Made by a program: the position numbers and the translations under genes
Source of the DNA: a virus
Lineage: Duplodnaviria > Heunggongvirae > Uroviricota > Caudoviricetes
Virus record (IMG/VR): IMGVR_UViG_2778261165_000017
Location: 1-36,264 of that record
Length of the DNA: 36,264 bases
Reading direction: 5' to 3' (one strand)
The notes under the pieces: generated by a model
Seen by the model: only the letters and a program-made list of their open reading frames with translations
What the model was told of the DNA's origin: nothing
Database searches by the model: none
Shown here: piece after piece, positions 1-36,264 of the stretch
Layout of the letters: each line of letters begins with the position of its first letter
How positions within the stretch are numbered: the stretch's first letter is position 1

Positions 1-1020
1 CTACTTACTGACCACAAGCGGCAAATCCAGTGTTGGGGTGATTTTGGTTTTACGATCGTAAATCAACACCTGATTTTCTGTTTTGTGTCCACTGAAAATT
101 TGTTTGTCGCGACTGCTGCCTTCGTAATCTGAAATCCCTTTGGCTTTTATGTCATGGAAGTTGCACCCAAACGGAACGCCGGCTTTTTGCTCGGCTGCAC
201 GTTTAGCCTGATTCCACCAGTTGTTCAGCGTCTTGGCTATTACCTTCCCGCCTTTGGTTGTGTTGATCACATACTCGCATGTGCCGGAAGATACATTTCG
301 GGCTAACTGGATCGCCGTACGTAATCGTGGAGACCATTCCTTGATTTGTTTAGTGCCGGTCTTGTTTTGCTCAATGTAAATCCCTTTATCCATAATATCC
401 TGCCATTTCAGCTCGAGTACATCACCGAGCCTTGCAGCACAAAGATAGGATATCTCCATTGCAATACGTAACTGTGGAATTGCTTCCGCATATATCGCAG
501 CATACTGTTCATCGGTGATGTAAACAGTACGGGCTTTAAGCGTGAATTTTCTGACTCCTTTGCATGGATTATTTTTCACATACCCACGCTCATACCCCCA
601 TCCGTATACACGGCTCAGACTTGCCAGTTCATGGTTTGCCTGGGTCTTACTCTCGAGTCCTCGTTTATCCATGAAAATTCTTACCTGCTCAATTTTTACA
701 TTATCAGCAAGTACTTTTCCGAATACCGCCAGCAATGCCCTTTGATGTTGCTGATAATCTTTTTGGGTTCGGGGTGCCAGTTCTGTAAATGCAGGGGAGT
801 CCATAAACATGTGCCATAATTTAGCGACGGTCATTATGTTGTGAAGTTTTGCTTTTTCCAGTTCATAATTTTGCCAGACTTTAGCCACGCTGGTTTCCCG
901 CACTCTACCGAGTCCTATAGTTCTTGTGCTTCCTTCGGGTTTCCATACGTAACTGTAACCATTCGATCTAACACGTGGTGGCAGTGCATTATCTTTTTTG
1001 TTTTTTCTTGGTCTTCCCAT
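1..1020 (-). CDS. int: Tyrosine integrase, lambda Int-like (339 aa)
   Basis: ORF translation resembles lambda Int as recalled (N-terminal MGR..R, arm-binding region); stop codon at 3..1; GAGG RBS 9 nt upstream of ATG at 1020; first gene of prophage. Confidence 0.9.
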   Translation of the reverse strand: MGRPRKNKKDNALPPRVRSNGYSYVWKPEGSTRTIGLGRVRETSVAKVWQNYELEKAKLHNIMTVAKLWHMFMDSPAFTELAPRTQKDYQQHQRALLAVFGKVLADNVKIEQVRIFMDKRGLESKTQANHELASLSRVYGWGYERGYVKNNPCKGVRKFTLKARTVYITDEQYAAIYAEAIPQLRIAMEISYLCAARLGDVLELKWQDIMDKGIYIEQNKTGTKQIKEWSPRLRTAIQLARNVSSGTCEYVINTTKGGKVIAKTLNNWWNQAKRAAEQKAGVPFGCNFHDIKAKGISDYEGSSRDKQIFSGHKTENQVLIYDRKTKITPTLDLPLVVSK

Positions 1021-1240
1021 TGTTCAGCGCCTCAAAATCGGGTTCAGCAGAAACCAGTTCAGATATTTTCGACATTGCTGTCAGCCCGTGCGGAACATCC
1101 CGGCGAAGAACTATTGGTTCGTTTTTAGGTCCGATTACAAACGGGATGCCGTGCAGCCTTAGCTGATGTTGCTGTCTTGTGTATCGCTCGTATCTCGTGA
1201 TCTCTTGAATCTCTGCTGGCGATAGAGTTAATTCGTACAT
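989..1240 (-). CDS. xis: Putative excisionase (83 aa)
   Basis: Small basic ORF directly upstream of int and overlapping it by 32 nt, as for lambda xis-int; no sequence-level family match confirmed. Confidence 0.55.
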   Translation of the reverse strand: MYELTLSPAEIQEITRYERYTRQQHQLRLHGIPFVIGPKNEPIVLRRDVPHGLTAMSKISELVSAEPDFEALNNGKTKKKQKR

Positions 1241-1306
1241 GTGGTCACGTGCCTTACAGCATGACCGCCGCCAATATAATTTGGAGACGGCGATCAGGGT
1301 TGAACA

Positions 1307-3787
1307 TTAAAAATCAACCGGATTCGGGATCAGTTTTTGCCAGATTGCTGAAACGTATTTTGCCTGGTGACGGGCGTCATCCAGTGCATTGTGGCGCACG
1401 CCTTCGAATGGAATAACGGTTCTGGCATCAAAGTCGATTGTTTTTCCCAGCTCAACGATTGTGCGTACATCGCGATCGTTGTGGTAGCGCCACGGGCAGG
1501 GGATGTCCAGACGTTCGTATGAGGTGCGCAAAATTGCGTTATCGAAAGTTGCACCATTACCCCATACCTGAACGAATTTTTCATCTGAGTATTCGTTGAT
1601 GAACTCCCGAAACCGCGAAAGGGCATCCTTCAGTTTTACCTGGTCTGTTAAAATGGCTGCTCTGGCTTCACTGGACTGCTTCAGCCACCATTCGATGGCT
1701 CCACCGTCAGGAACAGCCCCTGTATTCATTGCGTCAGTCAGACTGATAACGATATAAAATACTGGCCCGATTTCCCCTGTTTGTGGGTCGAAGAAAACCG
1801 CACCAATAACCACGATGGGCGCATTGGTGTTGGCTCCCATCGTCTCAAGGTCGATCATCAGGTGATACCACGTTTTGCTGGTGGACTTATATTTATGATG
1901 GCCGGTCACCACAATTAAGGGATCTGCCGTCTCACCAGTTTCATTATCGCTGGCGTGGTCCTGAGCGCTGCCAGCATTCTCCTTGTGTGGATGTTCAGCG
2001 CCTTCCATTTCCTCCGGATCATTTTCCTGAACTTCAACCTGATTCTCTTCATCGAATGTTTCCTGGTATGTTGCGTCGCCCATCGCCGCGCCACAATCAG
2101 GGCAGTTGCCGCCACCGCTCTGACCGCAGGCGGTGCAGACTTTTTCCGGTTCCTGTTGCGCTACTGGCTCAGGTTGTTTCGTTTCTGGCTCGTTTTGTAA
2201 CGCATTTTGGCTGTTTTGTTCCGCTTTCTGGTCGTTCTGTTCCGATTCTTGCTGGTTCTGGTTTACAGAATCGCGGGTTTCAATCCCCTTCACCCATTTC
2301 GGATCATTCGGGTCGCTAATCCCTGCAACAAATTCTCCGCGAGAGGCAGCAAGCAACTTATCGGCGTCAGGCTGGCTGATATTGGCTGCCTGCATAATTT
2401 TGTTTACTTCGTCAGCGGTAACTTTTACCGGCTCTGGTTGTGCGGTCGTGTCAGATGCACCAGTATTTTGTTGTGAACCTGAGTACGTGCCGTTTTTACG
2501 GGCAAAATATTCTTCTTTCGTGATTTCAGTAGCCCCTGCAGCCAGCGCCTTATTCAGACCAGAAAGTTTGTTTGCACGACCATATTTTTCGCCATCCTTA
2601 TCGGTGAAGAGGAAGTAGAACGGCCCCTCACGCTCTACAGATGGTTCAGTTTCCAGCGCGCTTTCATTTTTTTGGGTATCAGATACTTCAGTTTCCACTG
2701 CATCAGTTTGTGCTGCTGACGGCTGGAGAATATCAGCAGTGCTCTGGTCTGTTTCTTCATCCTCAAACACGCCCTTTGTCGCCAGGTATTCAGTGATGTA
2801 TTTGTTCAGCGCCACGGGATCTTTGTGAATGTCGATCGGACGCTCACGGACAAGGCCAAAAATAGTCTGACGGTCGTAGCGAACGGCATCAGGTTGTTTG
2901 CGCATTGATGCGGAAATACGCTTCCAGTCTTCGCGATCTTTGTCGATAACTTCATTTTTTGCCCAGCGATGGATGCTGCCGTCAATGTTTCCGGCATCAA
3001 TATCACCAGGCCAGAAAGCGTAGGCCAGTTCTTCATCCAGTGTTTTCCATGTCTGCCTGTATTCGCGACGAATGACAGCAGTTACGGAGTCAGTTTTTCC
3101 TGCAGAGTTTTCAGTGCCTTGCCGGTTGACTCTGGCGCGGGCAAGATCGACGACGGAATTATATGCGCCACCTTCTTTGCGCTCCTTTTCCATGCGTTTT
3201 TTACGTTCGAGAAAATACGCCTGAACGTCGGGCCATTTGGCTGTTGGTTTTAAATCACGTCTGGCATCGTTGATGTACTCAATCTGACGCTCTGGATACA
3301 TGGCGTTAATTTCTCTGGTCCGGATAATTGCTTCAGCGAGGTGTCCATCAAAAGTCGTCATCTCGTCATCGCCGAGAAGCCCGCTTGCATTGATGACCAT
3401 ATCCACGGTGATGTTTTCATGTGTACCGAACCTGACAAGGACAGCAGCCCGCTTGTCGTCAGATAACTGATTAAAGTTAACAGTTTCTGTATCCGGTTCA
3501 GGGTCGACCGGAACAAAGGAAGCCGACTCCTCATTCCAGCGGTTTTCCTGCATATATTCGGAATCCCAGGAATCGAGAGCAGGGCGGGCCATGCCGGGTT
3601 TATCCTCGCAGACAAGAAATTTATAAGCACAGTCCTGAGCTTCCGGGTATTGTTCCAGAAATAACCAGCTAAATTTGGCTCTTGCCCGGCGTTCGTCGCC
3701 TGCTTCAATGGCAGTGGCCACAGGTTTAGCGCCTTCTGCTGTTGCCTGTTCGTCCGGAATGGCGGCGCAAATAAAGACTTTACTCAT
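1307..3787 (-). CDS. Large exonuclease, RecE/YdfE-family N-terminal region fused to a DnaQ-like DEDDh 3'-5' exonuclease domain (826 aa)
   Basis: C-terminus carries LMIDLETMG...GAVFF and HNALDDARH motifs typical of DEDDh exonucleases; central CxxC...CxxC cluster (CTACGQSGGGNCPDCG); N-terminus MSKVFICAAIPDE resembles Qin YdfE as recalled. Confidence 0.75.
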   Translation of the reverse strand: MSKVFICAAIPDEQATAEGAKPVATAIEAGDERRARAKFSWLFLEQYPEAQDCAYKFLVCEDKPGMARPALDSWDSEYMQENRWNEESASFVPVDPEPDTETVNFNQLSDDKRAAVLVRFGTHENITVDMVINASGLLGDDEMTTFDGHLAEAIIRTREINAMYPERQIEYINDARRDLKPTAKWPDVQAYFLERKKRMEKERKEGGAYNSVVDLARARVNRQGTENSAGKTDSVTAVIRREYRQTWKTLDEELAYAFWPGDIDAGNIDGSIHRWAKNEVIDKDREDWKRISASMRKQPDAVRYDRQTIFGLVRERPIDIHKDPVALNKYITEYLATKGVFEDEETDQSTADILQPSAAQTDAVETEVSDTQKNESALETEPSVEREGPFYFLFTDKDGEKYGRANKLSGLNKALAAGATEITKEEYFARKNGTYSGSQQNTGASDTTAQPEPVKVTADEVNKIMQAANISQPDADKLLAASRGEFVAGISDPNDPKWVKGIETRDSVNQNQQESEQNDQKAEQNSQNALQNEPETKQPEPVAQQEPEKVCTACGQSGGGNCPDCGAAMGDATYQETFDEENQVEVQENDPEEMEGAEHPHKENAGSAQDHASDNETGETADPLIVVTGHHKYKSTSKTWYHLMIDLETMGANTNAPIVVIGAVFFDPQTGEIGPVFYIVISLTDAMNTGAVPDGGAIEWWLKQSSEARAAILTDQVKLKDALSRFREFINEYSDEKFVQVWGNGATFDNAILRTSYERLDIPCPWRYHNDRDVRTIVELGKTIDFDARTVIPFEGVRHNALDDARHQAKYVSAIWQKLIPNPVDF

Positions 3788-3867
3788 TTTGTTTTAACCT
3801 CATTACAGATTTAAGGGTGAACAAATCCCTGCCATTGCTGGCATATAAAAATGAAATCGGATATTAA

Positions 3868-4071
3868 TTACGGTGCTGTTTTAAGTCCTGCCGGGATTTC
3901 GTTATTGTCCATATGAATAACTTTATCGACCGGATAACAGTTACCGGGAATTTTTTGCTCTGCCGCGGCAGTCATGCATTCTTCCATTGAGTCATGTATG
4001 TCAATAACAAGATCAATCGGTTCACCAGAAACAAAAAAAACAGTCAGAACGAGTACAAATGCCGTATTCAT
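3868..4071 (-). CDS. YdfD-like small membrane protein (67 aa)
   Basis: ATGA start/stop overlap with the upstream dicB-like gene; N-terminal hydrophobic helix (AFVLVLTVFFV); position after dicB matches the Qin dicB operon. Start could alternatively be 4080. Confidence 0.5.
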   Translation of the reverse strand: MNTAFVLVLTVFFVSGEPIDLVIDIHDSMEECMTAAAEQKIPGNCYPVDKVIHMDNNEIPAGLKTAP

Positions 4072-4256
4072 TGCCTGCATCCTGTTTGCATCAGACGTAA
4101 ACGGGCCAGCATCGAAACAATGCATATTTTATTTAGCAGTTCCTGTTCGTGTTTTCTTTTATTAATGGCATCTTCAGTAAATATCTGATTGCTGATAGTG
4201 ACACCAATTTCAAAACAACCTTCAGACGTATTAACGTTTGGTAATAACGTTTCCAT
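4068..4256 (-). CDS. dicB: DicB-like cell-division inhibitor (62 aa)
   Basis: Translation METLLPNVNTSEGCFEIGVTISN...KICIVSMLARLRLM matches DicB as recalled (62 aa); GAGGA RBS 9 nt upstream; lies 175 nt downstream of DicF. Confidence 0.7.
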   Translation of the reverse strand: METLLPNVNTSEGCFEIGVTISNQIFTEDAINKRKHEQELLNKICIVSMLARLRLMQTGCRQ

Positions 4257-4430
4257 TATCGCGTCCTCAACAATGAATTTTGTGATGCGGTGCCTGGTGC
4301 CTCCAGGTGACGTTAACCAGTTAACAATTAACGCCGGATACAGAGAATCCACCCATAACACTGTTTTTAGCTTTAACTGTTCCGCGTGCGCTTAGCCGCA
4401 TTCACCGCATCACAAAATTCACTTTAAAAA

Positions 4431-4483
4431 GGGCGGCAGAGCAGTCACGGAGTAAAACTGATACCGCCAAACGCCACCAGAAA
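4431..4483 (-). ncRNA. dicF: DicF small RNA (53 nt) with U-tail at 4426..4430
   Basis: Minus-strand sequence TTTCTGGTGGCGTTTGGCGGTATCAGTTTTACTCCGTGACTGCTCTGCCGCCC followed by TTTTT matches DicF as recalled, with one difference near the 5' end. Confidence 0.75.
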
Positions 4484-4816
4484 ATTGATAACAGAGGGCG
4501 TTGTAGCGGGGTTGTCACTTAAGCGTATGGTCAACCTGACAACCCGGTGTCCTCAACGGGGAAGGAATAACCCCGCCATACTTACCGCCGCGCCATTTCG
4601 CGGAGTGCCACAACCGGAAGCGCACGGTCGACGAAAATTTAACGACAGGCTATCTATGAACCAGCAACCTCGCCGTGCGCTTTCGCGTTATGCTCTGACT
4701 TTTCAGAGAAATATCCTTTCAGTAAACTGTCAGTGCCGGATGTTCACCCGTGTCCGGCGCACGCACTCCACTTCACCCGTGGAGAACTCCTTAATTACCA
4801 ACCCTCAGGAGGGTGA

Positions 4817-5050
4817 ATGTTAAAATCAACTCTTATTGCTAAATGCCTTTATCAAAATCGCATGGTAAGCAGCATTTCAATAGGCGAGTCTGCAGTTAAA
4901 AGTATTTTCGAAGAGTACTTTCCCGGGCATGATTTTAATAAATGGAATACCAAATTACCGCCAGCAGTTTCAACGCGTATTCTGAAAGCAACTGAAAGAG
5001 CAAGTACAATTCGCGTTAACTATTTCATTAAAGATTTGTGGGATCTTTGA
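4817..5050 (+). CDS. Hypothetical protein (77 aa), opposite strand to the dicB operon
   Basis: Strong RBS AGGAGG 4 nt before ATG; low-GC segment; 3' end overlaps the convergent 135-aa gene by 23 nt. Confidence 0.5.
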   Translation: MLKSTLIAKCLYQNRMVSSISIGESAVKSIFEEYFPGHDFNKWNTKLPPAVSTRILKATERASTIRVNYFIKDLWDL

Positions 5051-5435
5051 TATCCACAGAGCCTAAAGTATGTGCATATGGATGTGCTATTGTGCGCCCT
5101 CGCAGATTTGCATCATTTTCTAAATTCACTGAACGAAACAGGGCATCAACAAGGCTCTGTACAATGCAAAGGCAATCGAAGACTGTCGCCGTTTCTGTTT
5201 TGATTGATGAAAGAACATGGCCATTCACGCAAACAGAAATTACCCGTTTATTAACATCGCTTTCCTGCTTTTGATTATCAGAACCATATAGCCCAGAAAA
5301 AGCATTGCGCACATTACGAACCATATTATCGATGGTTTCTTTTTTGGTGTATGCCGGGTCAATTTTCACCAGACTATCACCGAGAGTCGTTGCAGCAATT
5401 GTCTGGATTTCTTTTGGTAAATCTTTAAATTCCAT
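5028..5435 (-). CDS. Hypothetical protein (135 aa)
   Basis: AAGAGG RBS before ATG at 5435; 21 nt downstream of the ydfC-like gene; low GC; no family recognised. Confidence 0.6.
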   Translation of the reverse strand: MEFKDLPKEIQTIAATTLGDSLVKIDPAYTKKETIDNMVRNVRNAFSGLYGSDNQKQESDVNKRVISVCVNGHVLSSIKTETATVFDCLCIVQSLVDALFRSVNLENDANLRGRTIAHPYAHTLGSVDIKDPTNL

Positions 5436-5456
5436 TATTAGCCTCTTGGTTAGCTA

Positions 5457-5675
5457 TTAACGTGGGTATGTAATCATTCTGGCAATGCTTAGTGCCGCTG
5501 CTTTTTCCAGATTGGTGATATCCTGCTCCAGAGCGGACAGATTTTCAGCCTGCTTAGCCCTGGCTTCATTAGCCCATTTCAGATCCTGCGCTGCATTAAT
5601 TTTCTGGCGCATCCACTCATAAAGTTCATCATCGGTATAGTCTGGCGAGATGATGACGGGTTCTCGTTTCTGCAT
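5457..5675 (-). CDS. YdfC-like protein (72 aa)
   Basis: GAGGA RBS 7 nt upstream; length and position match ydfC of the Qin dicB operon; sequence identity not verified. Confidence 0.55.
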   Translation of the reverse strand: MQKREPVIISPDYTDDELYEWMRQKINAAQDLKWANEARAKQAENLSALEQDITNLEKAAALSIARMITYPR

Positions 5676-5704
5676 ACTGATTCCTCGCGGTGCTGCTTCG
5701 CTTA

Positions 5705-5833
5705 TCAGCCGTTAGATTTTGCCGAGCTGGAAAGCGCCTGTTTAAACTCACTGAAGCTGAGAGCTTCTTCGCCTTCGGCAAGGCCTTCGAAGTATTCTTC
5801 GTAAGCCTTTTCCATGATTGTGTCGAAATCCAT
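5705..5833 (-). CDS. YdfB-like acidic small protein (42 aa)
   Basis: Hand-translated ORF MDFDTIMEKAYEEYFEGLAEGEEALSFSEFKQALSSSAKSNG, below the 60-aa cutoff of the ORF track; start 2 nt after the upstream gene stop; length matches YdfB (42 aa). Confidence 0.5.
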   Translation of the reverse strand: MDFDTIMEKAYEEYFEGLAEGEEALSFSEFKQALSSSAKSNG

Positions 5834-5834
5834 A

Positions 5835-5990
5835 TCACTCACCTGAGTTTCTTTCCAGCCAGCGACGGGCACCATTTTCGGTTTTAAACGTTTTGCTTTT
5901 GGTATACGTCATCGCGGTGAATGTGCCGTCCTGGTTGGGAAACACGCCGTACACCAGAGATTCATTGTTGCCAAGATCGATAGTATCCAT
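5835..5990 (-). CDS. YdfA-like protein (51 aa)
   Basis: Internal Met of the 80-aa ORF with GAGG RBS 5-6 nt upstream; 51 aa as for YdfA; the longer form 5835..6077 is possible. Confidence 0.5.
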   Translation of the reverse strand: MDTIDLGNNESLVYGVFPNQDGTFTAMTYTKSKTFKTENGARRWLERNSGE

Positions 5991-6175
5991 GCTGACCTCA
6001 TTTCCCCTTAACGCCGGGGTAGCGGAACTAAAAAACTGCTGCGCTGTTATATAAAGTGTTCCCGCCGTCATGTTCATACGCCTCGGGCTGGCTACTTACC
6101 CCCTGACCACTGCTTGGTAACTCGAAGTATTGCCCGGCGTTCTGTGGGGCGGGGTGGGTTGGTGAAATAAGAATG

Positions 6176-6210
6176 CACTTTTAAAGTTATGATGTCAACA
6201 CTTATAAAGT
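6176..6210. promoter_or_regulatory. Left operator-like repeats (CACTTTTAAAGT and ACACTTATAAAGT) with a TTGACA on the minus strand
   Basis: Motifs are reverse-complement relatives of those between repressor and cro; the TTGACA (minus, 6199..6194) would be a -35 for the leftward dicB-type operon. Confidence 0.45.
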
Positions 6211-6273
6211 TAGATTCATGCAATAAAAAACCGCCTCCATGTGAAGCAGTTTTGTGAAAAAAGAGGAAGGGGA

Positions 6274-6555
6274 TTACCTAGGAAATTGGCGTCTGGCGTG
6301 GGCGACGCTCACAATTTCAATACTTGAAGTGGCCACACGGTACAGAATGATATAGTTAGGGTGAGCTACAATCTCGCGCAACCCAGACACTCTGTCGCTT
6401 GATGGGTATAAGTACGGATGTTCGGATAAAGCTAAAACACATGTCTCAATGCGAATTTTTAGTCTACGTGCGGCATGGAGATTTTCTTTTGCAATATAGG
6501 CTACGATCTGACGTAAATCATCACGCGCAGAAGGTAGCCATAAGATGGGCAGCAT
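6274..6555 (-). CDS. ParE/RelE-family toxin (93 aa)
   Basis: Translation MLPILWLPSARDDLRQIVAYI...YRV...IEIVSVAHARR has the typical ParE/RelE fold signature; start overlaps the antitoxin stop. Confidence 0.8.
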   Translation of the reverse strand: MLPILWLPSARDDLRQIVAYIAKENLHAARRLKIRIETCVLALSEHPYLYPSSDRVSGLREIVAHPNYIILYRVATSSIEIVSVAHARRQFPR

Positions 6556-6746
6556 CACACACTCCCGTTAGTCGCAGAAATTTGGGCAATGAGATTTTCT
6601 ATTTCTGCCATTGCCTCATCATGGGGAATTGCAGGGCGCGGATCTGCAAGACTTGCAGCTACTTTTGTACGCAGCCATTCGTTGTAGCTGTTTTCTTGCT
6701 CAATGGTTTCAAATTCAGAAACTATAGGCGAAAGAGCAGTGTTCAT
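6555..6746 (-). CDS. Cognate antitoxin (ParD-like, 63 aa)
   Basis: Small acidic ORF immediately upstream of and overlapping the toxin; GGAG RBS 8 nt upstream; 30 nt downstream of the repressor stop. Confidence 0.7.
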   Translation of the reverse strand: MNTALSPIVSEFETIEQENSYNEWLRTKVAASLADPRPAIPHDEAMAEIENLIAQISATNGSV

Positions 6747-6776
6747 AACATATCTCCGTTTGGCTTATGATGGCGA

Positions 6777-7184
6777 CTACGCTCGGTGCCCTTTCTGGGC
6801 CGCGAGCCATCTTGCAACAGTGCGATCCATTGACTCTTTTTTGTCTTTCATGTCTTTAAGCATTTGTTCCTGATCTTCCTCTGGAAATGCTCCGAATGTT
6901 TGAAGCAGTTCCCTTTGTCTGGGGCCTATTTTCATGGTATCTGGCACCACAACTTGCTCTTCTTCGCTTGGCGGTAACATAAACCAATACGGGGGAAAGC
7001 CCGTTACGTCTGAAAGTTTATCAAGATTAGCAGTCGATGGACTTGTAATGCCATGAACCCACTTTTGGACTGACTGCTGGGCAACACCTATCCTGCGGGC
7101 TAGCTCTGCCTGCTTAAGTCCTGTTTTTTCCAGCACCAATTTTATTCGGTACGTAGTTATTTCAAGGGTGGTCATTCGCTTCAT
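6777..7184 (-). CDS. Prophage repressor, DicA/RacR-like HTH protein (135 aa)
   Basis: N-terminal HTH (LKQAELARRIGVAQQSVQKWVHG); same length and C-terminal pattern as DicA; divergent from the cro-like gene; no S24 peptidase domain; no obvious SD before the ATG. Confidence 0.8.
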   Translation of the reverse strand: MKRMTTLEITTYRIKLVLEKTGLKQAELARRIGVAQQSVQKWVHGITSPSTANLDKLSDVTGFPPYWFMLPPSEEEQVVVPDTMKIGPRQRELLQTFGAFPEEDQEQMLKDMKDKKESMDRTVARWLAAQKGHRA

Positions 7185-7202
7185 GCATTCATTTTACATA
7201 AA

Positions 7203-7264
7203 AAAAGTGTAACTAGCACAATCAGCTTAAAAGTGTTGATAATATAACTTTAAAAGTGTATAAA
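7203..7264. promoter_or_regulatory. Right operator region: three AAAAGTGT-type sites and a rightward promoter (-35 TTGATA 7236..7241, -10 TATAAA 7259..7264)
   Basis: Sites at 7203..7210, 7226..7238 and 7247..7259; the third lies in the 17-bp promoter spacer. Confidence 0.55.
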
Positions 7265-7291
7265 TCATGGCAATTCACGGGAGTTAACAAT

Positions 7292-7558
7292 ATGCATGAA
7301 TGTTTAAAAAAGAAAATTCACAAAAGAGGGTTATCCCAAGCAGGCGTTGCTCGCTTGATTGGATTGCCGCAACAGGTTGTATCTCGATGGGCTAATGGTC
7401 ATCAGGTTCCTGCGTCAAGGGTTCTACAACTGTGTGAGATTATGCAGTGGGAGGTTACTCCTCACGAACTCCGCCCTGATATTTACCCCAATCCAACCGA
7501 CGGCTTGCCTTCTGAGTTTAAGGCTAACACACAACCAGCTGCGGGAGTTGATTCATGA
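7292..7558 (+). CDS. Cro-like HTH regulator (YdaS-type, 88 aa)
   Basis: HTH LSQAGVARLIGLPQQVVSRW; GGGAG RBS 9 nt upstream of ATG 7292; divergent from repressor. Confidence 0.7.
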   Translation: MHECLKKKIHKRGLSQAGVARLIGLPQQVVSRWANGHQVPASRVLQLCEIMQWEVTPHELRPDIYPNPTDGLPSEFKANTQPAAGVDS

Positions 7559-7980
7559 AAATCAAGCATGAACACATCCGCATGGCGATGAATGCCTGGG
7601 CGCATCCGGACGGCGAAAAAGTACCGGCTGCGAAAATTACCAAAGCGTATTTCGAGCTGGGTATGACGTTCCCTGAACTGCATGACGACAGCAAACACAA
7701 CGCGCTTTATCTCAATACCCAGAAAATTTTCCGCTGGGTAGAGAAAGACACCCCTGATGCAGTTGAAAAAATTCAGGCGTTGTTACCAGCGATCGAAAAG
7801 GCAATGCCACCTTTGCTGGTGGCCAGAATGCGCAGCCACAGTTCAGCTTATTTTCGGGAGCTGGTGGAGACGCGGGAGCGACTGGTGAGAGACGCTGATG
7901 ATTTTGTCGCAGTGGCAATCGCCGGTTTCAATCAGATGAACCGTGGTGGCCCGGCAGGAAATTCTGTGGCAGTACATTGA
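7555..7980 (+). CDS. YdaT-like protein (CII-position, 141 aa)
   Basis: Starts MKIKHEHI as YdaT of Rac is recalled to; ATGA overlap with the cro-like gene. Confidence 0.55.
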   Translation: MKIKHEHIRMAMNAWAHPDGEKVPAAKITKAYFELGMTFPELHDDSKHNALYLNTQKIFRWVEKDTPDAVEKIQALLPAIEKAMPPLLVARMRSHSSAYFRELVETRERLVRDADDFVAVAIAGFNQMNRGGPAGNSVAVH

Positions 7981-8051
7981 CTGACAATAGCCATATCGAA
8001 TCGCTTCCGGCAACTCGTGAGTAAAAAGATTCGGTATCAGAAGAGGTGAGT

Positions 8052-9098
8052 ATGGCTAACGCCTGGCTCAGATTATGGCATGACATGCCAAACGATCCTA
8101 AGTGGCGAACAATTTCCAGGGTGTCAGGACAGCCAATCGCAACAGTGATGGCTGTGTATATCCACCTCCTGGTGAGCGCGTCACGAAATGTCACGCGAGG
8201 TCACATTGATGTCACGACAGAAGATTTGGCAAGTGCGCTCGACGTGACAGAAGAGGTAATTGATTCAATTTTGCAGACGATGCAGGGGCGGGTACTTGAT
8301 GGTGATTTAATCACTGGATGGGAAAAACGCCAGGTGCTTAAAGAGGACAACGGCAATATTTCGCAAACCGCAAAATCTCCTGCAGAGCGCAAGAGGGCGC
8401 AGCGAGAGAGGGAAAGAAAGCGGGAACAAAATGGCGATTGTCACGGAGCGTCACGAAATGTCACGCACATGTCACGGCAAGTCACGACAGATAAAGATAC
8501 AGATAAAGATACAGATAAAGAAGATCAAAACACTATGGTCCATGGCGTAAAAAACGCCACGAACCAGGCAGGGGATGTTCAGACCGTCAATCCTGGTCAG
8601 CCAGCAGGCACGACACCGGAAGCCGATTCGGGCGCTGTGCAGCAGGTGATGACCGCAAGGCCGGAGCAATCGCACCCACTGCAGCAGCCTGAAGCCGATT
8701 CCGCCATTCAGCGGGAAGCCGATCGGGTAGTCCCGGAAAAAAACGGGCAGTCTGTGGGAAGAGTGGATTATCCGGATGTGTTCGAACAGGTCTGGCGGGA
8801 GTACCCGTTGCGTGCCGGGGCAAACCCGAAGAAATCCGCTTTCAGTGCCTGGAAGGCCAGATTACGCGAGGGGGTGCCACCAGAGGCCATGCTGGATGGC
8901 GTGAGGCGTTACGCAAGATACCTGGCGGCTACCGGGAAAACGGGAACGGAATTTGTTCAGCGAGCGACGACGTTTTTGGGACCGGACCGGAATTTTGAGA
9001 ACCCCTGGTTGCTCCCGGTAAGCGGCACGAACAACCAGCGTTGTGTGAATCATATTTCTGAACCTGATACAGAAATTCCGCCTGGTTTCAGGGGATAA
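8052..9098 (+). CDS. Replication initiator (O-analogue) with origin iterons inside its coding sequence (348 aa)
   Basis: AAGAGG RBS 5 nt upstream of ATG 8052; position after cro/cII-like genes; gene contains nine GTCACG repeats at helical spacing. Confidence 0.65.
   Translation: MANAWLRLWHDMPNDPKWRTISRVSGQPIATVMAVYIHLLVSASRNVTRGHIDVTTEDLASALDVTEEVIDSILQTMQGRVLDGDLITGWEKRQVLKEDNGNISQTAKSPAERKRAQRERERKREQNGDCHGASRNVTHMSRQVTTDKDTDKDTDKEDQNTMVHGVKNATNQAGDVQTVNPGQPAGTTPEADSGAVQQVMTARPEQSHPLQQPEADSAIQREADRVVPEKNGQSVGRVDYPDVFEQVWREYPLRAGANPKKSAFSAWKARLREGVPPEAMLDGVRRYARYLAATGKTGTEFVQRATTFLGPDRNFENPWLLPVSGTNNQRCVNHISEPDTEIPPGFRG
8178..8216. repeat. Iteron cluster 1: GTCACG/GTCACA at 8180, 8190, 8200, 8211
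   Basis: Direct repeats at 10-11 bp spacing counted in sequence. Confidence 0.7.
8440..8522. repeat. Iteron cluster 2 (GTCACG at 8440, 8450, 8460, 8471, 8481) followed by a 12-bp tandem repeat ACAGATAAAGAT x3 (8487..8522)
   Basis: Direct repeats at 10-11 bp spacing; exact 19-bp duplicate GCGTCACGAAATGTCACGC at 8178..8196 and 8448..8466; A+T-rich tandem repeat immediately downstream. Confidence 0.7.
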
Positions 9099-9138
9099 GT
9101 GTTGATTTCAGGTCATGAGGTAATTTTAAGGAGGACTT

Positions 9139-9561
9139 GTGGTAAAAGTTTTTACACAAGAAGAGCGAGAAAAAATTAAAGGGCAGGTTGTTGAGCTAGT
9201 ACGCCGGAGTGGGCGCGAGACGCTACGGCAACTGGAATCCAAGACAGGTGCGACAAGATATCTGATCAGCGTTCTCGCCAGAGAGCTGGTTGCCAGTGGC
9301 GATATATACAACTCTGGTTACGGGTTATTCCCGTCTGAACAGGCGCGTAAGGACTGGCAAAATGCCCGTAAAAAGCTCTCAAGGGCAAAGCTGAAGAAAC
9401 CATCTGCGGTTGATCCGGACCTTATCTGGTCATTACCAGACGGAGAAATACGTCGCTACGACAGGCGTATGAACATAATCTGTCGCGAGTGCCGGAGAAG
9501 TGAAGTTATGCAGCGCGTGCTGGCGTTCTATCAGGGGAATTTTCAGGAGGTGATGCTGTGA
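9139..9561 (+). CDS. Hypothetical protein (140 aa)
   Basis: AAGGAGG RBS 4-5 nt before GTG start; translationally coupled to the next gene. Confidence 0.6.
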   Translation: MVKVFTQEEREKIKGQVVELVRRSGRETLRQLESKTGATRYLISVLARELVASGDIYNSGYGLFPSEQARKDWQNARKKLSRAKLKKPSAVDPDLIWSLPDGEIRRYDRRMNIICRECRRSEVMQRVLAFYQGNFQEVML

Positions 9562-10046
9562 GTACACCGGCAACCATTCTTGATATGTGCTGTGGCAGCC
9601 GTATGTTCTGGTTCGATAAGAATGACGACCGGGCGATATTTAGCGATATCAGAAAGGAAGAGCATACATTGTGCGATGGGCGACGCCTGATTATTAGCCC
9701 TGACCTGATAGCAGATTTTCGTGCATTACCATTTGCAGACGCAACGTTTCCGGTTGTTGTATTCGACCCTCCGCATCTTGAGCGTATTGGTGATAATGCC
9801 TGGATGGGAAAGAAATATGGACGGCTGAATAAAGATACCTGGCGTGATGATTTGCGGCAGGGATTTAAAGAAGCCTTTCGTGTGTTGTGGCCACATGGCG
9901 TTCTGATTTTTAAATGGAATGAAACGCAAATATCTGTCCGCCAGATATTGGCACTGACCGACGTGAAACCAATCATCAGCCAGCGCACTGGTAAGAACGA
10001 TAAAACACATTGGATTATTTTTATGAAGGAGGCAACCAGTGGGTAA
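9558..10046 (+). CDS. Phage Dam-type N6-adenine DNA methyltransferase (162 aa)
   Basis: DPPH motif (DPPY/F/H class) and N-terminal CCGSRMF SAM-binding-like motif; AGGAGG RBS 7 nt before GTG start. Confidence 0.65.
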   Translation: MSTPATILDMCCGSRMFWFDKNDDRAIFSDIRKEEHTLCDGRRLIISPDLIADFRALPFADATFPVVVFDPPHLERIGDNAWMGKKYGRLNKDTWRDDLRQGFKEAFRVLWPHGVLIFKWNETQISVRQILALTDVKPIISQRTGKNDKTHWIIFMKEATSG

Positions 10047-10293
10047 ATCAAAATGCCTGGTTTATGGCAACAAGATAGAACCGTGTACGGCACTGGCAAA
10101 ATCCCTTGAGCATGATGCTGAATACACGACGCGAAAAGGTCTGCTGATATACAAAATCTGGAATGAGAGTTTAACTCGCGGCCCTGATTTGGTGATGTTG
10201 CGTTCCGGTGAATTTTCTAAATCACCAGTGCGGGTTTCATTTTGTCCGTTCTGTGGTGAAAGTCTGAAAACGTGGGAGAACAGAAATGAATGA
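10039..10293 (+). CDS. Small zinc-ribbon-like protein (84 aa)
   Basis: AAGGAGG RBS 6 nt before GTG; Cys pairs (C..C...CPFCGE); overlaps neighbours. Confidence 0.5.
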   Translation: MGKSKCLVYGNKIEPCTALAKSLEHDAEYTTRKGLLIYKIWNESLTRGPDLVMLRSGEFSKSPVRVSFCPFCGESLKTWENRNE

Positions 10294-10597
10294 AATTAAA
10301 GAAATACCAGTAGTACGTGATGAATATGGCTGCTGGACGCATCCTGAATATGAAAAATTCTGTGATGGTAGAGAACATATTTCAACGGAAGAGTTTAACG
10401 CATGGATGGAGGAAAATAATCTTCAATGGACCATCAGAACTATGGATGAAGATGATTTTAATCTGGACGCAGATGGTCCCGATATTGCCGCTTGGGAACC
10501 AGAGCGACCAGAGGGCGAAGGCTGGTTTGTTGGCTCTATTCATGACACTGAAGATGGTCCTGTTTGTGTATGGCTGAGAAATAAGGCTGAAGCATAA
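10286..10597 (+). CDS. Hypothetical acidic protein (103 aa)
   Basis: Overlaps upstream gene stop; coding-like composition. Confidence 0.55.
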   Translation: MNEIKEIPVVRDEYGCWTHPEYEKFCDGREHISTEEFNAWMEENNLQWTIRTMDEDDFNLDADGPDIAAWEPERPEGEGWFVGSIHDTEDGPVCVWLRNKAEA

Positions 10598-10726
10598 AGG
10601 CGATAAATCACCTGGCAACAAAACACTGAAAAATTTAAATCAGAAGTGAATTTTATTAAATCCTTAACCGGAGGGATTCCTGCACCCTCAGAACATCAGG
10701 AGGCCGCCTGAAAGGGCGGTAATGAA

Positions 10727-10909
10727 ATGCGAAAGTTCAGAATAATAATTGAAACGGGAATGGCTGGTGGAGATTTTGAGGATGTATTCGAAGTGGATGA
10801 TGGCGCGACACCAGATGAAATACAGGACGAAGCAAAAGAAATTTTCTTTAACTACTGCAATTACTCATATCACGAAATAAAAGACGAGGAGGAAGAACAA
10901 AATGGCTGA
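10727..10909 (+). CDS. Hypothetical acidic protein (60 aa)
   Basis: ORF with weak RBS; overlaps next gene start. Confidence 0.4.
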   Translation: MRKFRIIIETGMAGGDFEDVFEVDDGATPDEIQDEAKEIFFNYCNYSYHEIKDEEEEQNG

Positions 10910-11078
10910 TTTTGGTTCAACTAAATACAACGTCAGTTTTGAAGAATGGCATGAACTGTTAATGGACTATGCAGAGTTACGCGGTGGAAGTGCTGCTGAT
11001 GCTGAAGCATGGCGTGATGATTATGAAGCAGGGAAAACTCCGGTCGAAGCATATTGTGATGAGTGGGGCGATGAATGA
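10902..11078 (+). CDS. Hypothetical protein (58 aa)
   Basis: Hand-translated MADFGSTKYNVSFEEWHELLMDYAELRGG...; ATGA overlap with next gene at 11075. Confidence 0.4.
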   Translation: MADFGSTKYNVSFEEWHELLMDYAELRGGSAADAEAWRDDYEAGKTPVEAYCDEWGDE

Positions 11079-11623
11079 GCGGGATTAACTATCAGATGCT
11101 GCGGGATAAGGCAGAGAACGCAACTAAAGGAGGCTACATCGTAGGGCATACATCTGTTAACCAGCACGGTAATTTAACAGGAGTTTTTGTTTGTCAAAAA
11201 TGGAAAGGAGAACCAGGTGGCGTGATTGCAGAATGTCATGTTAACTGCCTGGTTGAAACAGATGCTCAGGCTTATGCAAACGCAGAATTCATAGCAGAGG
11301 CTAGCCCGGCTACCGTGCTGGCACTACTGGATGAACGGGAAAGGAACCAGCAATACATCAAAAGCCGCGATCAGGAGAACGAGGATATTGCGCTAACGGT
11401 AGGGAAGCTGCGCGTTGAGCTTGAAGCAGAAAAACAGCGGGCAAAAGTTCTATTTATGGAAAATGCTCGGCTTAAGTCAGGCATAGCCGGTCTGATACAC
11501 CTCGGTATTCGATATGCAGATGTTGAGGTCATGAGAATTGCTGGAGATGCCCAGCTTTCTACCCCATGCACTGACAGCATCATAAACAGCATTGCAACAG
11601 GCATTCGCATCAAAGGAGAGTGA
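11075..11623 (+). CDS. Ead/Ea22-like protein (182 aa)
   Basis: Motif ATVLALLDERERNQQYIKSRDQENEDIALTVGKLRVELE recalled from Ead/Ea22-family prophage proteins. Confidence 0.6.
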   Translation: MSGINYQMLRDKAENATKGGYIVGHTSVNQHGNLTGVFVCQKWKGEPGGVIAECHVNCLVETDAQAYANAEFIAEASPATVLALLDERERNQQYIKSRDQENEDIALTVGKLRVELEAEKQRAKVLFMENARLKSGIAGLIHLGIRYADVEVMRIAGDAQLSTPCTDSIINSIATGIRIKGE

Positions 11624-11624
11624 T

Positions 11625-11834
11625 ATGGCTATCGCTGCAAGTTACACCATGCATCTCTATTGTGATTGCCTCCAGTGTACAGATGGCAAATATAAGTCGC
11701 CAGACTTCGGTGAGTATATAGGTACGTCATGGGCTGGCTGTGCAAAAGAGGCGCGCAAGGATGGCTGGCGAATAAGCAAAGACAAAACGCGTGCTTTTTC
11801 ACCCGGGCATAAAGTTTTGAGGATTAACAAATGA
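11625..11834 (+). CDS. Hypothetical Cys-rich protein (69 aa)
   Basis: AAAGGAGAG RBS before ATG 11625; ATGA overlap with next gene. Confidence 0.5.
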   Translation: MAIAASYTMHLYCDCLQCTDGKYKSPDFGEYIGTSWAGCAKEARKDGWRISKDKTRAFSPGHKVLRINK

Positions 11835-12640
11835 CAACATTTACCGACGACGACAAGAAACTAATTAAAGAAATCAAAGAGCGTATCAGCAGCCCGGAGG
11901 TTCGAGACGATATTGAGCGCCGGGCTTATGAAATAGCGTTAGCCTCGCTGGAAGCAGAGCCGGTGGCATGGCTGCATTCAGACAATGGCTTAGGTATTCC
12001 GGCAATAACGAGGAGTAAAAACATTGCTGACAGTTGGTTATCAAAGAGCTGGTATGTTCAGCCGCTATATATAGCCAAGCCAGTGCCGGTGGTGCCAGAT
12101 GCTCGTCCGTCTTTAAATAATGGCATAGTCGGCTTTGATGAAGGCTGGAACGCTTGCCGCGCCGCCATGATTCATGCCGGAAACTTTCGGGAAAACTTGA
12201 ATTCGTCAACCAATAATTTTCGGGAAATTGCGGAAACGTCAATCAACTCTCCGGTAGTTCCTGGTGAGGTGTTGTCCGCAATCCGGGAGGTTGCCAGGGT
12301 TCGTGCCGATTTCGATGATTTTGACGGTGACAGGCGAGGTATCGGTGATTGTCTGAATGAGTCTGAGCAAGAGCTTATCGTTACCATTAACAAATATGCC
12401 AGTCAGATTGCAGCAAAGCCGCCGCAGGAGGAGAAGAGTGGGAACGCTGACTGTACCGCCACTTCTGGTAAAACTGACAATCCACAAGCATCCGGAAAAC
12501 AGGTTGATGAATTAACCATGTTGGTTAAGCGATTAGCCAGTTCGTTAAAAAGCGTCAATAAATCAAGTAAGCTGCCTGATAAGGCGATGGATTATCTTTT
12601 GCGGAACGGACTGGTAAGTGTGGAGGGGAGGGGACGATGA
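11831..12640 (+). CDS. Hypothetical phage protein (269 aa)
   Basis: Long ORF translationally coupled to neighbours; no family assigned. Confidence 0.6.
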   Translation: MTTFTDDDKKLIKEIKERISSPEVRDDIERRAYEIALASLEAEPVAWLHSDNGLGIPAITRSKNIADSWLSKSWYVQPLYIAKPVPVVPDARPSLNNGIVGFDEGWNACRAAMIHAGNFRENLNSSTNNFREIAETSINSPVVPGEVLSAIREVARVRADFDDFDGDRRGIGDCLNESEQELIVTINKYASQIAAKPPQEEKSGNADCTATSGKTDNPQASGKQVDELTMLVKRLASSLKSVNKSSKLPDKAMDYLLRNGLVSVEGRGR

Positions 12641-12720
12641 CCTGGCCTGAGGCATTTACCACGGTAGGGATTGCAATGGCCGTGGCGTTGGTGGTGTATT
12701 CGATTTGCCGCTGGGGGTAA
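12637..12720 (+). CDS. Possible 27-aa membrane peptide
   Basis: ATGA-coupled to the upstream gene; single hydrophobic helix (MTWPEAFTTVGIAMAVALVVYSICRWG). Confidence 0.3.
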   Translation: MTWPEAFTTVGIAMAVALVVYSICRWG

Positions 12721-12882
12721 GGTATTAAAGAATGCCCCCGCACACATAAGTTGAGCGTCTGAGGTGTGGGGATAGGGAGTTAGTTAAATTGTTATACAAC
12801 AATATCTGATTTTGTATTGAAGCAAGGAAGAGGTTGCCACATATTGAATCATGCACGTGTACGTCAAATGTGGGAGGTCATC

Positions 12883-12972
12883 GTGCTGGTTCTGAAATGT
12901 GCGCTGGCTATTGCGGCTGTAATGGCAATTTATTGTCTTGTTATCGTTCTTATGGATCACCTTTCTGATTGA
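12883..12972 (+). CDS. Possible 29-aa hydrophobic peptide
   Basis: GGGAGG RBS 6 nt before GTG; VLVLKCALAIAAVMAIYCLVIVLMDHLSD; 210 nt upstream of hok. Confidence 0.3.
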   Translation: MLVLKCALAIAAVMAIYCLVIVLMDHLSD

Positions 12973-13127
12973 TTTTATATTGGCGAGGTGACGGGAGTTA
13001 AGTAGAATTGCTGCGGGTGCTTGAGGCTGTCTGCCTCAGGCATGAACACCAAAAGGCAGATAGAGAAAAGCCCCAGTTAACATTACGCGTCCTGCAAGAC
13101 GCTTAACATTAATCTGAGGCCATATCT

Positions 13128-13340
13128 ATGCTCTACACACGTAGGTTAGCCTCTTACGTGCCGAAAGGCAAGGAGAAGCAGGCTATGAAGCAGCAAAAGG
13201 CGATGCTAATCGCCCTGATCGTCATCTGTTTAACCGTCATAGTGACGGCACTGGTAACGAGGAAAGACCTCTGCGAGGTACGAATCCGAACCGGCCAGAC
13301 GGAGGTCGCTGTCTTCACAGCTTACGAACCTGAGGAGTAA
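13128..13340 (+). CDS. mok: Mok-like in-frame extended reading frame (70 aa)
   Basis: In-frame N-terminal extension of hok, like MokC (69 aa) as recalled. Confidence 0.5.
   Translation: MLYTRRLASYVPKGKEKQAMKQQKAMLIALIVICLTVIVTALVTRKDLCEVRIRTGQTEVAVFTAYEPEE
13185..13340 (+). CDS. hok: Hok/Gef-family type I toxin (51 aa)
   Basis: MKQQKAMLIALIVICLTVIVTALVTRKDLCEVRIRTGQTEVAVFTAYEPEE is near-identical to HokC/Gef as recalled; AAGGAG RBS. Confidence 0.85.
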   Translation: MKQQKAMLIALIVICLTVIVTALVTRKDLCEVRIRTGQTEVAVFTAYEPEE

Positions 13341-13410
13341 GAGACCCGGCGGGGGGAGAAATCCCTCGCCACCGCTGATGTGTCAGGCATCCTCAACGCA
13401 CCCGCACTTA

Positions 13411-13437
13411 ACCCGCTTCGGCGGGTTTTGTTTTTTC
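13411..13437 (+). terminator. Intrinsic terminator after hok
   Basis: Hairpin ACCCGC-TTCG-GCGGGT followed by TTTTGTTTTTT. Confidence 0.7.
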
Positions 13438-13508
13438 TGGTCGTTCTGGTTTACAATCCATCCGTCAGCCTGAACAACTGGCACCTGCTGCGCCAGCAGA
13501 GAAAACAG

Positions 13509-13787
13509 ATGGCGCACGATACCAAATTTTACAATTCGGATAACTCTGCCGCCCCTGCCAGCAGGCACGGGCGGCGTTCTCATGCATTCAAATATGACTG
13601 GTATCAGCACGATCCCTGCACTGAAGAACAGGCCGAATGGCTGATCCATAACTACCGCAGACGTGGGTATGAGTTTAGGAAAGCCCTCAGCCTCGATTAT
13701 CGTCACTGGATAATCTACGTCAGGCTGCCGTACTCCGAGCGCCCACCGCGTCCGTCCCGCACATTCCAGCAACGCATCTGGAGGTAA
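13509..13787 (+). CDS. Hypothetical basic protein (92 aa)
   Basis: ORF ending 1 nt before the DUF968 gene start; start at internal ATG assumed. Confidence 0.45.
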   Translation: MAHDTKFYNSDNSAAPASRHGRRSHAFKYDWYQHDPCTEEQAEWLIHNYRRRGYEFRKALSLDYRHWIIYVRLPYSERPPRPSRTFQQRIWR

Positions 13788-13788
13788 C

Positions 13789-14844
13789 GTGCGGGTATTA
13801 CTTCGACCTGTTCTGGTACCGGAACTCGGGCTGGTGATCGTTAAGCCGGGCCGTGAATCCATGCCGGTATTCCACAATACCCGGGTACTGGTGGAGCCGG
13901 AACCGAAAAGCATGCGTAATCTGCCGTCCGGGGTCGTTCCTGCCGTTCGCCAGCCGCTGGCGGAGGATAAATCATTACTGCCATTTTTCAGCGACGAACG
14001 AGTGATTCGTGCTGCTGGTGGCGCTGGCGCATTGTCTGACTGGTTACTGCGCCATGTTAAATCCTGCCAGTGGCCACACGGTGATTATCACCACAGTGAA
14101 ACCGTCATTCACCGTTATGGTACCGGCGCAATGGTGTTGTGCTGGCACTGCGACAACCAGCTGCGCGACCAGACCTCCGAATCACTCGGGCAACTTGCTC
14201 ACCAAAACCTGTCTGCATGGATGATTGACGTCATACGCCATGCAATGAATGGCTCGCAGGAACGGGAATTATCGCTGGCTGAATTATCCTGGTGGGCGGT
14301 CCGCAATCAGGTGGCGGACGCGCTACCGGAAGCGGTATTACGTCGTTCGCTGGGGTTGCGTGCGGAAAAAATCCGCTCAATGTACCGTGAAAGCGACATC
14401 GTACCGGGAGAGCAGACCGCCACCAGCATACTGAAGCAGCGCACAAAAAATCTTGCGCCGCTGCCTCACGCCCACCAGCAAAACCCGCCACAGGAAAAGA
14501 CGGTGGTCAGCATTGCCGTTGATCCCGAGTCACCGGCTCAGTATCTCCAGCGCCAGAAATCACAACGGGAAGAGATGCCTGTATACACGCGCTGGGTAAA
14601 AACGCAGAAATGCATGACGTGTGGCAATCAGGCAGATGATCCGCATCACATCATTGGTCATGGACTGGGAGGGATGGGAACAAAGGCTGATGATTTGTTT
14701 GTTATTCCGCTGTGCCGTAAATGCCATAGCGAACTACACGCCGGGGTAAAAGATTTTGAAGAAAAACACGGCAGCCAGCTGTTGTTGCTGATTCGTTTTT
14801 TAATGCACGCGAGAAATTCGGGTGTTCTGAAGTGGAAAGCATAA
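13789..14844 (+). CDS. DUF968-family protein (YdfU-like, 351 aa) with C-terminal HNH-like Cys/His motif
   Basis: GGAGG RBS before GTG; C-terminal CMTCGN...HHIIGHG...CRKCHSELH; same position as ydfU upstream of Q in Qin. Confidence 0.7.
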   Translation: MRVLLRPVLVPELGLVIVKPGRESMPVFHNTRVLVEPEPKSMRNLPSGVVPAVRQPLAEDKSLLPFFSDERVIRAAGGAGALSDWLLRHVKSCQWPHGDYHHSETVIHRYGTGAMVLCWHCDNQLRDQTSESLGQLAHQNLSAWMIDVIRHAMNGSQERELSLAELSWWAVRNQVADALPEAVLRRSLGLRAEKIRSMYRESDIVPGEQTATSILKQRTKNLAPLPHAHQQNPPQEKTVVSIAVDPESPAQYLQRQKSQREEMPVYTRWVKTQKCMTCGNQADDPHHIIGHGLGGMGTKADDLFVIPLCRKCHSELHAGVKDFEEKHGSQLLLLIRFLMHARNSGVLKWKA

Positions 14845-15210
14845 ATGACTGAACGCATAGAATTTGTTTTGCCTTACCCGCCAACGGTGAACACTTACTG
14901 GCGTCGTCGTGGCAGCACATATTTTGTATCAAAAGCCGGGGAGCGTTATCGCCGGGCAGTGGCGCTTATTGTTCGCCAGCAGCGGCTGAAATTAAGCCTG
15001 TCCGGAAGGCTGGCAATAAAAATTATTGCAGAGCCACCGGATAAGCGCCGCCGCGACCTGGACAATATCCTGAAGGCACCACTGGATGCGCTGACGCATG
15101 CCGGACTTCTCATAGACGACGAGCAGTTTGATGAAATCAATATTGTGCGCGGACTGCCTGTTCCTGGTGGTCGGCTGGGGATAAAAATCACAGAACTGGA
15201 GTGCGCATGA
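14845..15210 (+). CDS. rusA: Holliday junction resolvase RusA (121 aa)
   Basis: Motifs YPPTVNTYW, DKRRRDLDN, GGRLGIKITE align with RusA as recalled. Confidence 0.85.
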   Translation: MTERIEFVLPYPPTVNTYWRRRGSTYFVSKAGERYRRAVALIVRQQRLKLSLSGRLAIKIIAEPPDKRRRDLDNILKAPLDALTHAGLLIDDEQFDEINIVRGLPVPGGRLGIKITELECA

Positions 15211-15896
15211 ATAACCAGTATTTACAGTTTGTGCGTGAGCAGCTCATTATCGCTACCGCTGATTTGAGTGGGGCAACAAAAGGTCAGCTTGAAGCCTGGC
15301 AGGAGAATGCCATGTTTGATACAGGGCGTTACAGGCGTAAAAAAATCCGGTACCGCGATGAAGTGACTGGAAGAATGATAACGCGGGATAGTCCACCGAT
15401 ACCGGGAAAACAATCACTGGCGAAAGGCTCATCAATTGCTCTGGTAAGTCAGGTTGAGTTTTCGACATCATCATGGCGACGGGCAGTTCTGTCTCTTGAA
15501 GAACTTCATAAAGCCTGGTTGTTGTGGTGTTACAGCGGGAGTATTTATTGGGAATATCAGATCGCGATAACACAGTGGGCGTGGAATGAATTTAATGCTC
15601 AATCCGGTACCAGAAAAATTGCAGGGAAAACGCAGGAACGCCTGAAAAAATTAATCTGGCTGGCGGCGCAGGCAGTAAAAGCAGAACTTTTTGGTGGGGA
15701 AGGTTATGAATACCAGGAGCTGGCATTACTGGCGGGAGTGACAACTAAAAACTGGTCAAAAACATTTACTCGTCACTGGGTTGCAATGAAACACATTTTT
15801 CACCGACTGGATAGTGAGGCTTTATTGTTTGTAATGAGAACACGTTCAAAACAAAAGACGGCATTTTCAAAGCAAAGTGTTGCAAAAGTAGATTGA
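15207..15896 (+). CDS. Late-gene antiterminator Q-like protein (229 aa)
   Basis: ATGA overlap with rusA; lies immediately upstream of a strong promoter plus terminator and the lysis cassette; family not sequence-verified. Confidence 0.6.
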   Translation: MNNQYLQFVREQLIIATADLSGATKGQLEAWQENAMFDTGRYRRKKIRYRDEVTGRMITRDSPPIPGKQSLAKGSSIALVSQVEFSTSSWRRAVLSLEELHKAWLLWCYSGSIYWEYQIAITQWAWNEFNAQSGTRKIAGKTQERLKKLIWLAAQAVKAELFGGEGYEYQELALLAGVTTKNWSKTFTRHWVAMKHIFHRLDSEALLFVMRTRSKQKTAFSKQSVAKVD

Positions 15897-15908
15897 AAGG
15901 CATATATT
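15880..15908 (+). promoter_or_regulatory. Candidate late promoter (pR'-like): -35 TTGCAA, 17-bp spacer, -10 TATATT
   Basis: Hexamers and spacing read directly from sequence; overlaps the 3' end of the Q-like gene. Confidence 0.5.
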
Positions 15909-15963
15909 TCATGCAAATCTGATATTTTGCCGATTTTGTACGTGATGGCAAAAGCAAACAAAA

Positions 15964-15985
15964 CCCGCCCACAAGCGGGTTTTTT
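15964..15985 (+). terminator. Intrinsic terminator (tR'-like) about 60 nt downstream of the late promoter
   Basis: CCCGC-CCACAA-GCGGG hairpin followed by TTTTTT. Confidence 0.65.
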
Positions 15986-16105
15986 GTGCCACTTATCTCG
16001 GATAGGCATGGTGAATGCGCTGGTGGAGGAGATAAGGGTGATTTTTAACCAGGTGATTTTTGAATGCTTGCAACATTGATTTCGTAACATTATTATCCTG
16101 CGCCC

Positions 16106-16181
16106 GGCCCTTTAGCTCAGTGGTGAGAGCGAGCGACTCATAATCGCCAGGTCGCTGGTTCAAATCCAGCAAGGGCCACCA
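16106..16181 (+). tRNA. tRNA with CAT anticodon, Ile2 (lysidine)-like / Met-type
   Basis: Cloverleaf folded by hand; 7-bp acceptor stem GGCCCTT/AAGGGCC; anticodon loop CTCATAA; closely resembles E. coli ileX as recalled; CCA encoded. Confidence 0.85.
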
Positions 16182-16182
16182 A

Positions 16183-16259
16183 CCGCCACTAGCTCATCAG
16201 GAAAGAGCGTCAACCCTTTAAGTTGAGTGTGCGAGGTTCGAGTCCCCGGTGGCGGTCCA
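16183..16259 (+). tRNA. tRNA-like gene with atypical anticodon loop CCTTTAA (anticodon TTT if canonical, C at position 33)
   Basis: Perfect 7-bp acceptor stem CCGCCAC/GTGGCGG, perfect 5-bp anticodon stem, T-loop TTCGAGT with one A-C mismatch in the T stem; CCA encoded. Confidence 0.55.
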
Positions 16260-16261
16260 GT

Positions 16262-16337
<76 letters not shown>

Positions 16338-16340
16338 TAT

Positions 16341-16415
<75 letters not shown>

Positions 16416-16421
16416 GTTAGA

Positions 16422-16467
16422 GTCTTTCAGTCTGCGATGATGGGAAATCCCGGAGTGACTGAAAGAC
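16422..16467 (+). repeat. Perfect 11-bp inverted repeat (GTCTTTCAGTC / GACTGAAAGAC) with 24-nt loop
   Basis: Reverse complementarity checked by hand; the loop itself contains GGGAAATCCC. Confidence 0.6.
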
Positions 16468-16474
16468 GTTTAAG

Positions 16475-16547
16475 TTATGAATGATCGCTTTTTTTTGCAA
16501 AATTGCTGTGCAGAAATACTAACCTTCGGGCAGGCGATCATTCATAA
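16475..16547 (+). repeat. Perfect 14-bp inverted repeat (TTATGAATGATCGC / GCGATCATTCATAA) with 45-nt loop
   Basis: Reverse complementarity checked by hand. Confidence 0.6.
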
Positions 16548-16622
16548 GCACTCTGCTTTTATTCCGATTAACTGTGGGTGGTTTGTTGGATAGAGTGCTT
16601 TCCTTACTGTATATATTGTTTC

Positions 16623-16647
16623 GCCCGCTTTTGCGGGCTTTTCTTTT
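16623..16647 (+). terminator. Intrinsic terminator between the tRNA region and the holin gene
   Basis: GCCCGC-TTTT-GCGGGC followed by TTTTCTTTT. Confidence 0.65.
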
Positions 16648-16707
16648 CAAATCCCTTTCATTTCTCAGTGTAAAACTACGCCATCCGTTATTTGCGGAGG
16701 TGAGGCT

Positions 16708-16923
16708 ATGAAATCCATGGACAAAATTTCAACGGGCATTGCCTATGGCACCTCCGCAGGCAGTGCTGGCTACTGGTTTTTACAGTGGCTTGATCAGGTC
16801 AGTCCGTCACAGTGGGCTGCGATTGGTGTACTGGGGAGTCTGGTTCTGGGCTTCCTGACTTATCTGACAAATCTGTACTTCAAAATCAGAGAAGACAAGC
16901 GTAAGGCTGCACGGGGAGAGTAA
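16708..16923 (+). CDS. S: Class II pinholin, phage 21 S21-like, dual start (71 aa)
   Basis: [63 protein letters not shown] is near-identical to S21 as recalled; GGAGGTGAGG RBS. Confidence 0.9.
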
Positions 16924-16927
16924 TTCA

Positions 16928-17242
16928 ATGACTCAAAACTATGAACTGATTGTGAAAGGGATCCGCAATTTTGAGAATAAAGTTACGGTAACTTTAGCGT
17001 TACGGGACAAAAAACGCTTTGACGGTGAAATTTTTGACCTGGACATCTCGCTGGACCGTGTTGAAGGTGCCGCGCTGGAGTTTTATGAGGCAGCAGCCAG
17101 AAGGAGCATCAGACAGGTCTTCCTGGATGTTGCTGCCGGGTTATGTGAAGGGGACGAGCTGTTGCCAGAAACGCGCCCCTGTTCAGAGGCGCGGTATACC
17201 ATAAAAATTAACAGTTCTGATAACTCGATTACAGGTTGTTAG
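16928..17242 (+). CDS. Hypothetical protein between holin and endolysin (104 aa)
   Basis: ATG 4 nt after the holin stop; GGGGAGAG upstream; no family recognised. Confidence 0.55.
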   Translation: MTQNYELIVKGIRNFENKVTVTLALRDKKRFDGEIFDLDISLDRVEGAALEFYEAAARRSIRQVFLDVAAGLCEGDELLPETRPCSEARYTIKINSSDNSITGC

Positions 17243-17297
17243 CTTTTTGCAGTTGGCTTTCCAGTATCTTTCATTGGTAGCATCCTGATAAATATCC

Positions 17298-17831
17298 ATG
17301 AGCGCAAAAATCAAATACGGCCTGTCAGCTGCTGTTCTGGCACTGATTGCCACCAGTGCATCTGCTCCTGACATTCTCGATCAGTTTCTGGATGAAAAAG
17401 AGGGTAACCACACCACTGCATACCGCGATGGTTCCGGCATATGGACCATTTGCCGGGGTGCCACGGTGGTGGATGGTAAACCTGTTATTCCGGGCATGAA
17501 ACTGTCGAAGGAAAAATGCGCTCAGGTTAATGCCATTGAGCGTGATAAGGCGCTGGCATGGGTGGAGCGCAATATTAAAGTACCACTGACCGAACCACAG
17601 AAAGCGGGTATAGCGTCATTTTGCCCCTATAACATTGGCCCCGGTAAGTGTTTCCCGTCGACGTTTTATAAGCGGCTGAATGCCGGTGATCGTAAAGGTG
17701 CATGCGAGGCGATTCGCTGGTGGATAAAAGATGGTGGGCGCGATTGTCGCATACGTTCAAATAACTGCTATGGACAGGTTATTCGTCGTGACCAGGAAAG
17801 CGCATTAGCCTGTTGGGGGATAGGTCAGTGA
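17298..17831 (+). CDS. R: SAR endolysin (T4-lysozyme family, 177 aa)
   Basis: N-terminal signal-anchor-release segment ([16 protein letters not shown]); lysozyme-like core resembling R21. Confidence 0.85.
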
Positions 17832-18292
17832 GCAGAGTCGCCGCGATTATCTCCGTTCTGGTTATCTGCATCATCGTCTGCCTGTCATTGGCTGTTAATC
17901 ATTACCGGGATAACGCCATCGCCTACAAAGAACAGCGTGATAAAAAAGTCAGTGAGCTGAAGCAGGCGATCGCCACCATCGCTGACATGCAGCAGCGTCA
18001 GCGTGATGTTGCTGCGCTCGATGCAAAGTACTCGAGAGAATTAGCCAATGCGAAAGCTGAAAATGAAACTCTGCGCGCTGATGTTGCCGCTGGTCGTCGT
18101 CGGTTGCACATCAAAGCAGTCTGTCAGTCAGTGCGTGAAGCCACCACCGCCTCCGGCGTGGATAATGCAGTCTCCCCCCGACTGGCAGACACCGCTGAAC
18201 GGGATTATTTCACCCTCAGAGAGCGGCTGATGACGATGCAGATGCAACTGGAAGGGGCACAGGAGTATATCCGCACTCAGTGCATTAAGTAG
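17828..18292 (+). CDS. Rz: i-spanin Rz (154 aa)
   Basis: GTG start overlapping the R stop (GTGA); N-terminal transmembrane helix; coiled-coil periplasmic domain; Rz1 embedded. Confidence 0.8.
18048..18230 (+). CDS. Rz1: o-spanin Rz1 lipoprotein embedded in Rz in the +1 frame (60 aa)
   Basis: Lipobox LVVVGC; proline-rich mature region (KPPPPPAW); wholly inside Rz. Confidence 0.8.
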
Positions 18293-18334
18293 CCTTTTTA
18301 TCGTGGTAAACATTTCGCAGGGTATGAGGTATTT

Positions 18335-18685
18335 ATGCCATCACGAATCCCACGCGCCTGCCGTAAGCGTGGATGTGCAGGTACAACCACAGACAGTTCT
18401 GGTTACTGCGATAAACATCGTGGCGAAGGATGGGTACAGCATCAACGCGGACTGAGCCGCCACCAGCGTGGCTATGGCTCGAAATGGGATGCCATACGTG
18501 CGCGCATACTGAAGCGTGATAATCATCTGTGTCAGAACTGCCTGCGCAATGGGAGAGCTGTTGAAGCCAGAACTGTGGACCACATCATTCCGAAAGCTCA
18601 TGGTGGCACGGATGCAGACAGTAACCTGCAGAGTCTGTGCTGGCCCTGCCATAAAGCAAAAACTGCGCACGAACGTATCAACTGA
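18335..18685 (+). CDS. HNH endonuclease (116 aa)
   Basis: CxxC...HxxxH...N...CxxCH pattern (CQNCLRNG...DHIIPKAHGG...CWPCH); immediately upstream of the terminase small subunit. Confidence 0.8.
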   Translation: MPSRIPRACRKRGCAGTTTDSSGYCDKHRGEGWVQHQRGLSRHQRGYGSKWDAIRARILKRDNHLCQNCLRNGRAVEARTVDHIIPKAHGGTDADSNLQSLCWPCHKAKTAHERIN

Positions 18686-18832
18686 TAATCGTTCTCACCT
18701 GTAGGGGAGGGGCGGGTCAAATCTCTGCAACCCTGGCTGCTCAGTACCGCCGCCTGACCTTTCCTCGCATCGCCGCAGGTTCGAAAACTTTTTTTTGGAA
18801 TGTGATTAAATGATTGATAGGTAAAACCGATT

Positions 18833-19315
18833 ATGTCAGGACCCCCGAAAACCCCGCCACGCCTGCATTTGATACGAGGCAACCCCTCAAAGCGCCCCGT
18901 TAAAGACCCAAAAAAAACCGCTAAAAAGGATGAAAAAGGTCTCCCTAAAATTCCGCAACATTTAGGGTCGCAGGGGAAGTACTGGTTCAGGCGAATGGCG
19001 GAAGAACTGAATGCGGAAGGGATCATTTCTCAGCTTGATGCGCGTGCACTCGAGTTACTGGTGGAAGCCTACACCGAATACCGGCATCACTGCGAAACAC
19101 TTGATGCTGAGGGTTATACCTACCGCACGGAAACGCAGAATGGCGATGTGCTGATCAAGGCACACCCGGCTGCTGCGATGAAGGCTGATGCCTGGAAGCG
19201 GATCCGGGCGATGCTTGCAGAGTTTGGTATGTCACCGGCAAGCCGGGCCAAAGTAAATATTGCCGGACCGGATGATGTTGATCCGCTGGCGGAGCTTTTA
19301 AAAGCGAGAGACTGA
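18833..19315 (+). CDS. Terminase small subunit (P27/HK97 gp1-like, 160 aa)
   Basis: Basic N-terminus; 1-nt overlap with the large terminase gene. Confidence 0.8.
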   Translation: MSGPPKTPPRLHLIRGNPSKRPVKDPKKTAKKDEKGLPKIPQHLGSQGKYWFRRMAEELNAEGIISQLDARALELLVEAYTEYRHHCETLDAEGYTYRTETQNGDVLIKAHPAAAMKADAWKRIRAMLAEFGMSPASRAKVNIAGPDDVDPLAELLKARD

Positions 19316-21072
19316 TGGCAAAAGTGGCTGACGGGATCCGCTACGCCGAACGTGTTGTTGCAGGAGAAATTGTCGCTGGCGAATTTGTCCGTCTGGCCTG
19401 CCAGCGTTTTCTTGATGATCTGAAGTACGGCGAAGAGCGGGGGATTTATTTCAGTGAACCCCGTGCGCAGCACATCCTGAATTTCTACAAATTTGTGCCC
19501 CATGTGAAAGGGGCGCTGGCAGGCCAGCCCATTGAGTTGATGGACTGGCATGTATTTATCCTCATTAATATTTTTGGTTTTGTCATTCCGCTGGTGAATG
19601 AAGAGACCGGGGAAGTTGTCATGCGCAGCGATGGCAGCGGACGCCCGGTGATGGTGCGCCGGTTCCGGACGGCGTACAACGAAGTCGCCCGTAAAAACGC
19701 AAAATCAACCCTGTCATCGGGTATCGGCCTGTATATGACGGGGGCAGATGGTGAAGGCGGTGCTGAGGTGTATTCAGCCGCAACCACGCGTGACCAGGCC
19801 AGAATCGTGTTTGAAGACGCCAAAAATATGGTCAGAAAAGCCCGGTCGACACTCGGGCGGTTGTTTGATTTCAACAAGCTGGCGATTTACCAGGAGCAGA
19901 GCGCATCAAAATTTGAACCGCTTTCCTCGGATGCAAACAACCTGGACGGTCTGAACATCCACTGCGCCATTATTGATGAGCTGCATGCACATAAAACCCG
20001 CGACGTATGGGACGTTCTGGAGACGGCAACCGGTGCCCGTCTGCAGTCCCTGTTATTTGGCATCACCACGGCTGGCTTTAACAAGGAAGGGATTTGTTAC
20101 GAGCAGCGTGATTACGCCATTAAGGTATTGCGAGGCTATAACAGCGACGTGGAGGGCGCGGTAAAAGACGACTCCTACTTTGCGATCATTTACACGCTCG
20201 ATGAGGGAGATGATCCGTTTGATGAAACGGTCTGGCAGAAAGCGAATCCTGGCCTGGGCATCTGTAAACGCTGGGATGATTTGCGTCGTCTGGCGAAAAA
20301 GGCGAAGGAGCAGGTTTCTGCGCGGGTGAATTTTTTCACGAAACACATGAATGTGTGGGTCACTGCCGAGTCTGCCTGGATGGACATGATTAAGTGGGAG
20401 AAATGCGAATATATTGCCCCACGACATGAGCTGAAAACGTATCCCATGTGGGTCGGCGTTGACCTTGCTCATAAGATTGATATCTGTGCGGCGGCAAAAC
20501 TCTGGCGAACGGATAACGGGCATGTTCATGCCGATTTTAAATTCTGGCTCCCGGAAGGACGGCTGGAACGATGCTCGCGGCAGCAGGCAGAACTTTACCG
20601 GAAGTGGGCGGAGATGGATAAGCTGATTCTGACGGATGGTGATGTTATCGATCATGCTCAGATAAAAAGTGACTTACTGGAATGGATTGGTGGTGAAAAC
20701 CTCAGGGAACTGGGATTTGACCCGTGGAGCGCGATGCAGTTCAGCCTGGCACTGGCTGAAGAAGGGATACCGCTGGTGGAGGTTCCGCAGACGGTTCGCA
20801 ATCTGTCAGAGGCCATGAAGGAAACGGAATCACTGGTCTATGCCGGGCGTTTCCATCACAGCAATCATCCGGTCATGAACTGGATGATGTCTAACGTTAC
20901 GGTAAAACCGGACAAAAACGACAATATCTTCCCGAATAAATCCACGCCGGAAGCCAAAATCGACGGCCCTGTTGCGATGTTTACAGCAATGAGCCGGATG
21001 CTGGTCAATGGTGGTGAACCGGAGCCGGATCTGTCTGAACATCTGGTCAGCGTGGGCATCCGCTCACTTTAA
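19315..21072 (+). CDS. Terminase large subunit (585 aa)
   Basis: Size, position and ATPase/nuclease-type motifs typical of HK97-like TerL. Confidence 0.9.
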
Positions 21073-21083
21073 CCGAGGTCATT

Positions 21084-21266
21084 ATGTTTCTGATAATTCT
21101 CGCGCCACTGGTGGGCGTGCTGGGTGCGCTTTTGCTGGCGTATGGTGCCTGGCTGATTTATCCCCCGGCGGGTTTTGTTGTTGCCGGGGTGCTGTGCCTG
21201 CTCTGGTCGTGGCTGGTGGCGCGATATCTCGACCGTACACAGTCGTCTGTCGGCGGAGGTAAATAG
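21084..21266 (+). CDS. Small membrane protein (60 aa)
   Basis: Two hydrophobic helices; sits between terminase and portal. Confidence 0.4.
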
Positions 21267-22507
21267 TGTTCTTTTCGGGATTATTTCAACGAAAAAGTGA
21301 CGCGCCGGTGACCACGCCAGCAGAACTGGCGGATGCTATCGGGCTGTCATATGACACCTATACCGGAAAGCAGATCAGCAGCCAGCGGGCCATGCGACTG
21401 ACGGCGGTTTTTTCCTGCGTCAGGGTGCTGGCAGAGTCGGTCGGGATGTTGCCCTGCAATCTGTATCACCTGAACGGCAGCCTGAAACAGAGAGCCACCG
21501 GCGAACGTCTGCATAAGCTGATCTCCACGCATCCCAATGGCTATATGACGCCGCAGGAGTTCTGGGAGCTGGTGGTCACCTGTCTGTGCCTGCGGGGAAA
21601 CTTTTATGCTTACAAAGTGAAAGCATTTGGCGAAGTGGCTGAACTGCTGCCCGTCGATCCTGGCTGTGTGGTGCCGAAGCTTAACAGTAGCTGGGAGCCG
21701 GTCTATCAGGTCACATTCCCGGACGGTTCCACGGATGTGCTGACCCAGGAGGATATCTGGCATGTGCGCACGCTGACGCTGGACGGTCTGGTGGGGCTGA
21801 ATCCCGTCGCCTATGCCCGCGAGGCAATATCGCTGGCAGCGGCGACCGAAGAGCACGGGGCCAGGCTGTTCAGCAATGGTGCGGTGACGTCCGGTGTGTT
21901 GCGTACTGAACAGACGCTGTCAGATCAGGCTTATGAGCGCCTGAAGAAAGATTTTGAGGAGCGTCACACCGGGCTTGGTAATGCTCACCGCCCGATGATC
22001 CTTGAGATGGGGCTGGACTGGAAGTCGATGGCGCTGAACGCCGAGGACAGCCAGTTTCTGGAAACCCGCAAGTTTCAGCTTGAAGAAATCTGTCGTCTGT
22101 TCCGGGTGCCGTTGCACATGGTGCAGAACACCGATCGCGCCACCTTCAACAATATCGAAGAGCTGGGGCTCGGATTTATCAACTATTCACTGGTGCCGTA
22201 TCTGACCCGCATCGAACAGCGGATCAACATCGGACTGGTACGAAAAAGTAAGCAGGGCGTTTATTACGCCAAATTTAACGCCGGGGCGTTACTGCGCGGG
22301 GATATGAAGTCCCGTTTTGAAGCCTACGCCACCGGGATTAACTGGGGAATTTACTCTCCCAATGACTGCCGCGACCTGGAAGATATGAATCCGCGTCCCG
22401 GTGGTGATGTCTATCTCACACCGATGAACATGACCACGAAACCCTCCGATGGCAGTAAAGCCGGTAAGCAGAAGGATAACGCCAATGCAGACGAAACAAC
22501 GTCTTGA
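21266..22507 (+). CDS. Portal protein (HK97 family, 413 aa)
   Basis: GGAGGT RBS 5 nt before GTG; size and gene order. Confidence 0.85.
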   Translation: MFFSGLFQRKSDAPVTTPAELADAIGLSYDTYTGKQISSQRAMRLTAVFSCVRVLAESVGMLPCNLYHLNGSLKQRATGERLHKLISTHPNGYMTPQEFWELVVTCLCLRGNFYAYKVKAFGEVAELLPVDPGCVVPKLNSSWEPVYQVTFPDGSTDVLTQEDIWHVRTLTLDGLVGLNPVAYAREAISLAAATEEHGARLFSNGAVTSGVLRTEQTLSDQAYERLKKDFEERHTGLGNAHRPMILEMGLDWKSMALNAEDSQFLETRKFQLEEICRLFRVPLHMVQNTDRATFNNIEELGLGFINYSLVPYLTRIEQRINIGLVRKSKQGVYYAKFNAGALLRGDMKSRFEAYATGINWGIYSPNDCRDLEDMNPRPGGDVYLTPMNMTTKPSDGSKAGKQKDNANADETTS

Positions 22508-23135
22508 TGTACCGCTGAGTCTGAAATCTGTCAGTGACTCCGGTGAGTTTGAAGGGTATGGCTCCGTCTTTGGTGTAAAGGACAGCCACGATGATGTGGT
22601 GATGTCCGGGGCATTTGCTGCTTCCCTGCGGGCGTGGAGTGACAGAAAAGCGTTACCTGCGCTGCTCTGGCAGCACCGCATGGATGAACCCATCGGTGTT
22701 TACACCGAAATGAAGGAAGACGATGTCGGGCTTTACGTCAGGGGACGGTTGCTTATTGATGATGATCCCCTCGCAAAACGCGCACATGCACACATGAAGG
22801 CCGGTTCGTTAACCGGCCTTTCTATTGGGTACGTCCTGAAAGACTGGGAATACGACCGGAGCAAAGAAGCCTTTCTGCTGAAAGAAATCGACCTCTGGGA
22901 AGTCAGCCTGGTGACGTTCCCGTCTAACGACGAGGCGCGGATCAGCGACGTCAAGAACGCACTGGCCCGCGGGGAAATTCCCGAACAGAAAAAAATCGAA
23001 AGAGTCCTGCGTGATGTCGGACTCTCCCGTACCCAGGCCAAAGCATTCATGGCCGGGGGCTATGGCGCACTGTCCCTGCGCGACGCTGAGGATGTGGGCT
23101 CTGCACTGAATGCACTGAAAAATCTGAACTTCTAA
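22485..23135 (+). CDS. Prohead maturation protease (HK97 family, 216 aa)
   Basis: Family-typical sequence and position between portal and capsid genes; start at internal ATG 22485. Confidence 0.8.
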   Translation: MQTKQRLDVPLSLKSVSDSGEFEGYGSVFGVKDSHDDVVMSGAFAASLRAWSDRKALPALLWQHRMDEPIGVYTEMKEDDVGLYVRGRLLIDDDPLAKRAHAHMKAGSLTGLSIGYVLKDWEYDRSKEAFLLKEIDLWEVSLVTFPSNDEARISDVKNALARGEIPEQKKIERVLRDVGLSRTQAKAFMAGGYGALSLRDAEDVGSALNALKNLNF

Positions 23136-23149
23136 TCAGGAGAAATACG

Positions 23150-24355
23150 ATGGCGGTTGATATTAAAGATGTCGAACAGGTCGCGCAGGAGCTGCAGCAG
23201 AAGTTTGACGACTTCAAGGCAAAGAACGACAAGCGCGTGGAGGCGATTGAGCAGGAAAAAGGCAAGCTTGCCGGGCAGGTGGAAACCCTGAACGGGAAAC
23301 TCAGTGAGCTGGAAAATCTCAAAAGCGACCTTGAAAAAGAGCTGCTTGAGCTGAAACGTCCGGCAGGTGGTGCGCAAAATAAACTGGCCACCGAGCATAA
23401 AGAGGCGTTTGTGGGCTTCCTGCGTAAAGGCCATGAAGATGGTCTGCGCGATCTGGAGCGTAAGGCATTGCAGGTGGGCACCGATGAAGACGGTGGCTAT
23501 GCCGTGCCGGAAGCACTGGATCGCAACATTCTCAACCTGCTGAAAGATGAAGTGGTGATGCGCCAGGAAGCCACGGTGATCACCGTTGGCGGTTCCGACT
23601 ACAAAAAACTGGTGAATCTGGGCGGTACGGCTTCCGGATGGGTGGGCGAGACTGACGCGCGCTCCCAGACTGCCACTTCCAGACTGGGGCTGATTGAACC
23701 TTTCATGGGGGAAATCTACGGTAACCCGCAGGCCACCCAGAAAATGCTGGATGATGCCTTTTTCAACGTGGAAGCATGGATCAACAGCGAGCTGGCAACC
23801 GAATTTGCCGAACAGGAAGAAATTGCCTTTACCACCGGCGATGGTACCAAGAAGCCGAAAGGGTTCCTGGCGTATGAATCCACGGATGAAACCGATAAGG
23901 TTCGGGCGTTCGGCAAACTTCAGCATATTGTATCCGGCGACGCGACGGCGGTGACCGCAGACGCCATTATCAAACTGATTTACACGCTGCGTAAGGCACA
24001 CCGCACCGGCGCGAAGTTCATGATGAACAACAACAGCCTGTTTGCCATTCGTCTGCTGAAAGACAGCGAGGGTAACTATCTGTGGCGTCCGGGGCTGGAG
24101 CTGGGGCAGCCGTCCTCTCTGGCGGGTTACGGTATCGCTGAAAACGAACAGATGCCGGATATCGCCGCTGATGCGAAAGCCATTGCATTTGGTAACTTCA
24201 AACGGGGTTACACCATCGTTGACCGTATCGGTACCCGCATTCTGCGTGACCCGTACACCAATAAACCGTTTGTCGGTTTTTATACCACCAAGCGCACCGG
24301 CGGCATGCTGGTCGATTCGCAGGCCATCAAACTGCTGAAGATTGCAGCGGCGTAA
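23150..24355 (+). CDS. Major capsid protein (HK97 fold) with N-terminal coiled-coil delta domain (401 aa)
   Basis: AGGAG RBS; coiled-coil N-terminus then capsid-like region; gene order. Confidence 0.9.
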   Translation: MAVDIKDVEQVAQELQQKFDDFKAKNDKRVEAIEQEKGKLAGQVETLNGKLSELENLKSDLEKELLELKRPAGGAQNKLATEHKEAFVGFLRKGHEDGLRDLERKALQVGTDEDGGYAVPEALDRNILNLLKDEVVMRQEATVITVGGSDYKKLVNLGGTASGWVGETDARSQTATSRLGLIEPFMGEIYGNPQATQKMLDDAFFNVEAWINSELATEFAEQEEIAFTTGDGTKKPKGFLAYESTDETDKVRAFGKLQHIVSGDATAVTADAIIKLIYTLRKAHRTGAKFMMNNNSLFAIRLLKDSEGNYLWRPGLELGQPSSLAGYGIAENEQMPDIAADAKAIAFGNFKRGYTIVDRIGTRILRDPYTNKPFVGFYTTKRTGGMLVDSQAIKLLKIAAA

Positions 24356-24363
24356 TCATTCAG

Positions 24364-24383
24364 GGGGCGCAGAAGTGCGCCCC
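24364..24383 (+). terminator. Hairpin after the capsid gene (GGGGCGC-AGAAGT-GCGCCCC), weak U-tract
   Basis: Perfect 7-bp GC stem; possible attenuator. Confidence 0.4.
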
Positions 24384-24405
24384 TGTTCTGACAGGTGAAA
24401 GAATC

Positions 24406-24594
24406 ATGATCCTGAAACAAGATCTGAAATGGTCACCGGACGGTATGCGTGTTGAGATTATTCGGGCCGGTGAGTATGAAGATAAAGAATTACCCGAACG
24501 GGTACGCGAAATTGCCACTGCAGCTGGGATTGTCTCTGATAAGAGAACACCTGTTGCGCGGGGGGCTGATAAGTCTAAAAAACAGCATTCATAG
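24406..24594 (+). CDS. Hypothetical small protein (62 aa)
   Basis: AGGTGA RBS before ATG; between capsid and connector genes. Confidence 0.4.
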   Translation: MILKQDLKWSPDGMRVEIIRAGEYEDKELPERVREIATAAGIVSDKRTPVARGADKSKKQHS

Positions 24595-24605
24595 AGGTTG
24601 CCCAA

Positions 24606-24911
24606 ATGATGCCCACTCTGGAAGAGCTTCGTGTTCAGTGCCGGATTGATGATGACAATGAACAGGAGAATTCTCTTCTTATGATGTATCTGGCTGCTGC
24701 CAGGGAAGAGGCTGAAAAGTTTTTAAACCGGACGCTTTACGATGAAACTGTTTCTGAGCAGGATACGACCGGGCTTGTAATAACACCTCTGATAAAACTG
24801 CGTCTTATGCAACTGGTTGGCTACTGGTACGAGAACAGGGAAATGCAGGATGCAGTGCCTGATTTTTTCTATACCGGACTGCGGATGTATCGGTTTCATC
24901 CCGGGACATAG
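24606..24911 (+). CDS. Head-tail connector protein (gp6-like, 101 aa)
   Basis: Family-typical sequence and position. Confidence 0.7.
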   Translation: MMPTLEELRVQCRIDDDNEQENSLLMMYLAAAREEAEKFLNRTLYDETVSEQDTTGLVITPLIKLRLMQLVGYWYENREMQDAVPDFFYTGLRMYRFHPGT

Positions 24912-24919
24912 GAGGATTC

Positions 24920-25258
24920 ATGCAGGCAGGAAGATTACGTGATCGTGTGGTTATTCTGAATGCCACCACCGTTCGGTCTCCATCAGGGCACCCTGTGGAA
25001 ACAATGACGGAAGGGGCAACCATATGGGCAGAAGTTAAGGGGATCAGTGGCAGGGAGAGAATATCCGGAGGCGCAGAAACTGCTCAGGCTACAGTGAGGG
25101 TCTGGATGAGATTCCGGCGAGATGTGACAGCAACTTCATGTCTGAAAGTGCTGACTGGTGCATTCAGAGGCGCGATTCTGAGTATAGACGGTCCGCCGAT
25201 ACCGGATGCCCGTGCCACCCGGCTTGAGATACTCTGTTCTCAGAAGGGGAATGTGTGA
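24920..25258 (+). CDS. Head closure / head-tail adaptor protein (112 aa)
   Basis: Starts MQAGRLRDRV as this family does; AGGAGG RBS. Confidence 0.7.
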   Translation: MQAGRLRDRVVILNATTVRSPSGHPVETMTEGATIWAEVKGISGRERISGGAETAQATVRVWMRFRRDVTATSCLKVLTGAFRGAILSIDGPPIPDARATRLEILCSQKGNV

Positions 25259-25704
25259 TGGATTTCAGTCTTGATTTTTCAGGTCTGGCGGATATTGCAC
25301 GGGATCTGGAGACGCTCAGCAGGGCAGAAAACAATAAGGTGCTGCGCGATGCCACCCGTGCCGGTGCTGAAGTTATGCGGGATGCAGTTGTTGAACGTGC
25401 GCCGGAGCGAACCGGGAAACTGAAGAAAAATGTGGTTGTTCTCACTCAGCGTTCAAAGCGTCGGGGGGAAATTATCTCGGGTGTCCACATTCGTGGACGG
25501 AACCTGCGAACCGGAAACAGTGATAACAGCATGAAAGCCAGCGATCCCCGAAATGCGTTTTACTGGCGCTTTGTGGAGCTGGGAACGATAAACATGCCCG
25601 CGCATCCGTTCATTCGCCCGGCTTTCGATACGACAGAGGAACTGGCAGCACAGATTGCCATACAGCGAATGAATCAGGCTATTGATGAGGTCTTAAGTAA
25701 ATGA
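25258..25704 (+). CDS. HK97 gp10-family tail-component protein (148 aa)
   Basis: Overlapping start/stop with the upstream gene; family-typical sequence. Confidence 0.7.
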   Translation: MDFSLDFSGLADIARDLETLSRAENNKVLRDATRAGAEVMRDAVVERAPERTGKLKKNVVVLTQRSKRRGEIISGVHIRGRNLRTGNSDNSMKASDPRNAFYWRFVELGTINMPAHPFIRPAFDTTEELAAQIAIQRMNQAIDEVLSK

Positions 25705-26045
25705 GAGAGACCACACTGTATTCCCTGCTGTCTCAACTGGCCGGAGGACAGGTTTATCCTTATGTGGTCCCGCTGACGGAGGGAAAGCCTGCGGTATCTC
25801 CGCCATGGCTGGTGTTTTCTGTGGTGTCTGACACGGCATCTGATGTGCTTGATGGTCAGGCTGAATCAAGAATTACCGTGCAGATCGATGTCTGGGCGAC
25901 AGTACCTGATGACGCAGATGATATCCGTGAGCAGGCGCTTGATGCGGTAAGGCAACTGGCACCCTCCGTTATTTCTAAAACGCAGGGTTATGATCCTGAT
26001 TCCCGTCTGAGCAGAGCCACGCTTGAATTTCAGGTAATAGCCTGA
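25701..26045 (+). CDS. Tail completion protein (gp11/DUF3168-like, 114 aa)
   Basis: ATGA coupling; position before the major tail gene. Confidence 0.65.
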   Translation: MRETTLYSLLSQLAGGQVYPYVVPLTEGKPAVSPPWLVFSVVSDTASDVLDGQAESRITVQIDVWATVPDDADDIREQALDAVRQLAPSVISKTQGYDPDSRLSRATLEFQVIA

Positions 26046-26066
26046 GATCGTTAATGATTTTACCCA

Positions 26067-26088
26067 CCCGCCGCTGGCGGGTTTTTTT
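26067..26088 (+). terminator. Intrinsic terminator/attenuator upstream of the major tail gene
   Basis: CCCGCC-GCT-GGCGGG followed by seven T. Confidence 0.6.
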
Positions 26089-26105
26089 ATTTTCAGGAGA
26101 CGAGT

Positions 26106-26810
26106 ATGTCCTCTAATTTTGAACGTTCTCAGCAGACCAAAGTCATGATCTCGTCTGCACCGGTAACGGCAGAAACGCTGAGTTCTGCCAGTTTTCTTGA
26201 ACTGAGCTGTACGATTAAAGAGGTTCAGTTTACCGCCGGGCAGAAACAGGATATTGATGTCACCACGCTGTGTTCTGTTGAGCAGGAAAATATTAACGGT
26301 CTTGGTGCCGCGTCAGAGATTTCCATGTCAGGCAACTTTTATCTGAATGCTGCCCAGAACGCGTTGCGCAGTGCCTATGACAATGACACCACGTATGGCT
26401 TTAAAGTTATTTTTCCGTCAGGCAACGGATTTACCTTTATGGCAGAGGTGCGTCAGCATACCTGGTCTGCAGGAACCAATGGAGTTGTGGCTGCAACGTT
26501 TTCCCTGCGCCTGAAAGGTAAACCTGTACTGACGACAGAGCCACTGAAAGTGAAGGTCGATTTAAACAGCACGCTGCAGGTTTCTGCCGGAGCGAAACTC
26601 GAAATGGTGGTTGAGGCTGCCGGTGGTGTGCCGCCTTATTCTTATGTCTGGAAGAAAGGTGGTTCTCCTGTTTCCGGACAGACGGCGGCAACGTTCAGTA
26701 AGGCATCAGCAGCATCCGGTGATGCCGGTGCGTATACCTGCGAGATTTCTGATTCAGCAAGCCCGGTTAGCAAGGTGACCTCCACTTCCTGCACTGTTAC
26801 CGTCAGTTAA
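26106..26810 (+). CDS. Major tail protein with C-terminal Ig-like domain (234 aa)
   Basis: AGGAG RBS; C-terminal Ig-like region (PPYSYVW...GAYTC); position before the chaperone gene. Confidence 0.8.
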   Translation: MSSNFERSQQTKVMISSAPVTAETLSSASFLELSCTIKEVQFTAGQKQDIDVTTLCSVEQENINGLGAASEISMSGNFYLNAAQNALRSAYDNDTTYGFKVIFPSGNGFTFMAEVRQHTWSAGTNGVVAATFSLRLKGKPVLTTEPLKVKVDLNSTLQVSAGAKLEMVVEAAGGVPPYSYVWKKGGSPVSGQTAATFSKASAASGDAGAYTCEISDSASPVSKVTSTSCTVTVS

Positions 26811-26824
26811 TGAGGATAGATGTG

Positions 26825-27196
26825 ATGACTAAAAATATCCGTAATCTGGCACTGGCAACGATGTCGGGGTTTCGCCATAAAACTGTTGATGTGCCTGAAT
26901 GGGAAGGGGCAACGGTTGTATTACGGGAACCTTCTGCAGAAGCCTGGTTGCGCTGGCAGGAGATCGTTAAAGCAAAAGATGATGAGACACCGTTATCCGT
27001 TGCGGAGCGCGCCCGCCGAAATCTGGAGGCAGATGTTGAACTGTTCATTGATGTTCTGTGTGATACCGGACTGCAACCTGTATTTTCAGAGGATGATCGT
27101 GAACAGGTGATTGCCGTGTATGGCCCGGTGCATGCGCGGCTTCTTCGGCAGTCTCTGGAACTGATCAGTGATGCCGGCGAGGTTAAAAAAAAGTAG
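26825..27196 (+). CDS. Tail assembly chaperone (G-like, 123 aa)
   Basis: GAGGA RBS 7 nt before ATG 26825; ends at a poly-A slippery site. Confidence 0.7.
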   Translation: MTKNIRNLALATMSGFRHKTVDVPEWEGATVVLREPSAEAWLRWQEIVKAKDDETPLSVAERARRNLEADVELFIDVLCDTGLQPVFSEDDREQVIAVYGPVHARLLRQSLELISDAGEVKKK

Positions 27197-27498
27197 CGCT
27201 TCCGGGGATGCGTTTTCTGATGATGCTGGCGCTCAGGATGGGGCGCACATTGTCAGAGTTACGCCGGGAAATGTCCGCATCAGAAATCATGATGTGGGCA
27301 GAATTTGACAGGTTCAGCCCGCTGGGTGATGAGCGGGCTGATATCCGGGCTGCCCAGATAGTTTCTGCGGTTTACGGTGCGCAGGGTGTCAAAGTACCAC
27401 TGAATGATGCGCTTCTTCAGTGGGGGCAAGATTCTGAAGAAAATAAATGCGATGATCCATTTATTGGATTAGAGGTTGCTCTAATGTCTTCATTATAA
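27187..27498 (+). CDS. -1 frame extension giving the G-T fusion (T-like); slippery heptamer A AAA AAG at 27187..27193
   Basis: The -1 frame is open from 27187 to 27498 and has no start or RBS of its own. Confidence 0.65.
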   Translation, partial: KKVALPGMRFLMMLALRMGRTLSELRREMSASEIMMWAEFDRFSPLGDERADIRAAQIVSAVYGAQGVKVPLNDALLQWGQDSEENKCDDPFIGLEVALMSSL

Positions 27499-27556
27499 GA
27501 TAATTTATTAATCGTTTTGAAATTGAATATATTATTCAAACTCAGGAGGGTTAATT

Positions 27557-27898
27557 ATGAGAAATTTAGTGGTGACATTGGCTTGTATATTCTTTATTAG
27601 TGCATGTAAACCATCAGATAATTATGTTATTTCTTTAGGGGAAGACTTAGTTAAAGATAAACTTATTGATCCTGATAGTGCAAAGTTTAATTCTTTTTTC
27701 CATAAGTCAGGTGATTTATATGGCTATGTTTGTGGAGATGTCAATTCAAAAAACACGTTTGGTGGATATACAGGGAAGAAACCATATTTTGTTTATTTGG
27801 AAGTTGTGGACGGAAAAGTTAAGAGTCATGGAACTGTAACAATTGTTAATGACCATGACCCGGGCGGTATGGAAAAATATAAGTTGTTTTGCCAATAA
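27557..27898 (+). CDS. Lipoprotein encoded by an AT-rich insertion (113 aa)
   Basis: Signal peptide with lipobox FISAC; AGGAGGG RBS; markedly AT-rich; followed by its own terminator. Confidence 0.7.
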   Translation: MRNLVVTLACIFFISACKPSDNYVISLGEDLVKDKLIDPDSAKFNSFFHKSGDLYGYVCGDVNSKNTFGGYTGKKPYFVYLEVVDGKVKSHGTVTIVNDHDPGGMEKYKLFCQ

Positions 27899-27910
27899 TT
27901 ATCATCTTAA

Positions 27911-27933
27911 AAAACCGCAGAAGCGGTTTTTTT
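27911..27933 (+). terminator. Intrinsic terminator after the lipoprotein gene
   Basis: A-tract, CCGC-AGAA-GCGG hairpin, then TTTTTTT. Confidence 0.6.
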
Positions 27934-27947
27934 ATGGGTTAAAGTAA

Positions 27948-30900
27948 ATGGCGACATTACGTGAACTGATTATTAAAATCTCGGCAAACTCCCGGTCATT
28001 CCAGTCAGAGATCGCCCGGGCTTCGCGTATGGGGCAGGATTACTACCGTACCATGCAGAACGGAGGCCGGCAGTCCGCTGCTGCATCCCGTGAAATGCGG
28101 CGTGCACTGGCAGAAGTGACGGATCAGATAAATACAGCTAAATCTTCGGCACTGAATATGGCGGGGGCATTTGCCGGAGCTTTTGCTACCGGTCATCTTA
28201 TTTCTCTCGCCGATGAGTGGAATTCAGTAAATGCCCGTCTGAAGCAGGCTTCACAGTCCAGTGATGATTTTCAGGTATCACAACGTGAATTAATGGCAAT
28301 CAGCCAGAGAACGGGAACGGCGTTTTCTGATAACGCCAGCCTTTTTGCCCGCTCTGCAGCTTCCATGCGGAAGTATGGCTACAGTTCTGAGGAGGTACTG
28401 AAAGTCACCGAGGCGATCTCCACGGGCCTGAAATTATCCGGTGCCAGTACAGCAGAAGCCAGTTCGGTGATCACGCAGTTCAGTCAGGCACTGGCGCAGG
28501 GAGTGCTGCGCGGTGAAGAGTTTAACTCGGTGAATGAGAACGGCGATCGTGTTATTCGTGCGCTGGCTGCGGGAATGGGGGTTGCCCGTAAGGATCTGAA
28601 GGCCATGGCGGATAACGGAAAGTTGACCGCCGATAAGGTTGTTCCTGCACTGATTAGTCAGCTTGGGGCATTACGTGATGAATATGCGGCAATGCCTGAT
28701 ACGGTTTCATCCTCTGCAACCAAAGTTGAAAACGCCTTTATGGCCTGGGTTGGTGGTGCGAACGAGGCAAGCGGAGTGACGAAGACGCTCTCCGGTGTGC
28801 TGAATGGTATTGCAGGCAATATTGACACCGTGGCAACCGCTGCCGGTGCTCTGGTTGCCGTCGGGGTAGCCCGATATTTTGGCAATATGGCGTCGTCTGC
28901 TGGATCTGCAACTGCCGGATTAATTACTGCAGCCAGAAACGAAGTGGCTCTTGCTGAAGCGCAACTTCGGGGGACACAGATAGCAACCGCCAGGGCGCGT
29001 GCGGCGGTTTATCGTGCGCAACAGGCGGTTGTTGCTGCTCGCGGTACCGAAAGGCAGGCAGCCGCAGAAGCGAAACTGGCTGCTGCCCAGGCATCACTTA
29101 CCCGTAATATTGCGGCCAGAACAGCGGCACAGACAACGCTGAATACTGTCACGTCAGTGGGGAGTCGTCTGTTAAGTGGTGCGCTGGGGTTGGTTGGTGG
29201 TGTGCCGGGACTCGTCATGCTGGGGGCGACGGCCTGGTACACGATGTATCAGAATCAGGAGCAGGCCAGAGAATCTGCACGCCAGTATGCCGCAACAATC
29301 GACGAAATTCGCCAGAAAACGTCGGCAATGTCGCTTCCTGAAGCGTCAGATAATGAGGAAAAGACGCGGCAGGCACTTGATGAGCAAAACAGGTTAATTG
29401 ACGAGCAGAAAAGTAAGATTAAATCCTTACAGGAAAAAATTGCTGGCTATCAGTATGTGCTGGCAAACCCGGGCTGGACAACCGATAACGGTTTTATGAT
29501 TAACCACATGACGTCGGTAAAAACTGTCACAGAAGGGCTTGCAGAAGCAACAAATCAACTGGCAGTTGAACAGTCCCGTCTCACACAAATGCAGGGCAAA
29601 GCGCAATCCATTCAGGATGTGCTTGCCGGGCTGGAGGAGCGACGGGTGGCGTTGATCCGTCAACAGGCCGCGGAACAAAACAAAGCGTATCAGTCCCTGT
29701 TGATCATGAATGGGCAGCATACCGAGTTTAATCGCCTTCTCGGGCTCGGTAATGAATTACTTCAGCAGCGACAGGGGCTGGTGAATGTACCGTTACGGCT
29801 ACCACAGGCAACCCTGGATGATAAACAGCAGACCGCACTGAATAACAGTGAGCGCGAACTGGCTCTGTCCCGCCTGAAGGGGGAAGCCCGTGAGCGTGCC
29901 CGCCTGGGTTATGCTGCGGATGATCTCGGCTTTGTGGGAGAGGCGTATCAGACAGCCAGACAGAATTATATCAATAACTCACTGGATGCCTGGCGAAATA
30001 ACCAGGCAAATAAACCCAAAGCGCATAAAAAGACCGAAGCGGAAAAAACAGAAGATATTTATAAACGGCTGATTAAACAGCAAAAAGAACAAATAGCACT
30101 GGCAGGGCAGAATACTGAACTGGCTAAGATGAAATATCAGGTCAGTCAGGGCGAATTATCAACCCTGTCAGAAGCGCAGAAAAAAACGCTTTTGCAGAAT
30201 GCAGCACTCATCGACCAGAAAAAGATTCGTGAGCAGCTTGCTGCGTATGAGAGCAGTCTGGCGGACAGTAATGCCAGTGCCCGGGCATCTGACGACGCGC
30301 AGTTGCTGGGATATGGTGAAGGCTCACGGATGCGTGAACGACTCCAGGAAATGTGGAGTATCCGGCAGACGTTTGAGCAGAAAAATAACGAGCTGCTGAG
30401 ACAGTATCAGGCCGGAGAAATTGAAGAAGCCCTGTGGAAACAGGAGAAAGAACTGAATAAAAAATATCTGGAAGAGCGTCTCAGCGATCAGCAGGATTAT
30501 TATGCAAAGGCCGATGCTTTACGTAATAACTGGAATGCCGGACTCCAGGAGGGGCTGACGAACTGGGCAGACAGTGCCACCGATTATGCTTCGCAGGCGG
30601 CAGATGCTGTCGTTTCCACTATGGACGGGCTGGTATCAAATATTTCCGATGCACTGGCCGGAAATGTTGTGGATTGGAGAAACTGGGGGAGTTCAATCCT
30701 CCAGGAAGTTTCAAAAATTCTGATGAACGCTGCCATCGTTAACGGGCTGAAGTCACTTTCCAAAAGCATGTCCGGTGCCGGAGGATGGCTTGGTACGGTC
30801 GGCGACTGGCTTTCCGGTGCAGTGGCAAACGCAAAAGGTGGTGTTTATACATCGGCAAATCTGAGTGCTTACAGTAACACCATTGTGGATACCCCGACGT

Positions 30901-31187
30901 ATTTTGCTTTTGCGAAAGGTGCCGGGCTGATGGGCGAGGCAGGGCCTGAAGCTATCATGCCACTGACCCGGGCAGCGGACGGCTCTCTTGGAGTCAGAGC
31001 CATTGGCAATGTGAATGGTGGCGGGGGATTTGTTTATTCTCCCGTGTATCACATCAGTATTCAGAATAAAGGGAGCAATGGCGAGATAGATACGCAGTCA
31101 GCCAGGGGGCTGGTGGAACTGATCGACAGCAGGGTTGTGTCAATTATGCAGTCATCACGTCGGGACGGAGGATTATGCAGTGCCTGA
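27948..31187 (+). CDS. H: Tail tape measure protein (H-like, 1079 aa)
   Basis: Very long Ala/Gln-rich coiled-coil ORF between G/T and M. Confidence 0.9.
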   Translation: MATLRELIIKISANSRSFQSEIARASRMGQDYYRTMQNGGRQSAAASREMRRALAEVTDQINTAKSSALNMAGAFAGAFATGHLISLADEWNSVNARLKQASQSSDDFQVSQRELMAISQRTGTAFSDNASLFARSAASMRKYGYSSEEVLKVTEAISTGLKLSGASTAEASSVITQFSQALAQGVLRGEEFNSVNENGDRVIRALAAGMGVARKDLKAMADNGKLTADKVVPALISQLGALRDEYAAMPDTVSSSATKVENAFMAWVGGANEASGVTKTLSGVLNGIAGNIDTVATAAGALVAVGVARYFGNMASSAGSATAGLITAARNEVALAEAQLRGTQIATARARAAVYRAQQAVVAARGTERQAAAEAKLAAAQASLTRNIAARTAAQTTLNTVTSVGSRLLSGALGLVGGVPGLVMLGATAWYTMYQNQEQARESARQYAATIDEIRQKTSAMSLPEASDNEEKTRQALDEQNRLIDEQKSKIKSLQEKIAGYQYVLANPGWTTDNGFMINHMTSVKTVTEGLAEATNQLAVEQSRLTQMQGKAQSIQDVLAGLEERRVALIRQQAAEQNKAYQSLLIMNGQHTEFNRLLGLGNELLQQRQGLVNVPLRLPQATLDDKQQTALNNSERELALSRLKGEARERARLGYAADDLGFVGEAYQTARQNYINNSLDAWRNNQANKPKAHKKTEAEKTEDIYKRLIKQQKEQIALAGQNTELAKMKYQVSQGELSTLSEAQKKTLLQNAALIDQKKIREQLAAYESSLADSNASARASDDAQLLGYGEGSRMRERLQEMWSIRQTFEQKNNELLRQYQAGEIEEALWKQEKELNKKYLEERLSDQQDYYAKADALRNNWNAGLQEGLTNWADSATDYASQAADAVVSTMDGLVSNISDALAGNVVDWRNWGSSILQEVSKILMNAAIVNGLKSLSKSMSGAGGWLGTVGDWLSGAVANAKGGVYTSANLSAYSNTIVDTPTYFAFAKGAGLMGEAGPEAIMPLTRAADGSLGVRAIGNVNGGGGFVYSPVYHISIQNKGSNGEIDTQSARGLVELIDSRVVSIMQSSRRDGGLCSA

Positions 31188-31521
31188 GTCTGAAGTTTTT
31201 AACTGGATCCCCCGCGAGGGGATGGAGACGACACGAAAGCCATCTGTTATTACGGTAAAGTTCGGTGACGGATATGAACAGCGACGGGCTGGTGGTCTGA
31301 ATGCGGATCTGAAAACGTTTAAACCGGTATTTCGTGTCACAGATGAATATTCCCGTGCCGCGCTGGACAGTTTTTTATCCCGTCATGCCGGGATTCGTGC
31401 TTTTTTGTGGCGTCCGCCAAAACACAACAGGACTGTCCGGGTTGTCTGCAGGGAGTGGAGCATTTCGGATAATGCCATGTATACCGATTTTAACTGTACC
31501 TTTGAAGAGGTCACTCACTGA
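31180..31521 (+). CDS. M: Minor tail protein M (113 aa)
   Basis: Region VKFGDGYEQRRAGGLNADLKT matches lambda M as recalled; GTG start with GGAGG 9 nt upstream, overlapping the H stop. Confidence 0.8.
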   Translation: MPESEVFNWIPREGMETTRKPSVITVKFGDGYEQRRAGGLNADLKTFKPVFRVTDEYSRAALDSFLSRHAGIRAFLWRPPKHNRTVRVVCREWSISDNAMYTDFNCTFEEVTH

Positions 31522-32219
31522 TGCAGGATATACAGCAGGAAACACTCAATGAGTGCACTAAAACGGAGCAATCCGCGCTGGTCGTGCTCTGGGAAATTGA
31601 TCTGACAGAGGTCGGCGGAGATCGTTATTTCTTCTGTAATGAGCAGAACGAAAAAGGTGAAGCAGTCACCTGGCAGGGGCGGCAGTATCAGGCCTATCCC
31701 ATTCAGGGAAGTGGATTTGAGATGAACGGCAAAGGAGCCAGTGCAAGGCCAACGCTGAAAGTCTCTAATATGCACGGCATGGTCACAGGGATGGCGGAAG
31801 ATCTGCAGAGTCTGGTCGGCGGAACGGTGGTCAGGCGTAAGGTTTACGCCCGTTTTCTGGATGCGGTGAACTTCGTCAACGGAAACAGCGAAGCCGATCC
31901 GGAGCAGGAGGTAATCAGCCGCTGGCGCATCGAGCAGTGCAGCGAACTGAGCGCGGTGAGTGCCTCCTTTGTACTGTCCACGCCGACGGAAACGGATGGC
32001 GCTGTTTTTCCGGGGCGCATCATGCTGGCCAACACCTGCACCTGGACCTATCGTGGTGATGAGTGTGGTTATAGCGGTCCGGCGGTCGCGGATGAATATG
32101 ACCAGCCGACGTCCGATATCACGAAGGATAAATGCAGCAAATGCCTGAGTGGCTGTAAGTTTCGCAATAATGTCGGCAACTTTGGCGGCTTCCTTTCCAT
32201 TAACAAACTTTCGCAGTAA
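31521..32219 (+). CDS. L: Minor tail protein L (232 aa)
   Basis: Near-identical to lambda L as recalled (MQDI.QETLNEC...KCSKCLSGCKFRNNVGNFGGFLSINKLSQ). Confidence 0.9.
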   Translation: MQDIQQETLNECTKTEQSALVVLWEIDLTEVGGDRYFFCNEQNEKGEAVTWQGRQYQAYPIQGSGFEMNGKGASARPTLKVSNMHGMVTGMAEDLQSLVGGTVVRRKVYARFLDAVNFVNGNSEADPEQEVISRWRIEQCSELSAVSASFVLSTPTETDGAVFPGRIMLANTCTWTYRGDECGYSGPAVADEYDQPTSDITKDKCSKCLSGCKFRNNVGNFGGFLSINKLSQ

Positions 32220-32224
32220 ATCCC

Positions 32225-32968
32225 ATGACAGAGACAGAATCAGCGATTCTGGCGCACGCCCGGCGATGTGCGCCAGCGGAGTCGTGCGGCTTCGTGGTGA
32301 GAACGCCGGAGGAGGAAAGATATTTTCCCTGCGTGAATATCTCCGGTGAACCGGAGGATTATTTCCGGATGGCTCCGGAGGACTGGCTGCAGGCCAAAAT
32401 GCAGGGTGAGATTGTGGCGCTGGTCCACAGCCACCCCGGTGGTCTGCCCTGGCTGAGTGAGGCTGACCGGCGGCTGCAGGTGCAGAGTGATTTGCCGTGG
32501 TGGCTGGTCTGCCGGGGTGAGATTCACAAGTTCCGCTGTGTGTCGCATCTCACCGGGCGTCGCTTTGAGTACGGGGTGACGGACTGTTACACGCTGTTCC
32601 GGGATGCTTACCATCTGGCGGGGATTGAGATGCCGGATTTTCATCGCGGGGATGACTGGTGGCGTAACGGCCAGAATCTCTATCTTGACAATATGGAGGC
32701 GACTGGTTTTTACCGTGTCGCACTGACAGAGGCGCAGCCGGGCGATGTGCTGCTGTGCTGCTTTGGATCATCGGTGCCGAATCATGCCGCCATTTACTGT
32801 GGCGGCGGCGAGCTGCTGCACCATATTCCTGAACAACTGAGCAAACGAGAGAGGTATACCGACAAATGGCAGCGACGCACACACTCCCTCTGGCGTCACC
32901 GGGCATGGCACGCATCTGCCTTTACGGGGATTTGCAACGATTTGGCCGCCGCATCGACCTTCGTGTGA
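32225..32968 (+). CDS. K: Tail tip assembly protein K (MPN/JAMM plus NlpC/P60 domains, 247 aa)
   Basis: HSHPGG...SEAD motif; C-terminus matches lambda K; the classical 199-aa lambda start corresponds to ATG 32369. Confidence 0.85.
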   Translation: MTETESAILAHARRCAPAESCGFVVRTPEEERYFPCVNISGEPEDYFRMAPEDWLQAKMQGEIVALVHSHPGGLPWLSEADRRLQVQSDLPWWLVCRGEIHKFRCVSHLTGRRFEYGVTDCYTLFRDAYHLAGIEMPDFHRGDDWWRNGQNLYLDNMEATGFYRVALTEAQPGDVLLCCFGSSVPNHAAIYCGGGELLHHIPEQLSKRERYTDKWQRRTHSLWRHRAWHASAFTGICNDLAAASTFV

Positions 32969-33513
32969 AAACGGGGGCCGAAGCCATCCGGGCGCTGGCC
33001 ACACAGCTCCCGGCGTTTCGTCAGAAACTGAATGAGGGCTGGTATCAGGTGCGCATTGCCGGGCGTGATGCAGGCGAAAATGAATTATCTGCCCGTCTTA
33101 ATGAGCCGCTGGCAAATGGTGCCGTGATCCACATCGTGCCGCGTCTGGCGGGAGCTAAAAGTGGCGGTGTGTTTCAGGTGGTGCTTGGGGCGGCGCTGAT
33201 TGCGGTGGCATGGTGGAACCCTGTGGGCTGGCTGGGGGCCGCGGCTGTATCGGGCATGTATGCGGCAGGGGCCAGTATGATCCTGGGCGGAGCGGCGCAG
33301 ATGCTGGCACCGAAAGCCAGGACGCCCACGGCAGCCAGTACAGATAACGGCAAACAGAACACCTATTTTTCCTCACTGGATAACATGGTTGCTCAGGGCA
33401 ATGTTTTGCCTGTTCTGTACGGTGAAATGCGTGTGGGGTCGCGGGTGGTTTCTCAGGAGATCAGCACGGCAGACGAAGGGGACGGTGGTCAGGTTGTGGT
33501 GATTGGTCGCTGA
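32866..33513 (+). CDS. I: Tail tip assembly protein I (215 aa)
   Basis: Ends ...MRVGSRVVSQEISTADEGDGGQVVVIGR as lambda I is recalled to; 103-nt overlap with K as in lambda. Confidence 0.85.
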   Translation: MAATHTLPLASPGMARICLYGDLQRFGRRIDLRVKTGAEAIRALATQLPAFRQKLNEGWYQVRIAGRDAGENELSARLNEPLANGAVIHIVPRLAGAKSGGVFQVVLGAALIAVAWWNPVGWLGAAAVSGMYAAGASMILGGAAQMLAPKARTPTAASTDNGKQNTYFSSLDNMVAQGNVLPVLYGEMRVGSRVVSQEISTADEGDGGQVVVIGR

Positions 33514-33534
33514 TGCAAAATGTTTTATGTGAAA

Positions 33535-33552
33535 CCGCCTCCGGGCGGTTTT
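33535..33552 (+). terminator. Hairpin with U-tract between I and J
   Basis: CCGCC-TCCG-GGCGG followed by TTTTGTCGTTT. Confidence 0.45.
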
Positions 33553-33573
33553 GTCGTTTATGGAGCGTGAGGA

Positions 33574-36264
33574 ATGGGTAAAGGCAGCAGTAAGGGGCAT
33601 ACCCCGCGCGAAGCGAAGGACAACCTGAAATCATCCCAGATGCTGAGCGTGATAGACGCCATCAGTGAAGGGCCGATTGAAGGTCCGGTGGACGGATTAA
33701 AAAGTGTGCTGCTGAACAGTACGCCAGTGCTGGACAGTGAGGGGAATACCAATATCTCCGGTGTCACGGTGGTTTTCCGGGCAGGTGAGCAGGAGCAGAC
33801 ACCGCCGGAGGGATTTGAATCCTCCGGCTCCGAGACGGTGCTGGGTACGGAAGTGAAGTGCGACACGCCGATTACCCGGACCATCACGTCTGCAAACATC
33901 GACCGTCTGCGCTTTACCTTCGGTGTGCAGGCACTGGTGGAAACCACCTCAAAGGGGGACCGGAATCCGTCGGAAGTCCGCCTGCTGGTTCAGATACAGC
34001 GTAACGGTGGTTGGGTGACGGAAAAAGACATCACCATTAAAGGCAAAACCACCTCACAGTATCTGGCCTCGGTGGTGGTGGGTAACCTGCCGCCGCGCCC
34101 GTTCAATATACGGATGCGCAGGATGACGCCGGACAGCACCACAGACCAGCTGCAGAACAAAACGCTCTGGTCGTCATACACCGAAATCATCGATGTGAAA
34201 CAGTGCTACCCGAACACGGCACTGGTCGGCGTGCAGGTGGATTCGGAGCAGTTCGGCAGCCAGCAGGTGAGCCGTAATTATCATCTGCGCGGGCGTATTC
34301 TGCAGGTGCCGTCGAATTATAACCCGCAGACGCGGCAATACAGCGGTATCTGGGACGGAACGTTTAAGCCAGCATACAGCAACAACATGGCCTGGTGTCT
34401 GTGGGATATGCTGACCCATCCGCGCTACGGCATGGGGAAACGTCTTGGTGCGGCGGATGTGGATAAATGGGCGCTGTATGTCATCGGCCAGTACTGCGAC
34501 CAGTCAGTGCCGGACGGCTTTGGCGGCACGGAGCCGCGCATTACCTGTAATGCGTACCTGACCACACAGCGCAAGGCGTGGGATGTGCTCAGTGATTTCT
34601 GCTCGGCGATGCGCTGTATGCCGGTATGGAACGGGCAGACGCTGACGTTCGTGCAGGACCGGCCATCGGATAAGGTGTGGACCTATAACCGCAGTAATGT
34701 GGTGATGCCGGATGATGGCGCGCCGTTCCGCTACAGTTTCAGCGCCCTGAAGGACCGTCATAATGCCGTTGAGGTGAACTGGATTGACCCGAATAACGGC
34801 TGGGAGACGGCGACAGAGCTTGTGGAGGATACGCAGGCCATTGTCCGTTACGGTCGTAACGTCACGAAGATGGATGCTTTTGGCTGTACCAGCCGGGGGC
34901 AGGCACACCGCGCCGGGCTGTGGCTGATTAAAACAGAACTGCTGGAAACGCAGACCGTGGACTTCAGCGTGGGCGCAGAAGGGCTTCGCCATGTGCCGGG
35001 CGATGTCATTGAAATCTGTGATGATGACTATGCCGGTATCAGCATCGGCGGTCGTGTGCTGGCGGTGAACAGCCAGACCCGGACGCTGACGCTCGACCGT
35101 GAAATCACGCTGCCATCCTCCGGTACCACGCTGATAAGCCTGGTTGACGGAAGTGGTAATCCGGTCAGCGTGGAGGTTCAGTCCGTCACCGACGGACTTA
35201 AGGTGAAAGTGAACCGGGTTCCTGACGGCGTTGCAGAATACAGTGTGTGGGGGCTGAAGCTGCCGACGTTGCGCCAGCGCCTGTTCCGCTGCGTGAGTAT
35301 CCGTGAGAACGACGACGGCACGTATGCCATCACTGCCGTGCAGCATGTGCCGGAGAAAGAGGCCATCGTGGATAACGGGGCGCACTTTGACGGTGACCAG
35401 AGCGGCACGGTGAATGGTGTCACGCCGCCAGCAGTGCAGCATCTGACCGCCGAAGTCACCGCAGACAGCGGGGAATATCAGGTACTGGCCCGCTGGGACA
35501 CGCCGAAGGTGGTGAAGGGCGTGAGCTTCCTGCTCCGTCTGACCGTAACAGCGGATGACGGCAGTGAGCGGCTGGTCAGCACGGTCCGGACGACGGAAAC
35601 CACATACCGCTTCAGGCAGCTGGCGCTGGGGCGTTACACGCTGACGGTCCGGGCGGCAAATGCCTGGGGGCAGCAGGGTGATCCGGCGTCGGTATCATTC
35701 CGGATTGCGGCACCGGCAGCGCCTGTCACTATTGAACTGATACCAGGGTATTTTCAGATAACAGCGGTCCCGAAACTGGCTGTATATGACCCGACGGTGC
35801 AGTTTGAGTTCTGGTTCTCGGAAAAGCGGATTACCGATATCAGGCAGGTTGAAACCACAGCCCGCTATCTTGGCACGGCGCTGTACTGGATAGCTGCCAG
35901 TAGCAATATTAAGCCGGGTTATGATTATTACTTTTATATCCGCAGCGTGAATACCGTTGGTAAATCGGCATTTGTGGAGGCCGTCGGTCGGGCGAGCGAT
36001 GATGCGGAAGGTTATCTGAATTTTTATAAAGGGTTGATCAATAAAACGCATCTCGGCAAGGAGCTACTGGAAAACTTTGAGCTGACGGAAGATAACGCCA
36101 GCAAACTGGAGCAGTTTTCGAAAGAGTGGAAGGACGCCAACGATAAGTGGAATGCCATGTGGGGCGTCAAAATTGAGCAGACCAAAGACGGCAAACATTA
36201 TGTCGCGGGTATTGGCCTCAGCATGGAGGACACGGAGGAAGGCAAACTGAGCCAGTTCCTGGTT
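33574..36264 (+). CDS. J: Tail tip / host-specificity protein J, 3'-truncated by the window end (first 897 codons)
   Basis: Hand-translated [38 protein letters not shown] matches lambda J; 60-nt I-J gap as in lambda; frame open to the window end. Confidence 0.9.

Follow-up and report, generated by a model that had tools for sequence, protein, structure and literature searches.

The window analysed here, the whole stretch of 36,264 nucleotides making up a tailed-phage genome record (IMG/VR IMGVR_UViG_2778261165_000017), begins with a prophage end at which an early-left operon runs on the minus strand towards the integrase. The final member of this operon, followed by the excisionase and integrase genes, is a large exonuclease gene of 826 codons (1307..3787, minus strand), with an ATG start codon and a GAGG about 10 nt upstream. 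The features of the gene and its immediate surroundings, all on the minus strand, are as follows.

1..1020, minus strand: tyrosine integrase (open reading frame) at the prophage end, annotated as an integrase beside yccA in E. coli TB4019
989..1240, minus strand: excisionase-like gene (DUF4224, Pfam), directly downstream of the exonuclease gene
1307..3787, minus strand: whole gene (ORF list), 826 aa, fusion of a RecE-family scaffold with a DEDDh 3'-5' exonuclease
1340..1864, minus strand: DEDDh 3'-5' exonuclease domain of the Rv2179c/T4 DexA family (aa 642-816; Pfam PF16473)
1910..1927, minus strand: swap breakpoint ADPLIV, the last residues shared with RecE (aa 621-626)
2093..2137, minus strand: C4 zinc-ribbon-like cluster CTACGQSGGGNCPDC (aa 551-565; C551-x2-C554-x7-C562-x2-C565)
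2291..2368, minus strand: most conserved short motif of the family, DKLLAASRGEFVAGISDPNDPKWV (aa 474-499)
2483..2632, minus strand: small predicted beta-beta-alpha-beta-alpha domain, module B2 (aa 386-435), within an otherwise disordered linker
2753..3067, minus strand: helical module B1, common to RecE-type proteins (aa 241-345), probably Pfam YdfE_C
3068..3787, minus strand: YdfE-type N-terminal module (aa 1-240), with an alpha/beta subdomain (aa 1-100) and a helical subdomain (aa 110-205)
3868-4125, minus strand: DUF1482 (Pfam), upstream in the same Qin-like operon
4068-4256, minus strand: DicB (Pfam), upstream in the same Qin-like operon
4431-4482, minus strand: DicF sRNA (Rfam, 76.4 bits), upstream in the same Qin-like operon

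No promoter-like site was seen on the minus strand between the DUF1482/DicB/DicF group and the exonuclease gene. The early operon also holds several small ORFs without known function. The order exonuclease, excisionase, integrase is repeated in phages Tritos and 606R7 and at three further loci (L009, L011 and L013), while in Rac the slot equivalent to the DUF4224 gene comes only after recT, ralR and rcbA.

The gene is widespread. Copies covering at least 80% of it are found in 1780 of 5426 complete E. coli genomes, about a third, with a median of 2 and a maximum of 9 matching places per genome, and intact ORFs of 820-827 aa are seen in hundreds of clusters as well as in these 1780 genomes. Homologs are also present in the phage genome records of Tritos, Evi and an mEp460 derivative; phage 606R7 provides an example of a split copy. 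An identical protein (P0001) is already in the databases under the label '3'-5' exoribonuclease/exonuclease', with precomputed Pfam matches to PF27430 (YdfE_N), PF27432 (YdfE_C) and PF16473, and PHROG 2082 ('exonuclease') matches the protein over its full length. This is therefore a common Escherichia prophage gene, already catalogued and not new. A literature search found no experiment on the 826-aa protein or on any close homolog.

Ahead of the nuclease domain the protein forms a scaffold made of a folded N-terminal region of ~345 aa and a long, acidic, largely disordered linker, which contains the small domain, a LAAxRGEFVxGISDPxDPKW motif and the C4 zinc ribbon; no recognisable fold relative of the scaffold was found. 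Over residues 1-256 the protein shows 67% identity (E 2e-115) with the product of the IS2-truncated ydfE pseudogene in the Qin prophage of E. coli K-12. The resemblance to RecE lies further along, where aa 262-626 match RecE 278-592 in BLASTP with 39% identity, rising to ~80% (by eye) over aa 470-626. Module B1, at the start of this shared region (its alignment begins at RecE residue 278), is present in both nuclease classes of the family, is predicted with high confidence (pLDDT 93-98) and shows a dS against homologs of only 0.15-0.19. Module B2 reaches pLDDT 88-95 in the full-length AF2 model, with strands and helices at 390-431, and matches the equivalent region of relatives.

Within the linker, the motif at aa 474-499 stands out. 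Its columns D474 to W498 are invariant (alignment A3), it occurs in 25 of 56 long representatives, including both nuclease types, and its dN/dS is 0.06-0.11; its pLDDT is low, as expected of a linear motif. It is probably a partner-binding peptide. All 120 close homologs keep the four cysteines (pLDDT ~70 in the full-length AF2 model), as does K-12 RecE (residue 517), but just 6 of the 56 distant representatives do.

The similarity to RecE stops exactly at the boundary between linker and nuclease. The junction reads ..ETGETADPLIV/VTGHHKYK.. in the 826-aa protein and ..ETGEVADPVIV/EDIEPGIYYG.. in RecE; BLASTP ends at RecE residue 592, and at the DNA level the similarity to Rac recE ends at nucleotide 1868 of the gene. 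Among the representatives all four combinations of N-terminal module and nuclease head occur.

Beyond the junction, aa 642-816 match the PF16473 model almost end to end (228.9 bits against a cutoff of 27, E 4.5e-68, model positions 2-177 of 177), and weak matches to RNase_T (Pfam) and to oligoribonuclease were also found. Among solved structures, only T4 DexA resembles the domain in sequence (E 3.6e-9), and D646, E648, D749, H799 and D804 align with its D7, E9, D119, H186 and D191, five catalytic columns that are invariant in the family (alignment A1). Pairwise sequence similarity to Rv2179c is undetectable. The AF2 model of this domain, computed from an alignment that had been built for the scaffold, is of moderate confidence, with pLDDT values of 50-88; its top Foldseek match in the PDB is the DEDDh enzyme Orn (E 0.27, TM 0.50), which was not used as fold evidence. 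PF16473 contains DNA exonucleases and also Rv2179c, which acts on RNA, and membership is compatible with either substrate.

The original prediction had described an 826-aa protein with a RecE/YdfE-like N-terminus, a mid-protein zinc-ribbon-like cluster of four Cys and a DnaQ-like 3'-5' exonuclease C-terminus. The reading frame, the YdfE-like start and the cluster (C551, C554, C562, C565) are all there, and Pfam annotation confirms the C-terminus as an exonuclease with all five DEDDh residues. Only the RecE half of 'RecE/YdfE-like N-terminus' has to be moved, as the RecE resemblance is that of the middle of the protein. The nuclease of RecE itself is missing: there was no match to Pfam Exonuc_VIII or DUF3799, a RecE nuclease seed matched only the shared linker, and the NCBIfam RecE equivalog PRK09709 scored 282 bits against a cutoff of 1269, covering model positions 263-604 of 877 only.

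The same prediction held that no RecT- or Bet-like gene lies next to the exonuclease gene and that the system is not a classic RecE/RecT pair, and the wider search agrees with it on both counts. Pfam and PHROGs revealed neither an annealase nor an SSB among the early-operon ORFs, and a six-frame phmmer (--max) search covering the entire window, seeded with three RecT-like sequences and with lambda Bet, lambda Exo and Gam, returned nothing below E 0.3. There is no ORF of more than 135 aa between the exonuclease gene and the repressor, and the nested ORFs in other frames of the gene (up to 161 aa) have no Pfam match, which indicates that no annealase is hidden inside the ORF region. A RusA resolvase is encoded in the window.

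This is not an accident of one locus. In a survey of nuclease head types at 42 loci, with flanks of about 7 kb inspected for RecT/Bet-like genes, all 15 genes combining the scaffold with a DEDDh head were followed by xis/int and none had a RecT/Bet-like gene within that distance, whereas the genes combining the scaffold with a PD-(D/E)XK head had a RecT-like gene immediately downstream in 23 of 23 cases. One of the DEDDh-type loci has a Rac-like operon with KilR, YdaE and SieB; there the nuclease has given way to the DEDDh head, and recT is absent. The annealase gene accompanies the PD-(D/E)XK head and never the DEDDh head, as a rule that holds across the family. Such strict linkage amounts to a natural experiment, showing the scaffold at work independently of annealing. 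Database labels such as 'exodeoxyribonuclease VIII' on scaffold plus DEDDh genes are misleading and should not be taken to indicate a RecET system.

Two other properties of the window bear on the recombination pathway available to the phage. No similarity to lambda Gam was found in the whole window and no Gam-like Pfam or PHROG annotation among the scanned ORFs; anti-RecBCD proteins other than lambda Gam, such as GamL, MuGam and Abc2, are excluded by the Pfam/PHROG annotation of the scanned ORFs alone. Chi sites (GCTGGTGG) number 15 (12 on the plus strand, 3 on the minus strand), against 1.56 +/- 1.29 expected in shuffled sequences.

Every region of the gene evolves under constraint, with dN/dS values of 0.06-0.45 (0.16 in the exonuclease domain), so that purifying selection acts on all modules. 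Set against its Tritos homolog, the window gene carries diverged alleles of both terminal modules, with a dS of about 1, and the dS of the shared middle is 3-7 times below that of the terminal modules, which points to recombination within the gene.

Taken together, we regard the gene product as a modular nuclease of the early-left operon of a Qin/Rac-like lambdoid prophage, and the role that we tentatively prefer, at a little under an even chance, is that of a tethered DNA exonuclease which would trim 3' ends and work with host RecBCD/RecA and not in single-strand annealing. The scaffold would tether whichever head it bears to one target, either DNA ends or, through the conserved motif, a host partner; this part of the model is pure inference. 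The DEDDh version would then trim 3' single-stranded DNA tails. Since the phage lacks an annealase, shows no detectable Gam and has abundant Chi sites in the correct orientation, such trimming would most likely feed or regulate the recombination and replication of its DNA by way of host RecBCD/RecA, for example by restoring near-blunt ends on which RecBCD loads. In E. coli, 3' tails block the reloading of RecBCD and 3'-5' single-strand exonucleases relieve this block (PMC5592934). Two points in PMC12315714 count against the proposed role: DnaQ-like 3'-5' exonucleases usually inhibit recombination instead of promoting it, and richness in Chi is not specific to the DEDDh type, as the RecE+RecT 'Gifsy-1' class is Chi-rich too. 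The role of the product, though not that of RecET, may in any case be related to recombination through host RecBCD/RecA.

A different use of the same activity would be defence or superinfection exclusion, the DEDDh domain degrading incoming phage DNA, possibly modified, and so protecting the lysogen. The neighbouring gene dicB protects against some phages, and stand-alone versions of the domain, such as Sb30 of ST64B, occupy the accessory-gene slot beside xis/int. The domain also shares its Pfam family with T4 DexA, and a stand-alone DexA homolog of E. coli, EcD ('HREX'), is reported to degrade 5hmC DNA and to give protection against T4 (PMC12153337). The residues proposed for 5hmC recognition in DexA are nevertheless not conserved, W152 and D169 being replaced by H and T in a stretch of low identity where the alignment is moderately reliable, and the tetramer-forming D90 of DexA, which is lost in EcD, has its aspartate retained at the aligned position of the window protein. 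In PADLOC, no defence-system model matched the protein or the two neighbouring ones included. Being the distal gene of a repressor-controlled early-left operon and having no promoter-like sequence to itself, the gene should be silent in the lysogen, and a defence function would leave the 640-aa RecE-type scaffold unexplained. We consider this reading unlikely.

Trimming of RNA 3' ends in the manner of Rv2179c, whether in the processing or turnover of operon transcripts, of sRNAs such as DicF or, in the lytic cycle, of host RNAs, appears decidedly unlikely. It would fit the name '3'-5' exoribonuclease' given to the family by Pfam and NCBI, the weak oligoribonuclease matches, the Orn match in Foldseek and the presence of DicF in the operon. 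The pairwise similarity, however, is to the DNA exonuclease DexA and not to Rv2179c, and the head sits at the position of the DNA exonuclease on a scaffold that otherwise bears DNA nucleases. DEDDh-type genes are also found in Rac-like operons without an annotated DicF; processing of DicF was rejected as the main explanation because the same head occurs there.

Classic single-strand annealing, for which the annealase would come in trans from a second prophage in the cell or from a small gene that escaped recognition, is very improbable. Co-resident prophages are common, to judge from the number of matching places per E. coli genome, the scaffold is common to RecE, and several small early-operon ORFs have no assigned function. 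The polarity, though, is wrong, in that a 3'-5' exonuclease destroys the very 3' tail that annealases use; RecT pairs with the C-terminal nuclease region of RecE (PMC11611040), which the window protein lacks; the ORFs between the gene and the repressor reach 135 aa at most; and the two head types contrast in their annealase neighbours (0/15 against 23/23). That the gene is a decaying remnant, a chance fusion that illegitimate recombination left in a defective prophage and that serves no selected function, has next to no probability: the IS2-truncated K-12 ydfE, the split copies and the mosaic structure might suggest it, but the hundreds of clusters of intact ORFs, the homologs in phage genome records, the retention of all catalytic residues and the low dN/dS (0.16 in the exonuclease domain, at most 0.45 elsewhere) run against it, and the selection analysis largely refutes it.

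The preferred reading, 3'-end trimming in the service of RecBCD/RecA, can be extended to the family as a whole, in a form that we hold to be doubtful. The RecE/YdfE scaffold would serve as a platform for targeting, with interchangeable heads (PD-(D/E)XK together with RecT, DEDDh alone, or a third C-terminus without a recognisable domain), all directed to the same target via GISDPxDPKW, and the DEDDh version would represent a distinct phage recombination strategy in which 3' trimming channels Chi-rich, Gam-less DNA to RecBCD-RecA. If the preferred role is right, this very common gene would explain how DNA ends are prepared for host recombination in lambdoid phages with neither an annealase nor an inhibitor of RecBCD, and it would give a first functional handle on the N-terminal region, roughly 600 aa long, of RecE.

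Among described phages, Tritos carries a homolog, TRITO_27 (823 aa), that shares 76% amino acid identity with the window protein as well as its architecture and gene order. Tritos is the prototype of a published class of recombination modules, listed with nuclease present, SAP and anti-RecBCD absent and Chi 21/6-7/2 (PMC12315714 Table 1, Genome Res 2025). The window resembles this class, as there tabulated, in having a nuclease, in lacking annealase and SSB, and in its abundant, strand-biased Chi sites; anti-RecBCD is absent from the class and none was detected in the window. The main text of that article merely tabulates the class, and neither describes the chimeric architecture of RecE scaffold and DEDDh head nor tests its function (PMC12315714).

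The nuclease head has a different set of relatives. T4 DexA (PDB 8KEL/8KEN), a DNA 3'-5' exonuclease (PMC12153337), belongs to the same Pfam family and has the same DEDDh residues, at an identity of about 28-29% and with specific insertions that are missing from the window domain; both DexA and E. coli EcD stand alone at about 190-227 aa, without a scaffold. Much closer are Sb30 of Salmonella phage ST64B and gp51 of Yersinia phage PY54, stand-alone proteins of about 190 aa with 57-60% identity to the C-terminal domain, again without a RecE-type scaffold. Sb30 lies in the same slot, with xis-int directly downstream of it and no annealase annotated nearby. Rv2179c of M. tuberculosis, founder of PF16473, shares the Pfam family and the DEDDh chemistry but is a bacterial RNA 3' exonuclease and not a phage protein.

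The scaffold relates the protein to RecE (exonuclease VIII of the Rac prophage in K-12), with which it shares the middle region, the GISDPNDPKW motif, the C4 zinc ribbon and the acidic linker. The two differ at both ends: RecE has an extreme N-terminal module of its own where the window protein has that of YdfE, and its C-terminus is a PD-(D/E)XK 5'-3' nuclease, whereas that of the window protein is a DEDDh 3'-5' domain with no recT behind it. The N-terminal region of RecE (roughly 600 aa) is described in the recombineering literature as of unknown function (PMC11611040), and yet it matters for linear-linear recombineering. With YdfE of Qin (K-12 pseudogene b1577) the similarity takes in both the N-terminal 256 residues and the operon, which has the same order ydfC-dicF-dicB-ydfD-ydfE-int. 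In K-12 the gene is cut by IS2 after residue 256, and so is left without linker and nuclease domain; the window gene amounts to a ydfE that has stayed intact.

The exonuclease gene is an 826-aa ORF (1307-3787, - strand, ATG start, with GAGG about 10 nt upstream), as the original prediction had it. The DnaQ-like 3'-5' exonuclease expected at its C-terminus was recovered as the sole strong Pfam domain, PF16473 'Rv2179c-like 3'-5' exoribonuclease' (aa 642-816, E 4.5e-68, 228.9 bits, cutoff 27 bits), accompanied by a weak RNase_T match. All five DEDDh catalytic residues (D646, E648, D749, H799 and D804) are invariant in an alignment with T4 DexA, ST64B Sb30 and PY54 gp51. By BLASTP, aa 1-256 are 67% identical to the product of the K-12 Qin ydfE pseudogene, and aa 262-626 align with residues 278-592 of K-12 Rac RecE. 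Judged by eye, identity is roughly 80% over the last 150 residues of the RecE alignment, including C-x2-C-x7-C-x2-C, the four-Cys cluster noticed mid-protein (C551, C554, C562, C565). The NCBIfam RecE equivalog PRK09709 matched only aa 240-627, to positions 263-604 of the 877 in the model, and its 282 bits fall short of the 1269-bit cutoff; the full-length match was PHROG 2082 'exonuclease'. Since these checks agree, the description stands with one refinement: the supposed RecE/YdfE-like N-terminus is YdfE-type at its extreme end, and the resemblance to RecE lies mid-protein. The analysis shows a protein of modular build, in which a RecE-family scaffold (aa 1-640) bears a DEDDh head whose active site is intact.

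Similarity to RecE stops at a sharp junction, where RecE reads ..ETGEVADPVIV / EDIEPGIYYG.. and the window protein ..ETGETADPLIV / VTGHHKYKSTSKTWYHLMIDLET..; DNA similarity to a Rac recE (match H25) stops at gene nucleotide 1868. The RecE/YdfE scaffold family is narrow: 1.84 billion representative proteins, searched exhaustively, yielded only 235 relatives of aa 1-640. Pfam domains among the long relatives were Exonuc_VIII (24), DUF3799 (PDDEXK-like, 13), Rv2179c-like (9) and RecT (1), and module mapping found all four combinations of N module (YdfE- or RecE-type) and nuclease head (DEDDh or PD-(D/E)XK). By seed searches we classified 42 loci: the window, K-12 Rac, two phages, six metagenome or genome contexts and 32 species loci (one genome per species across Enterobacteriaceae).

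RecT/Bet-like genes at the classified scaffold loci
Scaffold with DEDDh head: 15 loci; none within ~7 kb, xis/int next
Scaffold with PD-(D/E)XK head: 23 loci; directly downstream in 23/23
Scaffold with C-terminus without recognised domain: 4 loci; none

At the non-Rac PD-(D/E)XK loci the downstream gene was confirmed as PHROG 561 'RecT-like'. The DEDDh head is thus never associated with an annealase (0/15 loci), and this absence from 15/15 loci, set against its presence at every PD-(D/E)XK locus, supports the earlier reading that the system is not classic RecET. One DEDDh locus is an otherwise Rac-like operon with KilR, YdaE and SieB; the exchanged unit is therefore 'nuclease head plus recT' versus 'DEDDh head alone'.

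The third class carries YdfE-type N and B modules and a C-terminal region of roughly 100-330 aa that resembles neither nuclease head and matches no Pfam domain. It comprises the genomic loci L020:6974-9322, L030:6947-8488, L031:6971-9274 and L032:6866-8563, the four examined with context and having no RecT-like gene nearby, and the proteins P0126, P0139, P0144, P0147, P0155 and P0158, assigned by domain scan only. These are probably the 'RecE-2' proteins of a 2025 survey covering the recombination modules of lambdoid phages (PMC12315714), which describes them as being without a nuclease domain. In representative protein P0199 (703 aa), which has no nuclease domain, a RecE-type scaffold (aa 1 to ~527) runs straight into RecT residues (aa 516-703); this is a natural deletion-fusion or else an artefact of assembly or gene calling. 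The copy in phage vB_EcoM-606R7 (L008:6670-9113) is broken into two ORFs of 306 and 455 aa, and IS2 truncates K-12 ydfE (NC_000913, L002:7079-7999). Database labels of 'exodeoxyribonuclease VIII' on such scaffold genes are misleading. Two loci with Escherichia-like copies come from MAGs labelled Veillonella parvula and Roseburia sp. (L019, L029), most likely through binning contamination and not because these are true hosts.

The window is a lambdoid prophage in prophage orientation.

Gene order in the window
1-1020, leftward operon, int
989-1240, leftward operon, xis/DUF4224, between int and the exonuclease gene
3868-4125, leftward operon, DUF1482, next beyond the exonuclease gene
4068-4256, - strand, leftward operon, DicB
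4431-4482, - strand, DicF sRNA (Rfam, 76.4 bits)
Beyond DicF in the leftward operon, in order: 135-aa ORF of no known family, YdfC-like ORF, DUF1391
6274-6746, - strand, ParE-toxin/PaaA2-antitoxin pair, separating the cI-like repressor from the early-left genes
6777-7184, cI-like repressor, last of the leftward listing
Rightward, in order: cro, YdaT, replisome organiser, DUF977, methyltransferase, Ead/Ea22, DUF968/HNH, RusA, Q, tRNAs
Right of Q and tRNAs: lysis and structural genes

The early-left operon is Qin-like (ydfC-dicF-dicB-ydfD-ydfE), given that DicF and DicB lie a short way ahead of the exonuclease gene; between this gene and the operon upstream of it, no promoter-like site was seen on the - strand. 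The claim that no RecT- or Bet-like annealase gene lies alongside was borne out by Pfam, PHROGs and a six-frame scan; ORFs nested within the gene, where one might have been hidden, had no Pfam match. Annealase, SSB and Gam families had no match among the scanned window ORFs (Pfam, PHROGs), and six-frame phmmer --max over the whole window gave nothing below E 0.3 with three RecT-like, lambda Bet, lambda Exo and lambda Gam seeds.

The phage has kept a junction resolvase although the annealase is missing: RusA (14845-15210, +) follows the DUF968/HNH-like protein (13789-14844, +). A sok antitoxin RNA (13015-13190, +; Rfam 117.8 bits) points to a toxin-antitoxin locus of the hok/sok type within the nin-like region, and four tRNA genes cluster at 16106-16412 (+), downstream of the Q antiterminator gene (15201-15896).

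Chi (GCTGGTGG) occurs 15 times in the window (shuffles expect 1.56 +/- 1.29), a roughly ten-fold over-representation with strand bias (12 on +, 3 on -); one site lies within the exonuclease gene.

Chi sites in the window
+ strand: 1877, 7815, 7860, 10763, 14014, 16019, 17716, 20772, 21212, 21568, 31109, 31288
On the - strand: 14420, 14472, 18460

Compared with homologs in Tritos, E. ruysiae and E. albertii (L007, L016, L018), the window gene gave dN/dS values of 0.25 in the N module (aa 1-240), 0.18-0.36 in B1 (aa 241-345), about 0.44 in the Q/N/E-rich, zinc-ribbon and acidic region (aa 506-629) and 0.16 in the exonuclease domain, ratios indicating purifying selection on all parts. Synonymous divergence is uneven, differing 3-7 fold between parts of the gene: dS is about 1.0 for aa 1-240 and about 1.15 for aa 630-826, against 0.15-0.39 for aa 241-629. 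The low middle values indicate recent exchange by recombination within the gene; on this sequence pattern, the conserved middle is probably a crossover substrate for module shuffling. Part of the gene is matched in 4741/5426 complete E. coli genomes, at least 80% of it in 1780, and an identical protein is annotated in E. albertii.

AF2 gave a confident model of aa 1-345 (59-sequence alignment, mean pLDDT 90.6), in which aa 1-100 form an alpha/beta subdomain and aa 110-205 and 245-340 each a helical one. Further ordered parts appear in the full-length model, namely a small domain (aa 386-435), the zinc ribbon (moderate confidence) and the exonuclease domain; 273 residues fall below pLDDT 50 (207-236, 345-384, 438-478, 496-547, 571-652). 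The family's most conserved element, the short motif LAAxRGE[FY]VxGISDPxDPKW, lies in a disordered linker. Its columns are invariant in alignment A3, it occurs in 25/56 long representatives with both nuclease types, and its region has the lowest dN/dS within the gene (0.06-0.11); it looks like a candidate partner-binding peptide. The zinc ribbon is present in 120/120 close homologs and RecE, and in only 6/56 distant representatives.

Our literature search found no functional study of YdfE or the window protein, and reviews still describe the RecE N-terminal region as 'of unknown function' (PMC11611040). The biochemical identity of the protein, taken alone, we hold with high confidence. The scaffold would carry its nuclease to a host partner or to the ends of DNA, and 3' single-stranded tails would be trimmed by the DEDDh head; in E. 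coli such tails block RecBCD reloading and are taken off by 3'-5' single-strand exonucleases (PMC5592934). The natural client would be the host RecBCD-RecA pathway, given a Chi-rich phage without annealase or detectable Gam that carries RusA. This combined mechanism, tail trimming that feeds RecBCD-RecA, we put forward tentatively, at a little under an even chance. The feeding role is its weakest link, because DnaQ-like exonucleases are usually recombination antagonists and the RecE+RecT 'Gifsy-1' class is likewise Chi-rich, both according to PMC12315714.

A defence nuclease is an unlikely reading. EcD, a stand-alone E. coli DexA homolog, reportedly degrades 5hmC DNA and protects against T4, a system named 'HREX' (PMC12153337); judged by the criteria of that paper, the window domain is not HREX-like, since DexA W152 aligns with H and D169 with T, and since D90 is retained. 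Slightly less likely still is an RNA exonuclease, as the Pfam name would have it: pairwise comparison detected nothing between Rv2179c and the window domain, and among solved structures sequence similarity was detected to T4 DexA alone (8KEL/8KEN, E 3.6e-9), a 3'-5' DNA exonuclease (PMC12153337). Annealing with an annealase supplied in trans, a partner missing around every DEDDh head, is very improbable, and a decaying relic, for a gene so constrained throughout, more improbable again.

The gene is not novel as an entity, being annotated, very common and represented in Pfam (YdfE_N, YdfE_C, Rv2179c-like) and PHROGs. What we add is the exact swap point, the strict 15/0 versus 23/23 linkage rule, and the conserved linker motif with the intragenic mosaic; the gene lends itself well to a simple experiment, though a specialist would not find it surprising. 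Its phage class is already tabulated in PMC12315714, where the Tritos-prototype class comprises four phages with a nuclease and with annealase, SSB and anti-RecBCD all absent, and Chi counts of 21/6 to 7/2. TRITO_27 of Tritos is an 823-aa homolog of the window protein in the same gene order. With its Chi-rich, strand-biased counts the window fits this class, its pattern resembling that of the Chi-rich, Gam-less lambdoid phages listed there.

Follow-up and report, generated by a model that had tools for sequence, protein, structure and literature searches.

A dicF gene in a probable Qin-type dicBF cassette of an Escherichia coli lambdoid prophage

Lambdoid prophages are well documented as carriers of dicF and dicB, both in several copies per genome and in functional phages (PMC5069750, PMC10448788, PMC7873438). 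In E. coli K-12, DicA represses the promoter dicBp, and DicF is processed out of a polycistronic transcript, RNase III generating the 5' end of a 190-nt species and RNase E that of the 53-nt RNA; some transcripts are inferred to stop at dicF and others to extend beyond it by read-through (PMC10448788). An RNase III-generated DicF species of 72 nt has also been described (PMC5069750). The 3' part of K-12 DicF pairs with the ribosome-binding site of ftsZ and its 5' end with xylR, in an Hfq-dependent manner, and regulation of ftsZ, xylR, and pykA in trans has been proven for the K-12 allele by means of compensatory mutations (PMC5069750). Moreover, EHEC strains carry up to four copies of dicF (PMC5069750; PMC7873438), and the functional temperate phage mEp460_evo81 carries dicB, dicF, dicAC, and rem (PMC10448788). 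The DNA analyzed here, referred to as the window, is a stretch of 36,264 nucleotides (IMG/VR record IMGVR_UViG_2778261165_000017), and its minus strand bears a locus that is very probably dicF in a Qin-type dicBF cassette forming the early-left operon of an E. coli lambdoid prophage, an operon whose derepression would be toxic through the mechanism proposed below.

The first-pass annotation of this DNA had recognized on the minus strand, in the interval 4426..4483, a sequence nearly identical to DicF followed by a U tract, and alignment of the reverse complement of that interval to DicF bears this out. The 53-mer 4483..4431 coincides at 52 of 53 positions with the annotated dicF of E. coli K-12 MG1655 (b1574, NC_000913 1649382-1649434), the sole change being A10G, which places a G at window position 4474. 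The Rfam search (cmscan) returned DicF (RF00039) at 4431..4482 on the minus strand with 76.4 bits, well above the gathering score of 48 (E = 2.4e-15, computed over the whole window), covering model positions 1-52 of 52, and the 11 pairs of the consensus structure are all standard in the window DicF, with zero non-standard pairs flagged, leaving the conserved stem-loops as expected. The two-tier 3' stem-loop of the Rfam consensus structure, DicF nt 16-52 (4468..4432, minus strand), constitutes the terminator hairpin and is followed by the U5 tract of the intrinsic terminator (4430..4426), so that 4426..4483 comprises DicF plus its U tract. Because the Rfam threshold is passed and the sequence is nearly identical to that of an experimentally characterized K-12 gene, the sRNA can be named DicF and, as judged from the sequence, 4431..4483 (minus strand) is a bona fide dicF gene and an ordinary intact copy. 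Only two points of the locus are slightly unusual, namely the rare G10 allele and a 0.64-kb two-gene insertion upstream of the leader.

The seed for pairing with ftsZ, singled out for verification in the first-pass annotation, lies within DicF nt 24-53, a region identical to that of K-12, and the predicted duplex spans ftsZ -28..+1 with an energy of -27.9 kcal/mol. When the energy of this duplex was compared with that of shuffled sequences over the whole molecule, 267 of 1000 shuffles were at least as stable, a non-discriminating outcome; the shuffle test was thus dropped, and the case for ftsZ pairing relies on identity with the experimentally validated pairing region of K-12. At the other end of the molecule, the xylR seed (nt 5-16) is predicted to form 12 contiguous pairs with xylR +9..+20. 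In this duplex, the A10-U pair is replaced by a G10-U wobble, which weakens the predicted duplex by 0.6 kcal/mol (-16.1 instead of -16.7 kcal/mol).

DicF is preceded, downstream of the operon's first genes, by a GC-rich, non-coding leader (4484..4816, minus strand), which represents the precursor segment and is 96% identical to the ydfC-dicF interval of K-12, out of which DicF is processed (PMC10448788). Together, leader, dicF, and spacer form an interval of ~580 nt, from about 4803 to the start of dicB, that is 96% identical to the ydfC-dicB interval of K-12. The GC content of 4484..4810 is 0.51-0.57 vs. about 0.39 in the flanks, and the upstream leader segment folds with -154 kcal/mol (z = -3.2), none of 100 shuffles being as stable, all in keeping with the earlier description of 4484..4810 as a GC-rich and hairpin-rich stretch fitting a processed precursor. 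The non-coding character of the leader follows from the MG1655 annotation, since this most thoroughly annotated genome has zero genes between ydfC and dicF. Two ORFs overlapping the leader, one of 112 aa on the plus strand (4485..4823) and another of 36 aa across it on the minus strand, were considered as genes and rejected, being unannotated in MG1655 and inconsistently called "hypothetical" in phage records.

Within the leader, an inverted repeat at 4615..4685 on the minus strand (arms 4615-4627 and 4673-4685; 13 nt, 92% complementary) lies in a long irregular helix of the minimum free energy fold and constitutes a candidate RNase III substrate for the 5' end of the ~190-nt DicF. According to the published sizes (PMC10448788), the cut giving that species would be expected about 137 nt upstream of DicF, near 4620. 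In a covariation analysis of the leader (76 distinct sequences, mafft and RNAalifold), the core was nearly invariant and contained zero compensatory changes, informative variation being confined to a long-range stem between dicF and dicB. Serving as an RNase substrate may not be the only role of the nearly constant 60-200 nt of leader that precede DicF, although a further one seems unlikely.

The long-range stem encloses the dicF-dicB spacer (4274..4421, minus strand; arms 4403-4421 and 4274-4292) and is an inverted repeat of 19 bp with 100% complementarity. Its 5' arm starts about 10 nt past the U tract, and the position of the stem thereby matches the reported RNase III-generated 72-nt DicF; a cut at this candidate RNase III site would give the 3' end of such a species (53 + 19 nt) and free the dicB mRNA. 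The stem is kept across 60 distinct homologues through wobble and double changes. Thus, one of its pairs is C-G in 43 homologues, U-G in 14, U-A in two, and a non-pair in one, and the neighboring pair is G-C in 33 and G-U in 27; at both variable pairs K-12 has the wobble versions, whereas the window has the Watson-Crick ones.

The spacer (4224..4433, minus strand) also matches the full 206-position model of Rfam STnc100 (RF02076), with which it shares the enclosing long-range helix and the motifs GGUGAAU...CACC-GGAGGCACC-GGCACC; however, its 39 bits are below the gathering score of 47, and membership is not established. Probably, the two are diverged versions of one 5' UTR, STnc100 possibly representing the equivalent dicB-type 5' UTR of other enterobacterial prophages.

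The 62-aa DicB-like ORF reported earlier downstream of DicF is confirmed as dicB, a cell-division inhibitor gene located at 4068..4256 on the minus strand, by a Pfam match (PF05358, 132.5 bits) and 87% identity to K-12 DicB; the distance from the 3' end of DicF to the dicB ATG, previously given as 175 nt, is 174 nt, the same length as in K-12. It is overlapped by a ydfD-like gene (DUF1482; 3868..4071, minus strand) whose product is 78% identical to K-12 YdfD and matches Pfam PF07358 with 82 bits, and whose K-12 homologue is annotated as a lysis protein. Farther downstream, an intact exonuclease gene (1307..3787, minus strand) encodes 826 aa with a C-terminal Rv2179c-like 3'-5' exoribonuclease domain (Pfam PF16473, 228.9 bits); the counterpart found after ydfD in K-12, ydfE, is an annotated pseudogene, and phage ON470580 has the gene broken into two parts.

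The first genes of the operon are ydfA (5835..5990), ydfB (5705..5833), and ydfC (5457..5675), all on the minus strand, identified by tblastn with the K-12 proteins at 100%, 100%, and 98.6% identity, respectively, with a DUF1391 Pfam match among them. Thus, the cassette is ordered ydfA-ydfB-ydfC, two inserted ORFs, leader, dicF, dicB, and ydfD. The insertion relative to K-12 Qin (4817..5435, 0.64 kb) is placed between ydfC and the leader and consists of a 135-aa ORF (5028..5435, minus strand) and a convergent 77-aa ORF (4817..5050, plus strand), both absent from K-12 Qin, of unknown function, and assigned to the PHROG families phrog_1363 and phrog_10348. The shorter ORF overlaps the 3' end of the longer one by 23 nt, and E. 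coli strain PK8241 annotates both genes as hypothetical proteins. Situated between PL and dicF, the convergent 77-aa ORF could interfere with read-through to dicF.

The candidate early-left promoter PL, the analogue of dicBp, was located at 6170..6210 (minus strand) from its sequence and an operator motif; it combines a -35 hexamer TTGACA (6198..6193) and a 17-nt spacer with a weak predicted -10 hexamer, CATTCT (6175..6170). On the plus strand, the OR/PR region (7224..7264), recognized on the same grounds, has TTGATA (7236..7241), a 17-nt spacer, and TATAAA (7259..7264), and PR drives a cro-like gene (about 7292..7558, plus strand) that shows a YdaS/HTH match and corresponds to an 88-aa regulator annotated in a matching genome. 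In addition to this divergent cro-like gene, the immunity module includes a CII-like/YdaT gene. Owing to its strict requirements for hexamers and loops, the scan for consensus promoters and terminators missed PL, PR, and the DicF terminator; all three were located by hand, and the promoters also by the operator motif.

This motif, the 13-mer ACTTTAAAAGTGT with up to two mismatches, occurs at four sites in the 36-kb window vs. 0.73 expected, and these sites are found exclusively at PL (6175-6187 and 6198-6210, minus strand) and PR (7224-7236 and 7247-7259, plus strand), 23 bp apart in each pair and oriented with transcription. At each promoter the distal operator abuts the -35 hexamer and the proximal one fills the 17-nt spacer; moreover, a 35-nt inverted repeat, 86% complementary, joins 6173-6207 and 7227-7261. 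The repressor itself, a 135-aa HTH protein of DicA-like architecture (6777..7184, minus strand), matches DicA over its full length (29% identity, E = 3e-15), and its only Pfam domain is HTH_3, without an S24 peptidase domain. Since the layout of operators and promoters is that of PL/PR in lambdoid phages and of dicBp/dicCp in Qin (PMC10448788), silencing of the operon by the prophage repressor through shared operators is supported, and the repressor would bind at the paired sites. The first-pass annotation had made silencing depend on an adjacent repressor; the control part of that claim is upheld by the shared operators, whereas the adjacency is not, because the repressor gene lies 2.3 kb upstream of DicF and is separated from it by a RelE/ParE pair, ydfA-ydfB-ydfC, and the two-gene insertion.

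The RelE/ParE-family toxin (94 aa) and its 63-aa partner (6274..6746, minus strand) lie between the repressor gene and PL, in the position that lambda gives to rexAB, and are probably co-transcribed with the repressor in the lysogen. The repressor is of a different immunity type, as its identity to DicA is only 29%. In addition, tblastn of the window with K-12 DicC and Rem gave zero matches to either protein, so that DicA, DicC, and Rem are not found together here, and the architecture is the same with another immunity specificity. PHROG assignments on nearby ORFs included no antirepressor, and a LexA-box pattern gave three one-mismatch matches vs. 1.08 expected, an unconvincing excess.

Homology to K-12 Qin sets in sharply at about 40 nt before the ydfA start codon, the joint being within 5980..6030; therefore, the promoter and operators come from a different immunity module, and the cassette from ydfA to ydfD behaves as a portable module without a promoter of its own, which joins different immunity regions at this point. 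Strain PK8241 has a 100% identical dicF region with a different immunity region, and the exact mosaic of this immunity region and this cassette was absent from 5426 complete E. coli genomes, in which the best coverage of 5000-9100 was 80%. Conversely, E. coli Z1323CEC0010 (L133, 1..6813, compared with window 5832..9098) has the same immunity region, 94.3% identical, joined to a Rac-type kil/ydaE/recE early-left operon. The same immunity region thus drives a kil-type inhibitor elsewhere, which shows that division inhibitors are exchanged as modules.

By analogy with K-12, the locus would operate as follows. In the lysogen, the DicA-like 135-aa repressor (6777..7184) would occupy the paired operators over PL (6170..6210) and PR (7224..7264) and keep the operon nearly silent. 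A lapse in repression would yield a polycistronic PL transcript, whose leader helix would be cut by RNase III near 4620 and then trimmed by RNase E to the 53-nt 5' end at 4483, and two routes could produce the 3' end: transcription could stop at the intrinsic terminator formed by the DicF hairpin and U5 tract, or RNase III could cut the 19-bp stem of transcripts that have read through. Mature DicF would then pair, together with Hfq, with the ribosome-binding site of ftsZ (through nt 24-53) and with xylR (through nt 5-16), blocking translation, and transcripts passing the terminator would supply YdfD and DicB, which with MinC would block assembly of the FtsZ ring; DicF, DicB, and YdfD together would make the operon toxic on derepression. 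The processing steps, that is, those of RNase III and RNase E and the formation of the 3' end, are transferred from K-12 experiments on a 96%-identical sequence, and the expression, processing, and toxicity of the window copy are likewise presumed from K-12. With DicF and DicB intact in a repressor-controlled lambdoid operon, the earlier proposal of a conditional host-killing locus in the early-left operon is endorsed, its toxicity being attributed by homology.

The G10 allele raises the question of whether this copy behaves as that of K-12. Exact 58-nt matches to it occur in 30 of 3959 matching E. coli records, and it is present in four of about 130 loci. In the free 53-mer (ViennaRNA), G10 lets nt 6-12 pair with nt 46-52, so that the predicted optimum passes from the canonical fold of -15.9 kcal/mol (A10) to an alternative of -18.5 kcal/mol (G10), the canonical stem has an ensemble probability of 0.00 instead of 0.99, and the predicted unpaired fraction of the 5' seed drops from 0.85 to 0.34. 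Such refolding could weaken the targets of the 5' seed. The allele might accordingly be a functionally altered or partly disabled DicF, with a sequestered seed, a reshaped loop, and a target range or Hfq handling that differ from those of K-12, an option that appears unlikely. Nevertheless, the refolding is a thermodynamic prediction only, amounting to a difference of 2.6 kcal/mol; even in the alternative fold the RNA terminates with a hairpin and U tract, and the fold of the full precursor retains the canonical hairpin in spite of G10. Moreover, G10 can still form a wobble pair with the U of xylR, the bases pairing with ftsZ are unchanged, and the presence of the allele in at least three different upstream contexts speaks against a decaying pseudogene. 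A related idea, equally doubtful, is that A10G acts as a natural structural switch that hides the xylR-type 5' seed while ftsZ repression and termination stay intact, thereby narrowing or shifting the target range of DicF in this prophage lineage.

The DicF hairpin could also be viewed mainly as a terminator in cis, a tL-type gate in an early-left operon lacking N, in which case the RNA would be a by-product with little activity in trans. This reading seems highly unlikely, although several features agree with it: a GC-rich hairpin with a U5 tract lies in the middle of the operon, upstream of dicB, ydfD, the exonuclease gene, xis, and int; the scan found no other terminator-like site on the minus strand between PL and dicF; transcripts of both kinds, ending at dicF and reading through it, have been inferred in K-12 (PMC10448788); and ydfA is the first ORF after PL, with no N-like gene. 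Given this absence of an N-like gene, the DicF terminator probably also meters the expression of dicB, ydfD, the exonuclease gene, xis, and int, alongside the role of the RNA in trans. However, a role in cis and one in trans are compatible and do not exclude each other, and a terminator needs only the stem and the U tract, whereas the most conserved bases of the locus are those acting in trans (nt 5-16 and the loop, nt 23-35), apart from the compensatory-mutation evidence for regulation of ftsZ, xylR, and pykA by the K-12 allele (PMC5069750). It is extremely improbable, finally, that a degenerating prophage has left here only an inactive relic, dicBF-like in sequence but devoid of expression and function. 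Qin of K-12 is certainly cryptic and many copies reside in defective prophages (PMC5069750), yet here the sRNA, terminator, processing helices, dicB, ydfD, ydfABC, promoter, operators, and repressor are all intact, the 36 kb display a complete lambdoid layout from int to tail with replication, Q, lysis, terminase, portal, capsid, and tape-measure genes, and the lambdoid genes around the locus match phage records at 92-95%. An intact dicF in a repressor-controlled dicBF operon is thus the preferred interpretation.

Among 5426 complete E. coli genomes, 4734 contain matches to the 781-nt region, at a median of two places per genome and up to 10. The locus is also present in 59 phage records, Stx2a-converting and PPompW phages with 97.8% identity among them, and in at least 120 IMG/VR loci. 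When the DicF core pattern was searched in one genome per species, it was found only in Escherichia, Shigella, one Salmonella, and three metagenome bins. These bins, which contain the exact core (L009, L010, and L011), are labelled Veillonella parvula, Proteobacteria bacterium, and Collinsella sp., and most likely represent Escherichia prophage contigs that were mis-binned. The left boundary of homology varies among copies, falling at window positions 4817, 4803, 4781, 4763, or 4692; with the exception of the Salmonella locus, all copies retain 165 nt or more upstream of DicF, and most of them 209 nt or more.

Across 109 loci, whose selection through an exact match within DicF biases the contrast, nucleotide diversity amounts to 0.016 for dicF and 0.041 for the spacer vs. 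0.19 for dicB and 0.26 for ydfD. In the 50-nt leader bin that starts 59 nt upstream of DicF it is 0.009 for the same 109 loci. With values of 0.009-0.016 against 0.19-0.26, the RNA parts are the most constrained, and conservation is far higher in the non-coding parts than in the coding genes beside them, among loci chosen within DicF.

Other regions of the prophage contain elements of interest. A hok/sok-type toxin-antisense module at 13015..13337 on the plus strand matches Rfam sok (RF01794) with 117.8 bits at 13015..13190 and includes an ORF (13185..13337, plus strand) 100% identical to K-12 HokD; it is a second conditional host-killing element of the same prophage. Four tRNA genes (Met-CAT, Lys-TTT, Thr-TGT, and Gly-TCC; 16106..16415, plus strand) are situated just downstream of a Q-like ORF (15201..15896), and the related phage record ON470580 has three of the four, without Lys-TTT. 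The interval 9139..10046 (plus strand), just downstream of the replication gene, encodes a Ren-like exclusion protein (phrog_142) together with a DNA methyltransferase (phrog_954).

Identification of the locus flags the prophage as a carrier of DicF/DicB, a repressor-silenced pair regulating cell division and metabolism, and has little weight beyond annotation. Much is already known about the pair from work on K-12 and EHEC, and most E. coli genomes contain it. As in the kil systems of lambda and Rac, the small toxic inhibitors directed at FtsZ are placed in the PL operon and silenced by the prophage repressor; however, the Kil protein is unrelated to DicB in sequence, and an sRNA is not involved. 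The resemblance to EHEC O157:H7, Stx, and other lambdoid phages resides in the position of dicF-dicB in the early region of larger and less decayed prophages; inspection of parts of the window revealed no stx genes.

The closest system is the dicBF locus of K-12 Qin. The window shares with it 52 of the 53 positions of the sRNA, 96% of the leader-dicF-spacer sequence, the 174-nt gap between dicF and dicB, the gene order from ydfA-ydfB-ydfC to dicF-dicB-ydfD, the terminator, and the RNase III helices, as well as a 135-aa HTH repressor of the non-cleavable kind, whose gene lies upstream on the same strand and is accompanied by a divergent cro-like gene. By contrast, the window differs in its A10G allele and in the 0.64-kb insertion (orf135 and the convergent orf77) between ydfC and the leader, and its immunity module is distinct, with a repressor 29% identical to DicA, a cro-like gene without a DicC match, a RelE/ParE pair between the repressor gene and PL, no Rem, and a different promoter and different operators. 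Moreover, its exonuclease, xis, and int genes are intact, whereas those of Qin are pseudogenes.

Follow-up and report, generated by a model that had tools for sequence, protein, structure and literature searches.

The window analyzed here, a 36,264-nucleotide stretch of viral DNA (IMGVR_UViG_2778261165_000017), encodes a dicBF (Qin-type) early-left operon whose genes lie in order on the minus strand, with a gene for a DicA-type HTH repressor (HTH_3; 6777-7184) upstream. A first-pass annotation, made from the sequence alone, had given the Qin order ydfA-ydfB-ydfC-DicF-dicB-ydfD, and ORF, Pfam, and Rfam analyses bore this out: ydfA (DUF1391 in Pfam; 5835-5990), ydfB (an ORF at 5705-5833), and ydfC (5457-5675) are followed by a GC-rich DicF leader of 320 nt (4483-4803), the DicF sRNA with its terminator hairpin (4431-4482; Rfam RF00039, 76.4 bits), dicB (4068-4256; Pfam DicB), and a ydfD-like gene (3868-4071; Pfam DUF1482). 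A paaA2-parE toxin-antitoxin pair (6274-6746) lies to the right of the operon, and a YdaS-like Cro analogue and a YdaT-like gene are also encoded farther right in the window.

Between ydfC and the DicF leader lie two further genes, arranged exactly as the first-pass annotation had read them. A 77-aa ORF (4817-5050; phrog_10348, UniProt A0A066QR40) occupies the plus strand, opposite to the operon. A 135-aa ORF (5028-5435; phrog_1363, UniProt A0A0B1MZ52) occupies the minus strand, that of the operon, where it begins 21 nt after ydfC and constitutes the fourth gene of the operon in E. coli. The two genes are convergent, and their shared 3′ end of 23 nt (5028-5050) encodes ...FIKDLWDL-stop on one strand and ...IKDPTNL-stop on the other. 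The AGGAGG ribosome-binding site (RBS) claimed for the 77-aa ORF is present at 4807-4812, with a spacing to the ATG of 4 nt, which is on the short side. On the minus strand, sequence comparison placed an AAGAGG RBS at 5442-5447, 6 nt before the ATG of the 135-aa gene; the latter depends on the operon promoter.

Comparison by BLAST with the Qin prophage of K-12 (MC1061), together with the junction sequences, delimited the DNA that carries the pair. Similarity to K-12 Qin ends at 4803 and restarts at about 5438-5446, confirming that a segment of 642 bp (4804-5445), referred to here as cassette A, is extra relative to that prophage operon. It extends from the RBS of the 77-aa gene up to the 135-aa start codon, and it represents one allele of a slot that has the DicF leader as its left-hand and ydfC as its right-hand conserved flank. 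As in a phage moron, this is extra DNA of deviating GC content between genes that are adjacent in related phages. The accompanying claim that both genes are far more AT-rich than their surroundings held in part: the GC fraction is 0.393 in the cassette but reaches 0.533 in the DicF leader, 0.47 in ydfC, and 0.507 over the window as a whole, in which only 1.2% of all 642-nt windows are as low; however, dicB (0.37) is equally AT-rich, and low GC is not unique to the cassette within the dicBF operon.

Of 5426 complete E. coli genomes, 648 carry cassette A, as do 12 phage records, phage Evi and the O157 PPompW prophages among them. Empty slots were found in K-12 Qin and in isolated phages such as Tritos, vB_EcoS-689R5, and PhiR42_1, indicating that the cassette is dispensable. 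At the corresponding site, K-12 retains a degenerate copy of the RBS region of the 135-aa gene (TTAGCTTTGTTGATTAGC versus TTAGCCTCTTGGTTAGC), a remnant for which a deletion in K-12 offers a simpler account than an insertion here and which suggests that the absence of the cassette from K-12 reflects such a deletion. The same remnant, along with the position of the pair upstream of a DicF-like sRNA or terminator in related prophages of other genera, indicates that the first-pass description of an insertion into the operon is probably backward; the segment is probably more aptly viewed as an allele of a standard variable slot.

In fact, at least six alternative cassettes occupy the ydfC/DicF-leader slot in E. 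coli prophages. Cassette A, with its operon-strand protein of 135 aa, convergent partner of 77 aa, and 3′ overlap of 23 nt, is thus one of a series that also includes cassettes B (124 aa and 73 aa, overlapping by 11 nt), C (133 aa and 92 aa, 41 nt), E (201 aa and 63 aa, 23 nt), F (208 aa and 69 aa, with abutting ends), and G (179 aa and 80 aa, 20 nt), in each case with the operon-strand protein given first. A seventh variant, D, consists of a single 151-aa gene on the opposite strand, inserted about 100 bp away. The operon-strand proteins of A, B, C, E, F, and G have their first ~55 residues in common and are wholly divergent in the remainder; their small opposite-strand partners are mutually unrelated, each falling into a different PHROG of unknown function. 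A constant N-terminus with variable C-terminal modules, each accompanied by a distinct small partner, therefore occurs in six types, as is seen in polymorphic toxin-immunity loci. Domain searches of the pair found no toxin domain and no delivery or secretion domain, and there is no co-directional immunity gene, the partner being convergent. Cassettes A, B, C, and E share a left border, ...ACCCTCAGGAGGGTGAA(A)TG, where the window has the hairpin ACCCT-CAGG-AGGGT (4801-4814, plus strand) that includes the AGGAGG motif of the 77-aa gene. The empty slots, the presence of cassette A in a subset of E. coli genomes (648/5426), and the interchangeability of the cassettes all uphold the view that the pair is accessory.

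The 135-aa protein comprises two domains. Residues 1-55 (5271-5435, minus strand) form a predicted helical hairpin with the pattern MEFKDLP...ETID..NVR.AF.GLY, and residues ~58-135 (5031-5264, minus strand) form a C-domain, that of type A, with the pattern NG..T..A..D...LE.EAN.SG.T..H. In the AlphaFold2 model, correspondingly, the helical hairpin is followed by a disordered linker (residues 51-62) and then by a beta-hairpin-plus-helices domain (pLDDT 72-88). The N-domain, which is common to all six cassette types, was found only in Escherichia and Salmonella; its DNA is present in 1228 of 5426 E. coli genomes, in up to six places per genome. Homologues of the C-domain occur elsewhere as free-standing proteins of 75-80 aa in Enterobacterales prophages, with 94 relatives across Enterobacterales (30-48% identity) recovered in a profile search and with invariant positions N, G, T, A, D, L, L, E, A, N, G, T, and H. 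Other fusions join the C-domain to a YdfC-like coiled coil (Yersinia) or to a ClpX-type zinc finger (Citrobacter). As judged from these alignments, the 135-aa protein is a chimera of an E. coli/Salmonella-specific N-domain and a mobile C-domain. Moreover, the center of the C-domain has been exchanged by recombination next to a nearly unchanged 77-aa protein, in which G23S is the sole difference.

The 77-aa protein is small and basic, with five predicted helices, and was modeled by AlphaFold2 as a compact five-helix bundle (mean pLDDT 97.3). The name dGTP triphosphohydrolase, carried by the source record for this protein, is an annotation error, given its 77 residues and the lack of a matching domain. 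A lipoprotein or signal-peptide reading of its N-terminus (MLKSTLIAKC) was likewise rejected, since the Cys, at position 10 and with Lys at -1, falls within a predicted helix. Homologues at 55-72% identity, 33 in number and nearly all 77 aa long, were identified in at least 10 genera, including Klebsiella, Raoultella, Dickeya, Xenorhabdus, Salmonella, Morganella, Yersinia, Serratia, Proteus, and Photorhabdus, and an exhaustive profile search expanded the family to 157 clusters at 50% identity, nearly all of 74-80 aa. A scan of species-representative genomes returned four loci only, and IMG/VR scans for the remote relatives yielded no confirmed loci, the one contig being 1 kb in length.

Across genera, the 77-aa gene has a median pairwise dN/dS of 0.18 and the C-domain one of 0.27, the 77-aa protein being the better conserved of the two. 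The conserved length and sequence, these low dN/dS values, and the confident fold of the 77-aa protein show that both genes are real and, by this comparison, under purifying selection across genera. Within E. coli, 43 loci of the 77-aa gene contain 9 non-synonymous versus 5 synonymous variable sites; the substitutions include P36S (9 loci) and G23S (4 loci), each affecting a residue that scarcely varies, if at all, across the family. This polymorphism suggests relaxed constraint on the gene in this species. Rare alleles combine a frameshifted 77-aa gene with an intact 135-aa gene; a frameshifting 13-nt tandem duplication in the 77-aa gene was present in only one of the 643 complete genomes with the cassette.

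Beyond E. coli, the pair occurs in free-standing convergent form in lambdoid prophages of Serratia, Klebsiella, Yersinia, Dickeya, Proteus, and Citrobacter. In all contexts examined from other genera, the 77-aa homologue is convergent and overlapping with a 75-80-aa gene on the early-left strand, and the partners examined are 35-48% identical to residues ~58-135 of the 135-aa protein. Among fetched loci with a complete 77-aa homologue, about 30 of which are non-E. coli, a convergent C-domain gene with an overlap of 23 or 26 nt is present in 92 of 92, establishing the overlapping two-gene unit singled out by the first-pass annotation as a conserved pair. A divergent 78-aa homologue in Citrobacter (phrog_10348, E = 1e-27) overlaps its C-domain partner by 51 nt. 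The 77-aa gene was never seen without a C-domain gene among the loci examined; a C-domain without the 77-aa gene is found in cassette E. The 63-aa partner encoded by cassette E has its own relatives: in Edwardsiella phage EPP-1, a homologue next to cI is convergent, with a 33-nt overlap, with the 121-aa first gene after the repressor, the product of which has a C-terminus 39% identical to the tail of the 201-aa protein of E. coli. In Shigella phage SfII, the homologue SfII_36 lies next to cI, and its convergent partner ORF is unannotated in the record. In Serratia, a PADLOC candidate defense gene (PDC-S42) adjoins the pair.

To place the pair relative to the early-left promoter, operators were located in three prophages only, those of Klebsiella, Serratia, and Yersinia. 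Operator repeats that recur in the cI-cro intergenic region separate cI from the C-domain gene in these prophages (or, in Serratia, a gene following cI from the C-domain gene), which makes the C-domain gene the first after oL/pL in each; the 77-aa gene opposes early-left transcription in all three. After the pair, a DicF-like hairpin with a T-run is present on the early-left strand in Klebsiella, Shigella phage SfII, Serratia, and Edwardsiella phage EPP-1, with that of Klebsiella scoring 29.9 bits against the Rfam DicF model, below threshold. The layout of a first gene, an antisense small gene, and a DicF-type sRNA-terminator seems to be general, with E. coli carrying a version of it. No intrinsic terminator was found within cassette A, and each transcript therefore probably runs antisense into the opposing gene.

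In other genera, the 77-aa gene is preceded by a conserved element of ~70 nt that includes an extended -10-like motif, TGnTAYyCT. The same element is also present ahead of the cargo genes of families D and E, which are unrelated, and therefore belongs to the phage backbone; it may be a promoter, part of an opposite-strand sRNA precursor, or both. RNAalifold analysis of this element from other genera detected a weak 4-bp stem only and no convincing structure. The window keeps only the first part of the element, as the AGGAGG-bearing hairpin, which was rejected as a meaningful RNA structure on the grounds that it is no better than shuffles (z = -0.03). On the plus strand from 4400 to 4816, no sigma-70-like or extended -10 motif was found that could serve as a promoter for the 77-aa gene. 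The E. coli version of this gene has lost the native upstream region; its expression may be poor, or the constraint on it relaxed.

The statement that neither protein matches a recognized family stands for Pfam, NCBIfam, and PADLOC, but both proteins belong to PHROG families (phrog_10348 and phrog_1363) of unknown function. Pfam, NCBIfam, and PADLOC scans of the two proteins and of the partners in cassettes B-G returned nothing significant, and a Pfam scan of 71 remote relatives of the 77-aa protein gave no match. PADLOC-DB 2.0 contained no significant match for the window pair, the B-G pairs, or the Citrobacter pair; two sub-threshold matches, both to a cassette C protein, were at chance level (E of 0.025 and 0.059). 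Sequence-profile searches of the PDB found no relative of either protein, and Foldseek against BFVD retrieved a homologue only. Altogether, sequence and structure searches revealed no toxin, antitoxin, immunity, or defense homology or fold match for either protein. The first-pass proposal that this layout is the one expected of a defense, abortive-infection, or toxin-antidote module is thus supported insofar as the pair is accessory, interchangeable, and conserved, but it finds no backing in toxin, antitoxin, or defense homology or structural matches, and the convergent arrangement is unlike that of type II toxin-antitoxin systems.

Our best explanation, to which we assign a probability of roughly 35%, is that the two proteins are cognate antagonistic partners produced under opposite regimes (lysogenic versus early lytic) by colliding transcription: namely, that the 77-aa protein is an effector and the 135-aa protein its antidote. 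The 77-aa protein and the C-domain protein would act on each other. While the operon is silent, the 77-aa protein would be made from the opposite strand, and the 135-aa protein would be made only once the DicA-type repressor is lifted, when the burst of early-left transcription would shut off the 77-aa gene through collision and antisense pairing. Made in the lysogen, the 77-aa protein would be an effector in conflict between phages or between phage and host, whereas the C-domain protein, made immediate-early, would serve, in a SieB/Esc-like manner, as the phage's own escape factor. In E. coli, the 77-aa gene would be weakly expressed or decaying following the loss of its upstream region.

Several lines of evidence point in this direction. 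Strict co-occurrence, the antisense overlap, the immediate-early position, and the swappable slot suggest cognate partners in opposite regimes, and the divergent Citrobacter pair with the same layout counts for cognate pairing as well. The roles assigned to the two proteins are favored by the observation that the 77-aa gene is never alone and the C-domain sometimes is, and by the greater conservation of the 77-aa protein next to a C-domain that is fused to varied N-domains; the rare frameshifted 77-aa genes beside an intact 135-aa gene display the asymmetry expected of an effector and its antidote. Cassettes B, C, E, F, and G, together with the free-standing family E, are in line with the polymorphic-slot part of the explanation. 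The operators in three genera, the lack of a terminator in the cassette, and the extended -10-like motif elsewhere are consistent with opposed expression, and a role in conflict is in keeping with the nearby paaA2/parE genes (800 bp from the pair) and the PADLOC candidate neighbor in Serratia. Counting against the effector-antidote explanation are the absence of any toxin, antitoxin, immunity, or defense homology or fold match, the lack of a sigma-70 or extended -10 promoter in the 400 nt that precede the window's 77-aa gene, and the E. coli changes at family-invariant positions (P36S and G23S). Furthermore, the recombination of the C-domain beside a nearly constant 77-aa protein argues against tight co-adaptation, the physical overlap partly forces co-inheritance, and the upstream element, being common to unrelated cargo, may belong to a DicF-type precursor instead of representing a promoter.

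A generalization of this explanation would have lambdoid prophages of Enterobacterales harbor a new class of polymorphic convergent effector/antidote pairs, situated between oL/pL and the DicF-type sRNA/terminator. In each, a small protein would act in the lysogen, for example by excluding or aborting related phages, the first early-left protein would provide the resident phage's escape, and transcriptional collision would act as the toggle, with the E. coli modules being stitched onto a common N-domain to give a set of cassettes comparable to polymorphic toxins. We consider this wider proposal doubtful as it stands.

The polarity of the pair could instead be reversed, such that the early 135-aa protein, through its C-domain, would be a harmful host takeover factor similar to Kil or DicB, and the 77-aa protein an antidote to leaky expression in the lysogen. 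The position of the 135-aa gene within an operon of toxic products (DicF, DicB, and YdfD) would suit such a role, as would the resemblance of the constant N-terminus, variable C-terminus, and adjacent small partner to polymorphic toxin/immunity cassettes and the invariant polar residues of the C-domain (N, T, D, E, N, T, and H), which could form an active site. Nevertheless, the 135-aa gene is intact where the 77-aa gene is frameshifted, cassette E has a C-domain without the 77-aa partner, and no toxin-like fold was detected. In addition, antidotes are usually the less conserved of two partners, whereas it is the 77-aa protein that is better conserved here, and the reversed assignment is judged unlikely. 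We are similarly skeptical that there is no protein partnership at all, that is, that independent genes are linked merely by their overlap and by whole-interval recombination between conserved flanks, the plus-strand gene being silent and slowly decaying in E. coli. Mere linkage would accommodate the lack of a detectable promoter for the 77-aa gene in the window, the relaxed-looking E. coli polymorphism with its changes at invariant positions, the exchange borders common to several cassettes, and the independent recombination of the C-domain. It would not readily accommodate the retention of pairing and overlap length across genera at 30-70% protein identity, the purifying selection on both genes across genera, the convergent two-gene form kept in all six cassettes, or the second, unrelated pair family (E), which keeps its pairing too.

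The opposed unit might also act mainly in cis, tuning read-through into DicF, dicB, and later genes by interference or antisense RNA, with the proteins being secondary. Immediately downstream of the cassette is the DicF precursor, no terminator separates the two genes, the pair in Klebsiella, SfII, Serratia, and EPP-1 has a DicF-like hairpin/terminator after it, and precedents exist in P22 sas and lambda OOP, both mentioned by Owen et al. (PMC7067206). Given that the protein conservation, confident fold, and low dN/dS show selection on the proteins themselves, and that the slot is empty in viable phages, a primarily cis-regulatory function appears improbable. A core early function, in which the operon-strand protein would be an N-like antiterminator or a lysis-lysogeny regulator modulated by the 77-aa protein, is judged very improbable. 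The placement of a first gene after oL/pL, followed by a terminator, does mirror the lambda N-tL1 layout; however, the slot is polymorphic and is empty in isolated, viable phages, no arginine-rich motif or N-terminus is apparent in the C-domain alignments, the module is combined with many repressor and Cro types, and the 135-aa gene is the fourth, not the first, in the E. coli operon.

Among known systems, the effector-antidote explanation most directly recalls the superinfection exclusion and escape functions SieB and Esc of P22 and lambda, reportedly described, together with the sas antisense RNA, by Ranade & Poteete in 1993. Both systems are accessory and located in a lambdoid early-left operon; as is also proposed for the window pair, transcription of the opposite strand sets which product is made, and an effector in the lysogen is combined with an escape factor made by the phage. 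In contrast, SieB and Esc derive from one reading frame and sas is non-coding, whereas two convergent protein genes are found here; the pair lacks sequence or fold similarity to that system, and no membrane segments were noted by reading of the sequence alone. Type II toxin-antitoxin systems, such as the paaA2-parE pair in the same prophage region, similarly consist of two small adjacent accessory genes with a patchy distribution, one partner being a modular protein with one constant and one partner-specific domain. However, toxin-antitoxin genes are co-directional, co-transcribed, and members of recognizable families, whereas the genes in the window are convergent and neither product is homologous to a known toxin or antitoxin family.

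Polymorphic toxin/immunity systems, exemplified by CdiA-CT/CdiI and Rhs-CT/RhsI, have in common with the slot a constant N-terminal region and interchangeable C-terminal modules, each with its own unrelated small partner at the 3′ side. They differ in that the partner gene here occupies the opposite strand, the proteins, at 124-208 aa, are tiny, no secretion-related or known toxin domain is present, and the setting is a phage early operon. Convergent or 3′-overlapping antisense control is exemplified by lambda cII/OOP and by the type I toxin-antitoxin system txpA/RatA, in which, as here, the 3′ ends overlap, the transcripts are complementary, and mutual interference is expected; in those cases one partner is a non-coding RNA, whereas both strands encode conserved proteins in the window. 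The slot can also be compared to phage morons and prophage defense hotspots, such as BstA or RexAB next to cI and the P2/P4 hotspots (PMC7067206, PMC13586616), as its cargo is low-GC and dispensable, is flanked by conserved phage genes, and has alternatives at the same site, with the candidate defense gene PDC-S42 beside the pair in Serratia. Unlike such cargo, half of the cassette forms an in-frame fusion with an operon gene and is co-transcribed with the lytic operon, with no terminator of its own found and no promoter of its own detectable in the window. The nearest published context is of a descriptive nature: genes antisense to lytic operons have been noted as typical accessory loci, and two uncharacterized genes downstream of the ST64B repressor, along with an sRNA, are induced with that prophage (Owen et al., PMC7067206).

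Literature searches by accession, PHROG identifier, and topic retrieved no paper on these genes. The pair and the architecture of its slot are thus undescribed in the literature searched, although the broad kind to which they belong, prophage accessory pairs, is already known. The dicBF operon is among the best-studied cryptic-prophage loci. By the measure of N-domain DNA (1228/5426), the slot is filled in roughly a quarter of sequenced E. coli genomes and yet has escaped description in the literature searched, and the pair families are missing from Pfam and PADLOC and lack structural relatives in the databases searched, with the 77-aa family alone comprising at least 157 clusters at 50% identity. 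Should the effector-antidote explanation be correct, the pair would represent a new architecture for prophage conflict, combining convergent genes, phase-toggled expression, and a domain-fused antidote, and would provide a rule for genomic searches: namely, a first gene after pL with a small overlapping antisense gene. The pair also bears on the output of DicF and DicB from these prophages, since early-left transcription must cross the antisense gene before reaching DicF.

A conserved element of approximately 70 nt, of the form ...TGTGCCTG..TTTCACCAC.TCAGGC..GGTGGTATCTTGG..GTTCTCACACAACCAAGAAGG-ATG, was identified immediately upstream of the small opposite-strand genes in the compared prophage and phage loci L013 (Serratia), L017 (Klebsiella), L020 (Yersinia), L021, L091-L103, L109, L114 (Edwardsiella phage EPP-1), and L115 (Shigella phage SfII). 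The element is present in phages of at least seven genera and is common to unrelated cargo, namely two pair families (that of cassette A, the convergent 77-aa and 135-aa genes of the window, and that of cassette E, which encodes 201-aa and 63-aa proteins) as well as the single 151-aa gene of cassette D. Within it lie an extended -10-like motif and what looks like an anti-SD/SD stem, in which Citrobacter and Dickeya show compensatory changes; folding of the element with RNAalifold gave no support for a structure.

In the window, the element is cut down to its first ~18 nt, and an extended -10-like motif, TGTTAAAAT (4818-4826, plus strand), overlaps the start codon of the 77-aa gene. As judged from the sequence, a transcript begun at this motif could encode only a 62-aa product starting at Met16; exactly this 62-aa form is annotated in some database entries (protein entry P0169). 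The same gene is frameshifted in five E. coli loci (L100, L102, and L105-L107) by a 13-nt tandem duplication (GAAAGTACTCTTC) at a site corresponding to window position ~4922-4934. In this allele, found in only one of 643 complete genomes carrying cassette A, the 135-aa gene is intact, but its C-domain core is recombinant and diverged.

Phage SfII (NC_021857) carries an unannotated minus-strand ORF of ~69 codons (2654-2863), convergent and overlapping with SfII_36. This ORF shares homology with two proteins: the 201-aa protein of E. coli cassette E, in its C-terminal module, and the 121-aa product of the first early-left gene of phage EPP-1. In the Serratia prophage, the immediate neighbor of the pair is a 307-aa gene (4713-5636, minus strand) matching the PADLOC candidate defense system PDC-S42 (E = 1e-85) and located between cI and oL, the position of RexAB and BstA. 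In the Yersinia prophage, the early-left region contains, downstream of the pair, a tRNA-like Rfam match of unusual length (3497-3624, minus strand; 128 nt, 38.5 bits).

On the early-left strand of the Klebsiella, SfII, Serratia, and EPP-1 loci, the convergent pair is followed by DicF-like hairpin-plus-T-run elements (GGCGGTACCAG...CTGGTACCGCCCTTTTT). Only the Klebsiella element (3874-3922, minus strand) gave even a weak score with the Rfam DicF model (29.9 bits, E = 0.011). In the window, the Rfam model of the sRNA STnc100 matches the minus strand between DicF and dicB (4224-4433) with 39 bits, below the gathering score of 47, and another sub-threshold minus-strand match of this kind occupies the corresponding place in SfII (2197-2412). 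By sequence, these matches may mark an RNA of conserved structure that lies downstream of DicF-type sRNAs. In three prophages with cassette A or B (L001, L003, and L112), only an 84-nt fragment of dicB remains, and after it comes a Rac-type kil gene that replaces dicB-ydfD, showing mosaic exchange directly left of DicF.

The regulatory region that houses the cassette slot includes a second accessory slot, occupied in the window by a paaA2-parE type II toxin-antitoxin pair (6274-6746, minus strand; ParE_toxin E = 9e-17, PaaA2 E = 7e-21) flanked by ydfA on one side and the prophage repressor on the other. HigB or ParE modules are located at the equivalent place in loci L007 and L009.

Follow-up and report, generated by a model that had tools for sequence, protein, structure and literature searches.

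Three leftward genes, encoding a short repressor with a helix-turn-helix (HTH) domain, a PaaA2-like antitoxin and a ParE2-like toxin, lie opposite the divergent genes of a YdaS-type Cro analogue and of YdaT in the stretch of DNA analyzed here (36,264 nucleotides, termed the window). Gene content and order, as assigned by Pfam, were found to be the same as in the CP-933P prophage (Sp12) of E. coli O157:H7. The features identified at the locus are listed in Table 1.

Table 1. Features of the locus with their positions in the window. Mismatches are counted relative to the OR1 sequence.
Feature	Coordinates	Strand	Remarks
pL-like promoter (predicted)	6170..6198	-	-35 TTGACA 6198..6193, 17-bp spacer, -10 CATTCT 6175..6170; start near 6163
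OL1 operator (predicted), GCACTTTTAAAGTTA	6175..6189		In pL spacer, touches -10; 1 mismatch, opposite strand
OL2 operator (predicted), ACACTTATAAAGTTA	6198..6212		Abuts pL -35; 1 mismatch, opposite strand
Intrinsic terminator of repressor-antitoxin-toxin operon	6224..6253	-	Hairpin, then U tract; precedes left sites
ParE2-like toxin gene	6274..6555	-	Pfam ParE_toxin E = 9e-17; 71% identity to CP-933P ParE2; RefSeq RelE/ParE toxin
PaaA2-like antitoxin gene	6555..6746	-	Pfam PaaA2 E = 7e-21; PDB 3ZBE/5CW7 E = 2e-22
Repressor (CI analogue), 135 aa	6777..7184	-	434-like N-terminal HTH, PaaR2/DicA-type C-terminal domain
pRM-like promoter (predicted)	7191..7219	-	-10 TAAAAT 7196..7191; weak candidate -35 GTGCTA 7219..7214; start at A of ATG 7184
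OR3 operator (predicted, weak), ACATAAAAAAAGTGT	7196..7210		In pRM spacer; one good half-site and ACA...TGT ends
OR2 operator (predicted), TCAGCTTAAAAGTGT	7222..7236		Between candidate pRM -35 and pR -35; 3 mismatches
pR-like promoter (predicted)	7236..7264	+	-35 TTGATA 7236-7241, 17 bp, -10 TATAAA 7259-7264; start expected at about 7271; read from sequence
OR1 operator (predicted), TAACTTTAAAAGTGT	7245..7259		In pR spacer; reference copy, 0 mismatches
Cro analogue (YdaS family HTH protein), 88 aa	7292..7558	+	Pfam YdaS_toxin E = 9e-11, HTH_3; GGAG Shine-Dalgarno 7280-7283
YdaT high-affinity site (predicted), pRE-like element, TTGATTCATGAAAATCAA	7548..7565		Sole perfect TTGATTN6AATCAA in window
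YdaT (CII analogue)	7555..7980	+	Pfam YdaT_toxin; PDB 3C4R E = 1e-84, 8BT1 E = 1e-75; PHROG CII-like activator

A 15-bp imperfect palindrome, ACACTTTwAAAGTTA, occurs in three copies on the right, one of them weaker, and in two inverted copies on the left. In the first-pass annotation, three such repeats had been placed between repressor and cro and another pair about 1 kb to the left, and all of these were found at those positions. The search for all copies that it had proposed was run with TAACTTTAAAAGTGT, allowing at most three mismatches, and gave four matches in 36 kb against 0.79 expected; four or more matches were reached in one of 100 shuffles. All four fall within the two short non-coding stretches that border the repressor operon. 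The two stretches also share an inverted repeat of 35 nt (6173-6207 and 7227-7261, 86% complementary, 30/35 matches); in 2000 Markov simulations of matched composition, the number of matches never rose above 26. The match between left and right sites thus exceeds chance.

The sites are dyad-symmetric and stand in tandem with a phasing of 23-26 bp, as is characteristic of operators bound by Cro/C1-type proteins, and binding to them is predicted. OL1 and OL2 are direct repeats spaced by 23 bp, OR2 lies 23 bp from OR1, and OR3 lies 26 bp from OR2. OR3 has the sequence ACACAAAAAAAGTGT in relatives L048-L052, which is a better palindrome. The distance between OL and OR is about 1.07 kb. A third OL site was considered beside OL2 at 6221-6235 but rejected, as it matched at only about 5 of 14 positions and overlapped the tail of the terminator. 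The number of recognisable OL sites is two, compared to the three reported for CP-933P.

The presence of an operator in the spacer of a rightward promoter, as previously annotated, was confirmed for the predicted pR. The pL-like promoter around the left sites mirrors pR, so that the left and right sites are found in mirror-image promoter contexts, and the segment conserved across immunity types starts at about 6163. In eight distinct relatives of the same immunity, the -35 hexamer of pL was invariant and its -10 hexamer kept the pattern CATNNT. Among relatives, both hexamers of pR had one variable column each, with the final -10 position (usually T) being the one that varied, and the -10 hexamer of pRM was invariant. 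A strict scan for the sigma-70 consensus called neither pR, pL nor pRM. pR was not listed because its second hexamer ends in A and not in T, and the strict rules of the promoter and terminator scanner explain why none of the three promoters, nor the operon terminator, was found by it. Promoters and terminator were read manually, with the use of conservation and folding. An alternative register for pR and pL was considered, with an 18-bp spacer and the sequences TGn-ATAAAT and TGn-ATTCTT, respectively.

The center of OR2 is located near -45 relative to the predicted start of pRM. In lambda OR2 is located at about -42. The slightly more upstream position of the OR2 described here makes activation of pRM uncertain. 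Downstream of pL we found ydfA, dicF, dicB, and recE, which make up the early-left operon, and DicF is placed as in the Qin prophage. The conserved leader of pL (6070-6163) was found to be no more structured than shuffled sequences on folding (z = +1.05), which gives no indication of a nut-like or riboregulatory element in this leader.

The repressor matched the Pfam families HTH_3 and HTH_26 (Cro/C1-type) above their cut-offs. Its significant Pfam matches were to HTH families only, with no Peptidase_S24 at E ≤ 0.01, and the earlier statement that it lacks an S24 domain therefore holds. The protein thereby differs from self-cleaving repressors of the lambda CI/LexA kind, whose S24 domain has a Ser/Lys dyad and an Ala-Gly cleavage site; the HTH domain is followed by only some 65 residues, which are homologous to the C-terminus of PaaR2 and DicA. 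The best match in the PDB was the 434 repressor (residues 12-68, E = 7e-4, a weak match), with alignment of the Gln-Gln start of the recognition helix (QQ motif); it was also the only one, and no PaaR2-like entry was retrieved. The C-terminal 55 amino acids are 51% identical to PaaR2 (E = 2e-17). The N-terminal domain gave no significant match to PaaR2 residues 1-68, and results on binding of PaaR2 to DNA can therefore be transferred by analogy only. Homology to DicA extends along the entire protein (29% identity, E = 3e-15). A multiple alignment with PaaR2, DicA and the repressors of four other types revealed a conserved C-terminal block, LELLxxFxAxPE...KKESM...ARWxAAQK. The protein thus has the build of the short repressors of the PaaR2/DicA class, i.e., about 120-136 aa, an N-terminal HTH domain, a conserved C-terminal domain, and no S24 domain. 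More speculatively, the PaaR2-type oligomerisation domain may be a portable module that occurs with no fewer than three mutually unrelated types of DNA-binding domain, which are 434-like, PaaR2-like, and lambda/P22-like.

Upstream of the repressor gene, TAAAAT (7196..7191, minus strand) is followed by six nucleotides and the ATG at 7184, with no GGAG-like sequence in between. This is as the first-pass annotation had it, and the transcript is predicted to be leaderless, beginning with the A of this ATG. In RefSeq, the identical gene begins at an in-frame ATG at 7175, nine nucleotides downstream, which gives a protein of 132 aa. The layout of a -10 hexamer, six nucleotides and ATG is common to CP-933P (GATAAT-TACCAC-ATG) and to the O103 type (TAAAAT-TGAATA-ATG), while the L053 type has seven nucleotides. 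For PaaR2, 5' RACE together with N-terminal sequencing proved that the start is leaderless (PMC8630535).

The paaA2-parE2 pair lies within the interval of about 1 kb between the two sets of sites and is co-oriented with the repressor gene, which lies directly upstream of it. The antitoxin is 65% identical overall to PaaA2 of CP-933P. The hairpin of the operon terminator has a minimum free energy of -12.7 kcal/mol (z = -4.1 relative to shuffles) and was retained in seven variants despite changes in the sequence of the stem, as judged by folding each sequence. A simple terminator scanner did not call it. On the other side of the repressor, the Cro analogue was assigned to the transcriptional repressors in PHROG and matched the Cro protein in PDB 3BD1. 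YdaT is 82% identical to YdaT of CP-933P. In CP-933P, footprinting placed YdaT on the inverted repeat TTGATTN6AATCAA, which there too lies where ydaS and ydaT adjoin (PMC9986795), and primers for CP-933P carry the identical site sequence at that position. The paaA2-parE2 pair, the operon terminator, the pL promoter around the left sites, and the YdaT site as mark of a pRE-like element come in addition to the elements of the first-pass annotation.

The nucleotide differences between same-immunity relatives were not evenly distributed. In non-coding DNA, 12 of 75 operator columns varied, compared to 72 of 142 columns outside the operators (Fisher p = 4e-7). Essentially only the central base of OR1 varied (A or T), OL1 was kept except for its central bases, OL2 was kept, and OR2 had an invariant right half-site and a variable left half. 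Where the repressor of a relative has another DNA-binding domain, both sets, left and right, were found to be swapped together for a different palindrome. Each of four further immunity types carries a palindrome of its own at OR and again at OL, namely ACAATwAAAAACTGT in O103 RM8385, ACACAAAAAAyGTGT in L053/L057, a TTTAGT-type sequence in CP-933P and a TGTTAG-type sequence in Qin with DicA. Such co-varying pairs of repressor and operator provide material for studying the evolution of DNA-binding specificity in 434-like HTH domains.

The similarity between the left and right ends might simply reflect common ancestry or a duplication of pL and pR, with no protein-binding site in common. The 35-nt inverted repeat does span the -35 hexamers of both promoters, as would be expected from a promoter duplication. 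However, conservation between relatives is highest in the half-sites of the palindromes, which stand upstream of the -35 hexamer as well as in the spacer, while the three bases that separate the -35 hexamer from the site are free to vary. pL and pR also have different -10 hexamers (CATTCT and TATAAA), and heteroimmune relatives retain TTGAyA as -35 box and yet exchange the palindromes at both ends along with the repressor's DNA-binding domain. As the dyad symmetry and the 23-bp phasing are furthermore typical of operators that bind dimers, we find a duplication without shared binding sites hardly credible. Another view would be that the three leftward genes form a self-contained three-component toxin-antitoxin system, the repeats serving only for autoregulation of the operon, and that lysogeny is controlled elsewhere or not at all. 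The paaR2-paaA2-parE2 genes were indeed first described as a three-component toxin-antitoxin system that stabilises plasmids (PMC8630535), and a scan of genome contigs for PaaA2 gave, among the matches listed, only distant and apparently stand-alone toxin-antitoxin loci in many bacteria (Bartonella, Pseudomonas, and others), which did not lend themselves to a comparison of operators. Against this, the left sites are placed past the operon terminator, and the promoter that contains them points toward ydfA-dicF-dicB-recE and away from the toxin-antitoxin genes, a placement that autoregulation does not explain. The strongest of the right-hand sites is in the spacer of the cro/ydaS promoter and not in the promoter of the toxin-antitoxin genes, and PaaR2 primarily represses ydaS-ydaT and PL in CP-933P (PMC8630535). 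The homologous repressor DicA is without an adjacent toxin-antitoxin pair, and so, apparently, are those of the Gifsy prophages. A role limited to the toxin-antitoxin operon is therefore very improbable.

Altogether, positions 6163-7980 very likely represent the immunity region of a lambdoid prophage of E. coli that resembles Rac, Qin, and CP-933P, and they appear to encode a bistable switch of the CI/Cro type belonging to the PaaR2/DicA class. We infer the function of the present variant from homology and sequence conservation. The bipartite, lambda-like switch proposed in the first-pass annotation is supported in that every element has an experimentally characterised counterpart in the immunity region of CP-933P (PMC8630535). 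The conservation of the operators in same-immunity relatives and their joint replacement in others add to this support.

The 135-aa repressor would bind the 15-bp operators (ACACT-N5-AGTTA) as an oligomer through its 434-like HTH domain. Occupation of OR1 and OR2 would shut off pR and with it the genes for the Cro analogue YdaS, the CII analogue YdaT, and replication, while occupation of OL1 and OL2 would shut off pL and the early-left operon. The weak pRM-like promoter would give rise to a leaderless mRNA for the repressor and for paaA2-parE2, which hold the position of rexAB, and this mRNA would end at the hairpin terminator before OL. Competition for these operators is expected from the Cro analogue, and YdaT bound at TTGATTCATGAAAATCAA may drive establishment transcription in the leftward direction. 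Bridging of OL and OR by the PaaR2-type C-terminal domain is conceivable, since PaaR2 forms octamers. RecA-triggered self-cleavage would not take place, as the repressor is without an S24 domain.

The terminase, portal, head, tail, lysis, and Q genes of the prophage are of full length, and this points to an element that is still inducible. No perfect LexA box (CTGT-N8-ACAG) was present in the 36-kb window, and matches with one mismatch were at chance level. Neither a DinI homologue nor a recognisable antirepressor was found among the proteins scanned, including those from the open reading frames at 9.1-13.8 kb and at the right end of the window. Within the window, the replication genes are thus not followed by a LexA-controlled dinI-antirepressor operon of the Gifsy type; such an element could lie outside the window or act in trans. 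Induction might be brought about as in Gifsy, by a small LexA-controlled antirepressor that binds the repressor and whose gene would lie either beyond the immunity region or in another prophage. The repressors of Gifsy-1 and Gifsy-2 are the closest ones in deposited phage genomes (32.5% identity over 83% of the length); Gifsy repressors have 136 aa, undergo no cleavage, and lose their activity through antirepressors under the control of LexA, which can act in trans (PMC3121763). In addition to the lack of SOS elements in the window, it argues against this proposal that PaaR2 was stated, with reference to earlier work, not to react to mitomycin C and that switching of reporter states depended on stationary phase in the CP-933P study (PMC8630535). 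With an inducible prophage suggested by its gene content, we regard a Gifsy-like antirepressor as a tentative possibility. We consider it doubtful, and rather unlikely, that an apparently complete and probably inducible prophage would combine a non-cleavable repressor with no SOS input in the element, so that induction would not proceed via RecA/LexA acting on this phage. If this were true, the trigger could be stochastic or stationary-phase bistability of repressor and Cro, the gyrase toxin ParE2 with its labile antitoxin acting as trigger or enforcer, or an antirepressor from a co-resident prophage.

With its clearly readable 15-bp operator, the region extends the PaaR2/DicA class by one more immunity specificity. 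The full-length structural and lysis genes, unlike those of the cryptic CP-933P, make the prophage a convenient natural system for the questions left by CP-933P. These include how a CI analogue without self-cleavage is inactivated, whether OL and OR loop over about 1 kb, and what the ParE2 toxin-antitoxin system contributes to the stability of the immunity region.

As in lambda, pRM and pR are divergent and accompanied by three phased operators, and a second set of operators is located in pL beyond accessory genes, which are rexAB in lambda and paaA2-parE2 here. A leaderless repressor mRNA and establishment control of the CII type, both predicted here, would also be common to the two. The repressor differs from that of lambda by the absence of the self-cleaving S24 domain, and the CII analogue is the POU-like YdaT, which belongs to another fold family. 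The distance between OL and OR is roughly 2.4 kb in lambda, and unlike in lambda no N/nut system was identified in the present region. The operators described here, like those of the sister immunity types, begin and end as ACA...TGT and are A/T-rich in the center, and in this they resemble the operators of phage 434, which are ACAA-N6-TTGT. They are, however, 15 bp and not 14 bp in length, and the C-terminal domain of the repressor is unrelated to the S24 domain of the 434 repressor. Gifsy-1, -2, and -3 have short (136 aa) homologous repressors that are likewise non-cleavable (PMC3121763), but the dinI-antirepressor operon and the LexA box have no equivalent in the window. For Qin of E. coli K-12 the resemblance includes a DicA protein of also 135 aa, the divergent cro-like gene dicC, and a leftward operon controlled by DicA with ydfA, ydfB, ydfC, dicF, and dicB, as downstream of pL here; related palindromes are found upstream of ydfA as well as between dicC and dicA. 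Qin differs in that there is no toxin-antitoxin pair between dicA and the ydfA promoter, in its type of operator and in that no YdaT-type CII analogue is annotated beside dicC in K-12.

In CP-933P the genes paaR2-paaA2-parE2 and ydaS-ydaT have the same order and orientation. The CI analogue PaaR2 is translated from a leaderless mRNA, has no peptidase domain, and is co-transcribed with paaA2-parE2 opposite YdaS (Cro) and YdaT (CII); OR, OL, PL, and PRE are present, with an operator inside the pR spacer (PMC8630535). Footprints of PaaR2 and YdaS were obtained on the intergenic region; both proteins repress PR and PL, with bistability as the outcome, and YdaT activates PRE (PMC8630535). Both prophages have operators in the divergent promoter region between repressor and cro and again in the PL promoter beyond the toxin-antitoxin genes, and their YdaT sites are identical. 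The N-terminal DNA-binding domains of the repressors are unrelated in sequence, the one here being HTH_3/434-like, the Cro analogues share only about 28% identity, and the operators are of the GTTTAGTAA type in CP-933P (PMC8630535), compared to ACACTTTwAAAGTTA here. The region reveals no new mechanism and is not a new kind of system; it is a new heteroimmune specificity variant of the published PaaR2/DicA-type switch.

The first-pass annotation had proposed operator-like repeats at both ends of the immunity region, and a motif search located them. With three or fewer mismatches allowed, the 15-mer TAACTTTAAAAGTGT occurs four times in the 36 kb searched (0.79 expected by chance), and all four copies lie within two short non-coding stretches flanking the repressor operon. 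A further, weaker copy (ACATAAAAAAAGTGT) retains one good half-site and the ACA...TGT ends. The proposed operators OL1 and OL2 are spaced by 23 bp, as are OR1 and OR2, and OR2 and OR3 by 26 bp. An inverted repeat of 35 nt, matching at 30/35 positions, is common to the left and right regions; none of 2000 simulations with the local AT-rich composition gave more than 26.

The rightward promoter pR was present as described, with both hexamers, the 17-bp spacer and OR1 in their claimed places. The proposed leftward promoter pL mirrors pR, with OL1 within its spacer and OL2 abutting its -35. Sequence shared by all immunity types begins again at the predicted pL start (about 6163). The pL transcript has a G-rich leader (6146-6163, leftward to about 6078) that is conserved in at least three immunity types, up to the exact start of the immunity-specific segment; folding of this leader revealed no unusual RNA structure (z = +1.05). 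Downstream of pL are a DUF1391/ydfA-like gene, DicF and an exonuclease gene (all on the minus strand); the placement of DicF resembles that in the dicB operon of the Qin prophage.

Features of the immunity region and the prophage
Feature	Position	Strand	Remarks
DicF antisense sRNA	4431-4482	-	Rfam 76 bits (gathering score 48); early-left operon
pL	TTGACA 6198..6193, CATTCT 6175..6170	-	17-bp spacer
OL1, OL2	6175-6189, 6198-6212	opposite to OR1, OR2	TAACTTTAAAAGTGT matches
Terminator	6224-6253		hairpin and U tract; minimum free energy -12.7 kcal/mol, z = -4.1
ParE toxin gene	6274-6555	-	between repressor gene and left sites
PaaA2 antitoxin gene	6555-6746	-	between repressor gene and left sites
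Repressor gene	6777-7184	-	135 aa
OR3	7196-7210		weak copy
OR1, OR2	7245-7259, 7222-7236	one strand	TAACTTTAAAAGTGT matches
pR	TTGATA 7236-7241, TATAAA 7259-7264	+	17-bp spacer
cro-like gene	7292-7558	+	YdaS family; GGAG Shine-Dalgarno sequence
TTGATTN6AATCAA	7548-7565		cro-like/YdaT gene junction; only perfect match in window
YdaT gene	7555-7980	+	follows cro-like gene
Ren-like exclusion protein gene	9139-9561	+	PHROG 142, E = 8e-47; directly 3' of replication initiator gene
hok/sok locus	13015-13340	+	type I toxin-antitoxin; sok RNA 118 bits (Rfam)
70-aa ORF in hok/sok	13128-13340	+	Pfam HOK_GEF match
Q antiterminator gene	15201-15896
Four tandem tRNA genes	16106-16412	+	between Q antiterminator and holin genes

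On the minus strand 6 nt separate TAAAAT (7196..7191) from the repressor ATG at 7184, and there is no Shine-Dalgarno sequence, in agreement with the first-pass annotation. Because this layout is also found in CP-933P, a cryptic prophage of E. coli O157:H7, and in the O103 type (7 nt in the L053 type, another compared locus), it supports a leaderless repressor transcript starting at this ATG. RefSeq/PGAP places the start 9 nt downstream, at a second in-frame ATG (132 aa, MTTLE...; window 7175-7184, minus strand; 1878-2276 of compared locus L070), which would imply a 9-nt leader lacking a Shine-Dalgarno sequence. Judged from the promoter layout, the first ATG is the more likely start.

Relatives with a repressor 90-100% identical were collected from IMG/VR and RefSeq and aligned, giving 10 distinct OR and 8 distinct OL regions. 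Variable columns made up 12/75 in the operators compared to 72/142 in other non-coding positions (Fisher p = 4e-7). OR1 and OL1 keep constant half-sites around a central base that switches from A to T or back, the three bases separating the -35 from OR1 vary freely, and in one lineage OR3 is the better palindrome ACACAAAAAAAGTGT. Where the DNA-binding domain is diverged or different, the relatives have another palindrome at both the OR and OL positions: in E. coli O103 RM8385 (repressor 65% identical) it is ACAATwAAAAACTGT, in L053/L057 (74% identical) ACACAAAAAAyGTGT, and CP-933P and Qin have TTTAGT-type and TGTTAG-type repeats, respectively. Replacement of both site sets in concert with the repressor recognition domain is what is predicted for operators, and since both sets change together with this domain, we read the repeats as putative operators. 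Plain promoter duplication would not give such a concerted replacement.

At its N-terminus the repressor has an HTH_3 domain; among solved structures the 434 repressor is the best relative of this domain, and the Gln-Gln motif of the recognition helix aligns between the two. The entire protein is a homologue of DicA of Qin (E = 3e-15) and of the 136-aa repressors of Gifsy-1 and Gifsy-2. With PaaR2 of CP-933P it shares only the C-terminal 55 residues (51% identity, E = 2e-17). Loci L061-L068 (IMG/VR, about 2417-2917) encode a 166-aa repressor with a lambda/P22-like N-terminal HTH region and a PaaR2-type C-terminal domain; the oligomerisation domain therefore appears to behave as a portable module. 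A simple screen of these loci found no OL/OR-type inverted repeat. HTH families are the only Pfam matches of the repressor, which bears out the reported lack of an S24 domain, and RecA-stimulated self-cleavage, already doubted, is ruled out because of this domain content. Homology makes a Gifsy-style LexA-controlled antirepressor a plausible inducer, but the window has no LexA box, and neither a DinI homologue nor a recognisable antirepressor turned up among its proteins that were scanned.

The first ~45 residues of PaaA2 are ~90% identical to CP-933P PaaA2 (6555-6746 compared to 2893-3084 of L003, the CP-933P-type locus), the final ~19 are wholly unlike it; in ParE2 the differences are concentrated in the N-terminal half. 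Co-divergence of a toxin-antitoxin interface may explain this pattern. The terminator hairpin is kept in seven variants despite substitutions in the stem.

The window covers part of a lambdoid prophage of E. coli. Chromosomes of several chicken E. coli isolates are 100% identical over the 1.5 kb around the switch, and at least 80% of this 1.5 kb is present in only 17 of 5426 complete genomes; deposited phage genomes match the flanks only. Besides the tabulated genes there are genes for an excisionase, a RecE-like exonuclease, a replication initiator, holin, endolysin, large terminase, portal, major head protein and tape measure, and judged from gene content the prophage looks complete. The hok/sok locus is its second addiction-type module. 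Beyond the tail genes, seven minus-strand ORFs (56-312 aa, 33155-36194) had no PHROG match at E ≤ 1e-5; this block may be cargo, a moron region or host DNA past the prophage end.

A CI/Cro-type switch is the best-supported model for the immunity region, whose anatomy, homology and conservation were observed directly. By analogy to CP-933P, from which we infer operator binding, transcript starts and looping, repressor oligomers at OR1 and OR2 would block pR and those at OL1 and OL2 would block pL. A weak pRM (candidate -35 GTGCTA) would give a leaderless repressor-paaA2-parE2 mRNA ending before OL. The Cro analogue would compete with the repressor for the same sites, YdaT would drive establishment transcription, and the repressor may use its C-terminal domain to bridge OL and OR across ~1.07 kb.

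The architecture matches the experimentally dissected immunity region of CP-933P (PMC8630535), with identities of 82% for YdaT, 71% for ParE2 and 65% for PaaA2. There, the transcript of the CI analogue PaaR2 starts at the A of the ATG (5' RACE, N-terminal sequencing and mass spectrometry), the 97-bp intergenic region is footprinted by PaaR2 and YdaS, and both proteins act as repressors of PR, of PRM and of a PL promoter on the far side of parE2 (PMC8630535). Low PaaR2 levels activate PRM, YdaT activates PRE and the locus is bistable; PaaR2 forms octamers, has no peptidase motif and is said not to respond to mitomycin C (PMC8630535). CP-933P YdaT has been footprinted on TTGATTN6AATCAA, its high-affinity site. 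This kind of switch is already described, and the first-pass annotation had arrived at its main features independently, from sequence alone. What appears new is its presence in a complete-looking prophage, an immunity specificity that would reside in the operator sequence together with the repressor and Cro DNA-binding domains, and the joining of a PaaR2-type C-terminal domain to several unrelated DNA-binding domains.

Follow-up and report, generated by a model that had tools for sequence, protein, structure and literature searches.

A probable paaR-paaA-parE toxin-antitoxin system of the RAE1 type in the immunity region of a lambdoid prophage

Introduction

Which genes lie between the immunity repressor and the left operators of the prophage examined here, and what could they do for the element that carries them? 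The DNA that was analysed (hereafter the window; IMG/VR record IMGVR_UViG_2778261165_000017, 36,264 nucleotides) is a lambdoid prophage and starts at its integrase. From left to right it contains the integrase, a YdfE-type exonuclease, the DicF RNA, the immunity region, the replication genes, hok/sok, RusA, Q, four tRNAs, and the lysis and structural genes; terminase, portal, capsid and tail genes were assigned by the size and order of their ORFs, and the Pfam check covered the early genes. A sequence-only reading of this DNA had pointed to two small genes downstream of the repressor gene, which were viewed as a ParE/ParD-like toxin-antitoxin pair, transcribed together with the repressor, and as a candidate module for phage exclusion or prophage stabilisation.

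Toxin-antitoxin systems with a third component are known from E. coli O157:H7. Hallez 2010 (Mol Microbiol 76:719), as cited in later papers and reviews, described two paralogous systems of this kind in this organism, in which the toxin ParE is paired with an antitoxin, PaaA, that lacks a DNA-binding domain, and the upstream gene paaR encodes the transcriptional regulator. RAE2 is the paaR2-paaA2-parE2 system of the cryptic prophage CP-933P/Sp12 (PMC8630535; structures 5CW7, 3ZBE and 8BT1); according to Jurenas 2021 (PMC8630535) and Prolic-Kalinsek 2023, it belongs to the immunity region of CP-933P and 'replaces rexA and rexB' there. In this prophage PaaR2 is the analogue of CI and is expressed from a leaderless mRNA, and YdaS and YdaT, encoded on the other strand, are the analogues of Cro and CII. 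PaaR2 and YdaS bind the OR operators, a second set of operators is present at PL after parE2, and the locus is bistable (PMC8630535). It has also been reported that YdaT activates the PRE promoter of CP-933P.

Gene order and boundaries

The ORF table and the sequence give three consecutive ORFs on the minus strand, i.e., a 135-residue ORF (6777..7184), a 63-residue ORF (6555..6746) and a 93-residue ORF (6274..6555). The first corresponds to a paaR-type immunity repressor gene, the second to a paaA-type antitoxin gene and the third to a parE-type toxin gene, of the ParE1/ParE2 type of E. coli O157 prophages. The stop codon of the repressor gene is separated by 30 nt from the start of the antitoxin gene, which lies on the same strand, begins with ATG and has a GGAGA Shine-Dalgarno sequence 6 nt upstream. 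The toxin gene starts at the ATG located at 6555-6553, and its own Shine-Dalgarno sequence, GGGAG, is found within the antitoxin gene. The antitoxin stop codon TGA (6557-6555) and the toxin ATG have base 6555 in common (TGATG), and the two genes overlap by this single nucleotide; the ORF lister gave the toxin ORF 94 residues, counted from a GTG one codon upstream of the ATG. The coordinates, the sizes, the overlap and the spacing of the initial description were all reproduced.

E. coli Z1323CEC0001 carries an identical locus, for which RefSeq gives the same boundaries of the toxin-antitoxin pair, including the 1-nt overlap; the antitoxin is named there 'hypothetical protein', and the repressor is given 132 residues, i.e., it is three codons short. 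The toxin and the antitoxin are not chance ORFs, given their Pfam E-values (8.9e-17 and 7e-21) and the occurrence of the exact toxin protein in 543 blocks of public assemblies. An antisense ORF that spans both genes (6399-6770, plus strand, 123 residues) has no Pfam family and was treated as spurious.

The toxin and the antitoxin

The match of the toxin to the Pfam family ParE_toxin runs through its full length (61.9 bits, cut-off 23), and the protein aligns without gaps with ParE2 of E. coli O157, of which there is a crystal structure (PDB 5CW7; E=2e-38, 65/92 identical residues, approx. 70-71%) and with ParE1 of the Sakai prophage Sp4 (86% identity). The protein is full length and, in an alignment of 24 members that includes homologues from E. 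coli, Salmonella, Bartonella, Acetobacter and metagenomes, it keeps all of the 19 invariant and 17 near-invariant residues. The proposal of a ParE-fold toxin with conserved ParE residues and a cognate small antitoxin is well supported. Overexpression of ParE2 has been shown to result in its colocalisation with the nucleoid and in induction of the SOS response (Jurenas 2021, PMC8630535). By analogy with these homologues, the protein encoded here would be toxic and would be neutralised by PaaA.

The sequence-only reading had suggested an antitoxin of the ParD/CC2985 type, a view that the comparison with known families does not sustain. Its only Pfam family at E<=0.01 is PaaA2 (PF21217; 74.4 bits, cut-off 27), and its only PDB match is also PaaA2, represented by the chain in 3ZBE (E=2e-22) and by the PaaA2 chain of 5CW7; no ParD or ribbon-helix-helix match was obtained, and a ParD-type antitoxin was rejected since the PaaA2 models alone match. 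A score of 88.8 bits (cut-off 50) was found with NCBIfam NF050103, an antitoxin equivalog that carries the name 'RelB family'. PaaA2 is reported to contain no domain for binding DNA (PMC8630535). Given that the antitoxin belongs to the PaaA family and lacks such a domain, the upstream repressor, as PaaR, completes the system as its third component and is more than a neighbour of the pair. The antitoxin of the homologous system is labile to ClpAP and ClpXP (PMC8630535), and a Clp-dependent decay may be expected for the antitoxin of this locus, as in its homologues.

The repressor and the identity of the system

The repressor consists of an Xre-type HTH N-terminal domain (Pfam HTH_3, 49.5 bits) followed by the conserved PaaR C-terminal domain, and the Pfam scan detected no S24 peptidase domain in it. 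It was compared with the proteins of prophage Sp4 (= CP-933M) of the Sakai genome and with the RAE2 proteins of a contig that contains PaaR2 and PaaA2. The identity with PaaR1 of Sp4 is 64% overall, 56% in the N-terminal (HTH) domain and 73% in the C-terminal domain; with PaaR2 it is 33% overall, and 52% over the C-terminal 52 residues. The identity with DicA of Qin is 30%.

The locus thus contains a toxin similar to ParE1 and ParE2, whose 93 residues agree with the approx. 92-95 of such toxins, a 63-residue PaaA without a DNA-binding domain, and a paaR gene directly upstream, all of them in a lambdoid immunity region. From these results, it is very probable that the gene pair and the upstream repressor constitute the three-component type II toxin-antitoxin system paaR-paaA-parE of a lambdoid prophage immunity region, and share its mechanism class. 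The first description of this system dates from 2010, and its dissection from 2021-2023; the literature already covers the system itself, its place in the rex slot, its transcription together with the repressor and the addiction phenotype, and the locus is probably a further immunity variant of a known family. Its main value lies in the annotation, given that the sequence favours a PaaA antitoxin and a leaderless PaaR of 135 residues over the names and the start site used at present.

The switch region

A putative PRM -10 box, TAAAAT, can be read on the minus strand at 7191..7196. It is located 6 nt ahead of the paaR ATG (7184), which would place +1 on the A of the ATG, and the same hexamer with the same spacing precedes paaR1 in Sp4. 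For paaR2, a leaderless mRNA was demonstrated by 5' RACE and N-terminal sequencing (PMC8630535), and we infer that the paaR transcript of this locus is leaderless as well. The spacing of the TAAAAT box, its presence in Sp4 and the leaderless paaR2 favour the start that yields 135 residues over the 132-residue start of RefSeq.

Next to paaR, the putative OR operators occupy 7200..7264 on the plus strand, with repeats (...AAAAGTGT) at 7203, 7227 and 7250, spaced by approx. 23 bp; they include the direct repeat D6 and the inverted repeats I1/I2. These operators overlap a predicted PR promoter on the same strand, formed by a -35 box TTGATA (7236-7241), a 17-nt spacer and a -10 box TATAAA (7259-7264). 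At the other side of the toxin gene, putative OL operators (6170..6211, minus strand; 6176-6188 and 6199-6211) overlap a PL-like promoter on the minus strand with a -35 box TTGACA (6198-6193), a 17-nt spacer and a weak -10 box, CATTCT (6175-6170), which is a poor match; the promoter points towards the ydfA-like gene (DUF1391). PR/OR is mirrored downstream of the toxin by an inverted repeat of 35 nt (6173-6207 versus 7227-7261, 86% complementary), and the 13-mer AACTTTAAAAGTG is present at 6176, at 6199 (one mismatch) and at 7246 (7246-7258), compared with an expectation of 0.94 for the entire window; a fourth match, with two mismatches, sits inside a gene. The left operator repeats that the sequence-only reading had noticed are therefore real features of the locus. 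The pair directly follows the repressor on the same strand, and its rexAB-equivalent position between the repressor and OL/PL also stands; the homologous locus of CP-933P is described in the same terms in PMC9986795. In CP-933P, PL933P with OL1-3 lies in the same relative place and is repressed approx. 100-fold by PaaR2 and YdaS (PMC8630535).

Directly after the toxin stop codon, a hairpin followed by a U-run (6222..6252, minus strand; an 11-bp stem and a 5-nt loop, then UUUUUUAUU) is likely the terminator of the paaR-paaA-parE transcript. The minimum free energy of the 66-nt stretch that contains it is -13.7 kcal/mol, with a z-score of only -1.2, which is not statistically strong. The pattern scan for promoters and terminators missed PR, PL and this hairpin, given its strict rules; inspection of the sequence, the mirror repeat of OR and OL, and folding served to locate them.

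On the plus strand, a ydaS-type gene (7292..7558) encodes the putative Cro analogue, with 88 residues from the ATG at 7292 and matches to Pfam YdaS_toxin (41.3 bits) and HTH_3. An alternative GTG start at 7256, which would give 100 residues, is upstream of the predicted PR -10 box, and ydaS is called with 88 residues in 7/8 loci that have the identical toxin. It is followed by ydaT (7555..7980, plus strand; 141 residues, Pfam YdaT_toxin), which encodes the putative CII analogue and matches the solved chains PDB 3C4R (E=1.4e-84) and 8BT1 (YdaT of CP-933P; E=1.5e-75). A predicted high-affinity operator of YdaT, OM (TTGATTCATGAAAATCAA; 7548..7565, plus strand), is found at the ydaS/ydaT junction, the site of a PRE-like promoter. 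Its motif, TTGATTN6AATCAA, was defined by footprinting (PMC9986795), and has a single exact match in the whole window, where 0.12 would be expected.

Proposed mechanism and role

Taken together with the published work on the homologues, these elements can be arranged in the following model. PaaR would act as the analogue of lambda CI and, in the lysogen, would bind OR and OL, shutting off PR, which would serve ydaS and ydaT (the analogues of Cro and CII), and PL. Transcription from the PRM-like promoter would produce the leaderless paaR mRNA and proceed through paaA and parE up to the hairpin terminator just before PL. PaaA, unable to bind DNA and expected to be proteolytically unstable, would wrap ParE and in this way neutralise it. 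If the immunity region were lost or replaced, PaaA would decay and ParE, modelled as a nucleoid-associated, SOS-inducing toxin, would kill or arrest the cell. Because ParE would be set free after the loss of the immunity region, the module could work as an addiction device that stabilises both the prophage and its immunity region. Given that PaaR is 64% identical to PaaR1 and 33% identical to PaaR2, and that the operators are different, the activation of PRM and DNA looping may differ from those of the known systems.

An addiction or stabilisation module, as in the published phenotype of the homologue, would be the most likely role of the pair. RAE2 stabilises an unstable plasmid through post-segregational killing (PMC8630535). 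This stabilisation was shown on plasmids and not on a prophage, and ParE2 activity was undetected in either transcriptional state; the authors detected none in normal growth (PMC8630535).

An alternative is that the module mainly serves to exclude phages or to abort infections, replacing RexAB in function as well as in position; another infecting phage would shut off host transcription or degrade PaaA, and the ParE set free would abort the infection. Many type II toxin-antitoxin systems are reported as anti-phage systems, the position of the pair and its expected expression in the lysogen resemble those of rexAB, and the lability of the homologous antitoxin to ClpAP/ClpXP would permit the toxin to be triggered by a shut-off of transcription; moreover, exclusion would be compatible with an addiction role. 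Nevertheless, the PADLOC models (PADLOC-DB 2.0) match neither the toxin nor the antitoxin (0 families for each one), and for the repressor the only matches are generic HTH models; the Pfam matches include no family of RexA or RexB; among the papers from 2021 on that were listed under the names of the system, none dealt with phage defence by paaA-parE; and the published data back addiction only. Exclusion as the main role is therefore considered unlikely, and addiction is preferred.

Spread of the immunity block

In the eight loci with the identical toxin that were inspected, the ydaT-ydaS-paaR-paaA-parE block is constant, in contrast to the left arm and the replication genes, which are Qin-like in some and Rac-like in others. 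This shows that the block moves as a cassette between lambdoid backbones, and fits the published idea that the toxin-antitoxin pair guards the immunity region against replacement. At roughly at least 80% identity, the DNA of the pair is present in 77 of 5,426 complete E. coli genomes; in the phage collection, a single genome carries the module, that of Escherichia phage Evi, and it is of the RAE2 type.

A bolder proposal would be that the PaaR system has here a third flavour of immunity, in which both the operators and the DNA-binding specificity of PaaR/YdaS are new, within a prophage that retains ORFs sized and ordered like a complete set of head, tail and lysis genes, and in which the toxin-antitoxin genes and the C-terminal domain of PaaR form one recombination unit that punishes immunity replacement or heteroimmune superinfection. 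We regard this proposal as a long shot; if true, the module would be a functional device of a live temperate phage, directed against recombination or for exclusion, as opposed to a relic in a cryptic prophage.

Transcription of the pair and mode of action of the toxin

Transcription of the pair together with the repressor, as proposed from the outset, is consistent with the sequence and would be expected from the homologues. No terminator is present in the 30-nt gap between the repressor and antitoxin genes, and a hairpin with a U-run is found only after the toxin. The homologous paaR2-paaA2-parE2 operon is tricistronic, and its co-transcription and its repression by PaaR2 were shown experimentally (PMC8630535). 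It could be argued instead that the pair is outside the repressor operon, either transcribed from a promoter of its own inside or after the repressor gene, or as an inactive remnant. Lambda rexB does have an additional promoter of its own, and a weak 5-bp terminator-like hairpin lies inside paaR at 7004-6989. However, the number of such hairpins is within chance expectation (3 found versus 1.5 +/- 1.2), the pattern scan of the minus strand revealed no promoter-like site from 7184 to 6746, and both the shortness of the gap and the tricistronic nature of the homologous operon argue against a separate promoter. A remnant is likewise at odds with the two ORFs being intact, with all the conserved residues kept, and with the recurrence of the exact toxin sequence in hundreds of assemblies. 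Both possibilities are thus very unlikely, and the repressor operon is taken here as the transcription unit of the pair.

The NCBI names would point to a toxin of the RelE type, which cleaves mRNA in a ribosome-dependent manner, with an antitoxin of the RelB type; this reading is hardly credible. The match of the toxin to NCBIfam RelE_StbE (TIGR02385) is weak (26.2 bits) and falls under the 27.9-bit cut-off. RelE and ParE have the same fold and belong to a single Pfam family, and the antitoxin model bears a RelB name, but the best PDB matches of the toxin were all deposited as ParE or plasmid stabilisation proteins, and its identity of 70-86% with ParE2 and ParE1, together with the presence of ParE2 at the nucleoid and its induction of SOS, points to DNA rather than to translation.

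Comparison with known systems

The backbone to the left of the immunity region is the same as in Qin, with a DUF1391 (ydfA-like) gene, the DicF RNA and a YdfE-type exonuclease, and the repressor has the length (135 residues) and the two-domain layout of DicA, at the low identity given above. In contrast, dicA of K-12 is followed by ydfA after 166 bp without any gene in between, as the sequence-only reading had stated; in the locus studied here, the toxin-antitoxin pair is inserted in this place. As for rexA-rexB of lambda, they also come after the repressor gene and before OL/PL, and are expressed in the lysogen from the promoter of the repressor, an arrangement that is predicted here. The two pairs have no relationship in sequence or fold, and RexAB does not belong to the type II toxin-antitoxin systems but acts in exclusion by depolarising the membrane.

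With the canonical parDE systems (that of RK2, ParD1/ParE1 of Caulobacter and ParD2/ParE2 of Vibrio), the locus shares a ParE-fold toxin, a small and partly disordered antitoxin encoded just upstream, and, probably, the character of an addiction or stabilisation module. It differs from them in that the antitoxin lacks the N-terminal ribbon-helix-helix DNA-binding domain with which ParD autoregulates its operon, and regulation is left to a separate repressor; in addition, with regard to the poisoning of DNA gyrase that marks the canonical toxins, the homologue ParE2 has been reported not to bind GyrA59.

The resemblance to RAE2 is closer. Both loci have a CI-like PaaR, a Cro-like YdaS, a CII-like YdaT with the TTGATTN6AATCAA motif, OR and OL operators, a PL promoter after the toxin, and the toxin-antitoxin genes in the place of rexAB. 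The proteins are similar in ParE (approx. 70-71% identity), in residues 1-44 of PaaA (91%) and in the C-terminal domain of PaaR (52%). The N-terminal DNA-binding domain of PaaR2 is unrelated in sequence to the one found here and has no Pfam hit, and the C-terminal third of PaaA is also unrelated (1/19). The full-length ORFs of the terminase, portal, capsid and tail genes, judged by their size and order, suggest that the element may be less decayed than CP-933P.

Judged by sequence, the closest characterised copy is paaR1-paaA1-parE1 (RAE1) of the Sakai prophage Sp4/CP-933M, whose genes are ECs_1069, ECs_1068 and ECs_1067, respectively. ParE is 86% identical to ParE1 and 71% to ParE2, PaaA is 83% identical to PaaA1 and 65% to PaaA2, and PaaR is 64% identical to PaaR1 and 33% to PaaR2. 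The gene order is the same in Sp4, with an equal 1-nt overlap of paaA1 and parE1, and the pair occupies the same site between the repressor and PL; YdaT is 87% identical, the -10 box has the same spacing of the leaderless type, and the sequence immediately past PL is common to both elements. The first 44 residues of the antitoxin are approx. 90% identical to both PaaA1 and PaaA2 (40/44 in the case of PaaA2), and it is in residues 45-63 (13/19 with PaaA1 versus 1/19 with PaaA2) and in the 43 N-terminal residues of the toxin (37/43 with ParE1 versus 23/43 with ParE2) that both proteins are of the '1' type. This distribution fits the reported lack of cross-neutralisation between PaaA1 and PaaA2. 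It also agrees with specificity being set by the C-terminal helix of PaaA2, as is reported of Sterckx 2016.

The two loci differ in their operators, which are unrelated (AACTTTAAAAGTG here versus AAAACTGTT...ACAGTTTTT in Sp4), in the HTH domain of PaaR (only 56% identity) and in YdaS (only 48%); the hairpin and T-run after the toxin are at the same place with another sequence, and the C-terminus of the toxin is two residues shorter here. Since the operators are unrelated and YdaS is so divergent, the present element probably has an immunity specificity of its own, different from that of Sp4. On these comparisons, the locus is an allele of the RAE1 (Sp4/CP-933M) type that differs in the DNA-binding parts of PaaR and YdaS and in the operators.

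Start codon of the repressor and edge of the immunity cassette

At the 5' end of the repressor gene (window 7175–7184, minus strand), RefSeq and other gene callers place the start on the second ATG, giving a repressor of 132 residues. The window sequence reveals a TAAAAT -10 box exactly 6 nt 5' of the first ATG (7184, minus strand), and no Shine-Dalgarno sequence precedes this codon; likewise, the spacing between the -10 box and the repressor ATG is identical in the Sakai prophage Sp4. Together, these features suggest that the repressor is a leaderless product of 135 residues, in the manner of PaaR2 and lambda cI.

On the other side of the module, near-identity to Sp4 resumes directly past PL (window 6078–6165 versus Sp4 27179–27270; CACCAACC..CCCACCCCGCCCCACAGAACGCCGGGCAATACTTCGAG...), and the immunity cassette has a sharp mosaic boundary at this point. 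The first ~60 nt of this stretch also show 90–98% identity to several unrelated sequenced coliphages.

Variants of the module in other genomes

Escherichia phage Evi (LR597642.1) encodes PaaR2, PaaA2 and an ORF identical to ParE2 (positions 2683–2961), the toxin gene having been left without annotation in this record. Since Evi is a sequenced phage, the module is not limited to cryptic prophages. A different arrangement is present in the E. coli contig AAVOND010000010.1 (2977–4288), where paaA-parE is preceded by two PaaR-type regulators in tandem, first a PaaR2-type repressor of 123 residues and then an HTH_3 protein of the PaaR1/window type of 153 residues, the gene of the latter overlapping paaA by 32 nt at its 3' end. 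The layout of this locus has the appearance of a cassette of three genes that was placed behind a different immunity repressor, or else of an intermediate in recombination. In one other assembly (locus L004, 1319–2871), a pair of IS91-family transposase genes is inserted between paaA2 and parE2, leaving a ParE2 ORF of 108 residues with a foreign N-terminus; this is a natural disruption of paaA2-parE2.

Other elements of the prophage

A sok antitoxin RNA that matches Rfam RF01794 at 117.8 bits (window 13015–13190, plus strand) indicates a type I hok/sok locus, a second toxin-antitoxin system in the prophage that bears paaR-paaA-parE. Just 3' of the Q antiterminator gene (15201–15896), four tRNA genes (Met-CAT, Lys-TTT, Thr-TGT and Gly-TCC) are clustered at 16106–16415 on the plus strand; the corresponding position in Sp4 is occupied by Ile/Arg/Arg tRNAs. 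The first gene beyond PL is the ydfA-like DUF1391 gene (5835–6077), and the PL operon contains the antisense sRNA DicF (4431–4482, minus strand; RF00039, 76.4 bits), as it does in the K-12 prophage Qin.

Follow-up and report, generated by a model that had tools for sequence, protein, structure and literature searches.

Two arrays of short direct repeats and the A-rich tract that adjoins them very probably form the origin of vegetative replication in a lambda-like E. coli prophage, placed inside the gene of its own initiator. In the first-pass annotation of the window, i.e., the whole stretch of 36,264 nucleotides under analysis, these repeats had been read as origin-like, and sequence comparison upholds that reading on three grounds: signs of selection at the DNA level, a layout retained across about 45 related loci, and a concerted change of the repeat core in both arrays. 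It is also supported by the order of the parts, which is the same as in ori-lambda and in SPP1 oriL. Iterons and a DNA unwinding element (DUE) inside an initiator gene are a classical arrangement. New are the initiator family, the hexamer cores phased once per helical turn, the second array in the coding region of the presumed DNA-binding domain, the three specificity classes changing in concert, and the loader-less, DnaT-tailed design. Our literature search found no paper on this initiator family, on GTCACG iterons or on origin mapping in the family, and nothing relevant on replisome-organizer origins or on initiator-solo modules; phage replication modules were reportedly surveyed by Weigel and Seitz in 2006.

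The features of the locus are collected in Table 1. The ATG at 8052 was chosen as the initiator start, instead of the GTG at 8046 given by the ORF listing, because homologues begin with MAN(A/S)WLRLWHDM. Promoter and terminator scans gave counts at chance level, and a minus-strand promoter-like match inside array 2 was likewise treated as chance. The segment 8150-8560 was found in 2097 out of 5426 complete E. coli genomes (39%), a presence that gives the locus practical weight. A plasmid search for a stand-alone replicon retrieved prophage-like matches only, plus two Pseudomonas records of 51 kb, probably phage genomes.

Table 1. Features of the initiator gene and of its surroundings, in window positions.
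Feature	Position	Strand	Description
cI-like repressor gene	6777-7184	-	divergent; precedes the initiator ORF
Cro/YdaS-like gene	7256-7558		upstream of the initiator gene
CII/YdaT-like gene	7555-7980		upstream of the initiator gene
Initiator gene	8052-9098	+	348 aa; 'phage replisome organizer' type
N-terminal winged-helix-like domain, coding region	8052-8330	+	aa 1-93; presumed iteron-binding domain
Iteron array 1	8180-8216	+	four cores (GTCACG, GTCACG, GTCACA, GTCACG); encodes aa 43-55
Single inverted GTCACG core	8243-8248	-	encodes part of LDVTE; missing from the first-pass annotation
Basic helix, coding region	8379-8429	+	aa 110-126, AERKRAQRERERKRE; just upstream of array 2; predicted by AlphaFold2
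Iteron array 2	8440-8486	+	five GTCACG cores; encodes aa 130-145, disordered linker
A+T-/purine-rich repeat tract	8487-8535	+	ACAGATAAAGAT x3, then AGATCAAAACACTA; directly after the last core
Imperfect palindrome	8536-8566		TGGTCCATGGCGT-AAAAA-ACGCCACGAACCA; directly 3' of the A-rich tract
Helical C-terminal domain, coding region	8769-8966	+	aa 240-305; presumed helicase/loader-recruitment module
C-terminal tail	9021-9095	+	aa 324-348, ...VNHISEPDTEIPPGFRG; nearly identical to the E. coli DnaT tail

The repeats reported at first pass, nine copies of GTCACG or GTCACA in two clusters at 10-11 bp spacing, were confirmed in position and spacing. On the + strand, array 1 has GTCACG at 8180, 8190 and 8211 and GTCACA at 8200 (spacing 10/10/11 bp), and array 2 has GTCACG at 8440, 8450, 8460, 8471 and 8481 (10/10/11/10 bp). 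Tandem Repeats Finder describes array 2, the presumed core initiator-binding site of the origin, as a 10-bp-period array of 4.8 copies (8439-8487). Of the 18 GTCACG sites on the two strands of the 36-kb window, nine are packed into 307 bp (binomial P ~1e-14), and no further cluster of at least three cores within 60 nt occurs in the window on either strand. The exact 19-bp duplication, 270 bp apart, was located as GCGTCACGAAATGTCACGC, which occurs exactly twice, at 8178 and 8448, and the three tandem 12-bp A+T-rich units after the second cluster were recovered as ACAGATAAAGAT in about three copies at 8487-8522 (2.9 at 8487-8521 according to Tandem Repeats Finder). As had been stated, all these repeats lie inside the initiator coding sequence (ORF 8052-9098) and encode repeated peptides, namely ASRNVT twice and DKDTDKDTDK once. 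About half of the GTCACG-class loci carry the single inverted core as well, likewise at gene nt 192; since synonymous conservation is only moderate there, coding may explain it.

The initiator belongs to phrog_3729 of PHROGs ('replication initiation protein', E=5.6e-243), with weaker matches to families labelled DnaD-like helicase loader or replisome organizer, and it is named 'phage replisome organizer' by the NCBI sources. No Pfam family was found for it at E<=0.01, and the scanned homologues likewise gave none above threshold; Phage_rep_org_N (PF09681) aligns collinearly from end to end of its profile, but scores only 13 bits where the cut-off is 23.3. A PDB sequence search with the family profile returned nothing relevant. 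The N-domain family comprises 2189 clusters at 50% identity (E<=0.001; 990 at E<=1e-10). AlphaFold2 predicts the N-domain with confidence, as three helices, a loop, a helix-turn-helix and a beta hairpin, and, beyond the basic helix, a disordered linker (aa 128-236, pLDDT ~30) and a C-domain with helices at 242-250, 260-272, 277-294 and 299-305. The region aa 120-348 matches phrog_1701, 'DnaD-like helicase loader' (E=1.5e-62), and in Stx phage 75/02 the same C-domain is fused to a different N-domain and adjoins a DnaC gene. In the model, array 1 encodes the end of helix 3 and the low-confidence loop before the helix-turn-helix, and array 2 together with the A-rich tract encodes aa 130-157 of the disordered linker. 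By this prediction, both arrays sit in permissive coding segments (loop, disordered linker), in which the protein would tolerate the dictates of the DNA.

Scanning one genome per species, we found 55 loci encoding the N-terminal ~140 residues, from Enterobacterales, Pseudomonas, Aeromonas-type phages, Bordetella, Acidovorax, Janthinobacterium, Sphingomonas and several MAGs, with hosts spanning gamma-, beta- and alpha-proteobacteria. In about 45 of the 55, the commonest hexamer of the gene is the iteron core, arranged as in the window, with arrays at gene nt ~129-160 and ~350-450 and a spacing of 10/11 bp. The same layout is found in isolated phages, including Aeromonas phage pAEv1818 (4+3 cores) and Pseudomonas phage P7869 (4+4). 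Array 2 is present in nearly all family members, while array 1 is missing from some (loci L039, L054, L032/34/44 and L047), so that array 2 and the tract together form the universal unit. Array length varies by steps of 21 bp, corresponding to two iterons or seven codons; array 1 has four cores in the window versus six in E. albertii (L006) and in an EHEC prophage (L063), and 21 bp is the smallest slippage unit that preserves the reading frame. At least three core classes were recognized, (T)GTCACG(C/A), (T)GTAACGC and (C)CGAACGC, which have the 3' ACG(C) in common and are told apart by the 5' triplet. The class is always identical in both arrays of a locus, and such a concerted change is the expectation if a single protein reads both arrays. 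On the other side of the gene, the C-terminal halves mostly differ among the 55 loci, hence the initiator protein is a mosaic. Array-to-array distances cluster at 249, 258/259 and 270/271 bp with a significant Rayleigh test; helical phasing between the arrays is nonetheless not claimed, the test being similarly significant for any assumed repeat of 10.0-11.0 and confounded by ancestry and by the arrays' own period.

The tract following array 2 is 73% A+T and 73% purine; no 40-mer of the gene is less stable than the one starting at 8490, which ranks in the window's top 0.13% for low stacking energy. The tract is presumed to be the DNA unwinding element. In the relatives, array 2 always abuts an A-/purine-rich repeat, e.g., (C/A)(A/T)AGATAAAGATAAAGA, CAGATACAGATACAG or AGAGAAGAGTAGAGAAGA, and A+T makes up 61-86% of the tract in nearly all loci, also where the locus itself has 60-69% G+C, although part of this conservation could reflect selection for a charged, disordered linker peptide. 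The palindrome that follows may be a third origin element. Its counterpart in relatives is GGTTCATGGCG-N7-CGCCAGTGAACC (GGCG-N7-CGCC), with GGC and GCC invariant at fourfold sites (n=6); this evidence is weak because it comes from six sequences only and the peptide VHGEK.AS is likewise conserved. Readings of the motifs as DnaA boxes, CRP sites or DnaA-trios were set aside as poor matches.

Several comparisons separate selection on the DNA from selection on the peptide. The nine cores spread over all three codon phases, and permuting synonymous codons with the protein kept yields a mean of 2.3 GTCACR per gene and a maximum of 6, the observed nine being reached in none of 5000 shuffles. In a codon alignment of 22 homologous N-domains (63-78% amino-acid identity to the window), conservation was scored as the frequency of the major allele at the third base of conserved codons with four- or six-fold degeneracy; it was 0.97 at seven sites within array-1 cores versus 0.43 at 23 outside sites (Mann-Whitney p=4e-5), and just 0.36 at the spacer codon R49 (Arg), which lies between two cores. 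In array 2, identical cores are read in differing frames at different loci, and all four differences from the 95%-identical phages Evi and Tritos are located in spacers. On this sequence evidence selection keeps the repeats for their DNA and not for the peptide, which makes the repeated peptides a by-product of the DNA repeats: SRNVT... and DKDTDKDTDK, listed at first pass, are indeed encoded, but do not stand as a feature in themselves. It is hardly credible, on the contrary, that the repeats serve the protein, either as selected SRNVT/DKDT modules or through neutral slippage or gene conversion in a low-complexity linker. The in-frame position of the 19-bp duplicate, with ASRNVT encoded at both copies, and the predicted disorder and low complexity of the linker would fit such an origin, but a 10/11-bp period is no multiple of 3, the frames of the cores differ between loci, synonymous-site conservation is limited to the cores, shuffling does not reproduce the repeats, and GC-rich hosts retain the AT-rich codons. 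We regard this explanation as already largely refuted by the sequences.

As to the protein that reads the repeats, the comparison of loci points to the initiator's own N-domain. It is the sole constant partner of the arrays, since C-terminal halves, downstream loaders and upstream regulators are swapped between loci, the downstream gene being DnaC-like, lambda-P-like, DnaB-like, DUF977 or other. The iteron class tracks N-domain similarity in broad outline, with exceptions, when the array-1-encoded residues are masked. Leaving those residues aside, the strongest covariation with the iteron class, with kinship uncontrolled, is at basic-helix residues 110, 114 and 117, and as candidate specificity determinants they are only a lead. 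The predicted 'recognition' helix (67-77) is acidic, a point against the origin reading in that it makes the DNA-contacting surface uncertain. Binding by another protein, whether Cro/YdaS-like, CII/YdaT-like, DUF977, a host factor or terminase, for the purpose of regulation, packaging or recombination, is suggested by the genes neighbouring the initiator gene, which encode DNA-binding proteins. We consider it very improbable: homologues of the window's YdaS (Cro-like), YdaT (CII-like) and cI lie upstream in just 3-6 of 52 loci and DUF977, as a downstream gene, is confined to a few E. coli-type loci, while the arrays are kept regardless; the iteron class broadly follows the N-domain; and the core is unlike DnaA, IHF or CRP sites. 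It is also improbable that the arrays are regulatory operators only, acting in autorepression, as a roadblock or in a handcuffing-type copy control, with the true origin elsewhere. Plasmids such as P1, F and RK2 are well known to use extra iteron clusters for control, some relatives do without array 1 and both arrays lie inside a transcribed gene; against this, array 2 is invariably joined to the least-stable A-rich tract, as in proven origins, and the window is devoid of any other iteron cluster. An operator function may still hold for array 1 alone.

The C-terminal tail may link the initiator to helicase loading. It is identical to that of E. coli DnaT at 15 of 25 residues (60%, BLASTP), and its last seven, IPPGFRG, are identical and terminal in both proteins; NCBIfam also returns a DnaT match for the initiator, the rest of which is however unrelated to DnaT. 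In E. coli, dnaT is directly upstream of dnaC, and in many phage relatives too a gene with this tail directly precedes a DnaC-type gene. Indeed, the type of tail goes with the type of gene downstream: the ...IP.GFRG tail with a DnaC/IstB-type gene or no loader gene, the ...LD..DW.. tail with a lambda-P-type gene, and other tail types with a DnaB-like gene. No homologue of DnaC, P or DnaB was found within the window, nor any in the part annotated downstream of the initiator in Evi and Tritos. From these sequence associations we infer an interaction of the tail with DnaC (or DnaB-DnaC), provided in the case of this phage by the host. The recruitment of DnaB/DnaC by DnaT is described as still unknown (PMC13377028), and a DnaT-like tail in a loader-less initiator offers a testable route to how DnaT engages DnaB-DnaC.

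For initiator binding, unwinding, helicase recruitment and the role of array 1, we infer only the following scheme. Transcription from the cro-side promoter would yield the initiator, whose winged-helix N-domain would bind the (T)GTCACG(C/A) cores; these being spaced once per helical turn, four to five protomers would line up on one DNA face at array 2. The initiator oligomer would then distort the duplex and open the adjoining least-stable A/purine-rich tract, and the C-terminal domain with its DnaT-like tail would bring in the host DnaB-DnaC. Array 1, ~25 helical turns upstream, would supply auxiliary sites that probably raise the local occupancy by the initiator or loop to array 2, and that could also throttle the transcription of the initiator itself. 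In a more far-reaching version, a single phage protein would fire the origin by binding two helically phased, looping arrays, one of them inside the DNA of its own binding domain, by reading the conserved AGATAA/AGATAC hexamer repeat sequence-specifically in single-stranded form as DnaA reads DnaA-trios, and by recruiting host DnaB-DnaC directly via a copied DnaT tail. We hold this combination to be unlikely; if true, direct DnaB-DnaC recruitment by the copied tail would identify the recruiting surface of DnaT in replication restart.

Taken as an origin, the locus with its three iteron classes provides a handle on prophage induction, copy number and the incompatibility of co-resident prophages, and its knowledge would aid the design of small initiator-plus-origin replicons. 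GTCACG, GTAACG and CGAACGC further represent a natural specificity-swap series for DNA reading by a winged-helix initiator.

In the window, at least three direct repeats adjoin a low-stability element, as is general for iteron-type origins. The iteron origins of P1, F, RK2 and pPS10 consist of direct repeats that are bound by a winged-helix Rep and adjoin a DUE, with extra distant clusters; plasmid iterons are mostly 17-22 bp long and lie outside the rep gene, and the origins of SaPIs have two sets of short hexamer-type iterons. The locus described here resembles these plasmid and satellite origins in having direct repeats by a presumed DUE and a further iteron cluster at a distance. It differs from them in that no sequence relation exists and in being a presumed phage origin (lytic or inducible) inside a coding sequence.

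A parallel with ori-lambda had been drawn in the first-pass annotation. Ori-lambda lies in the middle of gene O and comprises O-binding iterons followed by an AT-rich tract (PMC7466680). In the lambda record, four sites of ~18 bp are followed by ACACAAAAGACACTATTACAAAAGAAAAAAGAAAAGATTATT. The lambda O sites are dyad-symmetric and bound as dimers. As regards the order of parts and the location of iterons inside the gene, the parallel stands: both loci are downstream of cro and cII in a rightward early operon, both place the (presumed) origin within the initiator gene between the N- and C-terminal domains, with iterons preceding an A/purine-rich tract on the coding strand, and both show modular exchange, in which the N-domain travels with the origin and the C-domain matches the loader. 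It does not extend to the sites, which here are direct cores of 6-7 bp, recurring at 10-11 bp within two arrays, instead of four dyad-symmetric sites of ~19 bp, nor to homology with lambda O, PF04492 (Phage_rep_O) being absent at E<=1 for 15 family members and hhalign against lambda O giving a probability of 0.1. In lambda, moreover, the P gene is downstream, and none is within the window; relatives with another C-terminal tail do carry a P-like gene.

The other origin of comparison, SPP1 oriL, is embedded in gene 38 and contains 'AB boxes' bound by G38P and adjoining an AT-rich DUE; in vitro, origin-dependent replication requires a 356-bp fragment, which is also sufficient for it (PMC5737612). 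SPP1 is a Bacillus phage, whereas the host here is a proteobacterium, and its second site, oriR, lies far off in the genome as a region of its own (PMC5737612), whereas the second array of the window lies within the N-domain coding region, 260 bp upstream. Aligning the initiator with G38P by hhalign found nothing, PF09524 was not detected for the C-domain at E<=1, and the two proteins share only the local motif GK.G.(E/D)(F/Y)..R..T.F. Homologues of the loader G39P and the helicase G40P are absent from the window, although some relatives do have a DnaB-like gene next. In the middle of SPP1 gene 38 we found an 11-bp-period array of 4.6 copies and, eight bases later, a 9-bp-period A-rich repeat, which we presume to be the AB boxes and the DUE; in the window, likewise, a 12-bp-period A-rich repeat comes after the 10-bp-period array (4.8 copies). 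In both, the (presumed) origin occupies the central, linker-coding part of the initiator gene, and both initiators are without an AAA+ domain and combine an N-domain of winged-helix type with a helical C-domain. By this analogy, SPP1 G38P/oriL is the nearest studied analogue of the system, and the closest to it in architecture.

The C-terminal end of the initiator was found to be a near-copy of the tail of E. coli DnaT (VNHISEPDTEIPPGFRG in the initiator versus VNTVSEPDSQIPPGFRG in DnaT). Across the related loci compared with the window, initiators carrying a DnaT-like tail are neighboured by a DnaC-type gene or by no loader gene at all, and those with tails of other types by P-type or DnaB-type genes. 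The tail and its pattern of neighbours may indicate which surface of DnaT engages DnaB-DnaC. The stretch from the end of the initiator gene to Q, the antiterminator gene (nt 9099–15,900), contains no helicase or helicase-loader gene, and a single gene makes up the whole replication module of the window. The coordinates of the features described here are collected in the table.

Features of the initiator gene, its surroundings and other parts of the window
Feature	Position (nt)	Strand	Remarks
DicF sRNA	4431–4482	-	
Two overlapping small ORFs (94 and 63 aa)	6274–6746	-	Adjoin the repressor gene
Conserved basic helix (R..R...RER)	8379–8429		aa 110–126; just 5' of array 2
Imperfect palindrome, 13-bp arms	8536–8566		Directly 3' of the A-rich tract
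DnaT-like tail	9021–9095		aa 324–348 of the initiator
DUF977/'Ren-like' gene	9139–9561		After the initiator gene
DNA methyltransferase-like ORF	9558–10,046		After the DUF977/'Ren-like' gene; PHROG profile match
hok/sok-type antitoxin RNA	13,015–13,190	+	

The methyltransferase-like ORF matched only positions 51–204 of its 229-position PHROG profile. By their size, arrangement and sequence, the two small ORFs next to the repressor gene were read as a toxin–antitoxin pair with a ParE/RelE-like toxin; the sole match of the 94-aa ORF was phrog_2455, a family with no assigned function. Downstream of the Q gene, at nt 16,106–16,415, is a four-gene tRNA cluster (Met-CAT, Lys-TTT, Thr-TGT and Gly-TCC).

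Regarding DNA reading, the predicted 'recognition' helix of the initiator (aa 67–77) is acidic, and the iteron class of a locus covaries with residues 110, 114 and 117 of the basic helix when phylogeny is ignored. The surface of the initiator that reads DNA is perhaps other than the classical one.

Among E. coli and E. albertii prophages, array 1 (nt 8180–8216 in the window, compared with L006 and L063) holds four to six cores, their number changing by a 21-bp indel that corresponds to two iterons and seven codons. In one complete genome, that of E. coli H43, about 24 extra bp lie inside the segment matching nt 8150–8560. On the minus strand, the reverse complement of the array-2 cores produces a sigma-70-like match at nt 8437–8464 (GTGACA-16-GACAAT); this match is probably meaningless, since such sites were no more numerous in the scan than expected by chance.

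Just 3' of the A-rich tract, L006, L063 and L043 carry the junction AAACCCCACACATAA(A)ACGCGC, at which a DnaT-like C-domain begins and which is common to E. coli prophages and one Sphingomonas locus; this shared sequence suggests a recombination boundary directly after the origin. The initiator of Shigella Stx phage 75/02 (L003) joins the C-domain of the window to a different N-domain. Its gene bears a purine-rich (GAACAG)n repeat at the equivalent linker position (L003 nt 2870–2930), with no obvious phased iterons seen 5' of this repeat, and the origin of this phage may be built differently from that of the window.

On the minus strand, the palindrome also scores as a terminator-like hairpin. 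Relatives retain GGCG-N7-CGCC, with synonymous sites invariant in six sequences, the encoded peptide being also conserved. In ori-lambda, a palindrome is likewise present past the AT-rich tract.

What the first reader, a model, noticed from the sequence alone, without database searches (positions are those of the whole stretch)
13128..13437. hok/mok-type type I toxin locus inside the nin-like region
The 51-aa ORF is near-identical to HokC/Gef as I recall it. It has an in-frame upstream extension like mokC and a strong intrinsic terminator 70 nt downstream. A Sok-like antisense RNA is expected on the opposite strand across the mok start (about 13100..13190), but I cannot define its promoter from sequence alone.
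Basis: partly seen in the sequence, partly recalled or inferred. Interest (0 to 1): 0.5.

Follow-up and report, generated by a model that had tools for sequence, protein, structure and literature searches.

The report
Intact hokD-type hok/mok/sok prophage locus
This is a complete copy of a well-known small toxin gene (Hok) with its antisense RNA antidote, sitting in a lambda-like prophage; it is real, apparently intact, and ordinary, and a close relative in phage Sp5 has already been tested in the laboratory.

Summary
A 51-aa Hok ORF lies at 13185..13340 (Pfam HOK_GEF, E=1e-23). An in-frame 70-aa mok-like extension starts at ATG 13128. An intrinsic terminator lies at 13410..13437.

The toxin is identical (51/51) to E. 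coli K-12 HokD/RelF. It is 92% identical to HokW of Stx phage Sp5 and only 82% identical to HokC/Gef.

The locus is larger than reported. It has its own promoter (12980..13008) and an mRNA of about 423 nt starting at 13015. All RNA elements of the family are present:
- a 5'-3' tac/fbi pairing, kept in 38/38 homologs with compensatory changes;
- a hairpin that sequesters the mok Shine-Dalgarno;
- an antisense Sok-like gene on the minus strand. Its promoter is at 13171..13143. The RNA runs from 13136 to about 13060-13066, as a 5' tail, a hairpin and a U-rich tail.

The Sok promoter is identical to that of sokW. In Sp5, mutating this -10 element abolished antitoxin activity (PMC8621323).

The locus lies between the replication genes and DUF968-RusA-Q, co-oriented with them.

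Verdict: an already known hokD/hokW-type type I toxin-antitoxin locus, here complete. Expression was not tested. Interest is low.

The parts
12980..13008 (+). hok mRNA promoter: -35 TTGGCG, 17-nt spacer, -10 TAGAAT
   Evidence: Consensus scan, 9/12 matches. A -10-like hexamer (TAGAAT/TATAAT/TACAAT/TATATT) sits at the same distance upstream of GGG[T/C]GCTTGAGG in the homologs aligned.
13015..13437 (+). Predicted full-length hok mRNA (about 423 nt), from the conserved GGGUGCUUGAGG 5' end to the terminator U-run
   Evidence: Rfam RF01794 model position 1 aligns at 13015. Fold: -170.6 kcal/mol, z=-6.8 against shuffles. The ends are inferred, not mapped.
13015..13026 (+). tac element (5' end of the mRNA). 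It pairs with fbi in the full-length RNA. Alternative partners are 13034..13042 (nascent or metastable hairpin) and ucb.
   Evidence: MFE and centroid pair 13015-13026 with 13391-13403. The duplex is kept in 38/38 homologs. Position 4 covaries UA<->CG with both partners.
13034..13042 (+). Downstream partner of tac in the nascent-transcript (metastable) hairpin
   Evidence: Helix of columns 4-12 with 20-28: 96.2% of cells paired and 3 pairs with two-sided changes. It is the MFE partner of tac in RNAs cut at 13374-13380.
13068..13076 (+). ucb / anti-Shine-Dalgarno (AAGCCCCAG). It pairs with the mok SD in the full-length fold and with tac in one truncated fold.
   Evidence: (pairs 13070:13120, 13071:13119, 13072:13118, 13074:13116, 13075:13115, with AU<->GC in 11 sequences).
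13116..13119 (+). mok Shine-Dalgarno GAGG, 8 nt upstream of the mok ATG
   Evidence: GAGG is invariant in 38 homologs. It is sequestered in the full-length fold.
13128..13340 (+). mok-like reading frame (70 codons, here in frame with hok)
   Evidence: The ATG is kept in 36/38 homologs. The frame runs across the hok start in frame 0 or +1, which indicates selection for translation through the region rather than for a Mok peptide.
13143..13171 (-). Sok promoter: -35 TTGCCT (13171..13166), 17-nt spacer, -10 TAACCT (13148..13143)
   Evidence: Read. The 30 nt 13172..13143 are identical to oligo YO-597 of the Sp5 hokW-sokW study, in which mutating the sokW promoter around its -10 element abolished antitoxin activity. 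The substituted hexamer (TAACCT to GAGCCG) is my deduction from mutagenic primers YO-421/422. The -35 bases are invariant in 38 homologs. The generic consensus scan does not detect it because the -10 matches only 3/6.
13060..13136 (-). Predicted Sok-like antisense RNA: 5' single-stranded tail covering the mok ATG, a long hairpin, then UUUUCUCUAU. The 3' end is uncertain (13060-13068).
   Evidence: The K-12 SokC annotation maps to 13136->13060. Fold: -31.9 kcal/mol, z=-4.8. The minus-strand transcript is more stable than the sense strand in 36/36 homologs, mean difference -10.7 kcal/mol. SokW is described as having a 71-nt sequence complementary to the hokW 5' UTR.
13149..13158 (+). dcb-like box GCCUCUUAC. 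It is complementary to the mok SD region. In the full-length fold it pairs with GUAAGAG at the hok stop codon (13337..13343).
   Evidence: RNAalifold pairs columns 141-147 with 328-334. The pairs are essentially invariant, so there is no covariation evidence. The assignment as dcb is by position, following PMC9841398.
13171..13175 (+). hok Shine-Dalgarno AGGAG
   Evidence: Sequence; conserved AAGGAG.
13185..13340 (+). hok toxin gene (51 aa), HokD type
   Evidence: (51/51 to K-12 HokD).
13318..13332 (+). Small hairpin CAG-CUUACGAAC-CUG presenting the Tyr47 codon UAC (13323..13325) in a UACG context. Candidate TadA A-to-I editing site (Tyr->Cys).
   Evidence: The stem covaries (columns 309:323 CG<->UA in 14 sequences; 310:322 GC<->AU in 14). 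Editing of hokC/D/E mRNAs is stated in bioRxiv 10.1101/2025.08.07.668861. Editing at this copy is inferred.
13345..13374 (+). 3' UTR hairpin (likely the protective 3' stem-loop of the processed mRNA). It carries one extra G relative to all 37 homologs.
   Evidence: columns 341-349 with 361-368; AU<->GC in 7 sequences. The role is taken by analogy with R1.
13391..13403 (+). fbi element CCUCAACGCACCC, complementary to tac with one bulged C
13410..13437 (+). Intrinsic terminator of the hok mRNA
   Evidence: 7-bp stem, 5 G-C pairs, followed by TTTTGTTTTTT.

Best explanation
Window 12980..13437 is an intact hok/mok/sok-type type I toxin-antitoxin locus of the HokD/HokW subtype. It is carried in the nin-like region of a lambdoid (Rac/Sp5-like) prophage.

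Proposed mechanism, by homology with plasmid R1 hok/sok and Sp5 hokW-sokW:
1. A stable mRNA of about 423 nt is made from the promoter at 12980..13008.
2. Its 5' end (tac, 13015..13026) pairs with fbi (13391..13403). The mok Shine-Dalgarno (13116..13119) is held in a hairpin with ucb (13070..13076). The full-length RNA is therefore neither translated nor bound by antisense RNA.
3. Slow 3' trimming removes fbi. tac then changes partner, mok becomes translatable, and hok translation is coupled to it.
4. A short, unstable antisense RNA is made from the minus-strand promoter at 13171..13143 (RNA 13136 -> about 13060-13066). It pairs with the mok translation-initiation region, blocks translation and marks the duplex for RNase III.
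5. When Sok is lost, the 51-aa Hok inserts into the inner membrane and kills or lyses the cell.

Shown here: every sequence and structure element is present and conserved. Inferred: transcription of both RNAs, 3' processing, toxicity, and the biological role.

By analogy with Sp5, the most likely role is to accelerate lysis and phage release after prophage induction.
For: **Toxin**
- Pfam HOK_GEF full length, E=1.2e-23.
- 51/51 identity to K-12 HokD, which served as a toxic control.
- 47/51 identity to HokW.

**mRNA leader**
- Rfam RF01794, 117.8 bits.
- mRNA identity is 92.8% to the Sp5-type locus and 98.7% to a PGAP-annotated hokD locus.

**tac/fbi**
- Predicted in both MFE and centroid, z=-6.8.
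- A 12-bp duplex is retained in 38/38 homologs from Escherichia, Kluyvera, Photorhabdus, Pantoea and Citrobacter, with compensatory changes.
- Position 4 covaries with two alternative partners.

**Other elements**
- The ucb/mok-SD hairpin covaries.
- The mok ATG is kept in 36/38 homologs, whatever the frame.

**Sok**
- K-12 SokC maps to 13136->13060.
- It has a tail, hairpin and U-tail architecture, z=-4.8.
- The antisense strand folds better than the sense strand in 36/36 homologs.
- The promoter is identical to the Sp5 sokW promoter, whose promoter mutation around the -10 element unmasked toxicity.

**Context**
- The locus is co-oriented with the replication genes and Q in 7/7 annotated relatives.
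Against: - There are no expression data for this copy.
- The generic sigma-70 scan does not call the Sok promoter, because the -10 TAACCT matches only 3/6.
- Thermodynamic folds of 3'-truncated RNAs do not consistently give the tac/ucb open form. It appears only for the end point 13388.
- A target hairpin I proposed around the mok ATG is not conserved (61% paired).
- Chromosomal hok loci tested by others did not mediate post-segregational killing (summarised). An intact sequence therefore does not prove activity.
- One extra G in the 3' UTR hairpin is unique to this copy, and its effect is unknown.
- The lysis-helper role rests on a single study of a 92%-identical homolog, and the effect there was about 2-fold.
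Confidence: 0.9

Rival explanations
1. The locus is intact in sequence but physiologically silent. It would be a selfish or neutral passenger of the prophage that is permanently repressed, like the chromosomal hok loci that fail to mediate post-segregational killing.
For: Chromosomal hokA, hokB and hokC loci were not activated by rifampicin and did not give PSK (summarised). Many copies in E. coli are visibly decayed: K-12 hokD lacks the whole leader, K-12 hokC has IS186 in place of fbi, and one close relative has an IS directly upstream of hokD.
Against: In this copy every regulatory element is intact and under visible structural constraint. The Sp5 homolog produces HokW on induction and affects lysis timing and phage yield.
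Confidence: 0.2
2. Same molecular system, different role. It stabilises the prophage (post-segregational killing of cured cells), or it acts as an abortive-infection defence against superinfecting phages, rather than helping lysis.
For: R1 hok/sok mediates PSK and reduces T4 plating (cited). hok genes are about 4-fold enriched in prophages. Some phage records call the gene 'phage maintenance protein'.
Against: There is no hit in PADLOC defence models. No enrichment next to defence systems was reported. The only direct test in a lambdoid prophage found a positive effect on release of the phage's own progeny.
Confidence: 0.3
3. The antitoxin RNA is on the + strand at 13015..13190, as a literal reading of the Rfam 'sok' hit would suggest.
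For: Rfam RF01794 'sok antitoxin' matches the + strand.
Against: In K-12 the same model hits the strand of hokC/mokC (L002 502..654, minus), whereas the annotated SokC RNA is on the opposite strand (553..611, plus). The model consensus begins with the tac sequence and ends at the hok AUG. It therefore describes the hok mRNA leader.
Confidence: 0.02
4. Because mok is in frame with hok here, the main product is a 70-aa N-terminally extended Hok (a Mok-Hok fusion) rather than the 51-aa peptide.
For: The in-frame arrangement occurs here and in 27 of 38 homologs.
Against: In 8 homologs mok is in the +1 frame, and in 2 it stops at the hok start, with the toxin ORF unchanged. The frame is therefore not conserved and the extension is poorly conserved. 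hok keeps its own AGGAG and ATG.
Confidence: 0.1

Closest known systems
hokW-sokW of Sakai prophage 5 (Sp5) / 933W-type Stx phages (Takada et al. 2021, PMC8621323)
   Same: Same position (nin-like region of a lambdoid prophage) and same organisation. Hok is 47/51 identical. The mRNA is 92.8% identical over about 390 nt. The Sok promoter (-35 through -10) is identical to oligo YO-597. The Sok hairpin is the same long form.
   Different: The last residues of Hok differ (FTAYEPEE here, FVDYESEK in HokW). The Sok 5' tail and its target differ at 6 of the first 16 nt (GUAGAGCAUAGAUAUG against GUUCAGCAUGGAUUGA), so cross-regulation is not assured. The sequence downstream of fbi, including the terminator, differs. 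No experiments exist for this copy.
hokD (relF) of E. coli K-12 cryptic prophage Qin
   Same: The toxin is identical, 51/51. The 3' UTR, fbi and terminator are homologous (row L010). It is also prophage-borne.
   Different: The K-12 copy has relBE immediately upstream and lacks the promoter, tac, ucb, mok start and Sok gene. The window carries the complete ancestral-type locus.
hokC-mokC-sokC (gef) of E. coli K-12
   Same: Same architecture. mok is in frame with hok. The annotated SokC aligns to 13136->13060.
   Different: Only 82% protein identity. The intact hokC-type loci of other Escherichia (A2 rows L018-L025) are about 72% identical at the mRNA level. The Sok hairpin is 18 nt shorter. 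The K-12 copy has IS186 next to it and has lost fbi. It is chromosomal, not in a prophage.
hok/mok/sok (parB) of plasmid R1
   Same: This is the reference mechanism: tac/fbi closure, ucb/mok-SD sequestration, 3' processing, mok-hok coupling, Sok antisense and RNase III (PMC9841398). All corresponding sequence elements are found here.
   Different: It is a distant sequence relative (HokW-Hok 44% identity; not aligned here). In R1 mok is in a different frame from hok (from memory). It is plasmid-borne, with a PSK role.

Membership tests
hok/mok/sok type I toxin-antitoxin family | Toxin ORF of about 50 aa belonging to the Hok/Gef protein family | tested here: met
   Pfam PF01848, 82.9 bits against a cut-off of 22, full model coverage. 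PHROG 251. 51/51 identity to HokD.
hok/mok/sok type I toxin-antitoxin family | Overlapping upstream reading frame (mok) with its own SD, through which hok translation is coupled | tested here: met
   ATG 13128 is preceded by GAGG, and the 70-codon frame runs across the hok start. It is conserved in 36/38 homologs in frame 0 or +1. The coupling itself was not tested.
hok/mok/sok type I toxin-antitoxin family | Long-range 5'-3' pairing (tac/fbi) that closes the full-length mRNA | tested here: met
   Predicted in MFE and centroid. The duplex is present in 38/38 homologs with UA<->CG and GC<->AU compensations.
hok/mok/sok type I toxin-antitoxin family | Sequestration of the mok SD by an upstream complementary box, and alternative tac partners (metastable hairpin, tac/ucb) | tested here: inconclusive
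   The ucb/SD hairpin and the metastable hairpin are both supported by covariation. The tac/ucb open form appears in only one of five truncated-RNA folds, and its pairs are invariant.
hok/mok/sok type I toxin-antitoxin family | Cis-encoded antisense RNA (Sok) with its own promoter, complementary to the mok translation-initiation region | tested here: met
   This applies at sequence level only. The homolog of annotated SokC is present. The promoter is identical to the functionally tested sokW promoter. The hairpin and U-tail are present, and the minus strand is more stable in 36/36 homologs.
hok/mok/sok type I toxin-antitoxin family | Sok RNA is actually transcribed, is unstable, and neutralises hok | not testable with these tools
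   Needs RNA-seq or Northern blots and genetics. This has been shown only for the Sp5 homolog.
hok/mok/sok type I toxin-antitoxin family | 3' exonucleolytic processing activates the mRNA | not testable with these tools
   The 3' hairpin (13345..13374) and the removable fbi/terminator tail are present. Processing was not observed, and it is unresolved even for hokW.
hok/mok/sok type I toxin-antitoxin family | Hok is toxic (inner-membrane damage) | not testable with these tools
   [quoted passage not shown] HokW localises to the inner membrane.
HokD/HokW subtype carried in the nin region of lambdoid prophages | Location between the replication genes and Q, co-oriented with the early-right operon | tested here: met
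   Window: replication initiator 8046..9098, hok 13185..13340, DUF968, RusA, Q 15201..15896, all on the + strand. The same order and orientation occur in 7/7 annotated relatives.

The most novel reading that the evidence does not exclude
Activation of this locus may be hard-wired to prophage induction by its placement.

hok is co-oriented with the early-right operon, and no strong terminator lies upstream of it. Antiterminated read-through from the replication genes would therefore cross the locus in the sense direction. That could have three effects:
- It could occlude the convergent, weak Sok promoter by transcriptional interference.
- It could produce hok transcripts with foreign 5' ends that cannot form the tac/fbi closure.
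- It could make the hok terminator act as a tR2-like barrier in front of Q.

This would explain the unexplained RecA-dependent loss of sokW RNA and the appearance of HokW about 1 h before endolysin in Sp5.
Probability: 0.2. Interest if true: 0.4.

Novelty: already known. Interest (0 to 1): 0.1.

Why it matters
It matters little for discovery. The family, this subtype, its prophage location and even the function of a 92%-identical copy have all been published.

It has some practical value for annotation:
- Pipelines label only the hokD CDS and omit mok, Sok and the about 170-nt leader.
- The Rfam 'sok' model reports the sense strand, so a naive reading places the antitoxin on the wrong strand.
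- This copy shows what a complete HokD-type locus looks like. K-12 hokD, the reference copy, is a truncated remnant behind relBE.

It would also be a convenient substrate for testing whether prophage induction activates Hok through read-through transcription.

Tried and rejected
1. **Rfam hit read as the antitoxin on the + strand.** Rejected. In K-12 the model hits the hokC strand, opposite to the annotated SokC.

2. **A conserved target hairpin around the mok ATG** (13126-13130 with 13140-13144). Only 61% of cells pair across 38 homologs, so it is not supported.

3. **Reproducing the closed-to-open switch by folding 3'-truncated RNAs.** The results depend on the chosen end point: tac pairs with ucb only for the end 13388, and with the local hairpin for 13374-13380. 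This is inconclusive.

4. **Cognate against non-cognate tac/fbi duplex energies as a specificity test.** This was uninformative, because G-U tolerance and the stronger Photorhabdus 3' partners dominate the ranks.

5. **Generic promoter scan for Sok on the minus strand.** It found nothing at the right place. The promoter was defined by homology instead.

6. **PADLOC defence models.** No hit for Hok or its immediate neighbours.

7. **YUNR U-turn motif in the Sok target loop.** I considered checking it, but I could not fix the loop register, and my knowledge of its position in R1 is from memory. It is left untested.

Full report
**What is in the sequence**

The + strand carries a 51-codon ORF at 13185..13340. 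The ORF list also gives a 70-codon ORF from ATG 13128 that ends at the same stop codon, so the upstream extension is in frame. The 51-aa product matches Pfam HOK_GEF over the whole model (82.9 bits against a cut-off of 22, E=1.2e-23) and PHROG 251 'MokW-like host killing'. A G+C-rich hairpin at 13410..13427 followed by TTTTGTTTTTT starts 69-70 nt after the stop codon.

**Which Hok it is**

The peptide is 51/51 identical to K-12 HokD (RelF). It is 47/51 identical to the Hok of a 933W/Sp5-type Stx2 phage. That phage sequence matches the primers of the hokW-sokW study, so it represents HokW. Identity to K-12 HokC/Gef is 41/50. 'Near-identical to HokC' is therefore imprecise: this is the HokD/HokW subtype.

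The 501-nt region has megablast matches in 4739 of 5426 complete E. coli genomes, where PGAP labels the CDS hokD. It also matches 79 phage records, where it is called MokW, HokD, 'host killer' or 'gef: phage maintenance protein'. Peptides identical to the window's occur in E. albertii, E. coli and Shigella flexneri.

**The locus is larger than reported**

Rfam RF01794 matches 13015..13190 on the + strand with 117.8 bits. The model consensus begins GGGUGCUUGA and ends at the hok AUG. In K-12 the same model hits the strand of hokC/mokC, not the strand of the annotated SokC RNA. The Rfam family called 'sok' therefore describes the hok mRNA leader. Here it marks the mRNA 5' end at about 13015.

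A promoter-like site (TTGGCG, 17 nt, TAGAAT; 12980..13008) sits at the right distance. A -10-like hexamer is kept at that position in homologs. The predicted full-length mRNA is 13015..13437, about 423 nt.

**RNA architecture**

The full-length RNA folds at -170.6 kcal/mol (z=-6.8). In both the MFE and the centroid structure, the first 12 nt (tac, 13015..13026) pair with 13391..13403 (fbi, CCUCAACGCACCC, with one bulged C).

I collected 53 related loci from one representative genome per species. I aligned 38 distinct, complete mRNAs from Escherichia, Kluyvera, Photorhabdus, Pantoea, Citrobacter and relatives, at 59-99% identity to the window. The results were:

- **tac/fbi.** A 12-bp 5'-3' duplex is retained in all 38, with compensatory changes. 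Position 4 is U-A in 25 sequences and C-G in 11. Positions 11 and 12 change G-C to A-U in Citrobacter and Kluyvera.
- **Metastable hairpin.** Position 4 also covaries with a second partner 24 nt downstream (U-A in 25, C-G in 12). This lies in a local hairpin (13018..13026 with 13034..13042) that is 96% paired across the set. It corresponds to the metastable nascent-transcript hairpin described for R1.
- **mok SD sequestration.** The mok Shine-Dalgarno GAGG (13116..13119) is paired with GCCCCAG (13070..13076, the ucb/anti-SD), with AU<->GC exchanges in 11 sequences.
- **hok start region.** It pairs with 13309..13317, with covariation (columns 181:304).
- **Box at the stop codon.** CUCUUAC (13152..13158) pairs with GUAAGAG at the stop codon. 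These pairs are essentially invariant, so they carry no covariation information.

Folding 3'-truncated RNAs gave a tac/ucb stem for one end point (13388) and the local hairpin for others. All three literature partners of tac exist in the sequence, but thermodynamic prediction does not settle which one wins after processing.

**mok**

The ATG aligned with 13128 is kept in 36 of 38 homologs. The reading frame continues across the hok start in frame 0 in 27 of them and in frame +1 in 8. In 2 it stops exactly at the hok start. What is conserved is translation through the hok initiation region, not a peptide. That fits translational coupling.

**Sok**

By alignment, the annotated K-12 SokC (16952..17010) maps to the window's minus strand from 13136 (5' end) to 13060. 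An 18-nt insertion lengthens the hairpin. This 77-nt RNA folds into a 5' single-stranded tail, a long hairpin and UUUUCUCUAU (-31.9 kcal/mol, z=-4.8). The tail contains the complement of the mok AUG.

In 36 of 36 distinct homologs the minus-strand transcript of this segment is more stable than the sense strand (mean difference -10.7 kcal/mol). All of them begin with G and end in a U-rich tail.

Upstream on the minus strand lie TTGCCT (13171..13166), a 17-nt spacer and TAACCT (13148..13143), 7 nt before 13136. The generic scan misses this promoter because the -10 matches only 3/6. However, the 30 nt covering both hexamers are identical to oligo YO-597 of the Sp5 study. In that study, mutations in the sokW promoter around its -10 element unmasked HokW toxicity, and sokW supplied in trans partly rescued it. 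The substituted hexamer (TAACCT to GAGCCG) is my reading of mutagenic primers YO-421/422.

The promoter is at 13143..13171, and the RNA body runs leftwards to about 13060-13066.

**Context**

The window is a mosaic lambdoid prophage. Its features, in order:

| Coordinates | Strand | Feature |
|---|---|---|
| 6777..7184 | - | HTH repressor |
| 7555..7980 | + | YdaT-like protein |
| 8046..9098 | + | replication initiator |
| 9139..9561 | + | DUF977 |
| 9558..10046 | + | orphan methyltransferase |
| 11075..11623 | + | Ead/Ea22 |
| 13185..13340 | + | hok |
| 13789..14844 | + | DUF968/HNH |
| 14845..15210 | + | RusA |
| 15201..15896 | + | antiterminator Q |
| 16106..16415 | + | four tRNAs |

'Nin-like region' is a fair description. 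In seven annotated relatives, hok lies in the same place and the same orientation relative to the replication genes and Q.

**Mechanism and role**

The best-supported mechanism is the canonical hok/mok/sok one, with every sequence element present and constrained.

The most likely role comes from Sp5:
- sokW RNA disappears after mitomycin C treatment.
- HokW appears in a RecA-dependent way about 1 h before endolysin.
- Deletion delays growth arrest by about 40 min and halves released phage.

Prophage stabilisation and abortive infection remain possible roles. PADLOC has no model that hits Hok.

**Comparison and novelty**

This is a member of a known family and of a known, experimentally studied subtype. 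It is routinely annotated (as CDS only). Enrichment of hok in prophages has been reported. Nothing here departs from the known design.

The only non-trivial idea is unproven. The conserved co-orientation with the early-right operon could couple Hok activation to induction, through read-through and interference with the convergent Sok promoter. That would explain the unexplained loss of sokW RNA in Sp5.

**Verdict**

The feature is real, intact in sequence and already known. Interest is 0.1.

Noticed in passing
window 13015..13190 (+); L002 502..654 (-): The Rfam RF01794 'sok antitoxin' model is built in the sense orientation of the hok mRNA leader. In K-12 it hits the hokC/mokC strand, while the annotated SokC RNA is on the opposite strand. 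Strand calls from this family can therefore mislabel the antitoxin.
   Followed up: yes
window 13318..13332 (+): The Hok Tyr47 codon UAC (13323..13325) sits in a UACG context, in the loop of a small covarying hairpin (CAG/CUG here, UGG/CCA in Photorhabdus). This resembles the TadA A-to-I editing sites reported for hokB/C/D/E, which recode Tyr to Cys.
   Followed up: partly
window 4431..4482 (-): A DicF small RNA (Rfam RF00039, 76.4 bits) lies in the early-left part of the prophage.
   Followed up: no
window 16106..16415 (+): A cluster of four tRNA genes lies just downstream of Q. ARAGORN calls them Met(CAT), Lys, Thr and Gly. PGAP calls the first one tRNA-Ile in a related prophage.
   Followed up: no
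window 12637..12720 (+) and 12817..12972 (+): Two small hydrophobic ORFs lie between the 269-aa ORF and the hok promoter. One is 27 aa (MTWPEAF..., with its ATG overlapping the stop codon of 11831..12640). The other is 51 aa with a TTG start. Neither has a PHROG hit, and neither is annotated in the relatives inspected.
   Followed up: no
window 13348..13357 (+): The run GGCGGGGGGAG in the 3' UTR hairpin has one more G than all 37 aligned homologs. The effect on the protective 3' stem-loop is unknown, and it could be a sequencing error in a homopolymer.
   Followed up: no
window 13410..13437 (+): The hok terminator is co-oriented with the early-right operon and lies between the replication genes and Q. 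It could also act as a tR2-like barrier that makes Q expression depend on antitermination.
   Followed up: no
L010 and L031 (loci): The K-12-type arrangement is not confined to E. coli. In it, relBE replaces the hok leader, with no tac, mok or Sok. A Kluyvera sp. contig shows the same upstream sequence.
   Followed up: no
L060 4019..5107 (E. coli Z1323CEC0007): In the closest large-scale relative of this prophage region, an IS element (integrase core domain protein) sits about 70 nt upstream of the hokD ATG, inside what would be the leader. This is another example of IS inactivation of hok loci.
   Followed up: no
window 13122..13136 (Sok 5' tail target): The Sok 5' tail and its target form the most variable part of the locus among close relatives (6 of 16 nt differ from sokW). 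This could limit cross-talk among the several hok copies per genome (median of 2 matching places per E. coli genome, up to 10).
   Followed up: partly
window 9558..10046 (+): An orphan DNA methyltransferase (PADLOC oMTase/MTase_II, PHROG 954) lies in the early region of the prophage.
   Followed up: no

Follow-up and report, generated by a model that had tools for sequence, protein, structure and literature searches.

The window considered here is the whole 36,264-nt stretch of Caudoviricetes DNA in IMG/VR record IMGVR_UViG_2778261165_000017. Between the antiterminator gene Q and the lysis genes it carries a compact operon of four tRNA genes, which is followed on the same strand by three hairpins (H1, H2 and H3) and an intrinsic terminator (Table 1). 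Judging from gene content and order, the region reads Q, pR'-tR', a cassette (promoter, four tRNA genes, H1-H2-H3 and terminator) and holin, and the cassette is a moron in a lambdoid prophage. Past the holin gene, DUF1327, lysozyme and Rz genes were identified by Pfam. The initial annotation had placed the hairpins in a slot that carries toxin or other cargo in related phages, and this was borne out by the Pfam assignments of Q (PF06323) upstream and the P21-type holin downstream; the slot has been described, and it holds stx or other cargo in related phages (PMC4104026).

Table 1. Features of the Q-to-holin region, in coordinates of the window.
Feature	Position	Strand	Description
RusA and antiterminator Q gene	Q 15201..15896	+	Pfam; Q is PF06323, E = 4e-87; upstream of the operon
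pR'-like promoter, short leader, tR'-like terminator	15880..15990	+	promoter 15880-15908, TTGCAA-17-TATATT; stem 15960-15983 and T run
sigma-70-type tRNA-operon promoter (predicted)	16068..16096	+	TTGCAA-17-TATTAT, GC-rich discriminator, 9 nt before tRNA-Met; promoter scan
Four tRNA genes: Met-CAU, Lys-UUU, Thr-UGU, Gly-UCC	16106..16415	+	ARAGORN; Rfam tRNA 44-78 bits
H1	16422..16467	+	11-bp stem; 24-nt loop, which contains a GGG/CCC mini-hairpin; optional module
H2	16475..16547	+	14-bp closing stem, three-way junction; universal core of the family
H2 inner 8-bp hairpin	16492-16499/16509-16516	+	invariant 9-nt loop AAAUUGCUG
H3	16546..16600	+	8-9-bp outer stem (9-bp arms 16546-16554/16592-16600), internal loop, inner stems UCCGA/UUGGA and AACY/GGUU
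Intrinsic terminator	16621..16648	+	GCCCGC-TTTT-GCGGGC (16623-16638) then TTTTCTTTT; terminator scan
Holin S, P21 type, first late lysis gene	16708..16923	+	Pfam PF04971, E = 1e-35

The pR' leader gives weak Rfam matches to isrK and isrJ, small RNAs of Salmonella prophages (15912-15985; 22-25 bits, below gathering), and these matches suggest a short pR' transcript similar to IsrK/StxS. Between tR' and the tRNA promoter there is a Chi site, GCTGGTGG (16019-16026), and the same octamer is equivalently placed in the homologous loci L009, L114, L126 and L129. About 17 of 20 homologous loci share the hexamers of the predicted tRNA promoter, their 17-nt spacing, the GC-rich discriminator and the distance to tRNA-Met but differ in the spacer sequence; across these loci the predicted consensus is TTGCA-N17-TATNAT, located 7-9 nt before tRNA-Met. 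The second tRNA gene (16183-16259) has, in an alignment of 25 distinct sequences, a nearly constant body and an anticodon loop that is hypervariable in both sequence and length, the loci concerned including L101, L006, L026, L016, L039, L140 and L150. Some copies possess a 7-nt anticodon loop and are read as Lys-UUU or Arg-UCU; in others the loop is cut to 5-6 nt, and ARAGORN calls Phe, Leu, Pro, 'Stop' (UUA) or '???'. This gene may encode a decoy or nuclease-resistant tRNA, or may be decaying.

The tRNA genes end at 16415 and 7 nt later the inverted repeats begin. A repeat search returned two perfect ones, with exactly the positions, arm lengths and loop lengths that had been annotated initially: an 11-bp repeat (arms 16422-16432/16457-16467, 24 nt between them, GGGAAATCCC inside) and a 14-bp repeat (arms 16475-16488/16534-16547, 45 nt between them), the arms being 100% complementary in both. 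The chance level was estimated from 200 dinucleotide-preserving shuffles of the window. A perfect 14-bp repeat with a loop of no more than 60 nt is expected 0.005 times per shuffled window, versus 0.56 times for 11-bp repeats, at least one of which occurs in 36% of the shuffles. The 14-bp repeat is therefore significant by itself and the 11-bp repeat is not; the latter is unremarkable alone and gains meaning only via its conservation. A further perfect 11-bp inverted repeat, with a 37-nt loop, is present at 700-710/748-758 of the window.

The block formed by the hairpins and the terminator, below referred to as the trailer, extends on the tRNA strand from the last tRNA gene through the terminator of the operon, which is the location of a tRNA-operon trailer. 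RNAalifold, run on 30 diverse homologues, folds H2 as a three-way junction, which also holds a small CC-UUCG-GG hairpin, and folds H3, which abuts H2, as a long interrupted hairpin. In comparison with shuffled sequences, the folding of H1, H2 and H3 gives z = -5.2, -4.7 and -4.6, respectively, and that of the whole trailer z = -6.1; each hairpin is stabler when folded as the + strand than as the - strand. The two repeats had been described as something other than simple terminators, and this description holds: GTTTAAG follows H1 and GCACTCTG follows H2, with no T run behind either, and the sole terminator-like site on the + strand of the trailer is the hairpin at 16623-16638 with its T tail. 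The U tail of this terminator, UUUUCUUUU, is not ideal as an Hfq site. The H1 loop and H3 were also compared by eye with hammerhead, kink-turn, loop-E and CsrA-site motifs, and no consensus fitted.

The stems are conserved by substitution on both sides. Among 30 aligned sequences standard pairs occupy 98.2% of 1138 stem cells, versus 34-52% when the partners are slid by 1-3 columns, and six pairs have changed on both sides (e.g. U-A/A-U, G-C/U-A and U-A/C-G in 13 sequences). The covariation in this set is 0.231, versus at most 0.095, and none of 500 shuffles reaches the observed values. An alignment of 47 distinct sequences (A4) contains compensatory change in 19 of 38 pairs, this alignment having been fitted to the covariance model and hence leaning towards structure. 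For H1, 96.6% of the cells are paired in 21 distinct homologues, with four compensatory pairs and 37-59% in the slid controls. The outer stem of H3 has four compensatory pairs in alignment A2, and all eight of its pairs are compensatory in the model-fitted alignment. Many of these compensatory changes split just two clades and thus represent few independent events. The stem cells include 151 G.U and 5 A.C pairs, G.U accounting for 13% of the cells, and the structure is intact in 98.2% as + strand RNA versus 85.4% as - strand RNA. Pairs are thus kept by compensatory substitution beyond the controls and with a strand-specific excess of G.U, as expected of a conserved structured RNA, and the trailer is a conserved, modular + strand RNA structure. 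The initial annotation had proposed folding and covariation analysis across homologues and had listed a structured non-coding RNA or RNA processing site among its options. The analysis, now run, finds stems conserved through compensatory changes in all three hairpins, and these changes, together with the predominance of G.U over A.C on the + strand, back that option.

Two blocks are constant while the stems vary. The block TTTTTGCAAAATTGCTGTG, which covers the inner hairpin of H2 with its 9-nt loop and measures 17-19 nt, is invariant in all 30 aligned sequences, and GGGTGG-T-TGTTGG in H3 is invariant or nearly so. No reading frame is conserved among the homologues; in this sense the absence of an ORF, reported initially, stands, but mechanical ORFs of 33, 38 and 43 aa do overlap the region. 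The frame of the 38-aa ORF (16477-16593) is shifted by an indel in phage HK639 and also by the length of a T run, which ranges from 6 to 9 among near-identical copies, and members of the HK639-type clade have, from the same ATG, a frame of 10 codons whose stop, TAA or TGA, falls within the invariant block. By these comparisons the trailer is non-coding.

The hairpins behave as modules. In 88 of 111 unique contexts H2 is preceded, at a distance of at most 90 nt, by the end of a tRNA gene on the same strand, and a tRNA is found within 900 nt in 13 more; Gly-UCC is the usual tRNA before H2, with Met, Thr, Glu or Val in its place in some contexts. Seven loci (L016, L024, L026, L040, L041, L064 and L119) lack H1, and in these the CCA end of tRNA-Gly lies 1-2 nt from H2. 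Loci L107 and L166 have a minimal form with only H2 and the terminator at the core, and in L005-type loci H2 occurs with a different second hairpin. A search with an H3-only model found H3 once per locus and always with H2, save for one stand-alone copy in L107 (5580-5633) that has compensatory changes of its own. This stand-alone H3 is located inside an extra 7-bp outer stem (CAACAGG/CCTGTTG, L107 5541-5660), about 600 nt upstream of the tRNA genes. Across the loci compared, H2 is the universally retained core, and not the pair of repeats. The initial annotation lacked this distinction between H2 as core and H1 as optional module, as well as the third hairpin and the promoter and terminator that belong to the tRNA unit itself.

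In most loci the terminator is found 25-60 nt past H3, and at least six unrelated terminator sequences occupy this place, which points to selection for termination there. The holins and endolysins encoded downstream appear to be of several unrelated types, judged by sequence only, Pfam having been run on the lysis genes of the window alone; this variety beyond the terminator suggests that the cassette moves independently of the lysis module. The element is also kept where the tRNA genes have decayed, namely in HK639, L003, L028, L083 and L123.

As a 292-nt sequence, the trailer is present in about 540 of 5426 complete Escherichia coli genomes; it is always chromosomal and is annotated in none of them. 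Most of these copies are more than 95% identical. Four near-identical phages carry it as well. When viral, genome and metagenome collections were scanned with patterns, about 50 distinct core variants emerged, which form two clades. The hosts span six enterobacterial genera, and the trailer is found in prophages of Shigella flexneri, Citrobacter sedlakii, Enterobacter hormaechei, Yokenella regensburgei and Phytobacter ursingii. Pattern matches in a 'Coxiellaceae' MAG (L136) and other non-enterobacterial sequences gave no confirmation with the covariance model. The copy in HK639 (L001) has 77% identity and follows a tRNA-Gly relic that comprises the 3' half. In this phage (L001 2337-2500) the tRNA cluster consists of relics only, a tRNA-Asn-like gene and the tRNA-Gly 3' half, with H1-H2-H3 and the terminator kept; two more annotated terminators are located between the trailer terminator and the holin gene.

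The Rfam scan suggested in the initial annotation was run and returned no family for the hairpins: Rfam 15 gives no gathering-level match in 16416-16620, and at E up to 10 the only matches are one to Tymo_tRNA-like, mostly over tRNA-Gly and reaching 16426, and chance-level ones on the terminator. The lack of an Rfam 15 match on the hairpins excludes membership of rtT, AgvB, AsxR, STnc100, Esr41, the known ribozymes and tRNA. Six 14-17-mers from the conserved blocks, sought as DNA, RNA and reverse complement in the full text of a literature collection, occur in none of its papers, and nothing relevant was found in the literature on external transcribed spacers (ETS), prophages and sponge RNAs. 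The family model has no match in the pasD2-pasA region of strain E2348/69 (NC_011601 740500-744500). The trailer is apparently an undescribed RNA family of a familiar general type.

By analogy, its closest counterparts in function are rtT, 3'ETS-leuZ and the stable RNAs of the phage T4 tRNA cluster, and in location it is nearest to the prophage sRNAs found in the PR' moron slot. Two trailer RNAs of tRNA operons are rtT, from the tyrT operon of E. coli (RF00391), and 3'ETS-leuZ, a sponge derived from the glyW-cysT-leuZ operon. Like them, the trailer is non-coding and lies between the last tRNA and the operon terminator. They are made by co-transcription and endonucleolytic release; for the trailer, release, stability and action in trans are proposed. 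Unlike them, it is phage-borne, about 235 nt long and composed of three long hairpins that occur independently, and it has no sequence or structure match to either. The tRNA cluster of phage T4 is co-transcribed with stable RNAs, 'species 1 and 2' (rnaC/rnaD), to which no function has been assigned. The trailer is similarly a structured RNA that accompanies a phage tRNA cluster, the T4 ones being small, stable and processed from the same precursor. However, T4 is a virulent myovirus, whereas the cluster with the trailer belongs to temperate lambdoid phages, where it forms a moron in the late leader, and we know of no relation between the sequences.

The PR'-to-lysis moron slot is known to hold the anti-sRNAs AgvB and AsxR (RF02702/RF02703), which are 51-60 nt long and have their own start sites, AsxR being antisense to the late transcript (PMC4104026), as well as the Pas sRNAs of EPEC prophages (PMC8550237; bioRxiv 10.64898/2026.05.13.724894). 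3'ETS-leuZ is listed as a transcript in a supplementary table of one of these studies (PMC8550237). Like AgvB, AsxR and Pas, the trailer is located downstream of Q and PR', adjoins the holin-lysozyme genes, is non-coding and ends in an intrinsic terminator. Unlike AgvB and AsxR, it matches no Rfam family, and the published PasA and PasD fragments do not resemble it.

Taken together, H1-H3 and the terminator probably constitute a 3' trailer of about 235 nt (16416-16648) of a self-contained tRNA operon, namely a stable RNA that is co-transcribed with the tRNAs and then cut off, with a trans-acting role tentatively favoured. In lysogens the trailer would be transcribed with the tRNAs from the conserved predicted promoter, which is of the stable-RNA type, and during lytic growth from pR' under the control of Q. 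RNase E could separate it from tRNA-Gly at AG/UUU(U), a sequence present just after the CCA end in both architectures, with and without H1. The released RNA would survive because stable helices close both ends, the long stem of H2 (or H1) at the new 5' end and the terminator hairpin at the 3' end. The invariance of the loops points to sequence-specific recognition and so favours a trans-acting stable RNA; an RNA or a protein partner might read them.

A more specific version, which is put forward only tentatively, is that the trailer represents a new family of prophage regulatory RNAs that hitch-hikes on the tRNA promoter and is freed from the precursor in lysogens. The loops AAAUUGCUG in H2, the GGGUGGUUUGUUGG region in H3 and GAUGAUGGG/GGAGUG in H1 would then be used either to pair with or sponge host or phage RNAs, or to sequester a protein, for example a nuclease or RNA chaperone. 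Such an RNA may act together with the neighbouring tRNA-like gene that has the hypervariable anticodon loop.

The main alternative, rather less likely although several features fit it, is that the element works purely in cis, its hairpins serving as RNase III or RNase E signals and as exonuclease barriers with no function in trans. In lysogens they would protect the 3' side of the tRNA precursor, and in the Q-antiterminated transcript they would, after excision of the tRNAs, cap the 5' end of the late mRNA for lysis and morphogenesis. The element has a fixed place between the tRNAs and the first late gene, before many different lysis cassettes, and its constant location in the late-operon leader means that a purely cis role in the processing of late mRNA or tRNA fits the same data. 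The long closing stems start 1-7 nt past the CCA end of the tRNA, as in known 5' stabilisers, the 5' hairpin of ompA being one with this geometry, and the 14-16-bp stem of H2 stacked on the 8-bp inner helix comes close in length to an RNase III substrate. However, an invariant block of 17-19 nt and a conserved H3 apex are needless for a barrier or for a nuclease specific for double strands. In addition, nearly all loci have a terminator between the element and the late genes, and the element persists without tRNAs.

The possibility that the hairpins are functionless, being decayed tRNA remnants or neutral palindromes spread with one prophage, is very remote, as it is largely refuted by the covariation. 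H1 has a marginal similarity to the part of tRNA-Gly from the anticodon to the T arm (local alignment, p = 0.05), and H2, with 73 nt, is of tRNA size; however, none of the four tRNAs resembles H2 or H3 (p = 0.3-0.98), and both ARAGORN and the Rfam tRNA model find only the four tRNAs and none in the hairpins. The high identity (>95%) of most E. coli copies is what a recently spread prophage would give, but copies of about 77% identity keep their stems by compensatory change while their flanks are unalignable.

A function at the DNA level, as a protein-binding, recombination or cruciform site at a lambdoid module boundary, had been among the initial suggestions and is highly improbable. The arms are perfectly palindromic in the window, the junction joins different lysis cassettes, and a palindromic hexamer, TTGCAA, occurs within the invariant block. 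However, the 13% of cells with G.U pairs on the + strand (G.T in DNA) are A.C mismatches on the other strand, which a DNA site or cruciform, expected to be symmetric, would not tolerate; this asymmetry argues against a DNA cruciform, a DNA-binding site and an antisense RNA alike. The promoter scan calls no promoter inside H2. A candidate there (TTGCAA ... TACTAA) was passed over by the scan because its -10 hexamer is without the final T.

Equally hard to sustain is a cis-acting antiterminator RNA of the put type, in which tandem stem-loops make RNA polymerase resist a downstream terminator. The trailer resembles the put RNAs of HK022 in having tandem stem-loops and a conserved structure in a lambdoid phage transcript; its stem-loops are directly upstream of a terminator, and a homologue is present in HK639, a phage whose early antitermination relies on put-type RNA. 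However, the put RNAs of HK022 are located just past an early promoter, whereas the trailer is at the 3' end of a tRNA operon and not directly past its promoter, in a late region that already has the Q protein, and terminators of differing sequence are repeatedly maintained directly behind it. Searched at E up to 1, the complete HK022 genome gives no match to the covariance model of the element, and read-through from a constitutive tRNA promoter into the holin and endolysin genes would be expected to kill lysogens. The least credible reading is that of a small protein, since of the mechanical ORFs present the 38-aa one is broken by the indel, the T-run variation and the 10-codon frame in the HK639-type clade, and the 43-aa one, on the - strand, spans the terminator and spacer and is unconserved between clades.

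If the trailer is functional, it would represent an undescribed and widespread family of non-coding RNA that E. coli and related bacteria carry in their accessory genomes, and the use of tRNA-operon spacers as a source of regulators would extend to temperate phages. It is carried by about 10% of complete E. coli genomes, ExPEC and APEC strains included, and under the regulatory interpretation about 10% of E. coli strains would possess an uncharacterised riboregulator. Should it act in cis only, it would still be a defined processing or stability module of phage tRNA operons, of use in annotation and of modest interest. The trailer accounts for an unannotated block that recurs between Q and holin in lambdoid prophages, and it offers a compact experimental handle, with three modular hairpins and natural variants that lack H1 or H3.

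Elsewhere in the window, Rfam gives gathering-level matches to two other RNAs, namely the sok antitoxin RNA at 13015-13190 (+ strand), where a hok-like ORF of 70 aa is located at 13128-13340, and DicF at 4431-4482 (- strand).
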